From: Rickettsiales bacterium
Lineage (GTDB): Bacteria > Pseudomonadota > Alphaproteobacteria > Rickettsiales > JAIXRX01
DNA: 64,000 nucleotides
Assembly: GCA_965247145.1 (NCBI GenBank)
Contig: CBDFGH010000003.1
Location: 33,085-97,084, forward strand
Direction of reading: 5' to 3'
Shown here: positions 1 to 64,000 of the stretch, in pieces
Position numbering within the stretch: the stretch's first letter is position 1
Layout of the letters: each line of letters opens with the position of its first letter
The notes under the pieces: generated by a model
The model's database searches: none
Told to the model about the DNA's origin: nothing
The model's input: the letters and a program-made list of their open reading frames with translations, nothing else
Position numbers and translations under genes: made by a program

Positions 1-1
1 C

Positions 2-1150
2 TGCTACAACCACCGCCTGGATCCGAAAGCCTATATCGACGCCTTGCCAATGGACAAGGTCGCGCAGATCCATCTTTCCGGCCACAGCAACCACGGCACG
101 CACATCATCGACACGCATGACGATCATGTGGTGGACGAGGTCTGGGCCCTGTACAAATACGCTATTCACAAAGCGGGCCGCACCATCAACACCATGGTGG
201 AATGGGATGACAACCTGCCGGAATGGGAAGTGCTGCATGCCGAACTAGGCAAAGCCAAGTTCGCTGCCGCCGATGCCCAAAACTATGCCCCGCTACCCGA
301 GCTTGCCCACGACCAGCCGCGCTATGTCGCCAATATCCCGACCCCCCTCGGCGAGGCCCAATCCCGTATGCAGGAGGCCATCCTGCGCGGCGAAAGCATG
401 GAAAACGGCCCCGACGACTGGATTCGCGCCAAGGAACGATTCACCCCCGCCGACCAGCTCGCCGTCTATATCAACGCCTACCGCGCGCGCCTGCAAGAAG
501 TGACGGCGGAGGATTATCCAGTACTAAAGCACTATTTGGGCGACGGGATATTCGACGCGCTCATGAGGGATTTCGTCAACAGTACCCATTCCGAACATTT
601 CAACATCGGCCGATATGCCGCCCATCTGCCCACATTCCTCACGCAGCATCACGCAGGGGACGCATTCGCGCAAGAAATGGTCATGCTGGAAAATGCCCTC
701 TCCCAACTGCACGATATGGAAGAAACCATACCGCTGGAACCCGCGCATCTGGCAGGCATGAACGCGGAATCGTTGATGGAGGCTGTGCTGGCCCCACGCG
801 CCGCGTTGCAGCTTTTTGCGTCCAACTACCCGGTGAACGACTATTACCTTTCCGTCAAGGAAGGCCAATCGCCCGCTCCGCCGCTGCCGGAAAAAACTTA
901 CCTCGCCGCGTTCCGTCATGAAGACGTGGTTTGGCGCATGCAACTGGCAGACCAAGAGTATCACCTGCTGCAGAAATTATTCACGGGCATGCCCATCGGC
1001 ACGGCGCTGCATGCACTGCAAACGGAACTCGGCGTGGCTGAGGATGAACTGGCTTCTCAACTTTCCGCATGGTTTTCGCGATGGATGCGTAACGGTTTGC
1101 TCAGTTACCGCGAATACAGAGATATAACATCACTCAGGAGCATCGCATGA
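2..1150 (+). CDS. DUF692 (MNIO, MbnB/BufB-like; 5' end outside window) fused in frame to a DUF2063 (BufC-like) domain
   Basis: The frame is open from nt 2 (CYNHRLDPKAYIDALP precedes the listed TTG start). IHLSGH, THIIDTHDDHV and MVEWDDNLPEW resemble the end of DUF692 TIM-barrel enzymes. From about residue 105 (LAVYINAYRARL, YPVLKHYLG, NIGRYAAHLPTFL) it resembles DUF2063. No stop separates the two parts, and an ATGA overlap joins it to the next gene. Confidence 0.7.
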   Translation, partial: CYNHRLDPKAYIDALPMDKVAQIHLSGHSNHGTHIIDTHDDHVVDEVWALYKYAIHKAGRTINTMVEWDDNLPEWEVLHAELGKAKFAAADAQNYAPLPELAHDQPRYVANIPTPLGEAQSRMQEAILRGESMENGPDDWIRAKERFTPADQLAVYINAYRARLQEVTAEDYPVLKHYLGDGIFDALMRDFVNSTHSEHFNIGRYAAHLPTFLTQHHAGDAFAQEMVMLENALSQLHDMEETIPLEPAHLAGMNAESLMEAVLAPRAALQLFASNYPVNDYYLSVKEGQSPAPPLPEKTYLAAFRHEDVVWRMQLADQEYHLLQKLFTGMPIGTALHALQTELGVAEDELASQLSAWFSRWMRNGLLSYREYRDITSLRSIA

Positions 1151-1659
1151 ACCTCGACCAACCCCATTTCTCTGGAAAAGAATCCGGCAGAAGCTTTTTG
1201 CAGAATCTTCTGCATGTACTCATCACTTGGCCGGAGCGCATTGCTTCCAATTTTCTCTGGGCGGGGCCGCTTCTGGCGCGCATCGTGGTGGGTTATGTCT
1301 TCATGCTCACCGGCTGGTCGAAACTTCACAACCTGCCGCACATGATCGAGCTGTTCACCGAATGGGGCATTCCCTTTCCGCACATCCTCACGCCATTCGC
1401 CTCCGGCGCGGAGTTCGTTGGTGGCATCCTGCTAATCCTCGGACTTTTCACCCGCATCGCCGGTGGCATGCTTGCAATCGTCATGGCCGTCGCGATCGTC
1501 TCCGCCAAATGGGCGGACATCGACTCGGTCGAAACGTTGTTCGGATTCGAAGAAGCTGCCTATTTTGTAATTTTTACGTGGCTTGCCGTCGCAGGGGCAG
1601 GAAAAGCTTCGCTCGATTACTTGGCAGCAAAGTCGCTCAGCACCAGTCCAACTAAGTGA
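1147..1659 (+). CDS. DoxX family membrane protein
   Basis: 170 aa with four hydrophobic segments. LLARIVVGYVFMLTGWSKL and FVGGILLILGLFTRIAGGMLAIVM are DoxX-like. The start overlaps the upstream stop (ATGA). Confidence 0.8.
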   Translation: MNLDQPHFSGKESGRSFLQNLLHVLITWPERIASNFLWAGPLLARIVVGYVFMLTGWSKLHNLPHMIELFTEWGIPFPHILTPFASGAEFVGGILLILGLFTRIAGGMLAIVMAVAIVSAKWADIDSVETLFGFEEAAYFVIFTWLAVAGAGKASLDYLAAKSLSTSPTK

Positions 1660-1696
1660 ATGGACGGTATGGGTTGCCGCACTGCTTAGCAAGCAA

Positions 1697-1969
1697 ATGG
1701 CTGCTGAAAATGACCGCCAGGTAGCTGAGCGTGAAGTGGCGGCGTTGATCAAAGAATTTCGTTCAACGGGCAAGTATCCTGACGGATTTGATGCTGCATT
1801 TTTTGAAGCCATTTTAGGCCCAGATGGACAGCTTCGACTAACTTACCAAATAGGACATTTCCCCAATAAAAAACTTCTTGAAGTGGCAAGCTCTTCCAGC
1901 GTCAAAATTCCATCGACGGACTATGATTTTCCGCGACCGCGATACGCGGCACAAAATCCCAAAACCTAA
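1697..1969 (+). CDS. hypothetical protein (90 aa)
   Basis: Internal ATG of the listed 1583..1969 ORF, whose 5' part overlaps doxX. It is the first ORF of the AT-richer segment. No recognisable family. Confidence 0.35.
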   Translation: MAAENDRQVAEREVAALIKEFRSTGKYPDGFDAAFFEAILGPDGQLRLTYQIGHFPNKKLLEVASSSSVKIPSTDYDFPRPRYAAQNPKT

Positions 1970-2038
1970 GGTTGGGAACCTTGCACTACTGCATTCGCTG
2001 AAAAACTGTTTAATGAAGTTCTCCATCACCAACAACTG

Positions 2039-2263
2039 ATGGAGTTTTTTATGACTGACCCACCCGCCACGCCGTCCCTAGAGCAAGCCGAGAAGCTGCT
2101 CACGATCAAGGAGGCGGCTGTCCATCTAGGGCTCCCTTATTGGAAATTGAATCGCGCCTGCCAACAGGGGCTGATTCCCTCCTATTCCTTACTCAACAGC
2201 CGCAAGCTCGTGCGCGTCTCCGAAGTGCTCCGCTCAATCCGCAACCCCATGGCAACGCTGTGA
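2039..2263 (+). CDS. small HTH DNA-binding protein, AlpA/excisionase-like
   Basis: 74 aa. LTIKEAAVHLGLPYWKLNRACQQGLIPS is an excisionase/AlpA-type helix-turn-helix. It lies upstream of a primase-helicase gene, as in P4-like elements. An alternative ATG is at 2051. Confidence 0.6.
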   Translation: MEFFMTDPPATPSLEQAEKLLTIKEAAVHLGLPYWKLNRACQQGLIPSYSLLNSRKLVRVSEVLRSIRNPMATL

Positions 2264-2310
2264 AGGGATCGGATCAGCGCGTCTCAAATTCAAATCTGAA
2301 AGTTCAATCA

Positions 2311-2733
2311 ATGTTGAAACAAGAAATCGATACCACCACTACTTTCATTGCCGTTGACCTCGTGGACACGGCACACATGCGCGACCTGACTAAGCTCAAA
2401 GCTGAGGTTGGTGATCGTATCCCGCCTGACATGAAGAAAGACATCGAGCGGCTGGAAAACACCGTGCTTTATTTCCCGTCAGATACCTATGGAGAAGAAT
2501 GGGAGAAATTCGGCCTTTTGCCTGCATGCATTGTGCACGAAGTGCTTGCTGACGAAGATGTCGTACCGGACGGGTATGAGCCTCACGAAGGAACGGCAGT
2601 GTGTTATTTTCCCCTGCATGAATATGCTCGCATCATCGAACACGCGATCGAGAAAGGACTGATCTCCGAACACCCTCACGCGCAGGCACCTTACAGCCTG
2701 CCGAATCAGGGAGGCAAAAATGAAGCTGCCTAA
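2311..2733 (+). CDS. hypothetical protein (140 aa)
   Basis: Internal ATG (MLKQEIDTTTT...) of the listed 2140..2733 ORF. The end overlaps the next gene by 14 nt. No recognisable family. Confidence 0.45.
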   Translation: MLKQEIDTTTTFIAVDLVDTAHMRDLTKLKAEVGDRIPPDMKKDIERLENTVLYFPSDTYGEEWEKFGLLPACIVHEVLADEDVVPDGYEPHEGTAVCYFPLHEYARIIEHAIEKGLISEHPHAQAPYSLPNQGGKNEAA

Positions 2734-4561
2734 TCAAACGATGGGCACGACGACGGGCGGCGAACAGCCGCCCGCCAAGTCGGCAATCTTCGCAGAAAAT
2801 GCCCCGCTGTACTGGGCCAAGGGCTTCAGCGTCACCCCTACGGCCAAATACGAAAAAAGCCCGAAGGGGGTCGACGGCTGGAACGCCGAGGTGCCAGGTC
2901 TACCAAGCGAAGCCAAACGCAATTACTGGCTTGAAAAACATGCCGCCGGTGGCATCGGCTTCATTCTGGGCACCGATCACGGAGAAGACGTGGACGCGGC
3001 GGTGGATAACGACCATCCAGGGTTTGGTCCATTTTTGAAACGGGTACTGGGCAACCCGCCGGTCGGCAAAGTTGGTGGCAAGGGAACGACCTGGGTCATG
3101 CGGGCCGAAAAAGGACTGAAGTCGGTCAAACTACGGGCAAGAGACCGTCGCGATGGTCCGCATGCGGCAGAATTGATGATTAATAGCGGGATGGTCAAAA
3201 TCCCTCCGTCTCATTACGACCAGGAAAAACATTACCGTTGGGAAGGCTCGCCGATCCTCGAAGTGCCTCGCCAAGACTGGCCGCTGATAGATAAGCTGAA
3301 ATACGAGTTCATCAGCATGGTGTGCGAACACGTAGCCGCATGGGAAATCGTCGAAGGCGGCGCGGGTATTAAAGCACATGAGGCGATGTTGAAGCTTACC
3401 GCCTGCGGCGTTGCCAATCTTACCGATGACCATGAGTGGATGGCCGATTGCATCAATGCGCTTTTTCATCCTGATTATGATGGGAATACGGCGTCAGAAA
3501 CGCTTGGCATGCTGGAGTCCGCCAAAGAGAAAGGGCTTGGCCAAACGCTCAGCGACCAAAATGAATTCATGTCATCGGACGCATCGAACAATCCGCCGGT
3601 GGCTAAAGGTTATACCAGCGACGGTTATTTCGTTGTGCATGACATGAACCGCAATATTCTGGTCTCGTTGACTTCTACCCAAATGATGAACCCGTACACC
3701 ATGTACGGCATTGTAGGGCCGGGCTACCTGGCCGCTCAATTCCCGGCTGAAAAAACCGTGTATAACACGTTTGCGGCAGGCAATACCTTGATGGATCAAT
3801 GTCGCCGCGCTGGCCCCTTCGACCCGTCGGATATCCGGGGAGTCGGAGTATGGATCGATAACGGCAAGGTTGTGAAGAATTTTGGCCAAGAACCTTTGCC
3901 TCCGGGACTAAGCCATACCTACACTTGCTTCAAGCCGCTCGCGAAACTTTCGGAAGCAGAATTCAATCCGCAGGCTTTGCATGATTGGCTTAAGAATTTC
4001 AACTGGCAAAACCCCCAATCCGCCACGCTTTTTCTGGGCTACCTCGCCATGGCTCCCATTTGTGGGGCCATCGCCTGGCGTCCGCATGCCTTCGTCCATG
4101 GCGTCAAGAATACGGGCAAAACTACGTTATTGCATGCCAGCAGCAACCTTCTTTATCCGCTGCGTATCTCCTGCGACGGGAATAGCACCGAAGCTGGCAT
4201 CCGCCAGGCACTTGGCCCTGACAGTCGCCCTGTTGTTATCGATGAATTCGAAAGCGACCATAATCGGGGCAATCTGCAGGCAGTGGTAAAGCTCGCCCGC
4301 AGTGCCTCGTCGGCAGAAAACGCGGTGTTGCGCGGGACGCCGGAAGGCCGTGTCATTCAGTATAATCTGCGGGCTACGTTCCTTTTCGCCGCCATTAATC
4401 CCATCGGGATGTCGTCGGCGGATGATTCGCGCATTTTGCAATTCGAGATATTGCCGCATCAAAACGATGAAGAGATTTTCTCGCGCATCGTGCAGGGCGA
4501 AATCGCTTTCCGCAACCAAGGGCCGCAATGGTGTGGCCATACGGGAACCGCATGGGCATGA
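2720..4561 (+). CDS. replication protein: Prim-Pol-like N-terminal domain + P-loop (D5/DUF927-like) NTPase, 3' end apparently truncated
   Basis: FSVTPTAKYEKSPKGVDGW, GIGFILG and DAAVDNDHPGF resemble bifunctional primase-polymerase domains. Walker A (GVKNTGKTT) and Walker B (VVIDEFE) follow. The ORF runs into the remnant of a converging integrase gene. Confidence 0.6.
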   Translation: MKLPNQTMGTTTGGEQPPAKSAIFAENAPLYWAKGFSVTPTAKYEKSPKGVDGWNAEVPGLPSEAKRNYWLEKHAAGGIGFILGTDHGEDVDAAVDNDHPGFGPFLKRVLGNPPVGKVGGKGTTWVMRAEKGLKSVKLRARDRRDGPHAAELMINSGMVKIPPSHYDQEKHYRWEGSPILEVPRQDWPLIDKLKYEFISMVCEHVAAWEIVEGGAGIKAHEAMLKLTACGVANLTDDHEWMADCINALFHPDYDGNTASETLGMLESAKEKGLGQTLSDQNEFMSSDASNNPPVAKGYTSDGYFVVHDMNRNILVSLTSTQMMNPYTMYGIVGPGYLAAQFPAEKTVYNTFAAGNTLMDQCRRAGPFDPSDIRGVGVWIDNGKVVKNFGQEPLPPGLSHTYTCFKPLAKLSEAEFNPQALHDWLKNFNWQNPQSATLFLGYLAMAPICGAIAWRPHAFVHGVKNTGKTTLLHASSNLLYPLRISCDGNSTEAGIRQALGPDSRPVVIDEFESDHNRGNLQAVVKLARSASSAENAVLRGTPEGRVIQYNLRATFLFAAINPIGMSSADDSRILQFEILPHQNDEEIFSRIVQGEIAFRNQGPQWCGHTGTAWA

Positions 4562-4947
4562 AGGAGGCGCATCACAGATAGCCAGTTGCGGGTGTGCAGC
4601 TTGGCGTATCGCTCGAAATATTCTTCGACTACAGCGGCGAAGGTGTAAATTTGTTGCGCCTCAATCTTTTCTTTTTTGAGATAATCGGGGTCTTCCCCCT
4701 TCGCCACCAGTTGCATCGCCTCTCGCGCCGCTTGCCGAGCGTCGAGGATGCTAACGGCGGGGTATTCGCCTACTTTTAGGCGTTTTTGCTTCCCGTTGTA
4801 GCGATAAGCGACTGACCAACTTTTATGTCCCTTCTCAGTGATACGCAGCCATAGGCTCCGCACAAGCTCATCCTGAACCGCAATGCGACCTTTAACAGGC
4901 GGGCGGAGTTTTTTGACGGCAAGATCGGTGAGAGCGGTTCTAGGCAT
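4459..4947 (-). pseudogene. N-terminal ~120 codons of a P4-type tyrosine integrase (DUF4102 domain); catalytic domain missing
   Basis: MPRTALTDLAVKKLRPP..SLWLRITEKGHKSWSVAYRYNGKQKRLKVGEYPAVSILDARQAA is the canonical N-terminus of P4/CP4-57-type integrases. Similarity stops near RYAKLHTRNW (about nt 4578), and no R..HxxR..Y domain follows. Confidence 0.7.
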
Positions 4948-5161
4948 GATGCAATCCTTTATAACTCAAGAACGAACAAAATGCAATAAAGACAGTATGT
5001 TGTTCGGCGTTACGAGAGGTTATCGCTCGTTATGGCAGGTAAGAAAACAAAAAAATTGCCAGATGATTTTTCTTCATACGAATCGTGGACATAGCGCAGC
5101 ATTAGGAAACACAATTTTTGTCACCAACGATGAATTTTGTTGCTCATGCCTCTTAAATACT

Positions 5162-5179
5162 ATTACCTAATAAGGTAAT
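5162..5179. promoter_or_regulatory. palindromic candidate operator of the phd-parE operon
   Basis: ATTACCT-AATA-AGGTAAT is a perfect 7-bp inverted repeat 24 nt upstream of the antitoxin ATG, followed by a GGAGAA Shine-Dalgarno sequence. Confidence 0.4.
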
Positions 5180-5202
5180 CTAATGGTGAAGGAGAAAGTG
5201 CG

Positions 5203-5484
5203 ATGGACATTACCAAAGACATTCAGCCAATGACCACCTTCCGCAATCATTCGGCGGAGTTCATGCAGCATATTCGCAAAACCAAACGTCCCGTCGTACT
5301 GACCGTGAACGGCAAGGCGGCAGCGGTATTGCAGGATGCGGAAGCGTACCAACGGTTGTTGGATATTGCTGCCTCAGCGAGCCCAGCCGAAGGAATAAGG
5401 CAGGGGCTGCTTGATAAGGCGAGCGGGAAGTCCCGTCCTGCGGGTGCGGTGTTCAACGAGCTTCGCGAAGAATATGGCCTATAG
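5203..5484 (+). CDS. Phd/YefM family antitoxin
   Basis: 93 aa. MTTFRNHSAEFMQHIRKTKRPVVLTVNGKAAAVLQDAEAYQRL is the typical Phd/YefM N-terminal fold. It overlaps the toxin gene by 11 nt. Confidence 0.85.
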   Translation: MDITKDIQPMTTFRNHSAEFMQHIRKTKRPVVLTVNGKAAAVLQDAEAYQRLLDIAASASPAEGIRQGLLDKASGKSRPAGAVFNELREEYGL

Positions 5485-5779
5485 CGTAGAACTGACGGCA
5501 AGGGCAGAGCGCGACCTTCGCCAGCTTTACCAAAGCATCAATGCCGCCAATTCGAAACTGGCGGCGAAGTGGTTCAACGGACTTGAAGCGGCAATACTGA
5601 GCCTAGAGGAAAAGCCAGCACGAAGCCCTGTTACGCCTGAAAATAAGATGCTGCGTCACCTCCTTCATCCCAGCCAGTCGTATATATACCGCGTTATCTA
5701 CGCGATAGACGAGCGTCGGCACATCGTCACCGTCATCCATATTCGGCATGGGTCGCAGGAGCCGATGGCGATGAAGTGA
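5474..5779 (+). CDS. ParE/RelE family toxin
   Basis: 101 aa from the internal ATG (MAYSVELTARAERDLRQLY..). The C-terminal YRVIYAIDERRHIVTVIHIRHG is typical of ParE/RelE toxins. Confidence 0.85.
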   Translation: MAYSVELTARAERDLRQLYQSINAANSKLAAKWFNGLEAAILSLEEKPARSPVTPENKMLRHLLHPSQSYIYRVIYAIDERRHIVTVIHIRHGSQEPMAMK

Positions 5780-6295
5780 AGAATATGAGCGATAGGTCGC
5801 TCCCCAGTAATGGCAGCGGCGAGGGACAAAAATAGAGAAGCGAAAGTTAGCAGCGGAAGCTTGAGGCGAGTAGCTATCATCAACGGATTTCTCCTATGTG
5901 TTCATAAATACACCCTTAAAACGCACATTAAAAAAAGCCTTACGATGCTAAAAAATGCGCGTTTCGTGTTAAAAAACACCTGAAATTTGCTGACTATCAA
6001 CGCAAATTGGACCCTGGTTCACAAGATTTTTGTGATGGCGGATTTGCGTCCGTTTTTGGTGAATTCAATAATAACAATAGATTAAGGTGTACGGAAATCG
6101 GAATTGTTTTAAGTTTCCCCTTTCCCCCGAAGATAAAGGGGAAGAGTATAATAATAGGATAAGAGTCTATTATTGAAAAAAAATGGAATTCCGTACATTT
6201 TAGGGATGACTTATGATTGAGAATGATTTGAAAAAAGCGAAGGACAAAAGCTTGCGCCCGAACAAATAGCAGATATGCTGAGATTTCATGTGCAT

Positions 6296-6372
6296 GGGGT
6301 CGTAGCTCAGCTGGATAGAGCACTAGTTTCCTAAACTGGGGGCCGCGCGTTCGAATCGCGCCGATCCCACCA
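6296..6372 (+). tRNA. tRNA-Arg (anticodon CCT)
   Basis: The cloverleaf was folded by hand. Acceptor stem is GGGGTCG/CGATCCC, D arm GCTC/GAGC, anticodon arm CTAGT-TTCCTAA-ACTGG, T arm GCGCG-TTCGAAT-CGCGC. The discriminator is A and CCA is encoded. Confidence 0.9.
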
Positions 6373-6711
6373 CTCCTGCATTTTTGGTTGTATAGACGAA
6401 TCCCAACTCGACCGATACGCGCGCGCGGCGCGTGGGGTATTTTAACTTCTTCTCAGCGCCGATCTGTGAAAAACGCCGCGCGTCTACCCCTCGAAAACCT
6501 CGCAGGAATCTGTTTCCATATATGGAAATTCAAGATATTGTCGTTTTGGATGGAGATTTCCGTCTGGGGCTTCAAAACCTCTCGCAAGTCGGCAGGGCAT
6601 CTGCCGTCATCAAACTGCCACCCTACGCAAATGCGTCGGGGTGGTGGCGTTATACAACAGCCGTGAGGTAAAAGCGTCGCGGTCGTATTTGCTTACGACT
6701 TCTAAACACCC

Positions 6712-6747
6712 CGACACCAGCGTGGAAGCGTTGGTGTCGTTTTCTCT
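6712..6747 (+). terminator. rho-independent terminator
   Basis: An 11-bp stem (CGACACCAGCG / CGTTGGTGTCG, one G-U pair) is followed by TTTTCTCT. It ends 3 nt before the IS left end. Confidence 0.65.
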
Positions 6748-6752
6748 AATGG

Positions 6753-7682
6753 TCAACCCCCATTTATAGGTCCAGAGATTAAGTGACAGGATTGGGGCTT
6801 TGGAGGCATGAAGGAAGGGGCCGGAGCGTAAGCGCAGGCCCCTTCCTTCATGCGGGCCAGCGGCGCGGGCGGCTTGTATCCGAGACTGGTATGGGGACGG
6901 ATGTGGTTGTAGTGATGCCGCCACTGCTCGAGGATCACCTGCGCTTCTTTCAACGTATGGAACGTCTCCGCGTTGAGGCACTCATCGCGCAACCGACCAT
7001 TGAAGCTCTCGTTATAGCCGTTCTCCCACGGACTGCCGGGTTCGATATACAAGGTCTTGATCCCAAGCCTGGCAAGCCATGACCGGATCGACTTGGCGGT
7101 AAACTCGGAGCCGTTATCGGAACGGATGTGATCGGGAATGCCATGTGTTGTAAATAACTCCGTCAGCACCGCCATCACGTCATCAGATTTTAAACAGTAG
7201 CCGGTTCGTAACGACAGGCACTCCCGGGTGTATTCATCCACCACCGTTAATGTCCGGATCTTGGTGCCATCCGTCAGACGCTCCGCCACGAAGTCATACG
7301 CCCACACATGGTTCGGCCAGCATGGCCGCAGGCGGATGCAGGAGCCATCATTCAGATATAGGCGACCCTTCTTCTTATGCCGCGCTGGAACCTTCAGCCC
7401 CTCCTGCCGCCAGATCCGTTCCACCCGCTTGTGATTGACTATCCAGCCTTGCGTGCGTAACAGCGCCGTAATCCGCTTATACCCGTAACGGCCATACTGT
7501 CTGGCTAAAGCAATGATATCCCCAGTCAGTGCCGCCTCATCATCCGCACGCCGTGACTCGCGCCGCTGCAGCGAACGGCTTTGACCCAAGGCCGCACATG
7601 CCTGCCGCTCGGTGATCCCCAGTTTTTGCTGCGCGTAAATTACAGCTTCCCGTCGCCGCTCCGGACTGGTTAAAACTTTCCC
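6753..7682 (-). CDS. IS3 family transposase OrfB (rve/DDE), expressed by -1 frameshift from OrfA
   Basis: The frame is open upstream of the listed TTG to the slip site ([36 protein letters not shown]). Integrase-core motifs are present ([29 protein letters not shown]). Confidence 0.85.
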
Positions 7683-7948
7683 GTCGAGACTTCCTTCAGG
7701 ATCAGGTTATCCAGCGTCAGGTTCGCGACCGCACGTTTTAACCGCCCATTCTCCTGCTCCAGCTCTTTCAGCCGCCGAGCCTGGTCCAACCCCAAGCCCC
7801 CATATTCCTTGCGCCACCGGTAATACGTGTTCCCCGTCACATCCAGTGCACGCAATACATCTGCCATACCCTTACCTTGCCCAAGCAGCACCTCAGACTG
7901 CCGCAAATACCCGATGATCTGCTCCGCGGTGTAGCGCTTCCTCGCCAT
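7670..7948 (-). CDS. IS3 family transposase OrfA (HTH)
   Basis: [48 protein letters not shown] is a typical IS3/IS407 OrfA with HTH and leucine zipper. Confidence 0.85.
7676..7682 (-). promoter_or_regulatory. programmed -1 ribosomal frameshift heptamer G GGA AAG
   Basis: An X XXY YYZ slippery heptamer sits 4 nt before the OrfA stop, and the OrfB frame opens exactly here. Confidence 0.6.
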
Positions 7949-8042
7949 ATCCGTCCTCCCTCTCATTGGTTCCGTTCCTCCCATTTATAACTCTGGAAGT
8001 GGGCCTAGTTATAGGGGGTGGGTCAATGCCTACTGAAAGATT

Positions 8043-8087
8043 TGGTTGCGGGGGCCAGATTTGAACTGACGACCTTCAGGTTATGAG
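8043..8087. repeat. attL: 45-bp copy of the 3' part of tRNA-fMet
   Basis: TGGTTGCGGGGGCCAGATTTGAACTGACGACCTTCAGGTTATGAG is identical to 21578-21622. Identity stops on both sides. Confidence 0.9.
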
Positions 8088-8206
8088 TCGCGCCCAGCAC
8101 CATAGGCTACAACTACCCCAGTCAGTTAGTATCAAAAGAATCAGCCGCTTGTGGCCAATTTAAATATTATCATCTGTTGGAAATAATTGGCATTTGTTGC
8201 CTGCGA

Positions 8207-8224
8207 GTGTCCCACCAGTGTCCC
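8207..8224. promoter_or_regulatory. candidate integrase arm-type sites (GTGTCCC x2)
   Basis: GTGTCCC-ACCA-GTGTCCC lies 120 nt inside attL. The same heptamer recurs near attR (21394-21400 inverted, 21491-21508). Confidence 0.35.
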
Positions 8225-8228
8225 AGCA

Positions 8229-9122
8229 TTAAGCCCTGACGGAAAGCGGCCTAGTCTCCGCCTCGTATCGCTGCCGCACCATTTCACAGAATACCATAAT
8301 ATATTCGTGCAATTCCGAACCAATTTTGAAGTCGGCGGGGGTAATCAGGTCGGCGCGCTTTCTAGCTCCCATTTTTTTTAGGCGGTCATTTCGTTTTTCT
8401 TCTGTATAGGCAGGATTGTAAACAACGATAGCTTTCCCACCTTTGCTTCTGGTTAATGAAAGTGCGGGCACATCGGTGTCACCGTCGCCAATAAAAATAA
8501 CGTTGGGAAACGGAGCCCACAATTTACTATCGGGCACCTTTTTGTTCACCCCACTTTTCTCATCACGGAACGAACCCTTGGAGATTTCAAACAGTGAACG
8601 AGTCTTCATGGTTTCATCCATACAAAAAACGGGGATGTTACTGGGTGTTTTTACAGCGCCCGCTTCCTTCCATATAACTTCGTAACGGCAGCCAAAAGTG
8701 TGGGTAATTACGCCATCTGCGAATGTCAATTCGACAAGGTTTTTCAGTCCTGCGGAAACGATGAAGTGGTGGATTTCTAGGTCAATATCTTTGAAGCGTG
8801 CCTCTCCTGAAAGCCCTTTAATATCCTTCAAAAAATTAGCCGCATTAGCGTAAGTTTTAATTTGCGGAAGCATGAACTTCCGAAAGAACTCAGTCTTGAG
8901 CGGCACCTGCTCGGCATCGGCCATGCGAGCCAGAGAGTACATCCAGATTGGCGCATCACTTGCTAAAATGTGTTCCCACTTTGGTAGCTTTTTGTCGCCT
9001 CGCAAGTCTTTAATCGTGTTCCAGAAATCAGCTTCTGCGCCTAGCGTATTTGCAACCATGGTAGTTGAATCATCAGGGATTAGTGTTCCGTCGAAATCCC
9101 AGACAATCGCGATATTAGGCAT
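8229..9122 (-). CDS. HAD-superfamily hydrolase (phosphatase-like) with large cap domain
   Basis: 297 aa. HAD motifs I (WDFDGTL), II (VSAG) and IV (GDGDTD) are intact, with a ~120-aa insertion between motifs I and II. Confidence 0.75.
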   Translation of the reverse strand: MPNIAIVWDFDGTLIPDDSTTMVANTLGAEADFWNTIKDLRGDKKLPKWEHILASDAPIWMYSLARMADAEQVPLKTEFFRKFMLPQIKTYANAANFLKDIKGLSGEARFKDIDLEIHHFIVSAGLKNLVELTFADGVITHTFGCRYEVIWKEAGAVKTPSNIPVFCMDETMKTRSLFEISKGSFRDEKSGVNKKVPDSKLWAPFPNVIFIGDGDTDVPALSLTRSKGGKAIVVYNPAYTEEKRNDRLKKMGARKRADLITPADFKIGSELHEYIMVFCEMVRQRYEAETRPLSVRA

Positions 9123-9300
9123 TCGACTTTGCCTTGGATGCGGCAGCTGGCTTTAGGGAACGCACCTGGCCATTTTTGTTAGCGTGGGAAGGTATATTTT
9201 GAGCGGGAGTAAGCGGCTTCAGGGTAATGTAACCTGACGTGTCAAACTTGTGGTTGGCAATGCTCGCCCGTAACGAGGCAACCTTATTAGCCTGTGCCAT
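9115..9300 (-). CDS. small basic hypothetical protein (61 aa), translationally coupled to the HAD gene
   Basis: The ORF runs from the internal ATG (MAQANKVASLRASIANHKF...). Its stop overlaps the HAD start by 8 nt (AATGCCTAA). No recognisable family. Confidence 0.35.
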   Translation of the reverse strand: MAQANKVASLRASIANHKFDTSGYITLKPLTPAQNIPSHANKNGQVRSLKPAAASKAKSNA

Positions 9301-9415
9301 AACAACCCTCGCCGAGATTCGCGCACTCCGCGTACGCATGAAGCAAGATTAACAGCAGCAGCCATTGCTGACTAGAATTTATTGGAAATATCCCGCGCTA
9401 TTTTACAGATTCCCA

Positions 9416-9733
9416 CTAACGGTTGTACAAATACTGCTGGAAGCCCATAAATACGCCACGGATGGATGCAATGCTTCCCAGCTTCGCCGTTGCATCGCTG
9501 ACGGCCTGATATTTCAGTTCTATTAGGCTCGGTAACTTGGCTTGGTCGAGCTCGTTCTCGCCTTCCTTCACATACTGCGACAGAACAAAATCTAGAAACT
9601 CACGCTGTTTATCATCGTAATGGGCGAATATGCTGTTCCTCTGTGTGGCGGCTCTATCCTGCCGCGTAAATAGGACTAAGGGCAAAGGCGATATAGGCCA
9701 GCACATCGAACAGGTCGCTTCTCTCTGCATCAA
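9416..9733 (-). pseudogene. hsdR: detached C-terminal segment of hsdR (EcoEI_R_C-like) in another frame
   Basis: TRQDRAATQRNSIFAHYDDKQREFLDFVLSQYVKEGENELDQAKLPSLIELKY..IRGVFMGFQQYLY is the usual C-terminal domain of type I R subunits. It continues the hsdR ORF after a 1-nt frame change near 9666-9681. Confidence 0.7.
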
Positions 9734-11735
9734 TCATCCGCTTGATTTCCGAAAGCTGTTCCGCGCCGAACCCTTTTTCCGATAGCTTGTCGAGTAGCGC
9801 CTTGCGGGTGTCGGGCTTGCTCCATATCCCTCGCAGCTCGTCTTCATCCTTGAACAGCTCAGGCAATTCACCGAATAGATTTTGTAGGAATTCGGCTGCC
9901 GATAACGGCTTGCCATCCGCACCCCAGAAGGTGGTTGCCATCATGCTCTGAATGGTGCGCTCCTTGCCATCCGCCAGCTTGATTTTGATTTTCTTGAGGC
10001 GCTGCTTGGGTTCTTCGCCACCCTCTGAGCCTTCGGTTGGCTTAGGCGCTTCATTGCTTTCGCCGCCCTTTTTCGTGGTTGGGGTAGGCTCCACTGGCTC
10101 ACCATCCCACTCAGGGTCATTGAAATGCTCATACGCCTTCACGAAATCGTAGATGGTGAAGTAATCCTTCCCATCAAACAGTCGCGTGCCGCGTCCGATA
10201 ATCTGTTTGAACTCAATCATTGAATTCACAGGACGCATTAGCACGATGTTGCGCACGTTGCGGGCATCCACCCCCGTCGTTAGCTTCTGCGAGGTAGTAA
10301 GGATGGTGGGGATGGTCTTTTCATTATCCTGAAACGCTTTGAGATGCTGCTCGCCTAGCGCGCCATCATGGGCAGTCACGCGCTCGCAGTAGCTGGGGCT
10401 CGGGCTGGTCTTCGTTTGGTTGATCAGGTCGCGCACGGCGGCGGCATGGTCTTGCGTAGCGCAAAACACAATCGTCTTCTCCCGCTGGTCAATAGCATCC
10501 ATGAACAGCTTAACGCGGTATTGCTCGCGCGCTTTAATCTCGATGATGCGGTTGAAGTCGCCCTCGGTGTAACGCTTGCCTTCTTCCAAGTCGCCCTCGA
10601 TGATTTCGTCATCGCGTGCGTAAACATAATCATCGAGCGTGGTGGCGATTTGCTTGACCTTGAATGGGGTCAGGAAGCCGTCATTGATGCCTTCTTTGAG
10701 AGAGTAGATGTAAACGGGGTCACCGAAATAGCGGTAGGTATCGACGTTGCCTTTGCGTTTGGGCGTAGCTGTCAGGCCAAGCTGCACAGCGGGCGAGAAA
10801 TACTCCAAAATACCGCGCCAGTTGCCCTCATCATTCGCGCCCCCGCGATGGCACTCGTCGATGATGATGAAATCGAAGAAGTCGGGCGGGTAATCGCCAA
10901 AGTTCGGCGCAGGCTTGCCCTCGGCATCCGTGCCGCTCATGAAGGTTTGGAAGATGGTGAAGAAGATGTTGCCGTTTTTCGGCACCCGGCCTTTTTTACG
11001 AATCTCATCAGGTGCAATCCGCACCAAAGCGTCTTCGGGAAAAGCTGAGAACGAGTTATAGGCTTGGTCGGCGAGGATGTTGCGGTCGGCAAGGAAAAGG
11101 ATGCGCGGGCGGCGCACTGGCTCGCGGCTCAGGTTCCAGCGGCTTTGAAATAGCTTCCACGCCAGCTGGAAGGCGATGAAGGTTTTACCTGTACCCGTCG
11201 CCAGCGTCAGCAACACACGGTCTTTACCATCCCCCACTGCTTCCAACGTTTTGCTAATGGCCAGTTCCTGATAATACCGCGCCTGCCACTGGCCACCCTT
11301 GTCTTCAAAAGGAATGGCAGCAAAGCGGTCGCGCCACGCGTTCTCTTTGGCAAAGGTGATGTTCCATAGTTCGTCGGGGGCGGGGTAGCAGGCCAGTTCG
11401 CCCTCGGCTCCCGTCTCCATGTCGATGCGGTAAACGGCATCGCCGTTGGTGGCATAGGCTGTGCGGATGCTCAGCTTCTCGGCATACGCTTTGGCTTGGG
11501 CAGCGCCGTCGCTCACGGGCAAGTCGCGCTTTTTCGCTTCAATCACCGCCAGTTTAGTGTTGCGATACACCAGCACATAATCAGCAATCAATGGCTTGCT
11601 ACGTTTACCTGCACCTTCCAGCCGCCCTTGGGTGATGTGGTATTCGCGGCTAATCCGGCTGCCCTCTACCACGCCCCAGCCAGCCGCTTTAAGGGCGGGG
11701 TCGATCAACTCGGCTCTGGTTTCGGATTCGTTCAT
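9654..11735 (-). CDS. hsdR: type I restriction enzyme R subunit (3' end frameshifted)
   Basis: 693 aa. SF2 helicase motifs LATGTGKT (I) and IIIDECHRG (II) are present, with the type I R layout. A 1-nt gap separates its start from the upstream gene's stop. Confidence 0.9.
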   Translation of the reverse strand: MNESETRAELIDPALKAAGWGVVEGSRISREYHITQGRLEGAGKRSKPLIADYVLVYRNTKLAVIEAKKRDLPVSDGAAQAKAYAEKLSIRTAYATNGDAVYRIDMETGAEGELACYPAPDELWNITFAKENAWRDRFAAIPFEDKGGQWQARYYQELAISKTLEAVGDGKDRVLLTLATGTGKTFIAFQLAWKLFQSRWNLSREPVRRPRILFLADRNILADQAYNSFSAFPEDALVRIAPDEIRKKGRVPKNGNIFFTIFQTFMSGTDAEGKPAPNFGDYPPDFFDFIIIDECHRGGANDEGNWRGILEYFSPAVQLGLTATPKRKGNVDTYRYFGDPVYIYSLKEGINDGFLTPFKVKQIATTLDDYVYARDDEIIEGDLEEGKRYTEGDFNRIIEIKAREQYRVKLFMDAIDQREKTIVFCATQDHAAAVRDLINQTKTSPSPSYCERVTAHDGALGEQHLKAFQDNEKTIPTILTTSQKLTTGVDARNVRNIVLMRPVNSMIEFKQIIGRGTRLFDGKDYFTIYDFVKAYEHFNDPEWDGEPVEPTPTTKKGGESNEAPKPTEGSEGGEEPKQRLKKIKIKLADGKERTIQSMMATTFWGADGKPLSAAEFLQNLFGELPELFKDEDELRGIWSKPDTRKALLDKLSEKGFGAEQLSEIKRMIDAERSDLFDVLAYIAFALSPIYAAG

Positions 11736-11736
11736 A

Positions 11737-12666
11737 TCACGCCTTCACCAAGGCAAAGCTGACTTTGTAGCGATAGAAGACGATGTTCGTCGTCATCGAC
11801 AACGCACGGCGAATTCTTTGGTCGTCCTCGTGCGCGATAATTGCGCCAAGCACCGTCTGCCCATCATCGGCCAACTCGTCCTGTACGAAACTCATATAGC
11901 GCATCGTCTGCCCCACAACCGCATCGCTGGCTCGGCCTTTCTTCAACTCCACAACCAGAAGCCGTTTCTTATCTTTGCTGATAGCCAGGATGTCGAGCGG
12001 TCCCGTATCGGTCTGGTATTGCTGCGCCTTAACGCCATCCTCTTCATAAATATCATAATCTTTACCCAGCTCGGTATGCGCCCAATTCTTGACAAGAAAC
12101 TCCTCTAAATGTGCTTCAAGCGCGAAGGAGGAAGGGTCTTCAACGGTTGCATCCGTAGAAATAAGAGTTGGCGCGCATACGCCCCCGATAAGTTTTACCA
12201 GTTCCTCACTATGCTTGGTGATATTGCTGGCTGTGCCGATGGCTCCTGTCGAATTACGTAGAGCTTCGCTCATTTCCGAGCGGTTAATTGCAACGTTCAG
12301 CCATCTGACGGGCCGACGGTGCGGCAGAATTTTCCCCGCCTCATAATAGTATCCGCCAGTCACCTCACCAACACGATACTTGCCCGTGCCATCGGGACAC
12401 AGCAGCACATCCCCTTGCTGAATTCCCTTGGAAACTGTCCATAACGCACCACACGCAAGACCAGCACTGATCTTTGATTTGTCGGGAAAAGCGGCAAGGT
12501 AAATGGGGATGAACTCTTTGTTGAATGCACGCCATTCCTCAGGCAACTTATGCGCGAGGTTTTGGTGAATACCAAAATCCGTTCCAATGAAGTCCCCCGC
12601 GAAGCATTCCTCGGAATAAACGCTCTTTTGCCCTAGCATGATGCGGTAGTAGCTTTTCATGCTCAT
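11737..12666 (-). CDS. PD-(D/E)xK nuclease-like protein (NucS/DUF91-like C-terminal domain) with unassigned N-terminal domain
   Basis: 309 aa. The C-terminal half (LEEFLVKNW..QYQTDTGPLDILAISKDKKRLLVVELKKGRASDAVVGQTMRYMSFV) has the D..ExK core and context of DUF91/NucS-type endonucleases. It is embedded between hsdS (4-nt overlap) and hsdR (1-nt gap). Confidence 0.6.
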   Translation of the reverse strand: MSMKSYYRIMLGQKSVYSEECFAGDFIGTDFGIHQNLAHKLPEEWRAFNKEFIPIYLAAFPDKSKISAGLACGALWTVSKGIQQGDVLLCPDGTGKYRVGEVTGGYYYEAGKILPHRRPVRWLNVAINRSEMSEALRNSTGAIGTASNITKHSEELVKLIGGVCAPTLISTDATVEDPSSFALEAHLEEFLVKNWAHTELGKDYDIYEEDGVKAQQYQTDTGPLDILAISKDKKRLLVVELKKGRASDAVVGQTMRYMSFVQDELADDGQTVLGAIIAHEDDQRIRRALSMTTNIVFYRYKVSFALVKA

Positions 12667-13901
12667 GCGGCCAGCCTATCCATGTGCAATTCACCCGCAA
12701 AGGCTTTTTGCAGGATGGACTGTTTCAGCGCGGCCAGATAATCCACCTTTTGCTGGTAGATGGCTTCGAGCCGACGCGTTTCAGTGGCGAGAGTGTCGAG
12801 TTGAATAACGATGCGATGTTGTTCCGAAGGAGATGAAGGTACTCTTAGCGGCCAATTCTCAACAGTGGTTTTGGTTATCGATGGGAGGTGCGCCTTATTA
12901 GCAAAATCAGAAAGGTTATGACCTAGAAAAAAATAATACAGAAACCCGCTAATGATTTGCGTTCCCCTAGGAATCACGCCCATTACATTATTATCGACGC
13001 AGCAATTATTAATGACTAGCCGCTTCTTATTTGTGGCGATTGCTCCACCGACCTTAGGAAAGATTACGCTACCTTTGGGAAAAATACTTGCACGAAGTTC
13101 TTTCCTGACTTCTTCGGTAACCGAATTGTTTTCGTGTAGCATTTGACGTTCGTTACCCGGAAGATTCATATCGCTAACCTTATAAAAAGGTATGCCTCCT
13201 GTAACCTTTCCCTGATGCTTAGTTGGGAAACCAGAACCTGATTGCACCACGACTAAATCCCCCAGCTTTTTCTCCACCCACCCATTGCCTTGGGTGGTGA
13301 AAATGGATTGCAGGTGGCTTTCAAAAAGCTCGCGGGCGTTTTGCAGGTTCTTCTTGGCGTTCTCGGTCGCGGCTGCAATCCCCGCAAACGCCTTATCCAA
13401 CATCGCCACAATACGCTGCTGCTCGCGGAGCGGGGGAACTGGAATGGAAACTTGGCCCAGATTGCTACGGCTAATTCGCTGCCTTGTCGCACCGGTAATC
13501 AACGATTCAACGCTACTCAAATACGAATGAGACTGCGCGTAGTAGTTAAAGTAATGGGCGTTTATCTTGTCGCGCTTGAACCTAATGATTGTGCAATCAA
13601 CTGCCGTAATCATCTTTTCACCGACATTGGGGATGATACAGGCACGGCCAACAGGGTCGGGCAACCTAGAAACTAGGCAATCTCCTTCAACTATCTCGGT
13701 GCATTTTAGGCGTAAGAAAGTGTCTTCCGAAATATAGCGAGCCTTTTCTGCCCTATCCTTGAATTGGCCAACTCCAACGTTGCCTGTCTGAATTAGGCGA
13801 ATACCGTCATCTGATTGGTCTTTCGATTCAATCCAATCGCCATCGTCAAACAGAATGCATAACTCTCCCAGCTTTCTTATCTGCCACTCGATTTGCATCA
13901 C
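12663..13901 (-). CDS. hsdS: type I restriction-modification specificity subunit
   Basis: 412 aa. Two variable target-recognition halves are each followed by a conserved helix (LREQQRIVAMLDKAFAGI and EQHRIVIQLDTLATETRRLEAIYQQK). The start is GTG at 13901 or ATG at 13898. Confidence 0.85.
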   Translation of the reverse strand: MMQIEWQIRKLGELCILFDDGDWIESKDQSDDGIRLIQTGNVGVGQFKDRAEKARYISEDTFLRLKCTEIVEGDCLVSRLPDPVGRACIIPNVGEKMITAVDCTIIRFKRDKINAHYFNYYAQSHSYLSSVESLITGATRQRISRSNLGQVSIPVPPLREQQRIVAMLDKAFAGIAAATENAKKNLQNARELFESHLQSIFTTQGNGWVEKKLGDLVVVQSGSGFPTKHQGKVTGGIPFYKVSDMNLPGNERQMLHENNSVTEEVRKELRASIFPKGSVIFPKVGGAIATNKKRLVINNCCVDNNVMGVIPRGTQIISGFLYYFFLGHNLSDFANKAHLPSITKTTVENWPLRVPSSPSEQHRIVIQLDTLATETRRLEAIYQQKVDYLAALKQSILQKAFAGELHMDRLAA

Positions 13902-13902
13902 T

Positions 13903-14739
13903 CTAATCCCTGATTTTCTTCTGCTTTGGTGGTGGCAAATAGTTAGTGGAGGAAATGACGGTCTTGCCTGTTTTTCCTTCTAGTTCCAGCCGCGCTTTTT
14001 TAGCAATCCCGCCGCCTGTTTTGCCAGCCTTCGCATTTTCTTCCATGCCTGTTGCCTGCATATTCTCGGCAATTTGGCGGGTGGATAGTTCGGCCAGTGC
14101 GGTGAAAATTAGCTCCGCCTCGCTCATATGGTCACGCAGATTATGGCTTTTCAATCCCTTGACCTTCTTGTGGTTGCCAACACTCAGCCCCGTCCATTCC
14201 TGATGGATGATGTTGGTGAGGATGGCAAATTCTTGCCCTTCTTTAATATCGTGCTCTTTCCAATAATCGGTCAGCTTGTTACGGGTTTCTTGTCCCATCA
14301 TCCGCTGCTGCACCCACTTCTCACTCCGCCCATGCTGCATCCATGTCTCGCGTGCTCGGTTGAGCGACCTCTCAGGGTCAGCCATCTCCTGCATCCGCTC
14401 GTAACCCACCTTTGCCAGCCATAACTTAATGGGTTCTGCTTTCGGGCTTGGCACCGATTGAATCAGACGCAATATGGTTTCAGGACTGGCGACATCGGTG
14501 AGGTATTTTTTACCATCTGACGCCTCTAATTTCAGTCGGTGACAATTTGTCACCGACTCACTGCCTTCCTTGGTGAGCCGACCTTTCAGCTTATTCCAGT
14601 ACTTCCTCGCCGTCTGATAATCGGGCTGTTGTGTCAACGCCTGTATAATGTCGATTATCGAGAAAACCCATGTGTCGGTCTTCTCATCGTACAACCTGCG
14701 GATGTCGTACTCTTCAAAAATCACTAAATTGTTTTTCAT
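13903..14739 (-). CDS. Bro-N domain / DinD-like DNA-binding protein
   Basis: 278 aa. The N-terminus (IFEEYDIRRLYDEKTDTWVFSIIDIIQAL) is Bro-N-like. The rest (PSPKAEPIKLWLAKVGYERMQE, NLRDHMSEAELIFTALAE) resembles DNA-damage-inducible protein D family proteins. It is inserted between hsdM and hsdS with an ATGA overlap. Confidence 0.6.
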   Translation of the reverse strand: MKNNLVIFEEYDIRRLYDEKTDTWVFSIIDIIQALTQQPDYQTARKYWNKLKGRLTKEGSESVTNCHRLKLEASDGKKYLTDVASPETILRLIQSVPSPKAEPIKLWLAKVGYERMQEMADPERSLNRARETWMQHGRSEKWVQQRMMGQETRNKLTDYWKEHDIKEGQEFAILTNIIHQEWTGLSVGNHKKVKGLKSHNLRDHMSEAELIFTALAELSTRQIAENMQATGMEENAKAGKTGGGIAKKARLELEGKTGKTVISSTNYLPPPKQKKIRD

Positions 14740-16190
14740 ACCAGCTCCCTGATTGAATTTAGAATTTTGGCACTCTCCGCATCCAATGTGATCATCTCAT
14801 CAATGATTTCCTGCGGCGTGGGGGTGGCCGCTTCTTCGGGCTTATTCGGGTTCTTCGTCGATAGGTCACAGGTAGTTTGGTCGATGCTCGCCGCATCCAC
14901 TGTCCATGAATTATCAGAATCGGCGAAGCTGGCTTGCAGTTTCACAAACTCTTTCAAATCCACGTCGTTTAACGGGTTGGTTTTGCCCATGTTGCGTTCG
15001 GGCTTTAGTTGATAGAACCACACTTTACGCGTGGCGGAACCTTTCTCGAAGAACAGCACCACCGTTTTTACCCCCGCACCTTGGAAGGTTCCCCCTGGGC
15101 AATCCAACACCGTGTGCAGGTTGCAGCTTGTCAGCAATTCCTTACGTAGGGCGACGGAGGCATTATCCGTATTGCTCAGGAAGGTGTTCTTGATGACAAT
15201 CGCTGCGCGGCCACCCGCTTTCAGGTACTTAATGAAATGCTGCAAGAACAGTGAGGCCGTCTCGCCTGTTTTGATGGGGAAGTTTTGCTGCACCTCCTTG
15301 CGCTCTTTCCCGCCGAAGGGTGGGTTGGCGAGGATGATGTCGAAACGGTCTTTTTCCTGAACGTCGCTGATATTCTCGGCCAGCGTATTGGTATGCAGTA
15401 TATTCGGTGTCTCGATGCCATGCAGAATCATGTTCATGATGGCAATGACATAAGCGAGGCTTTTCTTTTCCTTACCATAAAACGTACGCTGTTGCAGGGT
15501 TTGCAGGTCGCTCGTCGTCAGTTCCTTGCTGGCGCGCAAATACTCGTACGCCTCACACAAGAAGCCTGCGGAGCCGACTGCGCCATCGTAAATGCGCTCA
15601 CCGATTTTGGGCTTCGTCACCTGAATCATAGCGCGAATGAGTGGGCGTGGAGTGTAATACTCGCCGCCGTTGCGCCCCGCGTTACCCATGTTTTTGATGC
15701 GGGTTTCATAAAGGTGCGAGAGTTCGTGCTTTTCCTTCTGCGAGCGGAAGCGCAGTTCATCGACCCGTTCCAGCACGTCGCGCAGGGTAAAGCCGCTTTG
15801 CACCTTGTTGCGGATTTCGCCGAATATCTCACCGATTTTATATTCGATGGTGTCGGGGCTATCGGCCCTTTGCTTGAAACTTTTGAGGTAGGGGAACAGC
15901 TTTGCATCCACGAACTCGCGCAGGTCGTCGCCCGTCAGCGCGTTGTTATGGTCGAACAGGCCATCGGCGGCTTTTGGTGCTGCCCATGATTCCCAGCGGT
16001 ACGGTGCGTCGATAATATATTCGTAGGGCTTGCCGACCAGCTCGGCTTCCATCGCCCGCTCGTGCTCCAAATCGTCGAGGTATTTCAGAAACAAAATCCA
16101 CGAGGTTTGCTCGGCGTAATCCAGCTCGCTGGTGCAGCCTGCATCCTTGTGCAGTACATCGTCGATATTCTTGAAGACTTGTTCGAACAT
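14736..16190 (-). CDS. hsdM: type I restriction-modification N6-adenine DNA methyltransferase subunit
   Basis: It has an HsdM_N segment (LDYAEQTSWILFLKYLDD), SAM motif DGAVGSAGFL and catalytic NPPFGG. The start is taken at MFEQVFKNIDD; the listed ORF extends 35 codons further upstream. Confidence 0.9.
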   Translation of the reverse strand: MFEQVFKNIDDVLHKDAGCTSELDYAEQTSWILFLKYLDDLEHERAMEAELVGKPYEYIIDAPYRWESWAAPKAADGLFDHNNALTGDDLREFVDAKLFPYLKSFKQRADSPDTIEYKIGEIFGEIRNKVQSGFTLRDVLERVDELRFRSQKEKHELSHLYETRIKNMGNAGRNGGEYYTPRPLIRAMIQVTKPKIGERIYDGAVGSAGFLCEAYEYLRASKELTTSDLQTLQQRTFYGKEKKSLAYVIAIMNMILHGIETPNILHTNTLAENISDVQEKDRFDIILANPPFGGKERKEVQQNFPIKTGETASLFLQHFIKYLKAGGRAAIVIKNTFLSNTDNASVALRKELLTSCNLHTVLDCPGGTFQGAGVKTVVLFFEKGSATRKVWFYQLKPERNMGKTNPLNDVDLKEFVKLQASFADSDNSWTVDAASIDQTTCDLSTKNPNKPEEAATPTPQEIIDEMITLDAESAKILNSIRELV

Positions 16191-16278
16191 TGCGGTGCCC
16201 TGTTGGGAGTTGTTTTGGGGCAACTTAGGCAGTTGTTTAGCTACTGTAAACGCTGGGAGTACAAATAGGCTTATGACT

Positions 16279-16896
16279 TCACATAAACCTACCAAACCGC
16301 ACCATCATCCCCGCCAGCCCGCATTCCACCGCCTGTTCAATTTCATCCACCTTGCGGCGGTAGGTTCGCCAGTGCATGCCTTTGGGTTTCTCGCCATAGA
16401 ATCCATCAATCGCATTGCCATCATGGCCTAACTTGGCCGCGAGCTTAAATGCCCTGTCGGATTGATTATCATAGTAGCCTTTGTTTTGGGTGGAATAGCC
16501 CATTCGCCAGCAATGGCGGCAGGCGAATATATTGCCTAGATAGAGCACAGCAACACGCTTGCCACACCGTGCAGCGGGGCACCGAAACCACCACCGCTTG
16601 CCGCCATAGTTCGGCGTGGTGGCCGTGAGGTAAATTTTATAGTCATGCTTTTCTTGGGAATTAGTGTTTGTGTAATTCACCCGCAACCACGGAAAATCGA
16701 CATCGGCCATGTTGATTTCATAGCTGATACTGCTCATCACTTCATCGTTACGCGTCCAATGCCAGCCGCCATGCCTATGGTTGCCCGCACGCACCACTCC
16801 CAACTCCACCAAGCGCGACATGCGGAAAGCGTGAAAGCTCTCCTCGGTCGATTTACCGCCGCCCCTATAATATGAGCCGCTTCCATACCCACCCAT
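16279..16896 (-). CDS. hypothetical protein with four-Cys zinc-ribbon-like motif
   Basis: 205 aa with a Gly-rich N-terminus and the motif CPAARCGKRV..ACRHCW. From memory, similar proteins accompany primase genes of integrated elements. Function unknown. Confidence 0.5.
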   Translation of the reverse strand: MGGYGSGSYYRGGGKSTEESFHAFRMSRLVELGVVRAGNHRHGGWHWTRNDEVMSSISYEINMADVDFPWLRVNYTNTNSQEKHDYKIYLTATTPNYGGKRWWFRCPAARCGKRVAVLYLGNIFACRHCWRMGYSTQNKGYYDNQSDRAFKLAAKLGHDGNAIDGFYGEKPKGMHWRTYRRKVDEIEQAVECGLAGMMVRFGRFM

Positions 16897-17041
16897 ACAT
16901 TCTCCTTTTTACCGAAATCATTAGGCAAATAGCTATTGTCAACAAATCCGTTACGGCTGTTGACTGCAATATGAAGATTGCGAAGATGTCGAAGATAAAA
17001 CTTGTCTTCGGTGTGCCACCTTCAACATCGACGCGGTATCT

Positions 17042-18844
17042 TCACGAAGATTGCGGCTCAAATTCCGAAGGTGGCACCTTTTCGAGAGTAGAATCTTCGC
17101 ATTCTTCGGCATCTTCGACAGCTTTGATGATGTTGCCGTAAGCGTCGCGTTTTGGAAGTGACCACTGCCAGCTTCCTTTCATGCCCAGCTTCTTCTTTTG
17201 AACCTCTAGGGCTTCAGCAGCCCGAAACACCTTTCCCTTACTGAATCCAGCACCCACTGCCTCAGTGTAAACATCATTTGAAAGCATTGGCTCGGCGAGC
17301 AAGTCTTTTAGCCAATCCTGTGCTCTGTTAGTGGGAGCGGGCTTTCCTTCAGGCGGTGGGTTGAAAATCGCGTGAGCATTGACCATGCCGTGTTGCCAAA
17401 TGATGCGCGAAGTATTTATTCCATCACCTATCTCGAATCCCTCAATCCTGTAGCTGAACCCGTCACTATCATTGCCCACGTTGTTTTTGATGGGCAGGAA
17501 ATAGCGAAGCTCGGGTTCGTTAGGGTCTTTGCTCACCAGATAACAAGCTCGCGCCGCCGCTGGCATTCCTGTGCTACCGATAACGCGGGCTAGGATATTT
17601 TGCCCCGTGGATTTATTGAGGTGGGTTATCAGAAGAATTGCAGCACCATGACTGGCCGCCATGGCAGATAATGGCGCGAGCACCCCGCGAATCTCCGCAT
17701 TATTATGGCTGTCGGTTTCTCCCAGATAGGCGGTGATGGGGTCGATAATCACCAGCCGCACATGGCCAATCTGCCCAAGTGCCATGCCTAGCCGTTGCAC
17801 ATCCTGCGATAAATAAAAGGGGCGTTCACTATCGCGTCCATCTTTTGTTTTGGTGCGTATGGCCTCGATGATATGGCATTTGCTTACATCTGCCTCCGCC
17901 GCAATCAGGCGCGGCTTAATGGTATCGGCGGCATCATCCTCGGCAGAGAGAAACACCACTTGTCCTTGGGGGCAATTGGGCAACCCATCTTCTGGCCACA
18001 TCAAGCCCCGCGACACGGTGGCGGCAAGATTGGCCGTAAGCTGGCTTTTGTCAAGCCCGGCATCCCCTGCAATTACTGTCAGCTTGCCGCACGCTATGCG
18101 CTTTTCCCATAGCCAGTTGATGGGTTTCATTTCGACATCACTCATACAGACGATCCGCATTTCGTTATCGGGCGGGGCGGGGTGTTGTTTGGGCAAGGCC
18201 AGTGCATCGGCAATCGTGGCGGTGGGGTTGGCTGCAAGCCATTCGACACAATCTTCACCATCGCCCAGCCCAAGCTCGCAAACGGCTATGCAATCGACGA
18301 CACAGCCAAGGACTCCTAGGGCAGTGGTGACGGTGGCGGCATACTTCAAGCCGCTTGCGTCATTGTCCGCCCATATCGTGACGCTGCGCCCCTTTAGCGG
18401 CAGCCAATCGGCTCTATCTGCAGTAGTGGCACTGCCGCTGGTAAGAGCAATATGCTCAGATTGCACCCCCCATTGCTCAAATGCTGCATTGAATGCATCA
18501 GCGCATTTTTCTCCTTCTACAATCCACACGTAGGCACGCGCACTTTGTGTCAAAAGATGCAGGCCATAGAGGGGCTTCAATCCCAGCTTGATATCGTAAG
18601 GTTCTCCCACTTCAAGCACAGCACCAGCCGCGCGATGAATCGGCCTGATTTGTTTGCCCTTGCAAGGGTGCTCCAGCCGTAACCGCCAGTAGAGTGGATC
18701 GTTTTGCAGCGAGGTGTACGTATATATGGCGGCGAGCTCATACCCTCCCCCCATTAGTTTCGCAATTGGAGGCATATGGCCGACTTCTTCAAAATTTACC
18801 ATGATGCTTCCCCAGCTCTTTGAGGGCTTCCATAAATCCAGCAC
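17042..18844 (-). CDS. Toprim domain + RecA-like (AAA_25/RepA-type) replicative helicase-like protein
   Basis: Toprim acidic motifs are present (WIVEGEKCADA, TIWADNDASG). The P-loop NTPase core has AGDAGLDKS (Walker A with D in place of the usual G), VVFLSAEDD and LVIIDPITAYLG (Walker B-like). The true start is probably internal (Met at 18802 or 18775). Confidence 0.7.
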   Translation of the reverse strand: MLDLWKPSKSWGSIMVNFEEVGHMPPIAKLMGGGYELAAIYTYTSLQNDPLYWRLRLEHPCKGKQIRPIHRAAGAVLEVGEPYDIKLGLKPLYGLHLLTQSARAYVWIVEGEKCADAFNAAFEQWGVQSEHIALTSGSATTADRADWLPLKGRSVTIWADNDASGLKYAATVTTALGVLGCVVDCIAVCELGLGDGEDCVEWLAANPTATIADALALPKQHPAPPDNEMRIVCMSDVEMKPINWLWEKRIACGKLTVIAGDAGLDKSQLTANLAATVSRGLMWPEDGLPNCPQGQVVFLSAEDDAADTIKPRLIAAEADVSKCHIIEAIRTKTKDGRDSERPFYLSQDVQRLGMALGQIGHVRLVIIDPITAYLGETDSHNNAEIRGVLAPLSAMAASHGAAILLITHLNKSTGQNILARVIGSTGMPAAARACYLVSKDPNEPELRYFLPIKNNVGNDSDGFSYRIEGFEIGDGINTSRIIWQHGMVNAHAIFNPPPEGKPAPTNRAQDWLKDLLAEPMLSNDVYTEAVGAGFSKGKVFRAAEALEVQKKKLGMKGSWQWSLPKRDAYGNIIKAVEDAEECEDSTLEKVPPSEFEPQSS

Positions 18845-19166
18845 CCGTGACGGTGCGATAGAAGGCGATCACGTCACCACCCTTGGCACCGCAGGTGAAG
18901 CATTTGTAATGCCCATCCTTGAGATCCATCATCAAGCTTGGGTTACGTTCCTTGCCGCCTTTATGGAAGGGGCAATAGACAGCCAAGCGCGCGCCTGCTG
19001 GCCGGTAACGAATGCTTAAGGTGTCGAGCACCACGGGCGGTGACCTTAGCCCCGATTTATCAAGATTCGATTGTGGTTTGGATGGGGTTTTGTTAATGAA
19101 AACTTGTCTAGTTGGGAAAGCCGTTAGTGTTGCAGCCGTGGCTTTTTCATTTGTGGGGATGTCCAT
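18789..19166 (-). CDS. CHC2 zinc-finger protein (primase N-terminal domain)
   Basis: CPFHKGGKERNPSLMMDLKDGHYKCFTCGAKGGDVIAFY is a DnaG-type CHC2 zinc finger. Confidence 0.75.
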   Translation of the reverse strand: MDIPTNEKATAATLTAFPTRQVFINKTPSKPQSNLDKSGLRSPPVVLDTLSIRYRPAGARLAVYCPFHKGGKERNPSLMMDLKDGHYKCFTCGAKGGDVIAFYRTVTGAGFMEALKELGKHHGKF

Positions 19167-19363
19167 TATGCACCCCGCTGATTTTGGGTTTCAACCCATG
19201 TAAAATACGCCAATTCATCAATTAAGATGCGTTTGCCGATCCGCTTGACGCAAGTTGCAAAACCATTTTTATCCGCATTGAATACGAGATAGCGCAGCCC
19301 TGCGATATTGGGGTAGAGATGATGCTCAGGCCATTGCGTGAGCGGGATTAGTTTCGCAGTCAT
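19166..19363 (-). CDS. small DNA-binding protein, excisionase/AlpA-like
   Basis: 65 aa from the internal ATG. LRYLVFNADKNGFATCVKRIGKRILIDELAYFTWVE resembles excisionase-family HTH proteins. It lies between int and the primase genes. Confidence 0.5.
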   Translation of the reverse strand: MTAKLIPLTQWPEHHLYPNIAGLRYLVFNADKNGFATCVKRIGKRILIDELAYFTWVETQNQRGA

Positions 19364-19459
19364 AAATACTCCTCCTAGTTTAATTTCCAGCACTTGCTGG
19401 TAAGAGGTAGTATTGCTTAATCTTAAATCTCCGCATCTCGCGAAGCTATCAAGGTAATC

Positions 19460-20188
19460 CTACAAACCCTTCGCAGGTTTGGTCGTCTTCTTATTTCCTC
19501 CCTTTTGGGATTCTGGAGTACGTACAAAGGTTGCCATCATTTTTGCTTTATTATTAGGAGCTGTCTCCCCCATATTTCTCAGCCGATCTTCAAACCAGGG
19601 AATTAAAATCTTTGTGCTGATTTGGTTTTCGTTGGTGAGACTGAAATGCTGAATGGCTTCCATCATAAGATTGAGAAATTTGGGCTGATAGATGGGGGGC
19701 GACGTTATTTGCTTATCCTGCATTTTAATGTGTGATGGCGCGGGATAAAGCTCCATCAACTTATCGGTCGGTATACTAATTTTGCAGTAGCCGCCCACAT
19801 ACAAAACCTGACGTTCATCGTCGTAAAGTTGGACCGCTTCTTGCGGCAACCCACTTTCAATCCAGAACACATCATCGTATATCCAGTCGGTAGATTGTAT
19901 TTTGGCGATTTCGTGCGGGAACTTAGGGCGAAAATCAAATTCATCCCAGGTTGCCCGCTCAATTCCAACCAACCCCTCGGCTTGTAGTCGCCCTGACATT
20001 AAATCGTAGATTAACGCTTGTTGCGCATCTGTTTGTGACATTCGCGTTTCTATGAACGATTTTGTGAATACTTTGAATTTGTCGGGCACGGGCGGCACAT
20101 AATCCGATATCCACCAACTTGCTTCCAGCAATGTCGCTCGATCCTTAAGTGGAAGATCTTTCCCATCGTAATGATAAACTTTATTCAT
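19460..20188 (-). CDS. hypothetical protein (242 aa)
   Basis: The ORF runs from MNKVYHYDGK. Its start overlaps the integrase stop by 8 nt. No recognisable family. Confidence 0.5.
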   Translation of the reverse strand: MNKVYHYDGKDLPLKDRATLLEASWWISDYVPPVPDKFKVFTKSFIETRMSQTDAQQALIYDLMSGRLQAEGLVGIERATWDEFDFRPKFPHEIAKIQSTDWIYDDVFWIESGLPQEAVQLYDDERQVLYVGGYCKISIPTDKLMELYPAPSHIKMQDKQITSPPIYQPKFLNLMMEAIQHFSLTNENQISTKILIPWFEDRLRNMGETAPNNKAKMMATFVRTPESQKGGNKKTTKPAKGL

Positions 20189-21275
20189 TTCCAAAAATCC
20201 TTTCATTCATGCTGGCTACAACCTTGCTGGTATGCGCCTCACTCAAATGCGCGTAGCGCTTCACCATCTGCAGAGTTTTGTGGCCGAGCACCTCGGCAAT
20301 TTCAGCGAGGCTTGCACCATTCATAGCCAGGTAACTTGCGGCGCTGTGGCGCAGGTCATGGAACCGGAAATCTTCTAGCTCGGCATTTTTCACGGCATTC
20401 TCCCACGCCGTGCGGATGTCAATAGGCTGTTTTTTCTTAGCACTTTGGAACACATACTCACAGTCAAAGCGCCTGACCGTCGCATGTGCAGCGAGCAGTT
20501 GGTAAGCATATCCCTGAATTGGTAACGCCCTGCGCTCGCCATTTTTGGTTTCGTGTAGCGTAACCATTCTGCGCTCAAGGCTCACATCCTGCCACTTTAG
20601 CGTAAGCAATTCGCCTTTGCGCGCCCCCGTACTCAGCGCCAATACGACGATCATGTGGAGAAATGGATTATCGCTCTCTTTGCAGGTTTTGAGCAGTGCA
20701 TTGCGCTCATCATCCGACAAAAAACGGACCCGGCCTCGGGGCTCTTTCAGTTTTTGTATACGGTGGACGGGATTGGTCTCCAGCAATTCCCATTGCTTTA
20801 CAGCTATCGTAAAAACGTGGCCTAACGCTGTTAGGTAGCGATTCGCGGAAGTGGGACTGAGCTTCTTGCCATACCGATTGACCGAGCCGATCAGCCTGTT
20901 TCGATAACCGGAAATGAGGGAAGGCGTAACATCGGCAATTACATACTCGCCGAGCTCTTGCCTCCAGTATTTGAGATAGAGGCGTTGGTTGTAGGTATCG
21001 CGACCGCTTAAATCCAAAATCTCTTTGACGTAGCGATCGATTAATTGCGAGAGCGTATATTTTTTCGACTTGGCGGATTTGAAATGCCGCCCCTCGCGAA
21101 TTGCTGCTTCCGTATTCTGCACCCAATGCTTTGCATCTGTAAGTCGCTGAAAGGTAGCTGATTCTACGGGATGCCCCTTGAGCCGCACCTTGACGCGGTA
21201 GCTCACCAATCCATCATTGCCTAGCCGTTTTTCTATTGTTGCCACTAACCCCTCATCTGCAAATGCTGGGGGCAA
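20181..21275 (-). CDS. int: tyrosine recombinase / phage-type integrase
   Basis: 364 aa. Catalytic signatures are LSTGARKGELL (R), HDLRHSAASYL (HxxR) and LGHKTLQMVKRYAHL (Y). It lies next to the tRNA-fMet attachment site. Confidence 0.9.
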   Translation of the reverse strand: MPPAFADEGLVATIEKRLGNDGLVSYRVKVRLKGHPVESATFQRLTDAKHWVQNTEAAIREGRHFKSAKSKKYTLSQLIDRYVKEILDLSGRDTYNQRLYLKYWRQELGEYVIADVTPSLISGYRNRLIGSVNRYGKKLSPTSANRYLTALGHVFTIAVKQWELLETNPVHRIQKLKEPRGRVRFLSDDERNALLKTCKESDNPFLHMIVVLALSTGARKGELLTLKWQDVSLERRMVTLHETKNGERRALPIQGYAYQLLAAHATVRRFDCEYVFQSAKKKQPIDIRTAWENAVKNAELEDFRFHDLRHSAASYLAMNGASLAEIAEVLGHKTLQMVKRYAHLSEAHTSKVVASMNERIFGNE

Positions 21276-21490
21276 ACGTAATCAATCAGCAGCAAAGAGC
21301 AACAAATAATAGCACCTAAGAACACCAAACTAACGGTGTAATGATTTAATAACCAGGACCTTCAATGCTGTATAAGACGTTATTGGCGGCTATGGGACAC
21401 TCATGGGGCAGCTTGCTCACAAAATACCCGGAAAAGTGCCGGTTGAGCAGTTTTTCAATTTTGCTATCTGATAGGAATTTTTGCCACTTA

Positions 21491-21508
21491 GTGTCCCGCC
21501 ACTGTCCC
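21491..21508. promoter_or_regulatory. candidate integrase arm-type sites (GTGTCCC-GCCAC-TGTCCC)
   Basis: The heptamer family is the same as at 8207-8224, with an inverted copy GGGACAC at 21394-21400. The sites lie between int and attR. Confidence 0.35.
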
Positions 21509-21577
21509 ATGGAGGAAATGGCTTTAAGGGCCGAAGCCTGGATCAATCAATAAACTATTGATTTACGAGATTTTCGG

Positions 21578-21654
<77 letters not shown>

Positions 21655-21795
21655 ATACCAGAAATGCGGACAAGACCGCGCCAACCATCGGTTGGGGATG
21701 CTGGATGTAGTGCATCCGCTTTGGGCTGGCAAGGGCAAACATTTCTCTGCGCCGGAATCTGGGGGGATCTGTTTTGTGGAAAGGCCATCCCGTAA

Positions 21796-21834
21796 CATGG
21801 TGCGATGGCATGGTGCGATGACATGGTGCCGCCA
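21796..21834. repeat. three tandem 13-nt units CATGGTGCGATGR
   Basis: The units are CATGGTGCGATGG, CATGGTGCGATGA and CATGGTGCCGCCA. They lie in a ~480-bp stretch with no credible CDS. Confidence 0.7.
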
Positions 21835-22091
21835 AGGCCGGAAGCGTCGCAGAATCGGAAAAGCAGCATCTCGGCCCTGGGTAGCCGGGTTATTTTCGCC
21901 ATTTGGTGCCGCGCATTCCGGCGCGGGCTTATGGAAGATTGCGCAAGCAACATATCGCAACGCCACTCGCTGTCAGCCCCCCCGCGCCCATTACCCCAGG
22001 TGGAAAAAGTGCCGATACGATTTATCCCCCGCTGGCACGGCCCATTGTTGTCCAAACACAGAAACAAGCGGCCGGATGCAACCGGCTTCCG

Positions 22092-22123
22092 AACGCCAGC
22101 CATGCCGCGGGTTGGCGTTTTTT
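22092..22123 (+). terminator. rho-independent terminator, plus-strand orientation
   Basis: A 10-bp stem (AACGCCAGCC / GGTTGGCGTT) with an 8-nt loop is followed by a run of six T. No plus-strand CDS lies upstream of it. Confidence 0.55.
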
Positions 22124-22136
22124 GATCTGAGATCGG

Positions 22137-22967
22137 CTACAGTACCATGCCGCCTTCCATCAAACGCATCTGCTCAAGGCCTTGGCGGAGCATGATACCC
22201 GCGACCATGGGACCGGCACGTCGATCCACGATACGGCGGACCAGATACATCAGTTGATCCTGAGCATCGATACGGTGGCTTTTGAAAGTAAAAAAGGCGG
22301 CGGGGCCATCGGTGCCAGTGATCTCCAGCGCATAACTGCGGGGCAATCCAGCCTTTTTCGAAGGCAGCAATCGGATGTTAATCGCGCAAGGGTCCTCTTC
22401 AACGGCCAGGTCGGCTGCAAGGTGATTGCCGCCTTCCTTATGCCCCAAGGCATCAGCTAAAGAAGGATAACCTAGCCCTGAGGCAATCTTCAGGGCGATG
22501 TCAACGCGCATTTGCTTGCTGTAATGCTTGGATGTCACCAATTTGCTGATGGTCGGTTCCGGCAGGGAAGACCGTTGGCTGAACTCTTTCATTTTCATCG
22601 GATGTTCCCGATTCTGGATGACGGCGCGCAATAGCTCTTTCATATGGCGCGTTTCATCTTCCGAAAGCAGTCCTTCGGATTGACGGCCGCGTTGTGGCAA
22701 AGGCAGGGTTTGTGGGGATTGATCCTGAACCGACATGCTCAGCAAGACATGATAGGACTTCAATCCCATAACCCGCGCGATGCGATTGGCCGTTCGGGCG
22801 TCGAGATGGCCTTCGTTTTTGATGATGCGGTCGATAACGGCAGCATGTATTTTGGTCTGCTCAGCGAGGGCTACCGGAGATTTCTGCTCTCGTTCCATGT
22901 ATTCTCCCAGATATTGGGCGAAAATTGTGCGCTGTGTTTCGCTAAGGCTTTGAAGCTTCGATGACAT
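22137..22967 (-). CDS. hypothetical protein with two XRE-like HTH segments
   Basis: 276 aa from MSSKLQSL. The HTH-like stretches are SPVALAEQTKIHAAVIDRIIKNE and MKEFSQRSSLPEPTISKLVTSK. The gene is AT-richer than its neighbours. Confidence 0.55.
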   Translation of the reverse strand: MSSKLQSLSETQRTIFAQYLGEYMEREQKSPVALAEQTKIHAAVIDRIIKNEGHLDARTANRIARVMGLKSYHVLLSMSVQDQSPQTLPLPQRGRQSEGLLSEDETRHMKELLRAVIQNREHPMKMKEFSQRSSLPEPTISKLVTSKHYSKQMRVDIALKIASGLGYPSLADALGHKEGGNHLAADLAVEEDPCAINIRLLPSKKAGLPRSYALEITGTDGPAAFFTFKSHRIDAQDQLMYLVRRIVDRRAGPMVAGIMLRQGLEQMRLMEGGMVL

Positions 22968-23070
22968 AAGGAACCCCTGCAATGTGGTTGGTAAGGAAAA
23001 GTTAACCCAATGCGCTTAGCTTGTGGCTGTGTTGTCGGCTTGTCGACAGCGGCTGACAACAGAGTTCCGC

Positions 23071-23910
23071 ATGCTCGATACAATCCTTTCCGGCCTTGGT
23101 CTCACGCCGTCCGAAACCATGCTCTATCTCGAAATGCTCGAGACCGGGCCGATGACGGCGGGGGAACTGGCGAAGAAACTGGGACTGACGCGGCCCACGC
23201 TGTACGGCACGCTGCAACGGCTGACCGACAAAGGCGTGATTCAACGCTCGTTGCGCCAAGGGGTGCGTCGCTTTGCCGCCGCTCAGCCGGAAAAGCTCGC
23301 ACAATTGTTCACGCAGCAGATCGAGGCCTTGCAGGCGCAGCAGGCGGCGTATGAAACATGGTTGCCGATGCTGAAAGCCAAGGGCGGCATGTCCGCGCTC
23401 AGCCCGCGTTTTCAACTTTATGAAGGCGTGGAAGGCGTGCAGCATGTGCTGAACGACATGCTGCTGCACAGCGATTGCGAGACACTGGCCCTGTGGCCGA
23501 TCAAGAGCATGATGGAGATTCTGAGCCCGGAATTCTTCCGCTACCACAACAAGGAGCGCATCCGCCGCAATCTCTACACCCGTGCTATCTGGCCCCAGGC
23601 GGAAGCGGTCGATGTGGCGCAGAATCCTTTCCTCGGGGTGGGCGAAGCCTTCCGGCGCGAAATCCGTATCGCACCGGCGGAGATGCAGTTTTCGATGGGT
23701 TACTGGATGTATGGCAACAAACTGGCCTATCTCTCTTCGAAGGCCGAATGTTTCGGCTTCATCATCGAAAGCCGCGAGATGGTGGCGATGAACAAGGCGC
23801 AGTTCGAAGTGATTTGGAAGATATCGGAGACACTTCAAGTCAATCCTCAGCTCACGCAAGGCTTTCTGGACGAGATGCACGCGGGGAAACGTCTGGCGCG
23901 CGACGAATGA
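23071..23910 (+). CDS. TrmB family transcriptional regulator
   Basis: LGLTPSETMLYLEMLETGPMTAGELAKKLGLTRPTLYGTLQRLTDKGVI is a TrmB-type winged HTH. The start is taken at MLDTILSG. Confidence 0.75.
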   Translation: MLDTILSGLGLTPSETMLYLEMLETGPMTAGELAKKLGLTRPTLYGTLQRLTDKGVIQRSLRQGVRRFAAAQPEKLAQLFTQQIEALQAQQAAYETWLPMLKAKGGMSALSPRFQLYEGVEGVQHVLNDMLLHSDCETLALWPIKSMMEILSPEFFRYHNKERIRRNLYTRAIWPQAEAVDVAQNPFLGVGEAFRREIRIAPAEMQFSMGYWMYGNKLAYLSSKAECFGFIIESREMVAMNKAQFEVIWKISETLQVNPQLTQGFLDEMHAGKRLARDE

Positions 23911-23977
23911 TCGTTGCCGGCGTGATGCTGTGTGTATCGGCAGAGGCGCTTGACCCGCAGCAGGCTTCGATGGTCTG

Positions 23978-25012
23978 ATGCGACGCATGGCCCTGTCCCC
24001 CCTCCTCCATCGCCGCCTCGCCACTTTCCGCGCCAATCGGCGTGCTTATTGGGCGTTTTGGTTGTTTGCGGTGATGTTCGTGGGAACATTGGGGGCCGAG
24101 CTGATCGCCAACGAACGGCCATTGCTGCTGCGCTATGACGGGGAGTGGATGCTGCCCTGGTTGCACCATCAGCTGGAGACGCGCTTCGGTGGGGATTTCG
24201 AGACGGAAGCCGATTACCGCGACCCGGTGGTGCAGGGGCTGATCCGTGCCAAGCGGGGCTGGTGGATTTCCGCGCCCATCCCCTATTCGGCCAACACCAT
24301 CGACATCACGGATGCGCGGGCGAATCCCGCCCCGCCGGATGGGCGCAACTGGCTGGGCACGGACGACCAGGGGCGCGATGTGGTGGCCCGCATGCTGTAC
24401 GGCTTCCGGATTTCGGTGCTGTTCGGGCTGGCGCTGACGCTGGGGAGCGCGTTTTTCGGCATTCTCATCGGCGCGGTGCAGGGATTTTTCGGGGGCTGGA
24501 CGGATCTGCTGCTGCAACGGCTGATCGAGATATGGGGCGGGCTGCCGGTGCTCTATCTGCTGATGATCCTGGGCTCGATGATCGAGCCGAATATTTTCTG
24601 GCTGCTCGGCATCATGCTGCTGTTTTCGTGGATGCATCTGGTGGATGTGGTGCGGGCGGAGTTTCTGCGGGCGCGGAATTTCGATTATGTGCGCGCGGCG
24701 CGGGCCTTGGGGGTAAGCGAGCCGGTGATTCTGGTGCGGCATGTGCTGCCGAATGCGATGGTTTCGGCGCTGACTTTCCTGCCCTTCGTGCTGACCGGGG
24801 CGATCACCACGCTCACCTCACTCGATTTCCTGGGCTTCGGGCTGCCGCCGGGTTCGGCCTCGCTCGGCGAATTGCTGAGCCAGGCCAAGGCCAATCCGCA
24901 AGCGCCCTGGCTGGGGCTGACCGCGTTTTTCGTACTGGCCGCGCTGCTCTCGCTGCTGGTCTTCATCGGCGAAGGCGTGCGCGACGCGTTCGATCCGCGC
25001 AAGGCGGTCTGA
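23978..25012 (+). CDS. yejE: peptide/microcin C-type ABC transporter permease YejE
   Basis: 344 aa. The N-terminus (FRANRRAYWAFWLF..LIANERPLL) and the binding-protein-dependent transport motif region (ARALGVSEPVILVRHVLPNAM) are typical of YejE. Confidence 0.8.
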   Translation: MRRMALSPLLHRRLATFRANRRAYWAFWLFAVMFVGTLGAELIANERPLLLRYDGEWMLPWLHHQLETRFGGDFETEADYRDPVVQGLIRAKRGWWISAPIPYSANTIDITDARANPAPPDGRNWLGTDDQGRDVVARMLYGFRISVLFGLALTLGSAFFGILIGAVQGFFGGWTDLLLQRLIEIWGGLPVLYLLMILGSMIEPNIFWLLGIMLLFSWMHLVDVVRAEFLRARNFDYVRAARALGVSEPVILVRHVLPNAMVSALTFLPFVLTGAITTLTSLDFLGFGLPPGSASLGELLSQAKANPQAPWLGLTAFFVLAALLSLLVFIGEGVRDAFDPRKAV

Positions 25013-26056
25013 TCAATCGCGGCTGAAAGGGCGGCTCCATTCTGTATTCAGTGATTCGGTAGTACGCGTGCGCCAGTCTTGGTATTTGTCGCTTACGGCT
25101 TGCGCCAATCCTCGGCCAATCGCATTTTTCTCCTCACGCAGTTCCGCCGTGGTTGGTTTACTCGGATCGTCAAAGAAACGCGTTGCCTTCGTCGGGTCGA
25201 TGCAAGCATCAATACGTGCCTGCATATGGTCGAATTCATGTGGATACATGGCTTCATGCACTTTGGCGCTTAGCCGCGCGCCACATTGCTCTATCAGCTG
25301 CGGCACGTCTTCGTAGCGGATATGGAGCATTTCAGGCGCGGCATTCCGCCGCTGAAGACTTGCGGATGTTGCATCTTCCTGCCGCCCCAGTCGAATTGCG
25401 ATGTCTTGTATTTGGTCACTGTAAAAGCACTCGCCGTCTGATCGTGCGTTATAGGATTCAAGGATCACCCTACGGCGGACATCATCAGTGCTGCGGCCTC
25501 TGTCTGTGGCTAAAACATCCGGGCTTACGAAACATCCCGGTCTACTTAGCGGTAACTGATCGAGTTGATGTATCTTAAGGGCCAATTCCTCTTTGTTTTG
25601 ATTGAGAAACGCGGATCGTTTTCCGGGCAGCCGCTCCAAGAAATCGCGCGTCGCATCCGACTCAGCCTTTAGCCGCTCCGTTTTGGCGTAAGGCTCATGT
25701 CCCAATTTCACGCGCAGCGCGTCGGGCGAAACAAGTGCCATTTTCGTTTTCTCGGCGCGCTCTTGCGGCGTCCAACTATCGATTCTTTGCTGCAGCAAGG
25801 CTTCAGCCAGCGCCGGATCGCTCACCATAGGAGAGAGGCCGTTTTCGTCTATTCCCGATTCGGCTGTATAATTCGTCAGCAATCTTTCCAGATCCTCCTG
25901 CCGCCGGGCATTCGGGCGCGATGCAAGTTCTTCCTCGGCAAGCCATCGCGCAGCACTCAGCGGAATCTCGATCTGCCGCGCGAGGATTGCCAGAGGCACG
26001 TAGTGCGAGGGCATCTCGGCGGGATCGGTGGATAGGGTGAGATTTTCGTTGCTCAT
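25013..26056 (-). CDS. hypothetical protein (347 aa), orphan
   Basis: The ORF runs from MSNENLTLS. It is AT-richer than the flanking yej genes and on the opposite strand. Its stop abuts the yejE stop (TGATCA). No recognisable family. Confidence 0.5.
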   Translation of the reverse strand: MSNENLTLSTDPAEMPSHYVPLAILARQIEIPLSAARWLAEEELASRPNARRQEDLERLLTNYTAESGIDENGLSPMVSDPALAEALLQQRIDSWTPQERAEKTKMALVSPDALRVKLGHEPYAKTERLKAESDATRDFLERLPGKRSAFLNQNKEELALKIHQLDQLPLSRPGCFVSPDVLATDRGRSTDDVRRRVILESYNARSDGECFYSDQIQDIAIRLGRQEDATSASLQRRNAAPEMLHIRYEDVPQLIEQCGARLSAKVHEAMYPHEFDHMQARIDACIDPTKATRFFDDPSKPTTAELREEKNAIGRGLAQAVSDKYQDWRTRTTESLNTEWSRPFSRD

Positions 26057-26121
26057 GGGGGGCGGGCTCGCTCTAGTAGGGATCACAGCCCTTCAGCCTA
26101 CGTTTTTTGCGTGACGGTTTC

Positions 26122-27873
<1,752 letters not shown>

Positions 27874-27874
27874 A

Positions 27875-28246
27875 TCAACGTACGTCGCCGCTGCGTTCGA
27901 TGCGCGCCTTGCGGGCGGCGACCCAGCGGGCATTTTCGGCGGCGGCGCGGGCGCGGGTGTCGTAGGCCTGGCCCGGCTGGCCCGCTTTCTGCCCTTCCTG
28001 TTTCAGGCAATCCTCGTAATCGCGGCTGCCGGGGGCGAGTTGGCGTTTCACCTGGCAGATGAAGACTTCCGGCGTTTGCAGCGTATCCTCGCTATTGGCG
28101 TAATAGCGGCGGGATTCGATGCATTCTTCGAGAATCTCCGGCGTGCGGTTCCAGCCGAACACGTCGCGGCAGAGATTCTCTGCCTGTTCCTGCGTGAAGG
28201 CGCTGAGCGCCATCAGCATCGGGGCGAGCCATATCCATCGGCGCAT
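27875..28246 (-). CDS. hypothetical secreted protein (123 aa, four Cys)
   Basis: It has a signal-peptide-like N-terminus (MRRWIWLAPMLMALSAF). No recognisable family. Confidence 0.5.
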   Translation of the reverse strand: MRRWIWLAPMLMALSAFTQEQAENLCRDVFGWNRTPEILEECIESRRYYANSEDTLQTPEVFICQVKRQLAPGSRDYEDCLKQEGQKAGQPGQAYDTRARAAAENARWVAARKARIERSGDVR

Positions 28247-28306
28247 CGTGTTTCCCTTCCGGTTGGCCGTTGCCCCAGCCTAGCACGGCGTGGTACTTCT
28301 GGGCGC

Positions 28307-29323
28307 ATGAAAATCGAAACGCGCGATATACCTTCCTTCCTGCAATCCGGCCCCGGGCGTCACCGCGCCGTGCTGCTGTACGGGCCGGATGAGGGCAAGG
28401 TGCGGGACTGGGCGAAGACCCTCACCCACCGCCTGCTCGGGCCGAAGCCCGACCCGATGAACGTGATCGAACTTTCCGGCGCACAGTTGGATGACGACCC
28501 CGCCCGGCTGCAGGACGAAATGTGCGGCATGAGCCTGCTCGGGGGCGAGCGCATCATTCTGCTGCGCGCGCCCGAGCGCGGCACCACCGCCATCGTGAAA
28601 GAAGCGCTGGAAAACGCGGTGGCGGATACCAAGCTGATCATCCTGGCCGAGGATCTGGGCAAGGAAAGCGCGCTGCGCAGCCTGGCCGAGAAATCCCCCC
28701 ACATGGCCGCTTTGGCGGCCTATGCGGACGAAGGCGCGCAGCTGGGTCAAATCATCCGCGATACGCTGAACGCGGCCCAGGTGCGCGTAAGCCCGGAGGC
28801 GATGCAGTTTCTCATTGCCCAATTGGGCAACAACCGCGCCGTCACCCGCAGCGAGCTGGAAAAGATCATCCTCTATCTGGGCAAGGAGAAGGAGCTTTCC
28901 CTGGCCATCGCCCAATTGCTGGTGGGCGAGAATACGGACATTGCGATGCAGGATGTGGCGCATGCGGTGGCGGGCGGCGAATTGCGCCGCATTCCGCCCC
29001 TGTTGCGGCGGCTGTGGCTGGAAGGCGAAGCCCCGGTGGCGGTGGTGCGCTCCACCCTGCGCTATTTCCAGAAATTGCACGGCCTGCAGGCCCAGATTCA
29101 TAGCGGCGTGGGCGAGGAGACCGCCCTGCGCGCCTCCCGTACTTTCTTCAAGCACGTGCCCCTGCTGAAACGCCATTTGGGCCGTTGGCCGATGGGCAAG
29201 CTGCCCGCCGCACTGGAACGCCTGCATGGCTGCGAGCGCGATCTCAAAGGCGTCGTGCCCATCGCGCCCGAACTGCTCGCCGCCCGTATTCTGATGGGCG
29301 TGGCCAGTTCTGCCGGGCGATAA
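28307..29323 (+). CDS. holA: DNA polymerase III subunit delta
   Basis: 338 aa from MKIETRDIPSFLQ. AVLLYGPDEGKVRDWAK and the overall layout are typical of HolA. Confidence 0.75.
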   Translation: MKIETRDIPSFLQSGPGRHRAVLLYGPDEGKVRDWAKTLTHRLLGPKPDPMNVIELSGAQLDDDPARLQDEMCGMSLLGGERIILLRAPERGTTAIVKEALENAVADTKLIILAEDLGKESALRSLAEKSPHMAALAAYADEGAQLGQIIRDTLNAAQVRVSPEAMQFLIAQLGNNRAVTRSELEKIILYLGKEKELSLAIAQLLVGENTDIAMQDVAHAVAGGELRRIPPLLRRLWLEGEAPVAVVRSTLRYFQKLHGLQAQIHSGVGEETALRASRTFFKHVPLLKRHLGRWPMGKLPAALERLHGCERDLKGVVPIAPELLAARILMGVASSAGR

Positions 29324-29380
29324 TTCGAATCATCAATATTTCGTCACGGAAATGTAACCTGGCTGCTTTATCCTCCGCCC

Positions 29381-31237
29381 ATGCTGGATACGCCCCCTTC
29401 CCTTCCCGCCGCCCGACGGCCCGAAACGCTGCGCCAGATCCAGCGTTTCCTGAATCTCTGGCACGACATGATCGGCTTGCCCGGCCCTTTGCCCATTACC
29501 GGCGAGTTGGACGAGGCGACCTGCCAAGCCTTGGCCAGAGTCACGGCGATAACGCGCAATCGCGGTCGCTTCACACTGCCGGACGCGACCAGCGGCACCG
29601 ATCAATCGCTCCAGGCATTTGCGGCGCGGGCCGCGTCCTACAGTCGCCCTGTCGCGCAGCTGCTGGAAGAATCGACCCGGCCGATGGATGCGGCGCATCG
29701 AAAACAATGGTGGAGCGTGCTGCAACAGGTATTGCACCAGCATTACCCTTCTCTACGCCACCCATTGCAGGAAACGAGCCCCGCCCCGGCCGCACATATC
29801 ACCCATGCGCTGATCGAGTATTTTCATACTCCCCTGCGCGATGCGGGGGCGGATCAGGCGCGGCGCAACGCATTGGGCTGGGCATATCGCAACCGGCGCG
29901 ACCTGCCCGCCCCGCTGGCGGAGGCGATTTTTCATTCTTTTCCGGTGCGCCCGGACATGGAGGACGCAGCCACGCTGGTCAACCATCCTTTCCCCAGCGT
30001 CTGGGCGCCAGGAAAAATCATCACCTACGCCTTTTCGCTTCCAGGCCCGAGCGAGAACGCCTATCACACCAATCGCACCCCCGCCCCGATGAGCCTGGCG
30101 GGCAAAGCCCTGTTTCGGGAAAGCCTGGCCGAACTCGAAGCCATGGCCAATATCCGTTTTCTGGAAGTTTCGCCCGACAAGCGGTGCGATTATCGCGTAT
30201 TTGTCGATGACATGCGGGCGAAATCCGACAAAGCGCCTTTCGCCGGCATCGTACCACCACGCAAACCAGGCCAAGGCGTCATCGTATTCAATGCGGAAAC
30301 AGGCCAGACATTGCCGCGCTACGATGAGGCGCGGTATTTTATGATGCATGAGGCGGGCCATGCGGCGGACCTGATGCATACCCAATCCACCCTCACACGG
30401 AACACCAAGCATTTGCACAACGGAAGGCCCGTCGAAACGATCACGGTATTGAAACATCCGCTGGCCGAGCCGTTGGACAATCTCGATCACAGCATAATGT
30501 CTTATTTTCATCGCCCGAACCAACCCCGGCCCGACAGCCCCATGGTGCTGGACGCGATGGCGCTGCAGCGGTTGTACGGTCCCAACAACGCCACGCGCAG
30601 CGGTCATACGCATTACAGCATCGCGCCGGATGCGGGGCCAAAACGCATCCGCCGCACTTTGGTGGATGCCGCCGGGTGCGACGAACTGGATGCCGGCAAT
30701 GCGCGTGGCGATGTCACGCTCGACCTGCGCCCGGGCTACCTCACCCCCAGCGATATCGACGGGCACGAAATATGGATTGCGCCCGGCTCCCGGATCGAAG
30801 CCGCACGCGGCGGGCAGGGCAAGGATTTATTGATCGTCGGCCAAGGCGGCGGCACATTGAGCGGCGGGGCAGGGCGCGACACGTTTCGCGTGCTGGGGAA
30901 CGGCCATAGCCGCATTACGGATTTCACTGCCGGAGAAAGCCTGGAACTCAGCGCCGAACTTGCCCGCCAGCGCATCAGCCTTGCACCCACGCCGCAAGGC
31001 GTGCGCCTGCGCGCGGAATCGAATTTCCTGCAACCCAATCTCGTGCTGGATATCGAAGGCCCCGACCGTGCCGCCATCATCCGCGCCGTGGAGCAGGCCC
31101 TGCCGCCATCCGCCCGCGCCAATCTGCGGGGGCTTGGCTTTGAATCCACCACCCCCGCCAAGGTGCCGGATTTCACCGAATGCACCGAATTGCGCCCAAG
31201 CCGCTTGCCGGTCACCAAAAAGGCCATGCGCCAATAA
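29381..31237 (+). CDS. metzincin-like zinc metalloprotease with N-terminal PG-binding-like repeat and C-terminal RTX repeats
   Basis: HEAGHAADLMH matches the HExxHxxxxxH motif. GGQGKDLLI and GGAGRDTFR are RTX nonapeptides. IQRFLNLWHDMIGLPGPLPITGELDEATCQAL resembles peptidoglycan-binding domain 1. Confidence 0.6.
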   Translation: MLDTPPSLPAARRPETLRQIQRFLNLWHDMIGLPGPLPITGELDEATCQALARVTAITRNRGRFTLPDATSGTDQSLQAFAARAASYSRPVAQLLEESTRPMDAAHRKQWWSVLQQVLHQHYPSLRHPLQETSPAPAAHITHALIEYFHTPLRDAGADQARRNALGWAYRNRRDLPAPLAEAIFHSFPVRPDMEDAATLVNHPFPSVWAPGKIITYAFSLPGPSENAYHTNRTPAPMSLAGKALFRESLAELEAMANIRFLEVSPDKRCDYRVFVDDMRAKSDKAPFAGIVPPRKPGQGVIVFNAETGQTLPRYDEARYFMMHEAGHAADLMHTQSTLTRNTKHLHNGRPVETITVLKHPLAEPLDNLDHSIMSYFHRPNQPRPDSPMVLDAMALQRLYGPNNATRSGHTHYSIAPDAGPKRIRRTLVDAAGCDELDAGNARGDVTLDLRPGYLTPSDIDGHEIWIAPGSRIEAARGGQGKDLLIVGQGGGTLSGGAGRDTFRVLGNGHSRITDFTAGESLELSAELARQRISLAPTPQGVRLRAESNFLQPNLVLDIEGPDRAAIIRAVEQALPPSARANLRGLGFESTTPAKVPDFTECTELRPSRLPVTKKAMRQ

Positions 31238-31352
31238 TTCGCGCGCCAATAATCCGCGGCTGCACGCGCACGCACACTCTGTATCGAACGCAGCCTTGAT
31301 TGGTTGACTCGGCCGCATGCCTGACTGATCCTCCGCACAAACCGGCCTCCGC

Positions 31353-31377
31353 ACAAAACCGGCGGACGAATGCCGGT
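31353..31377 (-). terminator. weak terminator downstream of parB
   Basis: On the minus strand, ACCGGC-N8-GCCGGT is followed by TTTGTG. Confidence 0.35.
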
Positions 31378-31390
31378 GGCAGCCTTCAGA

Positions 31391-32377
31391 CTACATTCCG
31401 CCCAAGCGGCGCAATATGTCGTCCAACTGTTCCAGCGAATGGTAGGCGAGTATGATCTCGCCTTTCTGGCCTTTATCCTGAATGCTCACCTGAATGCCGA
31501 GATTTTCCGAAAGGGTTTCCTCCAGGGCGAGGATGTCTGGGTCCTTCGGCGCTTGGTATGCCTGCATGGTGGGTTCGGCGGACGAAGCGGCGGGCAGGGC
31601 GGTAACCGCATCGGCGTTTTCATTGGCCGGCTTGGTTTTTTCGGCGCGGTCTTTGCGCGCTGCGGGTGGATTGCCGCCACGCGCCAGGGCTTCCGCCTGA
31701 CGCACATTCAAGCCCCGGCGCAGAATTTCCTGCGCCAACGCCACCGGATCGGGCGCGGTCAGCACACTGCGCGCATGCCCCATGGTCAAGCTGCCATCTT
31801 CCAGCATCGCTTTGACCTCGGCAGGTAGGGCGAGCAGGCGCAACAGATTGGCGATATGGCTGCGGCTTTTCCCCACGGTGGCGGACAATGCCTCCTGCGT
31901 GTAGGCGAATTCATCCAACAGGCGCTGATAGCCCAACCCTTCCTCGATGGGGGTCAAATCCTGGCGCTGTACGTTTTCCACCAGCGCCAGCTCCATCGCC
32001 TGCTGGTCCTCCAAAGGGCGTATCATGACGGGAATGGTGGCGAGGCCTGCCGTTTGGGTGGCGCGCCAACGGCGCTCACCGGCCACGATTTCATACTTCC
32101 CCTCGATCGTGGGATGCGGGCGCACGAGTATCGGTTGCATCACCCCGTTCTTGGCGATGGAGGCAGCCAATTCATTCAATTGCATTTCGGTAAAGCGCGT
32201 TCTCGGCTGGAATGCTCCCGATACGATGGCGGATACGGGCAACTCGGCCGCGCCCTGCGTCACGGTGCCGACAACCGGCATTTCCCGGGAGGAAGAAAAA
32301 GCATTCGTGTCGCTGTATTCTTCCGAGAGCAAAGCGGAGAGGCCTTTTCCCAGGCCACGCGTCGGGTTCGTTTTCAT
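31391..32377 (-). CDS. parB: chromosome partitioning protein ParB
   Basis: The N-terminus is GLGKGLSALL. The ParB box (PILVRP..YEIVAGERRWRA) and an HTH are present. Confidence 0.95.
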   Translation of the reverse strand: MKTNPTRGLGKGLSALLSEEYSDTNAFSSSREMPVVGTVTQGAAELPVSAIVSGAFQPRTRFTEMQLNELAASIAKNGVMQPILVRPHPTIEGKYEIVAGERRWRATQTAGLATIPVMIRPLEDQQAMELALVENVQRQDLTPIEEGLGYQRLLDEFAYTQEALSATVGKSRSHIANLLRLLALPAEVKAMLEDGSLTMGHARSVLTAPDPVALAQEILRRGLNVRQAEALARGGNPPAARKDRAEKTKPANENADAVTALPAASSAEPTMQAYQAPKDPDILALEETLSENLGIQVSIQDKGQKGEIILAYHSLEQLDDILRRLGGM

Positions 32378-32437
32378 TGCATCTTCCTTGTCATCGTGGG
32401 TGAGTACCGTTTCGGGGTGCCGTAGCGGCGAAAAGTA

Positions 32438-33244
32438 TCAAGCGGCGCGTTCGGCGGTCGTCGTTTTGGCGAGCATGCGCTCACGCTTCAGCACTTCGCC
32501 GGCCAATGCGAGATAAGCACGGGAGCCGGGGCATTTCAAATCGTAGATAATGGCTGGTTTGCCGTGGGAAGGGGCTTCCGACATACGCACATTGCGCGGT
32601 ATCGTCGTTTGGTAGACGACATCCTTCAAATGGCCGCGCACATCGGCCTCGATCTGCTCGGTCAATCGGTTGCGTCGGTCATACATAGTCAACACCACCC
32701 CATGGATGGACAATTCCTTGTTCAGATGCTGCCGCACCAGATCGATGGTCTTCAACAGATGGCTCAATCCCTCCAGCGCGTAAAATTCGCATTGCAGCGG
32801 GATCAACACGGCATGCGAAGCAACCAGGGCGTTCAACGTCAGCAATCCCAAAGAGGGCGGGCAATCGATCAAAACATAATCAAGCGCATCGGGCAGGGCA
32901 TCCAAGGCCTCGCGGAGACGGAATTCACGCGCCGTCATTGCAACGAGCTCCAACTCGGCGCCGGAAAGATCGATGGTCGACGGAATTACGGTCAAACCCT
33001 TGATCGCGGTTGCATGTGTCGCCTCAGCGGCGGTGTGGTTACCCAGCAGCACGTGATAACTGTTGATCTGGCGCAGAGCGCGCGGCAGGCCAAGCCCGGT
33101 GCTCGCATTGCCCTGGGGGTCGAGATCGAGCAACAAAACTTTTTTGCCCACGGCCGCCAACGCCGTAGCAAGGTTTACCGCTGTGGTCGTTTTGCCTACG
33201 CCACCCTTTTGATTCACCACACTGATAACTTTTGGCTGACTCAT
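32438..33244 (-). CDS. parA: chromosome partitioning ATPase ParA
   Basis: It has the deviant Walker A NQKGGVGKTTT and the ParA/Soj layout. Confidence 0.95.
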   Translation of the reverse strand: MSQPKVISVVNQKGGVGKTTTAVNLATALAAVGKKVLLLDLDPQGNASTGLGLPRALRQINSYHVLLGNHTAAEATHATAIKGLTVIPSTIDLSGAELELVAMTAREFRLREALDALPDALDYVLIDCPPSLGLLTLNALVASHAVLIPLQCEFYALEGLSHLLKTIDLVRQHLNKELSIHGVVLTMYDRRNRLTEQIEADVRGHLKDVVYQTTIPRNVRMSEAPSHGKPAIIYDLKCPGSRAYLALAGEVLKRERMLAKTTTAERAA

Positions 33245-33888
33245 GGGCTCACTCCTGCTGGCATAAGTGTCGTTCTGCGCGATAGCATGCCGATGTCGAG
33301 TATGACGCCTGCATCATTCACCTGGCTGGAATGTATGCTTAGGTTCCACTCCCAAGATGCGGACGCGGCCTCTACCTCTTTTTGATACTGCCTGCCCTTC
33401 AGAAAGAGGCAACGCGAAGATGTATGCATGAAAGGATGGGCGTAATCAATCAATTTTTCCAATGAAGCGCAGGCGCGCGCTGTTAGATAATCCACCGGTT
33501 CGTGGTGCCACAGTTCGATTCGCTGGGCAATGGGATGAAAATTGCCTAAGTTTAAAGTGGATTTTATGTAGGTGAGGAAAGCCACTTTGCGTTGATCGCT
33601 CTCCAGGGAGTAGACCGTAATATCCGGCCTGGCAATCGCAATCGGCACAGCGGGCAGGCCCCCACCGCTGCCTATGTCGATCAGACTTTTATTACCCTGT
33701 TCCAGATACGCCAACAATTGCAACGAATCGGCCAAATGCCGATCACGGGAATTGGTAAGTGTCGTGTCACCAATCAAATTAATTTTCTTGTTCCATTGGA
33801 GGAGGGCACCCAGATACAGTGTCAATCTTTCTTCCGTTTCACGTGGAACGGGTGGTTGAACGGATGAATGGGGTTCCGTGTTATGCAT
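33241..33888 (-). CDS. rsmG: 16S rRNA (guanine527-N7)-methyltransferase RsmG
   Basis: It has the SAM motif DIGSGGGLP and WNKKINL near the N-terminus. It sits in the gidB position between mnmG and parA. Confidence 0.9.
33835..33850. other. parS-like centromere site
   Basis: CGTTTCACGTGGAACG matches the parS consensus TGTTNCACGTGAAACA at 13 of the 15 specified positions. It lies inside the 5' end of rsmG. Confidence 0.7.
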
Positions 33889-35752
33889 GGACGATATTCG
33901 TGTATCGTTGGGCGTGACCCATCAAAGTAATCAAAGCGGCTGGCGTTACTCCCGGGATGCGAGAAGCCAAGCCCAAAGTTCGTGGGCGATGGAAACGAAA
34001 TTTTTCGAGCATTTCATTCGACAATCCACTCAATTCGGAATCGAATATTTCTACGGGCAGTATGGCTGATTCTTGAGATTTGAACTGTTGGATATCCTGC
34101 ATCTGGCGGCCGATATAGCCATCATACAACGACTCCACCGATAGCTGCTCCACGATATCGGATCGTATACCTGCCAGTTCTGGCCATATCTCCAGCACTT
34201 TGGCCCATCCCGCACCGGGCCAATTCAGTAATTGAAACGCGGAACGGTACTGACCATCTTTATTAATAATAATATTATAGTTTTCCGCGGATTGGGGTGT
34301 AAGTTTGTGACTCAGCATCGTTTCACGTGAAATGCTAAGAGCTTGTGACTTTGCTTCATGAAATGCCTTTCTTTGACTTCCCACCAAACCAATGGCAATG
34401 CCACGATGCGTTAGGCGCAAGTCGGCATTATCGGCGCGTAAAGATAGCCGGTATTCCGAACGGGATGTAAACATGCGATAGGGTTCTGTCACACCGAATG
34501 TAATCAAATCATCGATCATCACCCCGATGTAGCTATCGGCTCGATCCATGATCCAGGGAGCGGCGGATGCGGAAGAAAGCGCTGCATTGGCCCCGGCAAC
34601 AAGACCTTGGGCGCCTGCTTCCTCATATCCAGTCGTTCCATTGATCTGGCCCGCCAAATACAGGCCTGGAATATTTTTTAGTTGCAAAGTGGCGTGCAAC
34701 TGACGTGGGTCCACATAGTCATATTCAATCGCATACCCATATTGTAAAATGGTTGCCTTTTCCAATCCTGGAATGGTTGCGATCAACGCTTCTTGCACAT
34801 CCTTCGGTAACGAAGTCGATATTCCGTTTGGATAAATGGTGCAGCTTTCCAAGCCCTCCGGCTCAAGAAAAATCTGGTGTCTCGCTTTGTCGGCAAACCG
34901 CACGACTTTGTCTTCGATCGAAGGGCAGTAACGCGGTCCAACGCCTTCGATCTGGCCGCTATACAGGGGAGCGCGATGCAGATTGTCTTGAATGATCCGG
35001 TGCGTTTCAGCCGTGGTATAGGTTATATGGCAAGCCACTTGCGGCACTTGTACTTGCTCCGTCAATACACTCATCGGGCGTGGCACCGCGTCGCCCCATT
35101 GGGCCTCCAACCCTTCCCACGCAATGGATCGGCCATCCAATCTTGCGGGGGTGCCGGTCTTTAGGCGGCCCAAGGTAATGTTGGCGGCCAACAACCGGTC
35201 CGAGATACCCAATGCGGGTGCCTCACCGAGGCGTCCGGCGGAATGCGTGTCCTGCCCGACATGGATTACACCGCGTAAAAAGGTTCCCGTGGTTAAAACC
35301 ACCGATTGGGCAGCAATCCATTGGGTATCGACAAACACCCCTTCTATGTGGCCCCGGTCGCTGATCTTTAGGTCGGTTACGGCACCTGCTTGCATGGTCA
35401 GGTTCGGATAATCGGATAGCATATGCTGTACGGCCCGACGGTACAATTGACGATCCGCTTGCGCACGTGGGCCGTGAACGGCGGGCCCACGACTGGCATT
35501 CAAAATCCGATAATGAATACCCGCCTGATCTATGGCCCGTGCCATGATACCATCCAGAGCGTCGATCTCACGCACCAAGGTGCCTTTGGCGATACCGCCG
35601 AACGCCGGATTGCACGACATCTCACCCAAAGTTTCGATCTTATGGGTAATGAGAAGCGTCTTCGCGCCAATGCGTGCCGCGGCACAGGCGGCTTCGCAGC
35701 CGGCATGGCCTCCCCCAATGACGATAACATCCCAACTTGTTTTTTTGCTCAT
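33881..35752 (-). CDS. mnmG: tRNA uridine 5-carboxymethylaminomethyl modification enzyme MnmG
   Basis: It has the FAD motif [15 protein letters not shown] and the GidA family layout. The start is taken at MSKKTSWD. Confidence 0.95.
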
Positions 35753-35756
35753 ATTC

Positions 35757-35772
35757 CGTTCCACGTGAAACC
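35757..35772. other. parS-like centromere site
   Basis: The site is CGTTCCACGTGAAACC. Its 14-bp core is the exact reverse complement of the core at 33836-33849. It lies in the 23-nt gap between mnmE and mnmG. Confidence 0.7.
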
Positions 35773-35775
35773 GCA

Positions 35776-37134
35776 TTATTTGCCGATGCAGAATTCGCTG
35801 AAGATCATTCCCAATAAATCATCCGAGGTAAAGGATCCAGTAATACTCCCCACCGCATTGCCTGCCCGGCGAAGATGCTCGCATTGTAATTCAATATTGT
35901 GCTGTTGTGTCAGGCTCGATTCCAATTCAAGGCGCGCTTCCGAAAGGGCGGATCGGTGACGCATCCGAGTGATAAGCGGTGGGTGCGCCCCCGCCATGCA
36001 CGTCTCGATATGTTGCGCGATCCAATGCTCTATGGCTTCGATTCCTTCGCCATGTTTTGCGCTGGCGAAGATGGTATGCTGGCCATCCACCCTTTCGGCT
36101 ATGGAGCTTTTGTCTTGCAAAAGATCTTCCTTATTGGCCACCCACAAAGTAGGCACGGCATCGATATCGAGTTGTTGCCGCGCCAGCATCTCCATGGTCG
36201 GCTCGGTGGCCTCTCCTGCAACCGAAACCATGATATGGAGATCGGCCTGGCGCGCGCAGGTCACGGCCCGCTGAACGCCTATTGCCTCAATGTCATCCTG
36301 AGCCTCGCGCAGGCCTGCCGTATCCAAAAAGGTGATTGCATGCCCGTGGATGACACGGCTGACTTCAATAACATCCCGCGTGGTGCCGGCCTGAGGAGAA
36401 ACGATGGCCGCTTCCCGTTTGGATAGCGCGTTCAATAATGAAGATTTGCCTGCATTGGGCAGCCCCAGAATGGCCACCTGCCATCCTTCTCGAACACGTT
36501 CGCCAGCCTGCCAATCGCTCAGGCATCGGGTTATCTCCTCGTGCAATTGCCGCGTTTGCTGCGCGACCTGCTCCGCCAATTCTGTCGGAATGTCTTCATC
36601 GGAAAAATCGATGCATGCTTCGAGCAGCGCCAGAACATGCATCACACGCTGGCGCAGCGATTCGAATAAAACACGGTGCCTGCCGCTGAGCTGCCTTAAT
36701 GCCTGCCGCCGCTGAGCGTCTGTTTCGGCCTGTATCAGATCGGCCAACCCTTCGGCCGCGGTTAAATCCATTTTTCCCTGGAGATAGGCGCGACGTGTGA
36801 ACTCGCCTGCCTCGGCCAAACGAAATCCGGGCTGCGCCCCGAGATGTTCGATCAAGGCCCGCATGACCGCAGGGCTGCCGTGGCACTGGATCTCCAATAC
36901 GTCCTCTCCCGTAAAACTGTGGGGTTTTGCAAAGAAAAGAAGCAGGGCATGGTCGATGATGTCCCCATCGCTACCTGTACGCAATGCGCAATATTGCGCG
37001 TGACGCGGGGCAGGGCAGGCAGTGCCAAGCATGACGGCCGCAGCGGCGGCGGCGGGCCCGCTGATGCGCAAAACCGCCACACCGGCGCGACCGGCAGCGG
37101 TGGCAGGCGCGAAAATCGTGTCTGACTGCCCCAT
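35776..37134 (-). CDS. mnmE: tRNA modification GTPase MnmE
   Basis: G motifs are [18 protein letters not shown] and NKED. The C-terminus is CIGK. Confidence 0.95.
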
Positions 37135-37142
37135 GACGACGG

Positions 37143-37739
37143 CTAATGATTCAAGGCGGATGGAATGACAGGCACTTCAAACGGTTTGATTTCCACCGGC
37201 GCTTCCCCTTGCGTGGCGGGCTTGGCCAACTCGCGGGAAAGAGAAGCCTGTACGCGCATCGCAATGTCTGCCCCGATGGCCGTGGCGCCGCGCTTGATGG
37301 CGTCGTCGCGTGCGACAACGGTGGAAAAATCCGAAGTCGTGGAAGTGTTGAAGCTGCTGATGCGGCGAAGCAATGCGGTAAAGATCATCTGGTTGTCCGA
37401 CGCGCGGAACAAACGCATGCGTACATTCACCCGAAGATTGGTGCGCGCGACGAACTGGCTGGTTTCCACCGAGACGGGCACTTCCTCGATGGTCGGCGAC
37501 TCGATGCGGAGGATGTATTGCTTGGCTGCGCCGGAGGCTCCCTGCGGATGCAGGGCATCTTCGATGGCGATGCTGACGAGTTGGGCGGGACGATTGTTTT
37601 CCACGGACACGAATTGTGTGGCCTCCAGGGCCGCCCGCAGATTCGGCTCGTTCGAACCCGCTTCCTTTTTGCCATAAACCGGCGAAAAACCGCAGGCGGG
37701 CAAAGAGAGCAGGGCAAGGAAAGCGAGAGCGCGGCGCAT
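37143..37739 (-). CDS. lptE: LPS-assembly lipoprotein LptE
   Basis: 198 aa with lipobox LSLPAC. It lies immediately downstream of leuS, as in most proteobacteria. Confidence 0.65.
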   Translation of the reverse strand: MRRALAFLALLSLPACGFSPVYGKKEAGSNEPNLRAALEATQFVSVENNRPAQLVSIAIEDALHPQGASGAAKQYILRIESPTIEEVPVSVETSQFVARTNLRVNVRMRLFRASDNQMIFTALLRRISSFNTSTTSDFSTVVARDDAIKRGATAIGADIAMRVQASLSRELAKPATQGEAPVEIKPFEVPVIPSALNH

Positions 37740-37742
37740 GGT

Positions 37743-40598
37743 TTAGGCCGCCACGATGTTGACGATCTTGCCGGGAATGACGATCACTTTGCGGATCGTC
37801 TTCCCTTCCAGATGTTGCAGCACATTCGGCACCGCCATGGCCTGGGCTTCCAGTTCGGGCGGCGCCAGGCCGACCGGCACTTCGATGGTCGCACGCAGCT
37901 TGCCGTTCACCTGCAGGGCGATGGTGGCGGTGTCTTCGACCAGCAGGGCCGGATCGGGCTTCGGCCAGGCGGCATCCGCGATCAGGCCGCTATGGCCCAG
38001 CGCCTCCCAGGCCTCTTCGGCGAAATGCGGCAGGAAGGGCATAAGCAGCCGTACAAGCGTTTCGACCGCTTCGTGACGAATGGCTCGCGCCACGTCGCTC
38101 TCGGCGCTCAGAAGGGGCTCTACGGCGTTCGTCAATTCGCGCAGACGCGCGACCGCTTTGTTGAAACGGAAAGCATCGATGTCTTCGGTGACGCCCTGAA
38201 TGGTTTTGTGGGTGGCGCGGCGAATTTCAAGCAGCGCAGGCGGCAGCTCGGCGGGCAAAGCTTGCAGGCCGTGGTGGGCGGCCAGATCGTCGAGATCGCC
38301 GACCACCAGACGCCAGAGGCGATTCAGATAGCGCCAAGCGCCGTCGATGCCCGCATCGGTCCATTCCAGATCGCGCTCGGGCGGGGAATCGGACAGCATG
38401 AAGAGGCGCGCGGTATCCGCACCGTAGGATTCGATGATGTGGGTGGGATCGACGACATTCTTTTTCGACTTGCTCATCTTCTCGGAGCGGCCAACCCAAA
38501 CTACGCGCCCCGTAAGCCGGTCTATATGAATTTTACCTTGGCTATCGGCGACATTGAGCTTGTCTTTATCAGGTAAGGTGGCAATCGGGATGCCGTTATG
38601 GGAAACCTTCCAACGTTGTTTTACAGCTCCCTCATAGCTTGCATCGGGGGCGATCAAATTGCCGTCTGCAGGATTGATGTGTTCCAAGCCCAATTGCCAA
38701 GGCATGCTCAGTAATTCGTTTTTTGAAAGAATTTTACCTTGGTCGCTAAAGTAAATATTCTCAAACTCCAAATCCTCTGCGCTATCAAAAGTGGTTACAT
38801 TTTCAGGAAACGACCATAGGCCATCCGAGTCCTTATACGTTTCATGGCAGATCATGCCTTGGGTCATGAGGCCGGTGAAGGGTTCCTTCACGCTGAGATG
38901 CCCGGTGGCGTTCAAGGCGCGGGTGAAGAAGCGGGCATAGAGCAGGTGAAGCACGGCATGTTCGACGCCGCCGATATATTGATCGACCGGGAGCCAGTAA
39001 TCACAGGCTTCCTTGTCCAAACCATGTGCGCTGTTGGGCGAGCAGAAGCGGGCGAAGTACCAGCTGGATTCGAAGAAGGTGTCGAAGGTATCCGTCTCGC
39101 GCAGGGCCTTGCCGCCGCAGCCGGGGCAATCAACATGCTTCCAAGTGGGGTGGTGCTCCAGCGGATTGCCGGGTTTGTCGAAAGTCACGTCTTCCGGCAG
39201 GGTGACGGGCAATTGGTCGCGGGGCACGGGCACGGTGCCGCATCCTTCGCAATGGATGATGGGGATCGGGCAGCCCCAGTAGCGCTGGCGGGAAATGCCC
39301 CAGTCGCGCAGGCGGTAGTTGGTCTTGCCTTCGCCCATGCCGCGCGATTGCAATTCGGCGACTACGCGCTGCTTGGCTTCTTCGCTGCTCATCCCGTCGA
39401 GGAAGGCGGAATGGGTGAGCGCGCCGGGGCCGGTACAGGGCAGGGTGTCGTCCTGTCCCGCGGCGGGGGCGATGACGGGGAGGATGGGCAGGGCGTATTT
39501 GGTGGCGAATTCGAAATCGCGCACGTCATGCGCCGGGCAGCCGAAGACCGCGCCGCTGCCATATTCCATCAGCACGAAATTGGCGACATAGACGGGATGG
39601 CTGCGGCCCGGTTCGAAAGGATGGGCGACGCGCAGGCCGGTATCGTAGCCGCGTTTTTCTGCGGTTTCAATGGCTTCTTCCGAGGTGCCCGTGCGGTCGC
39701 ATTCGGCGATGAAAGTCGCAAGTCGCAAGTCGCAAGTCGCAAGGGACTTGGCCAGCGGGTGGTGCGGGGCGATGGCGAGGAAGCTCATGCCGAAGATGGT
39801 ATCGGGCCGGGTCGTATAGACTTCGATCTCTCTGGGCAATTCCCCTTGCGACTTGCGACTTGCGACTTGCGACTGATCGAGTGCAAAACGAATCGTCGCG
39901 CCCGTCGATTTGCCGATCCAGCGCTCCTGCATGGTGCGGACCTTTTCGGGCCAGTCGGGCAGGGATTTGAGGGCTTCGAGCAGCTCTTCGGCATAGGCGG
40001 TGATGCGCAGCGACCATTGGGAAAGCTTGCGGCGTTCGACCAGCGCCCCGCTGCGCCAGCCGCGGCCGTCGATCACCTGTTCGTTGGCGAGCACGGTGTG
40101 GTCGATGGGGTCCCAGTTGACGAAGGCTTCGCGGCGGTAGGCCAGGCCTTTGTCGAGCATGTCGAGGAAGAAGGCCTGTTCGTGCCGATAATAATCCGCG
40201 TCGCAGGTCGCGAATTCGCGGTTCCAGTCGTAGGAGAGCCCGATGCTTTTGAGCTGTTCGCGCATGCTGGCGATGTTTTTGCGGGTCCAGGCGCCGGGGT
40301 GGGTGTGGTTCTGGATGGCGGCGTTCTCGGCGGGCAGGCCGAAGGCGTCCCAGCCGATCGGGTGCAATACGTTATAACCCTGGGCGCGGCGCGCGCGGGC
40401 CACTACATCGCCCAACGTATAGTTCCGCACATGGCCCATATGGATGTTACCCGAAGGGTAGGGGAACATTTCCAGCACGTAATATTTCGGGCGCGCGGGG
40501 TCGATCTCGGCGGTGAAGGTGCCGCGCTCGGCCCAGGCCTTCTGCCATTTGGCTTCGGCCTCGCGGAAAGGATAGCGGCTGGGGCGGGGGTCGGACAT
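37743..40598 (-). CDS. leuS: leucine--tRNA ligase
   Basis: 951 aa from [11 protein letters not shown]. The HMGH, TTRPDT and KMSKS motifs are present. The listed ORF extends 24 codons upstream through a palindromic element. Confidence 0.95.
39714..39745. repeat. heptamer array (AGTCGCA)x4 + AGGG, arm A of a 32-bp perfect inverted repeat
   Basis: Read directly from the sequence. It lies inside leuS and is translated as [13 protein letters not shown]. Confidence 0.95.
39843..39874. repeat. CCCT + (TGCGACT)x4, arm B (exact reverse complement of arm A)
   Basis: Read directly from the sequence, 97 nt from arm A. It lies inside leuS and is translated as [13 protein letters not shown]. Confidence 0.95.
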
Positions 40599-40615
40599 TC
40601 GGAATACCTTTACTT

Positions 40616-40685
40616 CACACTCCGCACCCGATGCGGAGTGCTGACGAAACGCCGAAACGGCATTCCGCATTCAGTGCGGAATGTG
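40616..40685. repeat. double-hairpin palindromic element (REP/RPE-like), copy 2, leuS leader
   Basis: The element reads CACACTCCGCA-CCCGA-TGCGGAGTGCTGA...CATTCCGCA-TTCAG-TGCGGAATGTG. It shares its first 29 nt (apart from the 5-nt loop) and its architecture with 26978-27048. Confidence 0.8.
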
Positions 40686-40692
40686 AAAGACC

Positions 40693-41214
40693 TTATTTGC
40701 TTTCGTTCGATTGCACCTTGAGCTGGCGGGCGCGGGTGAGGATGGCGTCTTCCATGTCGCGCTCCAGGCCGGGAGCCACGGCACGATCGGCCCAGGCACC
40801 ATTCGCACCTTTGGCCTGCTTGAAGATTTTCACCTTGATGCCGTCCGCACGCAATTCGCTGCCGAGGATCAGGGCGTTCACCTTGAAGCGCTCGCCGGGG
40901 GCTTTGGGGTCTTCATACCAATCGGTGATCACCGTACCGCCGAAAGGATCCGCTGCCGTCAGCGGCAGGAAGGAGAGGGTGTCGAGTGTCGCGCGCCACA
41001 GGAAGGCATTGACGCCGATCAGCCCGCCGCCTTTGGTTTTGCTGCTGTCGCCCCCGAACAGCGAAAATCCGCCGCCTTCGCCGGTGAGCTTGCCACGCGG
41101 CGCGCTGCGCTTGTCTTTGTCGGACATGGGAAAAGCTTGCTCGGGTTTGCTGTCGCAAGCGGAAACCGTCAAAGCGATGAGCGAGAGAGTGGCCAAGGAA
41201 AGGCGAAGCGACAT
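40693..41214 (-). CDS. DUF3576 domain lipoprotein
   Basis: The ORF runs from MSLRLSLATLSLIALTVSAC (lipobox). GVNAFLWRATLDTLSFLPL..DPFGGTVITDWY is the DUF3576 signature. Confidence 0.7.
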   Translation of the reverse strand: MSLRLSLATLSLIALTVSACDSKPEQAFPMSDKDKRSAPRGKLTGEGGGFSLFGGDSSKTKGGGLIGVNAFLWRATLDTLSFLPLTAADPFGGTVITDWYEDPKAPGERFKVNALILGSELRADGIKVKIFKQAKGANGAWADRAVAPGLERDMEDAILTRARQLKVQSNESK

Positions 41215-41383
41215 GCACGGCTCCGAAAGAATCAATGAGTCTTGTGGGACCCTGGTTCGATGAGTGCGGGAGTCAGTCGCAACGGGCAAGAACCGAAGCG
41301 GAGCGTGCGTCCGTACGTGAGGCGGGGGGCCGCCCCCATCGAAAGCGCAGTCCGATGCGGCTGAATGCCGTGCTCAACGAAGC

Positions 41384-41419
41384 AGAGAAGGGTGGCGCTT
41401 TATAGCGCCACCCTTCTCT
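41384..41419 (-). terminator. 16-bp perfect hairpin downstream of the porin gene
   Basis: The hairpin is AGAGAAGGGTGGCGCT-TTAT-AGCGCCACCCTTCTCT. The flanking U-tract is weak on both strands. Confidence 0.5.
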
Positions 41420-41444
41420 TTAGGCAAGTCTGGTTCGTAACTGA

Positions 41445-42557
41445 CTAGAAGGCCAGTTGGGTACCGACGATACCAACCACGCCGCTGTTGTCAGCTTCCG
41501 TGAAGTTGGCTTTGCCGTTGAACCAGGACACTTCGACGTAGGGGGTCAGGCCGGGGGCCAGTGCGTAATCTACGCCACCTACGAGGTTGTGGAAGTTGTT
41601 GTTCGCGCCACCCGGCAGGTCGAACGAGCTGTCGAGCCAGGTTACGCTTGCACCGAAGGGACCGAAGTCATAGGCGGCGCCCAAGGTGTAGTAGTCAGCG
41701 CTGGTGCCAGCGCCGTAGGCGTTGTCCAGATCACCATACGAACCGGCAAAGTTGATACCGAAAGCGGTAACAACGGCACCGAGGTTGTATGCGTCGTAGG
41801 TCTGGGTGCCTTGGATGGCGTTCCCGTTGCCACGCTCATACGCGCCCGAAGCTTTCAGGCCGATGTTGTTGAATTGGCCTTCGTAGCCAACCGAAGCGTC
41901 CATCACGTTGCCGAACTTGTTCAGCGAACGAACGCGGTTGACGGCGTTGCCACGGCTGTCGCTGTTCGGAGCATAGCTCAGACCCAGTTGGAAGCCGGAG
42001 AAACGGGGGGAGTAGTAGTTCAACTTGGCGGCGTTCTGCGTCGTGTCATCACCACCGATGTCGGTGATGTTGCCTTGGTAGCTCGGCAGAGCGGCGCGGC
42101 TGATGAAGCGGGCGCCGGATTGGGAAGCGAATCGATCCCAGTCACCGTTTACGCCACCGGTCGCGCGAGCGATGGTAGCGGCGTCGACTTGCATGGTTTG
42201 CGCGGAGCCTTCGACCGAACCCATTTCAACGCGGCCGAACGAGCCATCGGTGAAGAGGTAGGTACGGGCAGCGTTGGTGCCTTGACGGTCGGCGTCACCG
42301 TTGATGTCGCCTTCGAGATCGACAACCGCACCGTAGCCGAGGCCTTGGTCGGACTTGCCTTCAACCGAGATGTTGATCTCGGTGTCGTTGCGGAACGCAA
42401 TGCGGCGCTCGCTGCCTGCGATGGCATCGCCATTGCCGTAACCGGCTTGGAAGTCGATGACACCACCGACCATTACCTTCGGATCTTCAGCCAGAGCGGC
42501 GCCCGCGAGCAGGGCCACGCCAACCAGGGCCGAGGTACCCAGGAAGATGTTTTTCAT
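41445..42557 (-). CDS. outer-membrane porin
   Basis: 370 aa with a signal peptide ending AALA-EDP, an alternating beta-strand pattern rich in G/Y/N, and a C-terminal ..GTQLAF. Confidence 0.7.
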   Translation of the reverse strand: MKNIFLGTSALVGVALLAGAALAEDPKVMVGGVIDFQAGYGNGDAIAGSERRIAFRNDTEINISVEGKSDQGLGYGAVVDLEGDINGDADRQGTNAARTYLFTDGSFGRVEMGSVEGSAQTMQVDAATIARATGGVNGDWDRFASQSGARFISRAALPSYQGNITDIGGDDTTQNAAKLNYYSPRFSGFQLGLSYAPNSDSRGNAVNRVRSLNKFGNVMDASVGYEGQFNNIGLKASGAYERGNGNAIQGTQTYDAYNLGAVVTAFGINFAGSYGDLDNAYGAGTSADYYTLGAAYDFGPFGASVTWLDSSFDLPGGANNNFHNLVGGVDYALAPGLTPYVEVSWFNGKANFTEADNSGVVGIVGTQLAF

Positions 42558-42818
42558 AAGTCCAGTTTCCTTATTGTTTAATACTGATTTGACCGTTCAG
42601 GTGCAAAACGCGTTTCACGTTTATCCCGCTTTGCGAAACCTGAGACGTCTGTATAATGGCCCCCAGGCCCCCGCAACCCTTAGCCGCATAAATGCCCGCT
42701 TTCGGCCCCTGCTTTTGCCCCCCTTGTTGCGACTTTGCCACAGCGCACTTTTCTAAGTCCTTGTTATCTCGTTACGTCACCCGCAGAATTTAAGACATTG
42801 TTGAGGAATTCCGCTCCG

Positions 42819-43505
42819 GTGCACAGCCCACAAAATATTCTTTCCGGTCTTCGGGCACGCATGGCCGCTGCCCAAGACGCCGCCCGGTTATCCACAACCC
42901 GGCCGCTGCTGGTCGGCGCCAGCAAAGGTCAGGCTGTCGAAGACATCGCCGCTTTTCTGGAAGCGGGGCTTACTTTGGCGGGCGAGAATCGGGTGCAGGA
43001 AGCAGAAGCCAAATGGGGGGGGCCACAAGGTTTGAAACAGCGCTATCCCAATGTGGGCCTGCATCTGATCGGGCCGCTGCAAAGCAATAAGGCGGAAACC
43101 GCAGTGCGATTGTTCGATGTGATCGAAACATTGGATCGTCCCAAACTGGCGGACGCATTGGCCGAGGCGATGGCCAGGCAAGGCCGGCGCGTGCCTTGTT
43201 TGATTCAGGTCAATACCGGCGAAGAGCCACAGAAATCAGGGGTGCTGCCGCACGCGCTGGAAGCGCTCCTGCGCCATGCCCGCGAGCATGCGGGATTGGA
43301 AATCATCGGCCTGATGGCCGTCCCGCCGGAAGGCGTGGCCCCGGCGCCGCATTTCGCTTTTCTGCGGGAACGGGCGCGGGCTCTGGGTCTGCCGCATCTC
43401 AGTATGGGCATGAGCGGCGATTTCGAGCGCGCCATCGCCTTCGGGGCAACGCATGTGCGGGTAGGCAGTGCGCTGTTCGGGGCGCGCATGTCGGAAACCG
43501 CTTAG
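42819..43505 (+). CDS. yggS: PLP-binding homeostasis protein YggS family
   Basis: Motifs VGASKGQ, GENRVQEAEAKW, HLIGPLQSNK and LSMGMSGDFERAI..GATHVRVGSALFG are present. The start is uncertain; GTG at 42819 was chosen. Confidence 0.8.
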   Translation: MHSPQNILSGLRARMAAAQDAARLSTTRPLLVGASKGQAVEDIAAFLEAGLTLAGENRVQEAEAKWGGPQGLKQRYPNVGLHLIGPLQSNKAETAVRLFDVIETLDRPKLADALAEAMARQGRRVPCLIQVNTGEEPQKSGVLPHALEALLRHAREHAGLEIIGLMAVPPEGVAPAPHFAFLRERARALGLPHLSMGMSGDFERAIAFGATHVRVGSALFGARMSETA

Positions 43506-44224
43506 ATTTTTGCGCCGATCTTGGTTTGCGTGACCTGCAGATTTTGTCCGTTGCCTGTCACGGTGACGGTGGGCGCGAGGCCCGTCAGGCCGTTGCCTTC
43601 CTGCTTGTAGCGAACATTGTTGCCACTGCCGGTGACGAGCAGCGCCAAATCGTTGGCATCGCCATTTTGCGTTAGATCGAGATTGTTTCCGTTGCCTTGC
43701 GTTTCCGCGCTTAGATTATTGCCCGCGCCATTCTGCCGCATCTGTACATTGTTGTCGGAACCATGCAGCGTGCCGCGGATGCGGTTGCCGTTGCCCGCCT
43801 GCGCGGCCAATAAAAAGTTGCTGTCGCCGTAAGCCCGCAATTCCGCGCTGTTGCCTGCGCCGTGCTGCCGTACCTGGAGAACGTTTCCGTTGCCTTGGGC
43901 CTCGAGCGTCGCATGATTGCCGCTGCCCGATTGCTCGACTTCGGCATGATTGCCGATGCCTGCCGCGGTCATTTCCAGACTGTTTCCCCAGCCGTCCTGC
44001 CGCGCGTTCAAATCATTGCCGAAACCATGCAGCGTAAGGGTAAGCGCGTGGCCGTTGCCGGATTGAGCGAGCCATACGCGGTTTCCCGCGCCTTGCAATT
44101 CTGCCTGCGCAACGCCCGCGGCATGCAGCTCGGCATGGTTGTCGTTTCCCGTTAATCGCACCTCTTGGGATTCCGCCCAGGCAGCGGTGGGAAGTGCGAG
44201 CAGTACGAACAATATTTTTTTCAT
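43502..44224 (-). CDS. secreted curlin-repeat protein (C1, 240 aa)
   Basis: The signal peptide is MKKILFVLLALPTAAWA. The body consists of ~22-aa Q-x-G-x-G-N-x-A repeats (e.g. SGNHATLEAQGNGNVLQVRQHGAGNSAELRAYGDSN). It is a paralogue of C3. Confidence 0.75.
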   Translation of the reverse strand: MKKILFVLLALPTAAWAESQEVRLTGNDNHAELHAAGVAQAELQGAGNRVWLAQSGNGHALTLTLHGFGNDLNARQDGWGNSLEMTAAGIGNHAEVEQSGSGNHATLEAQGNGNVLQVRQHGAGNSAELRAYGDSNFLLAAQAGNGNRIRGTLHGSDNNVQMRQNGAGNNLSAETQGNGNNLDLTQNGDANDLALLVTGSGNNVRYKQEGNGLTGLAPTVTVTGNGQNLQVTQTKIGAKI

Positions 44225-44398
44225 CGGTTTGGCCAGTCGAAGGGATGAAGGCGGGTCTAGCATGAAGCACCGGCGGCGCGGCGTTGCGGCATGGCCCTAT
44301 ATCGGTACAATGGCGTTGGTGTGTCTGACCCGAATATTTTCGTATGTCGGGTCGCGCATCGGTGGGAAGCGCTCCGGTGGGAGCGCCTCCCAAGGCGT

Positions 44399-45508
44399 TT
44401 AGCGGGCAGTGATGCTGTTGCCCGTACCAGCCATTTTGTAGGTGGCCGACATGTTGGAGCCGGAGAGATTGACGTCCAAATTGTTTGCGCTGCCCACAAT
44501 GCCCGCATTGACGGTTTGGTTGCTGACGTTGTTCTGGGTAACAAGCAGCATATTTTCGTTGGAACTGATTGTACCTGTGCAGGCCATGCAGCCATCGCCC
44601 TTGCCGCCGATATTGGCATTGATCACTTTGCCGCCACCTTCACCGCTTTGCGTCAGCTTGGCCGTGTTGCGGTCGCCGTAAACGCTGAGATTCGCCGTGG
44701 CCGCTTCCCCGCTTTGATCGATGACCAGGCGGTTGTAGGAACCGACAGTATCTAGCGTGGCGACATGCATGTCGCCTACCTGGGAAATGCGGGCATCGGT
44801 CCCCGTGCCCCTGCCCAAGGTGGCCCGGGTGAAGTTGCGGTCGCCTTTTTGCGACACCGTTAGCCCTTCCCAACGCTCGCCCCGGTCGTTTTCGTTGCGG
44901 AGCTCGGCATGGTTGTAATTCCCGGTCTGCGCGGCGGCGATCAATGTGTTGTTTTTGAGTTGCGTCGTCTCCAGAGAGTTGCTGCTGCCCTCTTGTCCCA
45001 CGGCCAGATATTGATTGCTGCCTTGCTGATCGACATTCAACTTATTGTTTTGGCCGTTTTGGAATTCGTTTCCACCGTCGGAGGCTTCCGGATTGGCATT
45101 GAGCATGCCATGGATGGTGCTGTTGGTCCCTGTCTGGTTGATCAACGCGTCGTTGTTGGTCCCTTTCTGGCCACCGCGAACGAAGTTGCCGTCGCCGTAG
45201 CTATGCAGGCTGGCGGTGTTGCCCGTGCCGCCTTGAGTAAAGCTGTAATCACCATTACTACCCTGGATATTCGCGCCCAGCGCGTTGCGTTCGCCGACTT
45301 GTTGAACATACAATTTCGTATTCCGGGTAGCGAGAGACGATCCCAGATCGACCTGCAGACTGTTATCCTTACCCACGATCTTGTGATCGACGGTGGAATC
45401 GTGGGCCTGATCGCCAATTGTGATATTAACGTCGTCGGCCAGGGCGCCGGTGGCGGCGAGCAATACGGTGAGGGAAGTGGTCAATAGTGCCATGCGGATA
45501 TTTTTCAT
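44399..45508 (-). CDS. secreted curlin-like repeat protein (C2, 369 aa)
   Basis: The signal peptide ends ALA-DD. It has degenerate Q/N/G-rich repeats (QQVGERNALGANIQGSNGD, QGGTGNTASLHSYGDGN, QQGSNQYLAVGQEGSSNS). Confidence 0.65.
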   Translation of the reverse strand: MKNIRMALLTTSLTVLLAATGALADDVNITIGDQAHDSTVDHKIVGKDNSLQVDLGSSLATRNTKLYVQQVGERNALGANIQGSNGDYSFTQGGTGNTASLHSYGDGNFVRGGQKGTNNDALINQTGTNSTIHGMLNANPEASDGGNEFQNGQNNKLNVDQQGSNQYLAVGQEGSSNSLETTQLKNNTLIAAAQTGNYNHAELRNENDRGERWEGLTVSQKGDRNFTRATLGRGTGTDARISQVGDMHVATLDTVGSYNRLVIDQSGEAATANLSVYGDRNTAKLTQSGEGGGKVINANIGGKGDGCMACTGTISSNENMLLVTQNNVSNQTVNAGIVGSANNLDVNLSGSNMSATYKMAGTGNSITAR

Positions 45509-45540
45509 TGTCTTACTCTCCAAGGTTTTTTGATTTTTGA

Positions 45541-45554
45541 ACCAGTGGTCTGGT
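45541..45554. promoter_or_regulatory. palindrome ACCAG-N4-CTGGT in the C2 leader
   Basis: It lies 33 nt upstream of the C2 ATG and just downstream of the predicted -10. The same motif is found upstream of C4. Confidence 0.5.
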
Positions 45555-45561
45555 AAACAAA

Positions 45562-45590
45562 TATTTACTATTCTTGTGGGTTGGAGTCAA
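45562..45590 (-). promoter_or_regulatory. sigma70-like promoter of the C2-C1 module
   Basis: The minus strand reads TTGACT - 17 nt - TAAATA. Confidence 0.5.
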
Positions 45591-45696
45591 ATGAAGATGG
45601 CTGTAATATAGAATATTCTCTTTTATTTCATCATTTCGACGTAAATAATTAACAACACCGTAACAAAAAGGGCGGAGGCGTGTTTACGCTTTTTTC

Positions 45697-45726
45697 GCTA
45701 AAAAGCCCCACCAGAGCGGGGCTTTC
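45697..45726 (-). terminator. rho-independent terminator after C3
   Basis: The minus strand reads AAAGCCCC-GCTCTGGT-GGGGCTTT followed by TTAG, an 8-bp stem with a U-run. Confidence 0.7.
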
Positions 45727-45798
45727 GTTTTCTATGGATCGGATTCAAGCCGGCGTAAGCGGGCATGTATCTGAATCGGCCCATGGATTGCTTTTGGG

Positions 45799-46809
45799 CT
45801 AGCTTTTGGTCGCGAGCTTTGTTTGGGTGATCTGCAAATTCTGTCCGTTACCACTCACGGTGACCAACGGGGTCGGGCCGCTTAAGTGATCACCCTCCTG
45901 GCGATATTGTACGTGATTACCGCTTCCCGTAACCAACAATGCCAAGGTATTGGCGTCCCCGCTTTGGCCCATATCCAGGCCGTTGCCATCCCCTCGAATC
46001 TCAGTTTCCAGATAATTTTTTTCGCCGCTCTGGTTCATCCCCAAGTTGTTTCCCGAGCCATACACACGCCCGCTCAAACGATTGCTGTTTCCCGCCTGAG
46101 AGGCAGTGAGCCGATTTCCGTTGCCATATGCCAGGAGCTCTGCGTTGTTGCCGCTGCCTTGTTGCCGAAGCGACAATGCATTGTCATTTCCGCGCATTTC
46201 GAGTGTGGTATGATTGCCGACGCCGGATTGATGCACATCGGCACCGTTCCCAATGCCGACCGCACTTAATTCCAGACTGTGGCCCGATCCGTCCTGGCGC
46301 GCATTGAGATCGTTGCGCGTCCCTTGGGCCGTCATCGTCAGCGCGTTCCCTGAACCCGTCTGGTTCACCGGCGCACGGTTTCCTGCTCCGCTCAACTCGA
46401 CGCGGGCGGTAAGATTGGACCCGGTTTGGCGAAGCGGCGCCTCCTGACGACTTCCACTGGCAAGCATGTCGGCCCGGTTTGTGTCGCCATATTGATCTAG
46501 CGTCATGACATGGTCTGTGCCTTGGATCGTGGCATTGACGAGATTGTTCGAGCCGTTTTGCATCAGCCCCGTACTGTGCCCGATACCCGAAAGCGCAATG
46601 ACGGCTGCGTTGCGGTTTCCGTTCTGGGTCAGGGGAAACTGGTAGTCATTCCCCTGCAAATGCAGGCGCAGGCTGTTTTCGATGCCCTTCTGGGTCACGG
46701 GAAGGCGATTGTTATTGCCGGTTGCGGAGAGCAATACATCGTTGGCCTGGGCCGCGAAGGGGCCGAATGTAAGCATGGCAGCGCAGAAAAACGCATGGTT
46801 GCGACGCAT
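45799..46809 (-). CDS. secreted curlin-repeat protein (C3, 336 aa)
   Basis: The signal peptide ends AQA-ND. Repeats include QTGSGNALTMTAQGTRNDLNARQDGSGHSLE. The C-terminal ~200 aa align with C1, including the ending VTVSGNGQNLQITQTK. Confidence 0.75.
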   Translation of the reverse strand: MRRNHAFFCAAMLTFGPFAAQANDVLLSATGNNNRLPVTQKGIENSLRLHLQGNDYQFPLTQNGNRNAAVIALSGIGHSTGLMQNGSNNLVNATIQGTDHVMTLDQYGDTNRADMLASGSRQEAPLRQTGSNLTARVELSGAGNRAPVNQTGSGNALTMTAQGTRNDLNARQDGSGHSLELSAVGIGNGADVHQSGVGNHTTLEMRGNDNALSLRQQGSGNNAELLAYGNGNRLTASQAGNSNRLSGRVYGSGNNLGMNQSGEKNYLETEIRGDGNGLDMGQSGDANTLALLVTGSGNHVQYRQEGDHLSGPTPLVTVSGNGQNLQITQTKLATKS

Positions 46810-46894
46810 AGGCCACCTCCAGAAAACTCGATACGCGAATACGAAGAATCTTCTCCGGGCGGTGGGAACTTCCCACTGCCCGGAGAAGCCGATG

Positions 46895-47722
46895 CTAATG
46901 GCCCTGGGTGACGGTGATCGTATTGCCGACCCCGGCTGCCGCCACGTTGGCAGCGGCGGTGCCCGCCTGCGTGATGCTTACGTTGTTGTTGCCGCCCATG
47001 GGCTTGTTCACATCGCCGAGATTGACCATCGCCAGGGAATTATTGGCCAATTTTTGATCGATCAGGACCTTGCTCATCTCGGAAGCGCCTGCATCCAAGC
47101 CGTTGATGCCTTCCCCGCCGATGATGGCCGCCATGTTACCCGTGCCGGCTTGTTCAATCGTCGCATCGATGGTGCCTTGGCTCATCTGAACGCTGCCCAT
47201 GTTATTGGAGCCCTCCTGATTGATGGTGGCATGATTCCCGCTATTGCCCAGTTGTACGACGGCGCTGTTGTCGCTGCCCTTTTGATGGGTGGTGACCACG
47301 TTTCTGTCGCCCTTCAGATTGATCAGCGCGCCTTGGTTGGTACCCGCCTGGGTAACGTTGACCGTGTTGTTGTCGGATGGGCCGGTGTGGAATGCCGGTG
47401 CAGCCACCGCCGAGTTATCGAAGAACAAGCGGCCTGGCTTGGAATTGCCGATCAGCACGGTGGCATTGTTGCTGGTGTTTTGGCCCACTTGTTCAATATG
47501 GACCACGTTCTTGCTGCCATGGGCCGCGACGGTGGCGGTGCCATCCGAAAACCCGGAGTTCTTGTTGTGCAGCAGGCCATTGACGAAGCGCTCCGGTTTT
47601 ACAGGCGTCCAGTCATTCGAAGCATCGCTTAAAGGGTCGCCGGCATTATCCGCCAGGGCACTGCCGCTGAGTATGGTGGAAAAGGCGAGGGCAGACAGGG
47701 CGATTTTGAAAGAGGTTTTCAT
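46895..47722 (-). CDS. secreted curlin-like repeat protein (C4, 275 aa)
   Basis: The signal peptide is MKTSFKIALSALAFSTILSGSALA. Repeats include QAGTNQGALINLKGDRN, QKGSDNSAVVQLGNSGNHATINQEGSNN and EQAGTGNMAAI. Confidence 0.65.
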   Translation of the reverse strand: MKTSFKIALSALAFSTILSGSALADNAGDPLSDASNDWTPVKPERFVNGLLHNKNSGFSDGTATVAAHGSKNVVHIEQVGQNTSNNATVLIGNSKPGRLFFDNSAVAAPAFHTGPSDNNTVNVTQAGTNQGALINLKGDRNVVTTHQKGSDNSAVVQLGNSGNHATINQEGSNNMGSVQMSQGTIDATIEQAGTGNMAAIIGGEGINGLDAGASEMSKVLIDQKLANNSLAMVNLGDVNKPMGGNNNVSITQAGTAAANVAAAGVGNTITVTQGH

Positions 47723-47760
47723 GGGTTGTGCTCCAATATTATTTTTAAGTACGTTTTTTG

Positions 47761-47776
47761 TACCAGTGATCTGGTA
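47761..47776. promoter_or_regulatory. palindrome TACCAG-N4-CTGGTA in the C4 leader
   Basis: It lies 39 nt upstream of the C4 ATG and is homologous to 45541-45554, within a ~100-bp conserved leader. Confidence 0.5.
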
Positions 47777-47781
47777 ATTGA

Positions 47782-47811
47782 GATTTACTTTATTTAAGGA
47801 TATTGGCACAA
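47782..47811 (-). promoter_or_regulatory. sigma70-like promoter of the C4-C3 module
   Basis: The minus strand reads TTGTGC - 18 nt - TAAATC, at the position equivalent to the C2 promoter. Confidence 0.4.
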
Positions 47812-47992
47812 ATGAAGATCACCGTAATATGGGAATTCTTGTTTTAATTCATTGAATTCACACATGACTGTAATGATTCTGCAATATAGCGAACGCCAAA
47901 ATTCAGGCGCTGGTCATATGGTCCATTGTCTGCGCATTCGCTCGCATGGCATTCTGTTTGGGAAATGGACGGGGTGAGAAAAGCGAGCCGAA

Positions 47993-48964
47993 TCAGTTTT
48001 TCCAGCTGAAATTCCACACCAGCGCCAACGCCACCAGCACCAGGCCGCGCGTGAGCCATACCAGCCGCGCCGCCACACGCAGATGATGGGCGGTGGGGCG
48101 GGCACTTGGGCCACCCCACCAGGGATTGGCGGGATTGTGTCGCCGCGGGCCGCCGAGACTGGTCGCCAACGCGGCACCGAAAGTGGCCAGAATCAATTCG
48201 GATCGCAAAGCGTGGCGTATCCATTGGCCCCCCGCGGCGAAGCCCCGTGCTTCCGGCAGCAAAGCCGCCGCCAGCACGATGCATGGCCCACCCAGCAGGG
48301 TGGGAAGACGCGCCAATCCACTCCATACGTTGCGCGCCGAATCGGCAAAACCCGCAGGCTCGCTGGCGGCCCGCCAACGCACGGCCTGCAATGCGAACAA
48401 ACGTACCGCCAGAGCACCCGGCAACCCGGCAATGGCATAGGCCAGCAGGGGGGCGAGAAGATTGGCATTTACCGTTTCGGCCAAAGCTTCGATCATGGCG
48501 CGCACCAAAGCGGGTGTATCGCCCACCAGCGCGTCACGGCGCAAGACATTTGCCACACGCTCGGCAGCCCCTGCCGTGGATTCCTGCAGAACCAAACGGC
48601 GCAAGGTACGGGAAGAAGCGAGCACGGGCGCAGCCGAGAATAGTCGCGCCAAAACGAGGATTTCGAGAAAAATACCGCCACGCACGCAGCCGCCGATCCA
48701 CGTCAGCGCATAACCGGCGGACAGGGCAACGATGAGTAGAAACAACGTCAGCACCGCGCCGCGCATGCGCAAGACGGATTCGGCCCGGTGCGCGCGGTTC
48801 AATTTGTCGCGCAACCACCCGATCATGCGGGCTATCCAGACGCCGGGGGCGGCCCATACACGCAGGAATGGCGCGGCCAAACGCGACAGAAAATCCATTC
48901 CCATTGCCAGCAACAGGGCAAAAAGCAGGGCCAGCAGCAAATCAGGGAGGGGATGGAACGGCAT
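47993..48964 (-). CDS. CobD/CbiB family membrane protein (divergent)
   Basis: 323 aa, polytopic. RRDALVGDTPALVRAMIEALAETVNANLLAPLLAYAIAGLPGALAVRLF resembles the conserved CbiB core (GRDT..AENxSDGVxAPLF..PGA). Confidence 0.5.
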   Translation of the reverse strand: MPFHPLPDLLLALLFALLLAMGMDFLSRLAAPFLRVWAAPGVWIARMIGWLRDKLNRAHRAESVLRMRGAVLTLFLLIVALSAGYALTWIGGCVRGGIFLEILVLARLFSAAPVLASSRTLRRLVLQESTAGAAERVANVLRRDALVGDTPALVRAMIEALAETVNANLLAPLLAYAIAGLPGALAVRLFALQAVRWRAASEPAGFADSARNVWSGLARLPTLLGGPCIVLAAALLPEARGFAAGGQWIRHALRSELILATFGAALATSLGGPRRHNPANPWWGGPSARPTAHHLRVAARLVWLTRGLVLVALALVWNFSWKN

Positions 48965-49110
48965 AAAACATCCCTAGCAGCAGATTGTGACACCCAACAA
49001 GGTTTTTACTTTTAAGCCCACATTTCCGATTCCGCGCTTGTTGCGGCGCAACATGCTCTGTGTTACATTGCACCGCAATATATCCTCCCAGACCGCAAGG
49101 ATCCGTCAGC

Positions 49111-50412
49111 ATGGACGCGACTTCCGCCATTCCCAACAGCTTTTTTCGCCTCCCCTTATGGGAGAATACGGCGCTCTATCATATGCATGAGCTGCAACAC
49201 GCCGCCATGGCGCCAATCAGTTATGCCGCTAAATTAAGCAAAATTTCCTTTCACAGCCCGATGAACCCGCTTTCCTATACGCCCATCGGGCGCGGGGTGG
49301 CGGCGGCGAGTGAATTGGTGGAGCGCATGACCAAGCGCTACGCCAAACCCGAATTCGGCCTGGTGAGCGCCGAGGTGGATGGGAAAACTTACGAGATTGT
49401 CGAAGACATGCTGGATGAGCGTCCCTTCGGTCGCCTGCTGCACTTCCGCAAGGAAGGCATCCGTGCGCATCAACCGCGCCTACTCATCGTCGCGCCGATG
49501 TCGGGGCATTATGCCACGCTGCTGCGCGGCACGGTGGAAGGCCTGCTGCCCTTTGCCGACGTGACGATCACCGACTGGTCGGACGCACGCGGCATTCCCG
49601 CGATGGCAGGCAAATTCGATCTGGACGATTACATCCAATACGTCATCGACTGGATTCGCCTGCAGGGTCCGGAGGTGCATGTGATGGCCGTGTGCCAGCC
49701 CGCGCCGCCGGTGCTAGCCGCCGTCTCCATCATGGCCGCGAACCTTGACCCCTCGGCCCCGCGTTCGATGACGCTGATCGGCGGCCCGATCGATACGCGC
49801 GAAGCGCCCACCGAGGTGAATCGCACGGCCAGCGAACATCCGATGAGCTGGTTCGAGCAGAACGTCATCACCCGCGTACCCGCCAATTATCCCGGTTTCA
49901 TGCGCCGCGTCTATCCCGGCTTCCTGCAGCTCACCGGCTTCATGACGCTGAATCTCGAACGCCATATCGGCGCGCATATCGACCTCTTCCGCCATCTGGT
50001 GCAGGGAGACGGCGACGAGGTGAATGTGCATAAGAAATTCTACAACGAATATCTCTCGGTGATGGACATCCCCGCCGAATTCTATTTGCAGACCATCGAA
50101 ACCGTCTTCCAGCGCAATGCCTTGCCGAAGGGCGAGATGATGTGGCGCGGCATGCGCGTCGACCCTTCGGCCATCACCCGCACCGGGCTGCTGACGCTGG
50201 AAGGCGAGAAGGACGACATCTCCGGCGTGGGCCAGACTTACGCCGCCCACAAGCTCTGCACCGGCCTGAGCGCGGAACAGAAAAAGCACCACCTTCAGGA
50301 AGGCGTCGGCCATTACGGCCTCTTCAACGGCCGCCGCTTCCGCGAACAGATCGTGCCGGTCATCATCGGGTTCATGAAGAAGCAGGATAAGCTGGCTTTG
50401 AGCCACGCTTGA
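49111..50412 (+). CDS. phaZ: intracellular polyhydroxyalkanoate depolymerase
   Basis: Motifs HELQHAAMAP, TKRYAKPEFGL and LLIVAPMSGHYATLLRGTVEGLL match the PhaZ (TIGR01849-type) family. The start is uncertain (ATG at 49111 or a later Met). Confidence 0.8.
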   Translation: MDATSAIPNSFFRLPLWENTALYHMHELQHAAMAPISYAAKLSKISFHSPMNPLSYTPIGRGVAAASELVERMTKRYAKPEFGLVSAEVDGKTYEIVEDMLDERPFGRLLHFRKEGIRAHQPRLLIVAPMSGHYATLLRGTVEGLLPFADVTITDWSDARGIPAMAGKFDLDDYIQYVIDWIRLQGPEVHVMAVCQPAPPVLAAVSIMAANLDPSAPRSMTLIGGPIDTREAPTEVNRTASEHPMSWFEQNVITRVPANYPGFMRRVYPGFLQLTGFMTLNLERHIGAHIDLFRHLVQGDGDEVNVHKKFYNEYLSVMDIPAEFYLQTIETVFQRNALPKGEMMWRGMRVDPSAITRTGLLTLEGEKDDISGVGQTYAAHKLCTGLSAEQKKHHLQEGVGHYGLFNGRRFREQIVPVIIGFMKKQDKLALSHA

Positions 50413-50466
50413 CCCAGCATTTCGCCTGTGACATGCTTGCCTTTCAACTGCTTAGGGGTAAGAAAC

Positions 50467-50958
50467 ATGCGCGTTGAGGATTTCTGGCATATCATTGAAA
50501 AAGCCCGCCTGGAAGTCGATGAAGAAATCGATCGCCAATGCTCAGCGTTGAAATCCTCGCTGCTGCAGCTCGAATCGTCCGACATGCAGGCGTTTGAAAC
50601 CCATTATTATGATGCACTGGACGCGGCCTACCGTCAGGATTTGTGGGCTGCGGCTTATCTGATCAACGATGGCTGCTCGGATGATGGATTCGATTATTTC
50701 CGGGACTGGTTGATCGCCCAGGGCGAAAGCGTCTACCGCGCCGCGTTGCGCAACCCCGACAGCCTTGCCGCCGTCATCACTCCCGGTGAATGCGAAGCGG
50801 ATATGCTACGGCTGATGGTGGTGCGTGCTTACGAAGAAAAGTTTGGTCAAGACATGCCGGTTCGACCCCGCCCGCCGGTGCCGCTGCAGGGCGAGCCGTG
50901 GGATGAGGAAGCGTTGGAAGACATGTTCCCTCAGATTGCCGCCCGCATCGCGGAGTAG
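50467..50958 (+). CDS. DUF4240 domain protein
   Basis: MRVEDFWHIIEKARLE.., LWAAAYLINDGCSDDGFDYFRDWLIAQGE is the DUF4240 signature. Confidence 0.7.
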   Translation: MRVEDFWHIIEKARLEVDEEIDRQCSALKSSLLQLESSDMQAFETHYYDALDAAYRQDLWAAAYLINDGCSDDGFDYFRDWLIAQGESVYRAALRNPDSLAAVITPGECEADMLRLMVVRAYEEKFGQDMPVRPRPPVPLQGEPWDEEALEDMFPQIAARIAE

Positions 50959-50991
50959 CCCCTGATTCCGCCCAATCGCACTAACGGGAAA

Positions 50992-51399
50992 TCAGACTCC
51001 GGTTTCCAGAATGCTGATGCAGATCCGGTTGACCAGGCTCCGGTAGGCGTGCCCCGTATCGCGCACCGCGCATAGATCCATGGCCTTCCGCAGCTGCTCC
51101 GGACGGGCACCGAGCATTTCGTCCAGCGTCGGGGCGGGACGCTGCAGTTTCTGCGCGACCTCGCCCACCGCCGCATGCAATTTCTCGAGCGGATAGAACA
51201 GGCTCAATTTTCCATCCATGTGAGCCTGCTGCAATTCCTGGCCGCTTTGCTGCGCCAGACCTTCGCTGTGCCAATGGTCTACCGCATCCACCCAGTCCCG
51301 GTCCGCATTCAGAATAGATTCCAGCATCTCCGCCGCCTGCGGGGATAACGACGCATGCAGTTGCTGGCGCAGCGCCTCAGCTTCGGGAGAATGCGGCAT
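50992..51399 (-). CDS. hypothetical protein (135 aa)
   Basis: The ORF runs from MPHSPEAEALRQQL. It appears helical. No recognisable family. Confidence 0.4.
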   Translation of the reverse strand: MPHSPEAEALRQQLHASLSPQAAEMLESILNADRDWVDAVDHWHSEGLAQQSGQELQQAHMDGKLSLFYPLEKLHAAVGEVAQKLQRPAPTLDEMLGARPEQLRKAMDLCAVRDTGHAYRSLVNRICISILETGV

Positions 51400-51533
51400 G
51401 GATGTCCTCGGTTTCTCGATCAAACGGCGCTCTTTTACAGGATGGATGTGTCAACGAGATGATTGTGGGGGCCATTGCGCCCGCCCCGTCGAGTGACCTA
51501 TGATAACCATCTTCTCACCCTGCGAGGCGCAGC

Positions 51534-53213
51534 ATGTCCACCACCGTCGGTTCCTTCCTGTTCGATTATCTCTATGAAAAAGGCGCGCGGCATGCGTTTG
51601 GGATTCCGGGGGATTTCGCGTTGCCGACCTTTCGGTGGCTGAACCAGTCCAGGCTCGAACTCATCACCATGACGCACGAACCCAGCGTCGGCTTCGCGGC
51701 AGACGGCTATGCCCGCGCTTCCGGGCGGCTTGGGGTGGCGGCGGTGACCTATTGCGTGGGCGGGCTGAACATGCTCAATTCGGTGGCCTGCGCCTATGCC
51801 GAGAAATCTCCCCTACTGGTCATCTCCGGCGGGCCTTCGCCCTCGGACCGCACCAATGACGGGCTGATCCACCACAAGGTCCGCACCTTCGACACGCAGC
51901 GCCGGATCTTCGAGGAAGTGACCTGCGCGAACGCCGTGCTCTCCGACCCCGAAACGGCGGCGGGCGAGATCATCCGCGTGGTAGAAGCAGTGCTCAGCCA
52001 GTGCCGCCCGGGCTATCTGGAAATCCCCTACGACGTGGTGGATATGCCCATCCGCCTGCCGGAACGCCGCACCAGCCCCGCCCCGACGAGCGACCCGGAA
52101 TTGCTGGAAGCGGCGCTGCGCGAAGCGGCGGAATTCATCAACCGCGCCGAACGCCCCGTCATCATCGCGGATATCGAACTGCACCGCCACGGCTTGACCG
52201 ATCTGGCCCTGCGACTCGCCACCGAGAAAAACATCCCCATCGCCGCCACTTTGCTTTCCAAAAGCATCATCCGCGAATCGCATCCGATGTATATCGGCGT
52301 CACTTCCGGCGGGTTCTCGGAGGAGAAGGTGCAGGATTACATCGAGGGTTCGGATTGCCTGATCCTGCTCGGGGCGTTCATTTCGGATGTGTTTCTGGGC
52401 ATGAATTCCACCAAGCTCGATCGCAAGCAATGCCTGCTCGCCAATACCGAGAAAACCCGCATCGGGCTGCATTCGTATGAGCAGATCGAATTCGGCGAAT
52501 TCATGCATGGTCTGGTTTCCGCCCCCATCGAACGGCGGGCGGAATTCACCAATCCCAACCCCATCGTCGAAACCCTGCCGCTGACCGAAGCCGAACGCCT
52601 GGAGGCGCTGGATGCGGATACCGTCTTCCGGCTGCTGCAGCTGAATATGGGCGAGGACAGCACGCTGATCTGCGATACGGGAGACGCGCTGCTGGGCGCG
52701 ATCGGCCTGCGCACCGGCAAAAGCAACAATTTCCTCTCGGACGCCTATTATCTCTCGATGGGTTTCGCCACCCCCGCCGCCATCGGCGCGATGGCCGCCA
52801 ACCCCGACCGCCGCGCCATCGCCATCATCGGAGACGGCGCCTTCCAGATGACCGGCATCGAGATGTCCACCATGGCAAAGCTTGGCATGAAGCCCGTCAT
52901 CATCCTGCTCAACAATGACGGCTACGGCACCCAGCGCCACATTCTCGACGGCCCCTTCAACGAGATCCACCGCTGGGATTACACCAAGATCACCGAACTG
53001 CTGCGCTACGGCCAATCCGTGCGCGTGGATACCAAAGGCGGTATGGAGCAGGCCCTGCAACACGCGATGGCGACCGACGACCTCATCTTCATCGAAGCCG
53101 TCATCCCCCGCGACGATTGCACCCGGCCCCTGCGCCGCTTGGGCGAACAACTCGCCGCCCAACGCGACCCGAGCAAGCGGGTAAAGGCGGCGGAACTGGC
53201 GGTGGGGGAATGA
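51534..53213 (+). CDS. thiamine-diphosphate-dependent alpha-keto-acid (indolepyruvate/phenylpyruvate) decarboxylase
   Basis: 559 aa. The N-terminus is FGIPGDFALP and the TPP motif is GDGAFQMT...NNDGYG. The layout matches the PDC/IPDC family. Confidence 0.8.
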   Translation: MSTTVGSFLFDYLYEKGARHAFGIPGDFALPTFRWLNQSRLELITMTHEPSVGFAADGYARASGRLGVAAVTYCVGGLNMLNSVACAYAEKSPLLVISGGPSPSDRTNDGLIHHKVRTFDTQRRIFEEVTCANAVLSDPETAAGEIIRVVEAVLSQCRPGYLEIPYDVVDMPIRLPERRTSPAPTSDPELLEAALREAAEFINRAERPVIIADIELHRHGLTDLALRLATEKNIPIAATLLSKSIIRESHPMYIGVTSGGFSEEKVQDYIEGSDCLILLGAFISDVFLGMNSTKLDRKQCLLANTEKTRIGLHSYEQIEFGEFMHGLVSAPIERRAEFTNPNPIVETLPLTEAERLEALDADTVFRLLQLNMGEDSTLICDTGDALLGAIGLRTGKSNNFLSDAYYLSMGFATPAAIGAMAANPDRRAIAIIGDGAFQMTGIEMSTMAKLGMKPVIILLNNDGYGTQRHILDGPFNEIHRWDYTKITELLRYGQSVRVDTKGGMEQALQHAMATDDLIFIEAVIPRDDCTRPLRRLGEQLAAQRDPSKRVKAAELAVGE

Positions 53214-53220
53214 TGTCTTT

Positions 53221-53751
53221 TTAACGAGACCAGCGCGTGAAGGTCGGTTCCGGTGGCTTAGCGGCAGCGAAGGATGCCAAATCCTTGAACCCCAGAGCTT
53301 CGACCATAATTTGGCACTGTTCCATGGAAGGCAGAATCTGCTGCTTCATCATTCGCACCATATGCGGTGGTGTAATCTGCAACTTTTCGCAAAGCACTGC
53401 TTTTTTCTTCCAGTCGATGTTTCGGTTAAGGGCATTGATCAGCCGTTCATAATGCACCGGTGCTTTGCCAGACATTGCTTCCGCTGCCAAAGCCTCATTG
53501 TTTGGCAAGCCTAAGAAGTGCAGCATCTCTTGAAAAGGCTTGTCCCGATGAACCACAGTGTGGTTGTTAAAGAAATTTACAGCTCGCCCAATACTTGGCG
53601 CCAGTTTGGTTAGATCGCTCCCGCGATTGAGCATAACGGCTTGAAGATTGCGGTGGCTATTTTCTCCGTCCGTGAAGGTCGGGTTTACCTGCGGCTTCAT
53701 AGGCTGGACTTTGGTCCCATGCGATTGGAATTGATCCATCCCTACGATCAT
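53221..53751 (-). CDS. hypothetical HTH-like protein (possibly the 3' part of an interrupted gene)
   Basis: 176 aa and AT-richer than its neighbours. It is in the same frame as 53815..54243, separated by a single TAA plus 21 sense codons. Confidence 0.45.
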   Translation of the reverse strand: MIVGMDQFQSHGTKVQPMKPQVNPTFTDGENSHRNLQAVMLNRGSDLTKLAPSIGRAVNFFNNHTVVHRDKPFQEMLHFLGLPNNEALAAEAMSGKAPVHYERLINALNRNIDWKKKAVLCEKLQITPPHMVRMMKQQILPSMEQCQIMVEALGFKDLASFAAAKPPEPTFTRWSR

Positions 53752-53814
53752 CGCCGTCGGATTTGAGAAGCCGAGATACTCCGCGGCTGCCTGACGTTGT
53801 TTGGCATTGGGTAG

Positions 53815-54243
53815 TTATTGTCCGGTAAGCATTCCGTTATATATCGCTGAAGAAATATGCATCGCCTCGCTTAAAGCGCCGGCATAGCACGACGTGGCGG
53901 ATCGCTTGAGGGCCTCTCTAAAATCCTGGTAATGGATTGGATGGATGCCGGTTTCAACTTCGTCGCGAAGCGCATCGAGATCCGCTATCTCCAACTCTGC
54001 TAGATAGCTGAAAAACTTCTTTCGCGACCAAATGACCTCTGGAGAATTAAGGCGAGGCGGACTTATACCGTATGAGGAGGCAAGCTGATGCAGCGAAGTG
54101 CCGCGGCCAGCCGATACTTTTTCAAGGTCGGCCAAGTGCCTTTTAAAATCGGCAATGTTCGCTGCAATCGGTTCACGGGGCCGATCGATGTGCAATGCTT
54201 CTCGTGACATAGCCTTCTTTCTCAGAGGATGATTCTGGATCAA
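53815..54243 (-). CDS. hypothetical HTH-like protein (possibly the 5' part of an interrupted gene)
   Basis: 142 aa. TSLHQLASSYGISPPRLN is HTH-like. It ends at a TAA that is in frame with the next ORF. Confidence 0.45.
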   Translation of the reverse strand: MIQNHPLRKKAMSREALHIDRPREPIAANIADFKRHLADLEKVSAGRGTSLHQLASSYGISPPRLNSPEVIWSRKKFFSYLAELEIADLDALRDEVETGIHPIHYQDFREALKRSATSCYAGALSEAMHISSAIYNGMLTGQ

Positions 54244-54352
54244 TGCATGCTGCTAGCCCAGTTGCGTTACGTTTTCGTGACCACTGCCTCATTGGGCCAA
54301 ACAAAGGATGCCATGTGCCCCCCCCTGCTGCTCACTAAGCGAAAAGGTAGCA

Positions 54353-56464
54353 TCAACGGGCTTTGGGCTTTTGCTTGCAGTAAAACGGCCATCGCTTGAG
54401 GGCCTTGAAGAGCGGGAGCAGGCGTTTGTTGCCGGATTCGCTTAAGTGGTCGTCGTCGAAATACAAAGGCGCGCCGTCTTTTGCGCCATGGCAGAAGGCG
54501 TCGTCGCACAGATAGGGCACGGGGTCGAGGAGATGGGCGCCGCAGCGGGCGGCGGCATGGCGCAGGCCGGCGATGGCCACGGCGTTGCGGGCGCGGTACT
54601 CCGCCAGCGGCAGGGTGACGTCTTCCAGCGGTGTGCCGATCATGGCCTGCCGGGCCATGGTTTTGGGCACGTTGCGGCCCATTTCGGGCACTGGCAGCAG
54701 GGCGTAGGTCGGGCGGGATTGTGCCAGGGCGCAGAGGGTTTCGGTCATCCCCGCTTCGAAGCGGCCAGGCGCATCGTAGCTTTCGGCCGGGCCGAACCAC
54801 CGGCTCAATGCGGATGGCGGCTTGCGCGGATTCTCGTTCTGGCCGTGGATGTACATGGAATGGCGGTTGACGAGGATAACGCCCACTTCGGGCGGCAGCG
54901 CGCGGATCTGCTTCCAGGCCTCGCGGTTGAAGGCGGCGCAGGCGGGGGATCCGGTCGCCTGAGCGTAGGCCGCGTCCAGCAGGCTCGGGCAATCGCTTTC
55001 CTGGTACAGCAGCACGCTTGCGCCGGTGCCTTGCCGAATGGCGCTGACCAGGGCCTGGGCATGGCTGTCGCCCCACACGGCCCAGCGCACGGGCGCATCC
55101 CCACCCAAGCGGCAGGGAAGAAGCGTATCGGCGCGTTTGTCGAACCCGCAGGGGGTGGGGAAGGGGGGCAGGCGGTCGCGCGCCGCGGCATCCAGCCGCC
55201 GCACTTCGGGCGGTACATGGCCGGGCACGCCCTGGGCGGCATAAAGCCCCGCCCCCAGGGCGATGAGCATGGCGGTGCAGGCGCACAAGCCCCATGGGGC
55301 GACACGCGAGCGGCGCATCCATGTCCGTGCGGGCAGTTCGATGCCGCGATAGGAAAGCGCGCCCAACATCAATGCGGCGAGGATCCCGCCCAGGGTCCAT
55401 GCCGGACTCTGGCGGTCGAAATACCCCAGCCCAACGACCAGCGGCCAGTGCCAGAGGTAAATGGAATAGGAAGCGTTTCCGAGCGCCACAGCCGCGCGAT
55501 GGCCGGTGAGTGGGCTTCCCTGCCGCGCGGCGACGAGCACCAGGGCCGCGCCGAGCACGGGAACCAGCGCGCCATAGCCCGGCCAGGCCAGGCCTGCATC
55601 GAAGAAGAAAACCGCGAACAGGATCAGCGCCAGCCCAGCTATTTCGGCCCCGCGCGCCTGAGCGGGCCTCCATACGGGCGCATGCAGACAGACCAAACCG
55701 CCGGCCAGCAATTCCCAGGCGCGGGTGGGTAGCAGATAGAAGGCCTTGGTCGGTGCATGCGCCCCCAGCCACCATGCTGCCGCGAAAGACAGCAGGGCCG
55801 CCAGCAGGACGGCATGCTTGAATCCACGCCCCTCAGGCATGCATCGGCGTGCCAGAAGCGCCAGCAGCAGCGGATACAGCAGGTAAAACTGCCACTCGAC
55901 CGAGAGCGACCAGGTATGCAGCAGCCAATTGCCGTGGCTTGGCGCATCGAAATAACCGTTTTCGCTCATGAAAGCGAAGTTGGAGAGAAAACTCATCGCC
56001 AGGCTTTCGTGCTTGGCCAGCACGCGGTAATCCGTCGGTGGCAGCCAGCACCATCCCCATGCCAGCAACGCCAGACACACCACGCCCAGCGCCGGAAGGA
56101 TGCGGCGACCGCGGGCAAGGTAGAAATCCATCAACGAAAAGCGTTGCGCCGCCAAACCGCGGGTGACGATCCCCGTCATCAGAAAGCCGGAGATGACGAA
56201 GAAAACGTCCACTCCCTCGAAACCGCCCGTGAAACCCGGCACGCCGAAATGAAACAGCAGCACGGCCAACACCGCATAGGCGCGAAGCCCTTGAATATCG
56301 CGGCGCGGAGGAATATCGCGGCGTGGGGACAAAACGGATCCTGCATGACGGGATGGGACGATTCGGCATGCATCCACTAACAAGCCCGCATCCAAGGCGC
56401 CATATGTTTCGCGCCATGCTTTTTGCGCCGGGGCAAGACTTGCCCCAAACACGGGCAAGAGCAT
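54353..56464 (-). CDS. acyltransferase family 3 (OafA/YrhL-type) with C-terminal SGNH domain
   Basis: Motifs include IQGLRAYAVLAVLLFHF. About 10 TM segments are followed by WGDSHAQAL (SGNH block I). The start is taken at MLLPVFGAS because the upstream 203 codons of the listed ORF run into and overlap the sulP gene. Confidence 0.8.
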   Translation of the reverse strand: MLLPVFGASLAPAQKAWRETYGALDAGLLVDACRIVPSRHAGSVLSPRRDIPPRRDIQGLRAYAVLAVLLFHFGVPGFTGGFEGVDVFFVISGFLMTGIVTRGLAAQRFSLMDFYLARGRRILPALGVVCLALLAWGWCWLPPTDYRVLAKHESLAMSFLSNFAFMSENGYFDAPSHGNWLLHTWSLSVEWQFYLLYPLLLALLARRCMPEGRGFKHAVLLAALLSFAAAWWLGAHAPTKAFYLLPTRAWELLAGGLVCLHAPVWRPAQARGAEIAGLALILFAVFFFDAGLAWPGYGALVPVLGAALVLVAARQGSPLTGHRAAVALGNASYSIYLWHWPLVVGLGYFDRQSPAWTLGGILAALMLGALSYRGIELPARTWMRRSRVAPWGLCACTAMLIALGAGLYAAQGVPGHVPPEVRRLDAAARDRLPPFPTPCGFDKRADTLLPCRLGGDAPVRWAVWGDSHAQALVSAIRQGTGASVLLYQESDCPSLLDAAYAQATGSPACAAFNREAWKQIRALPPEVGVILVNRHSMYIHGQNENPRKPPSALSRWFGPAESYDAPGRFEAGMTETLCALAQSRPTYALLPVPEMGRNVPKTMARQAMIGTPLEDVTLPLAEYRARNAVAIAGLRHAAARCGAHLLDPVPYLCDDAFCHGAKDGAPLYFDDDHLSESGNKRLLPLFKALKRWPFYCKQKPKAR

Positions 56465-56582
56465 TGTAAGATGCTCAACTGGAAGCAGATGCACCAAACA
56501 TTGCAAATAATTGAGAATTGGCTGGCTCTGCACTCCAAACGTGGCTAGATTCCGCTCGCTTATCCCCCGATGCGAGAAATGC

Positions 56583-58169
56583 ATGACACGCCCGAACCTC
56601 TCTCCTTTCGCCAATGTGAAATACGATCTGCCCGCCGCTCTGGTCGTGTTTCTGGTCGCCTTACCCTTATGCCTGGGCGTGGCGCTGGCCTCCGGCGCGC
56701 CGCTTTTTTCGGGGTTGACCGCAGGCGTGGTGGGCGGCATCGTCATCGGGTTCCTCAGCAAATCGCCGCTCAGCGTCAGCGGGCCTGCGGCAGGATTGAC
56801 CACCATCGTCTTCACGGCCATGCATACGCTGCCCAGCTTCGAGGCGTTTCTGCTGGCGGTATTTCTCGCGGGCATCCTGCAGATTGGCCTGGGCGCGGCG
56901 CGCGCGGGCGTCATTGGGGATTTCATTCCCAGCGCGGTCATCAAAGGCATGCTGGCCGCCATCGGCCTCATTCTCATTCTCAAGCAACTGCCGCATGCGG
57001 TGGGTTGGGATGCGAGCTTCGAGGGCGACGAGGCCTTCGGCGAGATGGGTGGCGAGAACACGTTCTCGCGCATCTGGCATCTGCTCGATCATCTCACCCC
57101 CGGCGCAGTACTGATCTCCAGCCTCGGATTGCTGATCCTGTTCGGCTGGGACTGGCTGCGCCCGCGCCTGCCGGGATGGTTGCGCCAGATTCCCGGCCCG
57201 CTGGTGGTGGTGCTGATGGGCGTCTTTTCCAACCTGTTTTTTCTGCATTTCCTGCCGGAACTGGCGGTGGAGCCGCAGCATATGGTGGCGGTGCCGGCGG
57301 CGGATTCGCTGGGCGCGTTCCTCGGGCAGTTTCGCTTCCCTGATTTCGGGATGATCCAGAACCATGCCGTGTGGAGCACCGCCGTTACCATCGCGCTGGT
57401 GGCCAGCGTGGAAACATTGCTGAGTATCGAGGCGATCGACAAGCTCGATCCCTTCAAGCGCATCACCCCGACCAACCGGGAATTGGTGGCGCAGGGCGCG
57501 GGCAACATGGTCAGCGGCCTGCTCGGGGGCTTGCCGGTCACCTCGGTCATCGTGCGCTCCTCGGCGAATGCCATCTCCGGCGGGCGCACCCGCACCGCCA
57601 CCATCGTCCACGGCCTGCTGCTGCTGCTGAGCGTGCTCGCCATCCCCCATCTGCTCAACCAGATTCCGCTGGCGGCCTTGGCCGCGATCCTGATCGGGGT
57701 TGGCTACAAGCTCACCAAACCCAGCCTCTACATCCAGAAATACCAGAAAGGCATGAGCTATTTCGTACCTTTCGTCGTCACCATCGCGGCCATTCTGCTT
57801 ACTGATCTGCTGAAGGGCATCGGCATCGGCGTGGCGGTGGGCGTCGTGTTTCTGCTGATCGAGAATGTGCGCAAAGTCGCCATTGTGGTCGCGGACGGGC
57901 GCAACCTGCTGGTGCGCTTCAAGCGCGATCTGTACTTCATCCATAAGTACGATCTCAAGCAGACGCTGAACCGCGTGCCGCCGCAATGCAGCCTGCTGCT
58001 CGATCTCAGCCGCGTGGGCTATATGGATCGCGACAATGTGGAAATTTTGAACGACTTCCTGCAAGGCGCGCCCTACAAAGACATCCGCGTCGAAATCAAA
58101 ACGGGGCTGGATACCAGCTTCGCCCCGCTCCTGCACATCCCCGACAACAGTACGGTAACGCCTGTATGA
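56583..58169 (+). CDS. SulP family anion (sulfate/bicarbonate) permease with STAS domain
   Basis: Motifs DLPAALVVFLVALPLCLGVALASGAP and ELVAQGAGNMVSGLLGGLPVTSVIVRSSAN are present, followed by a C-terminal STAS-like region. Confidence 0.85.
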   Translation: MTRPNLSPFANVKYDLPAALVVFLVALPLCLGVALASGAPLFSGLTAGVVGGIVIGFLSKSPLSVSGPAAGLTTIVFTAMHTLPSFEAFLLAVFLAGILQIGLGAARAGVIGDFIPSAVIKGMLAAIGLILILKQLPHAVGWDASFEGDEAFGEMGGENTFSRIWHLLDHLTPGAVLISSLGLLILFGWDWLRPRLPGWLRQIPGPLVVVLMGVFSNLFFLHFLPELAVEPQHMVAVPAADSLGAFLGQFRFPDFGMIQNHAVWSTAVTIALVASVETLLSIEAIDKLDPFKRITPTNRELVAQGAGNMVSGLLGGLPVTSVIVRSSANAISGGRTRTATIVHGLLLLLSVLAIPHLLNQIPLAALAAILIGVGYKLTKPSLYIQKYQKGMSYFVPFVVTIAAILLTDLLKGIGIGVAVGVVFLLIENVRKVAIVVADGRNLLVRFKRDLYFIHKYDLKQTLNRVPPQCSLLLDLSRVGYMDRDNVEILNDFLQGAPYKDIRVEIKTGLDTSFAPLLHIPDNSTVTPV

Positions 58170-58831
58170 GAACCCACGAAAAACTGCTCCTCGAAAACAA
58201 GGCCTGGGCCGCCGAAACCAAGCAGATGGACCCCGGTTTCTTTACGCGCCTCGCCGAAGGGCAGCAGCCCAACTTCCTGTGGATCGGCTGTTCGGACAGC
58301 CGCGTTTCCCCCACCGAGATGACGCAGACCCCGCCGGGTGAGATCTTCATCCACCGCAACATCGCCAACATGGTGGTGCCGACCGACCTCAACCTGCTCA
58401 GCGTGCTGCAATATGCGGTGGAAGTGCTGGAAGTGAAGCATGTGGTGGTGTGCGGACATTATGGCTGCGGCGGCGTGAAAGCCGCGCTCACCCGCCACTC
58501 CTACGGCACCATCGATCATTGGCTGCGCCAGATCAAAGATGTCTACCGCCTGCACAAAAGCGATATCGACGCGATCGAGGACGAGGAAGCCCAAGTGCGT
58601 CGCCTGGTCGAGCACAATGTGCGCGAGCAGCTGATGAACCTCGCCCGCACGCCATTGATCCAAAGCATGTGGGCCAAACACCAGCGCCCCAACCTGCATG
58701 GCTGGGTGTATGAGATGAGCGACGGCATCATCCACCCCCTGCTCGAACTCGAACCCAACACCGCCCTGGACGACGCCATTTACGAGTTCGATAATCTGGC
58801 GGGCGAAGCGTATGCGGCGGGGACGGAGTAG
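58166..58831 (+). CDS. can: beta-class carbonic anhydrase
   Basis: The zinc-ligand motifs are CSDSR and HYGCGG. It has an ATGA overlap with the SulP gene. Confidence 0.9.
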   Translation: MRTHEKLLLENKAWAAETKQMDPGFFTRLAEGQQPNFLWIGCSDSRVSPTEMTQTPPGEIFIHRNIANMVVPTDLNLLSVLQYAVEVLEVKHVVVCGHYGCGGVKAALTRHSYGTIDHWLRQIKDVYRLHKSDIDAIEDEEAQVRRLVEHNVREQLMNLARTPLIQSMWAKHQRPNLHGWVYEMSDGIIHPLLELEPNTALDDAIYEFDNLAGEAYAAGTE

Positions 58832-58835
58832 GTCT

Positions 58836-60041
58836 CTAACCTTTCTGCATCCCCGTCGGGCGCATGCTGGAAGGGTAGAGTTGGGGGAACCAGGATTCCA
58901 GGACCTCCGGCGGCACATTCAGGCGCACAGCGCCTTTGGGGGTGTCGGAAATCAGTAGGCCTTTTTCGACCAACGCGTTGAGCACGGTGCTGGCCTGACG
59001 GGGGCCATAGCCGGTGATGTCGCCTGCACGACCGCGTTCGATGGCGCCTTCCAGCACCGCCCGTTCCAGCAGCTTGTCGCTCTCCCGTGGCAGTCGGCCC
59101 GCCTCGATTTGGCGCAAAGCATACTGGCGCACGCGCGCGGTGAGGGTTTTCGGCTCCAGCAATTCCTCCATGAAGCGAATTTGATCGAGGCAGATTTCGA
59201 GAAAGAACCGCGTAAAATCGGCCAGTCCGCTTTGCGTGAGATTGCCACGTCCGTCTCGGTCTCCCTGCCGGGGAAGATCGGCGCGCATGAGGTGGCGCTT
59301 ATATTCGTCTTTCGCCCGCGCCAGGCCCCGCGCGGCGGACCAAAGCGGGTTACCCACCCCGATCCGGCGCAGATAGGCATGCGTCAGCAGCCGCGCCACC
59401 CGGCCATTGCCGTCGTAAAACGGGTGAATCCATAACAGGCGGTGATGCAGGCAGGCCGTGGCGATCACTTGCTGCGGGCGGGAAAGGTGCTCGGGCCGGT
59501 AGGCGGCCTCGAAGCGCTGCAGATGATGCTTCAAATGCGCGATCTCCGGCGCGATATGGCGGCCCACCTGCACGTCGCCTTCCCGCATTTCCCCCGGCAC
59601 CACGCGAAGGCGCGCGCCCGTATCGGGGTTTTCGACCCAGAGCAGTTCGTCCGGCAATCGTTCGCAGAAGGCGCGGTGAATCCAGCGGATCGACCGTTCG
59701 CTGAGCAGGTCGTCGGGCAGTGCGCGTTCGTCCAATATCCGCTGCACTTCGATATGCGCGAGTGCTTCTTCCTGCAGGTTGCGCTGCTCCGCATTACTCG
59801 AGAAATCCTGCTTGAGCGCGCGGTTGATGTCGGTCGGGTGGGTATGGTGGCCTTCGATCAGGTTGCTGTAATAACAATTCATCGAGCGCACGAGATCGGC
59901 TATCGTATGCAACAAGGTTTCGTGTTGCACGGAGCCGCGCAGTTTGGCCGAAGCTTCCATTACATGACAGGCCAGATTGGTCAGTTCCCGATGATCGTCC
60001 GGCAGCATGGGCTCCATGGAAACGGGTAGAAAATGAACCAT
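58836..60041 (-). CDS. Fic family protein (class II, auto-inhibited)
   Basis: The Fic motif is HPFYDGNGRVAR. The N-terminal SNLIEG matches the inhibitory (S/T)xxxE(G/N) helix. The C-terminal region is winged-helix-like. Confidence 0.8.
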   Translation of the reverse strand: MVHFLPVSMEPMLPDDHRELTNLACHVMEASAKLRGSVQHETLLHTIADLVRSMNCYYSNLIEGHHTHPTDINRALKQDFSSNAEQRNLQEEALAHIEVQRILDERALPDDLLSERSIRWIHRAFCERLPDELLWVENPDTGARLRVVPGEMREGDVQVGRHIAPEIAHLKHHLQRFEAAYRPEHLSRPQQVIATACLHHRLLWIHPFYDGNGRVARLLTHAYLRRIGVGNPLWSAARGLARAKDEYKRHLMRADLPRQGDRDGRGNLTQSGLADFTRFFLEICLDQIRFMEELLEPKTLTARVRQYALRQIEAGRLPRESDKLLERAVLEGAIERGRAGDITGYGPRQASTVLNALVEKGLLISDTPKGAVRLNVPPEVLESWFPQLYPSSMRPTGMQKG

Positions 60042-60133
60042 GATATGGGATGCCTTTGATTGTAATACCGGGATATTTTGCTGATCTTAGGAATGATATA
60101 TCCATTTCAATCAAAATGCAAAATCTTGTGGTG

Positions 60134-60152
60134 ATCTGCAATTATTGCAGAT
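60134..60152. promoter_or_regulatory. 19-bp perfect palindrome in the fic-yejB divergent intergenic region
   Basis: The palindrome is ATCTGCAAT-T-ATTGCAGAT. A third half-site, ATTGCAGAT, lies about 40 nt downstream. Confidence 0.4.
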
Positions 60153-60222
60153 TATTTTGCCGATCCTGATACAAGATGTGGTATGCAGGGATTGCAGATA
60201 CGCCAGGCTTTGGAGAATATCG

Positions 60223-61332
60223 ATGGCCGCCTACATCCTCAAACGTCTCCTCCTGATGATCCCCACGTTGCTGGGGATTTTGTTGTTGAATTTTCTGGTG
60301 GTGCAGGCGGCCCCCGGCGGGCCGGTGGAGCAGACGCTGGCGCGGCTGAAGGGTCAGGAAGCGGGGGCGACGGCGCGCCTGGGCGGGGCGGGCGGTTCGG
60401 ATATGGGGGCCGCTGCCCAGAGCATGGCAGGAGGGGCGGGAAATGCGACCAGCGCTTACCGCGGAGCCCAAGGGGTGGATCCCGAACTGGTGGCGCAGCT
60501 CAACAAGCTCTACGGTTTCGACCAGCCGCCGCTGACGCGGTTTCTGCGCATGCTGGGGCATTATGCGCGCTTCGAACTCGGCACCAGTTACTTTCAGGAT
60601 ATGCCGGTGTGGGATCTGGTGCTGCAGAAACTACCCGTCTCCATGTCGCTCGGCATCTGGAGCACCTTGCTGATCTATCTCATCTCCATCCCCCTCGGCA
60701 TCGCCAAAGCGGCGCGCGAGGGGACGCGGTTCGATAGCTGGAGCAGCACCATCATCATCGTGGGTTATGCGGTGCCGGGCTTCCTGTTCGCCATGCTGTT
60801 GATCATTCTGTTCGCCGGGGGCAGCTACTGGTCGTGGTTTCCGCTGCGCGGGCTGAGCAGCGAAGGGGCCGCCGCATGGCCCTGGTGGCGGCAGGCGGCG
60901 GATTACGCCTGGCACATGGCGCTGCCCACGGCGGCTTTGGTCATTTCCGGCTTTGCGGGCCTGACCTTCCTCACCAAGAATTCCTTTCTGGAGGAAATGG
61001 GCAAGCAATACGTGGCGGTGGCGCGCGCCAAAGGCCTGACCCAATCCCAGGCCCTGTGGCGGCACGTTTTCCGCAACGCCATGCTGATCGTCATCGCCGG
61101 TTTCCCCGGTGCCTTGATGGGCATGCTGTTCACCGGCGCGCTGCTGATCGAGGTGATGTTCTCGCTGGACGGGCTGGGCCTGCTCGGCTTCGAATCCGCG
61201 CTGACGCGGGATTACCCGGTGATGTTCGGCACGCTCTACGTCTTCACGCTGATCGGGATGCTGCTGAAATTGCTGGGCGATTTGATGTATGTCTGGGTCG
61301 ATCCGCGGATCGATTTCAATGCGCGGGGTTGA
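60223..61332 (+). CDS. yejB: peptide/microcin C-type ABC transporter permease YejB
   Basis: MAAYILKRLLLMIPTLLGILLLNFLVVQAAPGGP, AKGLTQSQALWRHVFRNAM and the C-terminal VDPRIDF are typical of YejB. Confidence 0.8.
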   Translation: MAAYILKRLLLMIPTLLGILLLNFLVVQAAPGGPVEQTLARLKGQEAGATARLGGAGGSDMGAAAQSMAGGAGNATSAYRGAQGVDPELVAQLNKLYGFDQPPLTRFLRMLGHYARFELGTSYFQDMPVWDLVLQKLPVSMSLGIWSTLLIYLISIPLGIAKAAREGTRFDSWSSTIIIVGYAVPGFLFAMLLIILFAGGSYWSWFPLRGLSSEGAAAWPWWRQAADYAWHMALPTAALVISGFAGLTFLTKNSFLEEMGKQYVAVARAKGLTQSQALWRHVFRNAMLIVIAGFPGALMGMLFTGALLIEVMFSLDGLGLLGFESALTRDYPVMFGTLYVFTLIGMLLKLLGDLMYVWVDPRIDFNARG

Positions 61333-61334
61333 TG
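61264..61334 (+). repeat. 71-bp direct repeat, copy 1 (authentic 3' end of yejB)
   Basis: 66 of 71 nt are identical to 62052-62122, and the last 37 nt are identical. Confidence 0.9.
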
Positions 61335-61422
61335 AAGCCATGGAATGTCATTGTAATGTCATCCCCGTTTCCTTTGATTTGTGTAGTATGTAACGCACCA
61401 TTCCGATTGAAAGCTCAGCGCT

Positions 61423-61809
61423 ATGATCCTTACTGACCAACAAAGCTTATTCCGCCATGCTTTGCTCACAGTGCATGCGGCTTTGATAAACCTTACCGAA
61501 ACGGCTATGCGGGCGACGGGAGAGGCAGAAGGCACATTAGCGAAAGATAAAAAATCTGACATTGAAGCTTCGCTGCTATTGGGCGCGCTCGATGATATTT
61601 TTGAGAAGAGGAAAGAAGAAAATCTGGGCGGGTTGATGACTGAGGTTTATACCCGTTACCTCACCATGCCGCCCAATCTTCAACAGCCCGAAAACCTCAA
61701 AATCGCAATCGAATCCGCGGTTATCGATCTGGCCAAAAGAAGCAGAAATCCTAAAATCATTCAATATGTCAAATCCAAGGGGTTGGATGTCACGCAGATC
61801 GGTGGGTAG
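61423..61809 (+). CDS. hypothetical protein (128 aa), paralogue of 62212..62595
   Basis: The two ORFs align over their full length (L.RHA...V.AAL, RA.G, LLL.AL.D, Y..MP, NP.I..Y.K..GL). No recognisable family. Confidence 0.5.
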   Translation: MILTDQQSLFRHALLTVHAALINLTETAMRATGEAEGTLAKDKKSDIEASLLLGALDDIFEKRKEENLGGLMTEVYTRYLTMPPNLQQPENLKIAIESAVIDLAKRSRNPKIIQYVKSKGLDVTQIGG

Positions 61810-62051
61810 CTCGCTCATTAGCGGTTGGCCACGATGCGTTTGTATGTGCATTGCTCGTTGGCATTCCGATAAAATATGCGGCTGCAGTGTTGTTATGCGA
61901 CTCTTATTTGGGTTGGGTTTACATGCTTGCGAGTGGCTAGAATCAAGCATGGCTTGCTGGACAAGCTTGGCTACTCGGATTTGAATCTGCGGTAATGCGC
62001 AGTTACCCTAACGTACGGCACGTTGTACGCTTCACTTAGATCAGGATATTA

Positions 62052-62122
62052 CTGAAACTGCTTGGGTATTTGATGTATGTCTGAGTCGATCCGCGGATCG
62101 ATTTCAATGCGCGGGGTTGATG
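62052..62122 (+). repeat. 71-bp direct repeat, copy 2 (displaced, decayed yejB 3' end)
   Basis: It translates as LKLLGYLMYV*VDPRIDFNARG*, with TGG mutated to TGA relative to copy 1. Confidence 0.9.
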
Positions 62123-62211
62123 CAGCTTATGTATTTCTTCGAATGGTCACCTTATTGACAGCGGCCTAAGGTAAAATCATGTCCTACACATTGTACTAAC
62201 ATGCTTTTATT

Positions 62212-62595
62212 ATGGCCCATTCCACCGATATCGGTCTGACTCGACATGCAATATACAGGGTGCGCGCCGCTCTCGCCACAGAAACTGCAATTGCGCTGCG
62301 CGCAAAAGGAGCCGTGGCCGACCCTGAAAAGCAATACGCCGACTTTTTCGCGGCGCTTCTACTCGAAGCGCTGGCCGATATGGTCGAAGGCCCTACGGAT
62401 AAAGGTTTCGGTGCCGTCATAACCGCGATACAGAATGATTACAATCGCATGCCACTGAAAATACTGCAATCTGGGATGTTTCCAGCCGAGATCAAAGAGG
62501 CGGTTCTGGAGATAGCCACGAGCAGCACAAACCCTATCATTCTTCGTTATATAAAAGAGCATGGCTTGTCGGGTATCGGGCAGACGAGCAAATGA
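62212..62595 (+). CDS. hypothetical protein (127 aa), paralogue of 61423..61809
   Basis: See 61423..61809. It occupies the same position relative to the yejB 3'-end repeat. Confidence 0.5.
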   Translation: MAHSTDIGLTRHAIYRVRAALATETAIALRAKGAVADPEKQYADFFAALLLEALADMVEGPTDKGFGAVITAIQNDYNRMPLKILQSGMFPAEIKEAVLEIATSSTNPIILRYIKEHGLSGIGQTSK

Positions 62596-62719
62596 TAGTG
62601 GTGGTACATGGCTTGGCCGTCGTCATACTTTCTTAATTTTCCTTTACTGTCGTTGGGGGCAATGACAGGAGAATGATGTAAGCGACGAGGATTCCAACCG
62701 ACCCGAATATGAAGCATCG

Positions 62720-63154
62720 GTGGTGCAGCCTTTCTTGGTGGAATGGGCGATGTCTTTTTTTGAAAATAGGGTGCGAAATTCCGGGTTTGGTCCCACCTTT
62801 CTTCAAGAATACAAACGCATCTGCATCCAGGCGGTGGTGGCCAAGCTCGCCAGCGGGGAGCCGGAGGTGCAACTGCTAGGCGCACAGCCCCATCCTTTAA
62901 TTCACGATATGATGGCGTGGCTCAAAGATACTTATGCGATGACCGCCGATCATGCCCGCGCCGTCGCCCGCACGGCGATTCTTGATTATGCGAATATCTA
63001 TGAGACACAAAACCGCAACGACGAATTGCGCTCCCAATTGACGCGGGCTGAAACTGGAGAAATCATTGGCCGACTCCCGCCGAAAAAACACACCCCCCGA
63101 TTGCCGGAAGATGGGGATGAGAAACCAGACAAAAAACCCCGGCGTGGTCGATGA
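62720..63154 (+). CDS. hypothetical protein with basic C-terminal tail
   Basis: 144 aa (alternative ATG at 62750). The tail is KKHTPRLPEDGDEKPDKKPRRGR. No recognisable family. Confidence 0.4.
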   Translation: MVQPFLVEWAMSFFENRVRNSGFGPTFLQEYKRICIQAVVAKLASGEPEVQLLGAQPHPLIHDMMAWLKDTYAMTADHARAVARTAILDYANIYETQNRNDELRSQLTRAETGEIIGRLPPKKHTPRLPEDGDEKPDKKPRRGR

Positions 63155-63221
63155 TGATACGATTTTCGGCGTTATGCAGAAGATAGTGGTCTTTCTTTGT
63201 CAGAGAAATCCGTGAAAACGG

Positions 63222-63764
63222 CTAAGCCGCTTTCTTCGCGTTTTCCGCCGCCTGCATCCCCTGACGGATCAGTTCCGCGGATTCCTCCGCATCCACCCAA
63301 TGCACGATCTTCACCCATTTGTTTTTCTCGAGATCTTTGTAATGCTCGAAGAAATGGGCGATTTGTTCGATGAGGATTTCGGGGAGGTCGTGGTAGCTTT
63401 GCACGCGGCTGTAGAACGGATGCAGCTTGTCGACCGGCACGGCGAGAATCTTCTCATCCTGGCCGGATTCGTCTTCCATCACCAGCGCGCCGATCGGGCG
63501 GCAGCGGATGACGCAGCCGGGGACCACGGGATATTGCCCCACCACCAGCACATCCACCGGATCGCCATCTTCCGAAAGCGTGTGGGGGATGAAACCGTAA
63601 TTGGCGGGATAGACCATAGCGGTATGCACGAAACGGTCGACGAAGAGCGCGCCGCTTTCCTTGTCGAATTCGTATTTGATCGGATGCCCGCCCTGGGGGA
63701 TTTCGATGAGGACGTTGATATCGTAAGGCGCATTGGCGCCGACGGGGATTTTGCTGATATCCAT
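63222..63764 (-). CDS. ppa: inorganic pyrophosphatase (family I)
   Basis: 180 aa from MDISKIPVG. Motifs are IEIPQGGHPIKYEFDKESG, YPANYGFIP and DGDPVDVLV. Confidence 0.9.
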   Translation of the reverse strand: MDISKIPVGANAPYDINVLIEIPQGGHPIKYEFDKESGALFVDRFVHTAMVYPANYGFIPHTLSEDGDPVDVLVVGQYPVVPGCVIRCRPIGALVMEDESGQDEKILAVPVDKLHPFYSRVQSYHDLPEILIEQIAHFFEHYKDLEKNKWVKIVHWVDAEESAELIRQGMQAAENAKKAA

Positions 63765-64000
63765 GAGAGAGGCTTTCCGTAGGGAGGTTTTTACGAAGGA
63801 TGGCGTGGGAATAAAGCCACAGGCGCAAAAAATCCAGTGAAGATGTGACAAGCAAGCCATCTCCCCCATGCAAGGCTAAAACACCGCTGGGTAAGGGGCT
63901 TGCCATGCTTATCCCCATTACTCCCATGGCAATAACGGCGGAAAATGGTGCGCTGCACACCCAAGCGGCCCTCGCAGCTGGGGATAAAGGCATGTGCTGT

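Follow-up and report, generated by a model that had tools for sequence, protein, structure and literature searches.

Rickettsia palindromic elements (RPEs) are in-frame palindromes of alphaproteobacterial genes that lie in surface loops and add a peptide while the function of the protein is kept. An RPE is inserted as one complete unit, of which a genome contains many copies. Among the longer simple sequence repeats (SSRs) of most bacterial genomes, heptamers are the commonest class, and a polymerase footprint of 7 nt has been suggested (PMC4679880). In Xanthomonas they form convergent pairs of four units (PMC4692102), and the four-unit preference of these arrays has been attributed to G-quadruplex formation. 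Perfect inverted repeats arise and are preserved by template switching during replication, with codons being rewritten in the process (PMC5941160, PMC8794818, PMC8604942). Finally, REP and REPIN sequences are extragenic, imperfect palindromes of 20-40 nt that carry a GTAG or CGTC tag and reach high copy numbers (PMC3733652). Here we analyse a pair of heptamer arrays within leuS, a structure for which we found no description in the literature searched. The reading that we favour, at a probability of about one half, is that of a quasi-palindrome that lies in frame and homogenises itself: heptamer slippage, together with template switching between the two arms, would have produced it and would keep it perfect.

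The window, that is, the whole stretch of DNA that was analysed, is 64 kb long (64,000 nucleotides). A repeat search found at 39714-39745 and 39843-39874 a perfect inverted repeat with arms of 32 nt, 100% complementary, and a spacer of 97 nt. According to TRF, each arm is a tandem array of period 7 with 100% matches, holding 4.4 copies of AGTCGCA in one case and 4.3 in the other. The leuS frame, on the minus strand, reads through both arms, with 11 residues in each and 32 residues enclosed between them. We name the arms in the sense of the gene, so that the upstream arm is the one with the higher window coordinates:

37743..40598, minus strand: leuS, leucine--tRNA ligase of 951 aa; open reading frame, exact match to database protein P0001
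39843..39874, minus strand: upstream arm (gene sense), reading (AGTCGCA)x4 + AGGG in the sense strand and encoding Q242-G252
39746..39842, minus strand: core, 97 nt of native, conserved coding sequence with the entry strand of the CP1 editing domain and the threonine-rich motif
39714..39745, minus strand: downstream arm (gene sense), reading CCCT + (TGCGACT)x4 in the sense strand and encoding S285-T295

Repeat search, TRF and reading frame bear out the first-pass annotation, which had described a perfect 32-bp inverted repeat of heptamers, 97 nt apart and in frame in leuS, whose arms bracket the TTRPDT motif; it was also right that the heptamer holds no stop codon in any frame. The 14-mer AGTCGCAAGTCGCA has 6 matches, all at the two arm sites, where 0.57 were expected, and 6 were reached in none of 100 shuffles. 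Lowering the threshold to 17/21 matches revealed no additional array of period 7 in the 64-kb window, and the count for shuffled sequence was also 0. The homologues of leuS share the Pfam domains tRNA-synt_1 and Anticodon_1, and its product also matches solved LeuRS structures. Judged by homologues, the DNA comes from an alphaproteobacterium. The gene is present in a single copy within the window, its neighbours (a porin, DUF3576, an LptE-like protein and MnmE) are all ordinary, and no direct repeat flanks the arms.

We then compared the leuS of this window (WIN) with other leuS loci, which carry L-numbers. In nine other LeuRS lineages, from independent assemblies (NCBI, ENA, JGI and Logan), the two corresponding codon positions likewise hold arrays of period 7, and the array-bearing lineages belong to uncultured Alphaproteobacteria. 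At least eight heptamers are found in the ten lineages (CTTGCGA in WIN, CTTGCAA, CTSGCAA, CYGGCAA, CYAGCGA, CTCACGA, CTCTCGA and CTCTGAA). The upstream and downstream arrays complement each other in WIN and in eight of the nine others, nine lineages altogether. Spacers measure 88-100 nt in the other array-bearing lineages, against 97 in WIN, and arms 25-32 nt. The arm-core-arm segment spans 183 nt in 8/10 lineages, with conserved unit number. In the LeuRS tree the distribution of the hairpin is patchy and many members of the clade lack it; a metagenome scan that served as negative control returned 80 leuS loci, which come no nearer than 67% and almost all of which lack the insert. Two suggestions of the first-pass annotation fare badly here: an array bound by a repeat-recognising protein is unlikely, since the heptamer differs between lineages, and the scenario of a fixed neutral oddity, with the same arrays everywhere, does not apply, as the arrays do vary, and in concert.

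These data also bear on two trivial or mechanical origins raised at the outset. An assembly or engineering artefact would suit a sequence of such unnatural regularity, the more so as the source contig is the sole record of the leuS protein P0001. However, the open reading frame is intact, arms of 32 nt are shorter than sequencing reads, the nine further assemblies show the same architecture with heptamers of their own, and L001, the closest relative, independently has a near-identical downstream array. We give an artefact almost no weight. The second is a DNA inversion switch, in which recombination between the arms flips the 97-nt core and leads to an alternative or inactive LeuRS. The perfect 32-bp inverted arms would allow it, and the inverted allele of WIN is free of stop codons. 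Yet in six of nine lineages the inverted core contains stops, which excludes a frame-preserving inversion and disposes of the recombination switch with a readable protein. Moreover, leuS is essential and has one copy in the window, and no recombinase gene adjoins it, so neither a usable product in both orientations nor a nearby recombinase, the hallmarks of invertible switches, was found. A switch is in our view highly improbable.

The two arms sit in different protein contexts, as alignment of LeuRS sequences shows. The upstream arm is a short, lineage-specific insertion relative to orthologues without insert, placed in a variable loop that directly precedes the TTRPDT strand; in the structure model it occupies the tip of a beta-hairpin (strands 230-240 and 257-262, local pLDDT 75). 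The downstream arm shows no gap against any orthologue or solved LeuRS structure and is modelled as a native helix-turn-helix of the editing domain, spanning H281-287 and H291-303 (pLDDT 89-90). The first-pass annotation had claimed no length change against other LeuRS for its second arm, a claim that we judge correct; in gene sense the arm that aligns without gaps is the downstream one. The consensus of this arm, LA-x5-LA-F, has a periodicity of 7 residues or 21 nt, and hence two Leu-Ala-Thr codon triplets (CTn GCn ACT) share one heptamer phase.

One could therefore ask if selection acts on the protein, that is, on two peptides of 7-residue periodicity, with the nucleotide regularity as a side effect. 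The downstream peptide does keep the native L-A-x5-L-A-F pattern across lineages, and both segments are modelled as ordered or semi-ordered. On the other hand, synonymous positions are perfectly identical and rare codons are used (CTT 0.11, ACT 0.10, CGA 0.07 and AGT 0.09), two unrelated peptides are encoded by exactly reverse-complementary DNA, and the upstream peptide is fully different among lineages (SQVASRK, RVQSSEF, RIESRES, VVSRESS) while always being the complement of the downstream arm. The synonymous-site pattern effectively refutes selection at the protein level, which we hold to be very unlikely, and the rare codons in the arms indicate a constraint that acts on nucleotides rather than on protein.

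A constraint on nucleotides could still be a selected one. The sense RNA folds at -89.8 kcal/mol (z = -9.0 against shuffles), and values from -58 to -94 kcal/mol make the folds very stable in nine of the ten lineages with arrays. Covariation over eight lineages is strong: pairing holds in 80% of cells and drops to 26-39% once the partner is slid, and both sides have changed in 16/30 helix pairs, a value reached by 0/500 shuffles. These observations fit a long stem in leuS mRNA (or DNA) that serves leuS expression, template switching only supplying the variation and selection retaining the stem. The stem might arise only where the mRNA is poorly translated, and there set off double-strand-specific cleavage, or it could make ribosomes pause before the editing domain is made, possibly in connection with the Leu codons of the downstream arm. 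In its favour also stand the conservation of position, register and length over deep divergence, the rare codons tolerated in the arms, the presence of 2-3 Leu codons in every downstream arm, and the concentration of arrays in leuS: leuS loci with arrays hold 18 of them in 29.6 kb, control leuS loci have 1 in 219 kb, and there is none elsewhere in the window, which could mean a gene-specific role.

Several findings speak against this explanation. Mismatches over all helices comprise 9 G.U and 17 A.C, a small count in which G.U is not enriched; this implies that no RNA wobble filter operates and that complementarity is held at the Watson-Crick level, and it led us to reject a G.U-tolerant stem in the sense RNA. 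Variants that mismatch have spread within an arm: in L124 a G-to-A change that causes A.C mismatches fills 3/4 upstream units. In L125 local pairing is lost and the upstream arm matches an array 1.44 kb away instead. The closest relatives and many members of the clade lack the hairpin or have it disrupted, and the Leu codons belong to the native peptide and are present also in lineages without arrays. Rfam gave no match across leuS at E <= 1, so that no known cis-regulatory RNA family is recognised, and the literature searched holds no precedent. The RNA-level structure suggested by the first-pass annotation gets no specific support from the mismatch spectrum, and we consider a selected stem possible but rather unlikely. 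Its most specific form, a conserved regulatory device in which a periodic, multi-register stem senses translation and feeds LeuRS or leucine status back on leuS, seems to us a shade more doubtful still. In a weaker version, periodic inverted arrays would be a self-propagating sequence state, able to overwrite native coding sequence and very long-lived without any function.

The closest relatives are informative on how the arms evolve. Nothing in the databases searched comes nearer than about 77% identity, and no pair of parent and derived sequences could be reconstructed. L001 has the same downstream array as WIN with 2 mismatches, and a core 90% identical to that of WIN at the nucleotide level. 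In the loop of the upstream arm it carries another insert, palindrome-rich and G/C-rich; a remnant of the upstream arm was looked for there and not found, the partner arm being lost. L002 has the same type of downstream peptide but without periodicity. Thus the hairpin is lost or disrupted in both. Over the same divergence, the 64 arm nucleotides of WIN show 0 substitutions where 7-14 should have accumulated after WIN and L001 diverged (P about 1e-3 to 1e-6). Likewise, L122 and L123 share their heptamer, as do L124 and L209, despite saturated synonymous sites in the core (0.32-0.43 identity). Taken together, the missing substitutions and the heptamers shared across saturated lineages suggest that the arms are actively maintained.

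A self-homogenising quasi-palindrome would explain these data as follows. Polymerase slippage, for which 7-nt units are favoured in bacteria, and template switching at replication would copy one arm into the other, and the periodic arms may pair with an offset of 7 or 14 nt. With such shifted pairing, one and the same process would preserve the complementarity of the arms and spread unit variants through all units, that is, cause concerted evolution. Protein function would restrict only which heptamers are allowed and how far the array extends (about 4 units, between HPLA and FIxEC). The arm peptides would be by-products of the nucleotide repeat, written in rare codons, and the very stable 32-bp stem that mRNA or single-stranded DNA can form around the TTRPDT codons would be tolerated, not required. 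In short, the DNA appears to rewrite itself repeatedly into a perfect hairpin, overriding the usual choice of codons.

We infer the template-switch events from sequence comparison of lineages no closer than about 77%. Slippage and template switching account for most features of the locus. The spread of the L124 variant points to homogenisation that is independent of pairing. The loss in L001 and L002, the patchy distribution and the extra arrays and hairpins in other loops of leuS (L208, L206, L122 and L125) argue that the hairpin is dispensable and spreads locally. As a counterpoint, the position, register and length of the arms are strikingly conserved, and a purely neutral structure might vary more. 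The 97-nt spacer also exceeds that of classical quasipalindrome hotspots.

Compared with published template-switch inverted repeats, the leuS pair shares the inverted arms with a short spacer, the clustered, multi-nucleotide compensatory changes, arms perfect beyond neutral expectation and rewritten codons (PMC5941160, PMC8794818, PMC8604942). Its Watson-Crick-level mismatch spectrum, unfiltered for G.U in a small sample, fits as well. The arms in these studies are described as short and not as tandem arrays, whereas those of leuS have 25-32 nt and are internally periodic, allowing register-shifted pairing and homogenisation within an array. As far as we found in the literature searched, persistence across synonymous-saturated lineages has not been described before for such repeats.

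The heptameric SSR pairs (GGGAATC in Xanthomonas, heptamer/STRR in Nostoc and relatives) resemble the leuS locus in their tandem 7-nt units, about four being preferred, and in their frequent occurrence as two convergent arrays close together and capable of forming a stem-loop (PMC4692102). Convergent (AGTCGCA)n arrays themselves occur in Nostoc, Tolypothrix and Uliginosibacterium loci. Unlike the leuS pair, these families are genome-wide, multi-copy, mostly intergenic and under-represented in coding regions (PMC4692102). The leuS pair is one locus in 64 kb, without dispersed intergenic copies in that stretch; translation of an essential gene runs in frame through both arms, one of which is native coding sequence, the position is orthologous across the clade and the heptamer changes in concert.

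The same families, together with MITEs and RPEs, are the models for another explanation, a small mobile or genome-wide family of heptamer hairpins inserted in leuS and kept uniform by exchange with other copies. Among the matches listed, over 119 stretches of unrelated genomes contain the exact (AGTCGCA)3 21-mer, which forms convergent pairs 27-210 nt apart in about ten of them; none of these listed matches is a leuS case, and L083, which has leuS, carries its (AGTCGCA)3 array outside the gene. The second hairpin of L122 is a complete 45-residue in-frame insert and resembles the RPE type, as does the G/C-rich insert of L001 in the loop of the upstream arm. Against a mobile family, the sequence between the arms is native LeuRS coding and the downstream arm replaces native sequence with length unchanged, both gapless against orthologues and solved structures. 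This means that the arm pair as a whole is not an insertion, and we reject the idea that a mobile element brought in the complete unit. Moreover, the 64 kb hold no second copy, there are neither target-site duplications nor a transposase at the locus, and no sign of cassette transfer was found between lineages, which also leads us to reject a recent horizontal transfer of the arm-core-arm cassette. The multiple copies, whole-unit insertion and target-site duplications of MITEs and RPEs are thus missing, and we find a mobile family improbable.

Two further classes were considered. Contingency-locus SSRs also place a tandem repeat in an open reading frame with a unit that is not a multiple of three, so that gain or loss of one unit shifts the frame. 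In leuS, however, unit number is conserved rather than phase-variable, the gene is essential and not of the surface or restriction kind, and the arrays form a complementary pair. As for REP and REPIN, the leuS arms are intragenic, not individually palindromic, tagless and confined to a single locus. The earlier statement that no standard element (REP, CRISPR, attC or terminator) fits is correct, and Rfam is empty as well.

The four-unit preference of the Xanthomonas arrays recurs in the leuS arrays, whose sequences are incapable of forming quadruplexes, and this bears on the attribution of that preference to G-quadruplexes. If the favoured reading holds, the locus would also call for caution in comparative methods: covariation of a strength at which functional RNAs are called may arise without RNA function, and clustered nonsynonymous changes may arise without positive selection. 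If the regulatory reading were true, the hairpin would define a new class of elements that control an aminoacyl-tRNA synthetase gene, here from within two translated segments. If, as we favour, the arms are a self-homogenising quasi-palindrome, leuS would be an unusually clean natural case of a mutational mechanism dictating amino acids of an essential, conserved enzyme, in which slippage and template switching override codon preference and persist across synonymous-saturated lineages.

The leuS gene of the window (minus strand, 37743-40598; 951 aa, identical to the database LeuRS P0001) contains a perfect inverted repeat built from heptamers. Positions 39714-39745 read (AGTCGCA)x4 + AGGG, and the exact reverse complement is found at 39843-39874. 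In the inverted-repeat search the arms are 32 nt long, 100% complementary and spaced by 97 nt. Naming the arms in the sense of leuS, the structure is composed as follows.

Layout of the leuS repeat
Upstream arm: 39843-39874, minus strand, encodes 11 residues, in frame in leuS
Core: between the arms, minus strand, encodes 32 residues of the leuS product
Downstream arm: 39714-39745, minus strand, encodes 11 residues, in frame in leuS

Tandem Repeats Finder reports perfect tandem arrays of period 7 with 4.4 and 4.3 copies, and the inverted-repeat search also lists arm pairings shifted by 7 or 14 nt (I2-I5). The first-pass annotation had described a perfect 32-nt heptamer inverted repeat in frame in leuS, and repeat search, Tandem Repeats Finder and ORF analysis bear out every detail. 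The two-unit 14-mer has six matches in the window, all in the two arms, for an expectation of 0.57. A relaxed scan found no other period-7 array in these 64 kb, and none in shuffles either. The sense RNA of the hairpin has a predicted folding energy of -89.8 kcal/mol (z = -9.0). The analysis covered these 64 kb of the source genome and about 3 kb of each related lineage. Elsewhere, window 1-22000 has a GC content of 0.48-0.56, against mostly 0.55-0.67 in the rest. Two tRNA genes and, next to one of them, a match to Rfam sRNA-Xcc1 lie at 6296-6369, 6635-6723 and 21581-21654. Since the sRNA-Xcc1 family is associated with integron cassettes, this region may be a genomic island.

The two arms differ in their relation to the protein. 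Because the downstream arm aligns without gaps to all LeuRS orthologues and solved LeuRS structures, and in the AlphaFold model (mean pLDDT 84.3) covers an editing-domain helix-turn-helix (H281-287, H291-303; pLDDT 89-90), it is native coding sequence. The upstream arm occupies a loop of highly variable length immediately before the TTRPDT-bearing strand, at the tip of a beta-hairpin modelled with lower confidence (pLDDT 75), and is an insert. A 21-nt period is built into the native segment, LA-x5-LA-F: with Thr written as ACT, each CTn GCn ACT triplet makes 1.3 heptamer units, and the two triplets share heptamer phase. The codons of the arms are rare (CTT 0.11, ACT 0.10, CGA 0.07, AGT 0.09 and GCA 0.12 of their families). 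A separate, lineage-specific in-frame insertion of about 90 residues lies at 38480-38850 (minus strand) of leuS. Its GC content is 0.39-0.50 against about 0.62 for the gene, its pLDDT is 41-55, and the 14-mer GAATTTTACCTTGG occurs in it twice as a perfect direct repeat (38528-38541 and 38729-38742; spacing 201 nt); the insertion is absent from the relatives L001 and L002.

Among the sequences compared no relative exceeds 77% identity, the value for L001 (LeuRS P0002). Its downstream arm reads CTTGCGACTTcCGACgTGCGACTTGCGACT, that is, the window's array with two nonsynonymous mismatches, encoding LATSDVRLAT, and a search for a remnant of the upstream arm in L001 found no trace. L002, the relative next in line, lacks both the insert and any periodicity. 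L001 and L002 illustrate two stages of structure loss. At the site of the upstream arm, L001 (~2720-2870) carries an unrelated G/C-rich insert of about 50 residues filled with its own palindromes (CCTCCCCCCTAGAGGGGGGGAGG; GAGGGGGGTGGGG...CCCCACCCCCCTC), which suggests that this loop is a hotspot for inserts able to form hairpins. For the window's 64 array nucleotides, 7-14 substitutions are expected after the divergence from L001, but none was observed (P ~1e-3 to 1e-6); judging from these counts, something actively keeps the arrays uniform.

We then examined the DNA of nine other LeuRS whose loop exceeds the minimum by 5-6 residues. Period-7 arrays were present at the same two codon positions in all nine, with the units below.

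Downstream-sense heptamer unit by lineage
Window: CTTGCGA
L207: CTTGCAA
L206: CTSGCAA
L210: CYGGCAA
L125: CYAGCGA
L208: CTCACGA
L124 and L209: CTCTCGA
L122 and L123: CTCTGAA

Nine of the ten lineages have upstream and downstream arrays that are reverse complements of each other; their helices measure 19-32 nt with 0-4 mismatches, and their predicted folds range from -58 to -94 kcal/mol. The exception is L125, whose predicted fold (-56 kcal/mol) leaves the two arms unpaired. Eight lineages have a WIGKS-to-FIx segment of exactly 183 nt; it is 186 nt long in L207 and 201 nt long in the window. When the eight 183-nt sequences are aligned without gaps, 80% of the cells in the helix (columns 22-51 with 140-169) pair in register; sliding the partner by 1-3 columns lowers this to 26-39%. 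Changes on both sides affect 16 of 30 helix pairs (35 cells), and the observed covariation was reached by 0 of 500 shuffles. Even a variant unit of L208 is mirrored (CTGACGA downstream, AGTCGTC upstream). The upstream peptide is wholly different between lineages, yet its coding sequence stays complementary to the downstream arm. As a negative control, 38 located leuS loci of other alphaproteobacterial lineages were compared, and their two sites are no more complementary than expected (z near 0). An assembly or engineering artefact, one of the explanations first proposed, is ruled out by the nine independent assemblies, which come from four sources.

A rough neighbour-joining tree of 111 LeuRS, computed after masking the two arm segments, places the array-bearing sequences at scattered points of one broad clade ('FGMSF' type), interspersed with insert-less ones. 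Because position, frame, register and length are identical, we argue for a single old origin followed by losses. Transfer of the arm-core-arm cassette between lineages left no sign, core synonymous identity being not above the gene average: in the heptamer-sharing pairs L122/L123 and L124/L209 it is 0.32-0.43, for a gene average of 0.53-0.55. That heptamers are shared at such values indicates that the nucleotide sequence of the arrays has been maintained while silent sites nearby became saturated.

The rare codons of the arms, and upstream peptides that vary between lineages and still remain complementary, indicate that this force acts on nucleotides and not on protein; selection on the encoded peptides is thus very improbable. 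The primary helices of the nine pairing lineages comprise 238 Watson-Crick pairs, 5 G.U, 9 A.C and 5 other mismatches, and adding secondary hairpins gives totals of 9 G.U versus 17 A.C, which are small counts. A stem selected as sense RNA should tolerate G.U and purge A.C; as this pattern is not seen, the force appears, on these small numbers, to work at the Watson-Crick level. In L124, a G-to-A variant creating A.C mismatches fills three of four upstream units, suggesting that within-arm homogenisation can oppose pairing. In L125 the upstream arm has lost its match to the downstream arm close by and instead pairs with an (ACCACTC)n array located 1.44 kb farther along (L125 2736-2759; 20 Watson-Crick and 4 A.C of 24), and local pairing geometry is hence not sacred. 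A selected mRNA or DNA hairpin controlling leuS would account for the conserved position, the fold stability and the concentration of arrays in leuS (18 in 29.6 kb of array-bearing loci versus 1 in 219 kb from 80 control leuS loci), but the mismatch spectrum, the spread of the L124 variant, the lost local pairing in L125 and the repeated loss of the structure make it a rather unlikely explanation.

The arrays also appear to spread locally, into other variable leuS loops: in L208 (2318-2546) the heptamer recurs as another inverted pair in anticodon-binding-domain loops, L206 (1391-1428) has a third copy of its upstream array, and L122 has a further array besides a second hairpin (1159-1306) that forms a complete 45-residue in-frame insert. 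Nor are they strictly confined to leuS coding sequence, given an (ACTCGTT)-type array in an LptE-like gene downstream of leuS (L210 2929-2958) and a (GTAATTG)x4 array just upstream of the leuS start, as estimated from match coordinates, in a control lineage (L127 626-658). A mobile or genome-wide heptamer-hairpin family could explain why, among the matches listed, over 119 stretches from unrelated genomes contain the exact (AGTCGCA)3 21-mer, about ten of them as convergent pairs. Such a family is nonetheless improbable, since the core and one arm are native leuS sequence and the 64-kb window has no other copy. The listed stretches lie mostly outside long ORFs. Their hosts include Nostoc, Acidobacteriota, Uliginosibacterium and Acidimicrobiia, and their arrays mostly have 3-4 units, sometimes form convergent pairs and are occasionally in frame in long ORFs, as in L016 (14 residues of a 1874-aa ORF). 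A four-unit preference in arrays without G-tracts is hard to square with the role of G-quadruplexes suggested for Xanthomonas.

In most bacterial genomes heptamers outnumber the other classes of longer simple repeats, and a slippage-favouring 7-nt polymerase footprint has been proposed (summarised in PMC4679880). Xanthomonas heptamer arrays prefer four units and frequently form convergent pairs (PMC4692102). Replication template switching makes perfect inverted repeats in one event and corrects imperfect ones; in Proteobacteria it conserves inverted repeats beyond neutral expectation and rewrites codons (PMC8794818, PMC5941160, PMC8604942). The best explanation, to which we give a probability of about 0.5, is that these are inverted heptamer arrays homogenising themselves through slippage and template switching. 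The native downstream segment would have been copied, inverted, into a permissive loop some 100 nt upstream. The periodicity of the arms would let them pair at offsets of 7 or 14 nt, and template switching in these shifted registers together with slippage would spread unit variants through both arrays, keeping the arms complementary. Protein function would impose the constraints: HPLA and FIxEC delimit the array, and stop-creating heptamers would be avoided, for instance in L125, with CCAGCGA where CTAGCGA gives an in-frame TAG.

Membership of REP/REPIN, MITE/RPE, CRISPR, attC or terminator elements was rejected, as the defining features tested are lacking. The same holds for invertible switches and contingency loci, and an inversion switch, also among the initial proposals, is scarcely credible. 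No earlier description of a leuS heptamer hairpin was found in Rfam or the literature searched. The element shares features with convergent heptamer repeat pairs on the one hand and with inverted repeats maintained by template switching on the other. It departs from both in being translated in frame within an essential gene, in having one arm of native sequence, in occupying an orthologous position across a clade, and in having a unit that evolves in concert in both arms.
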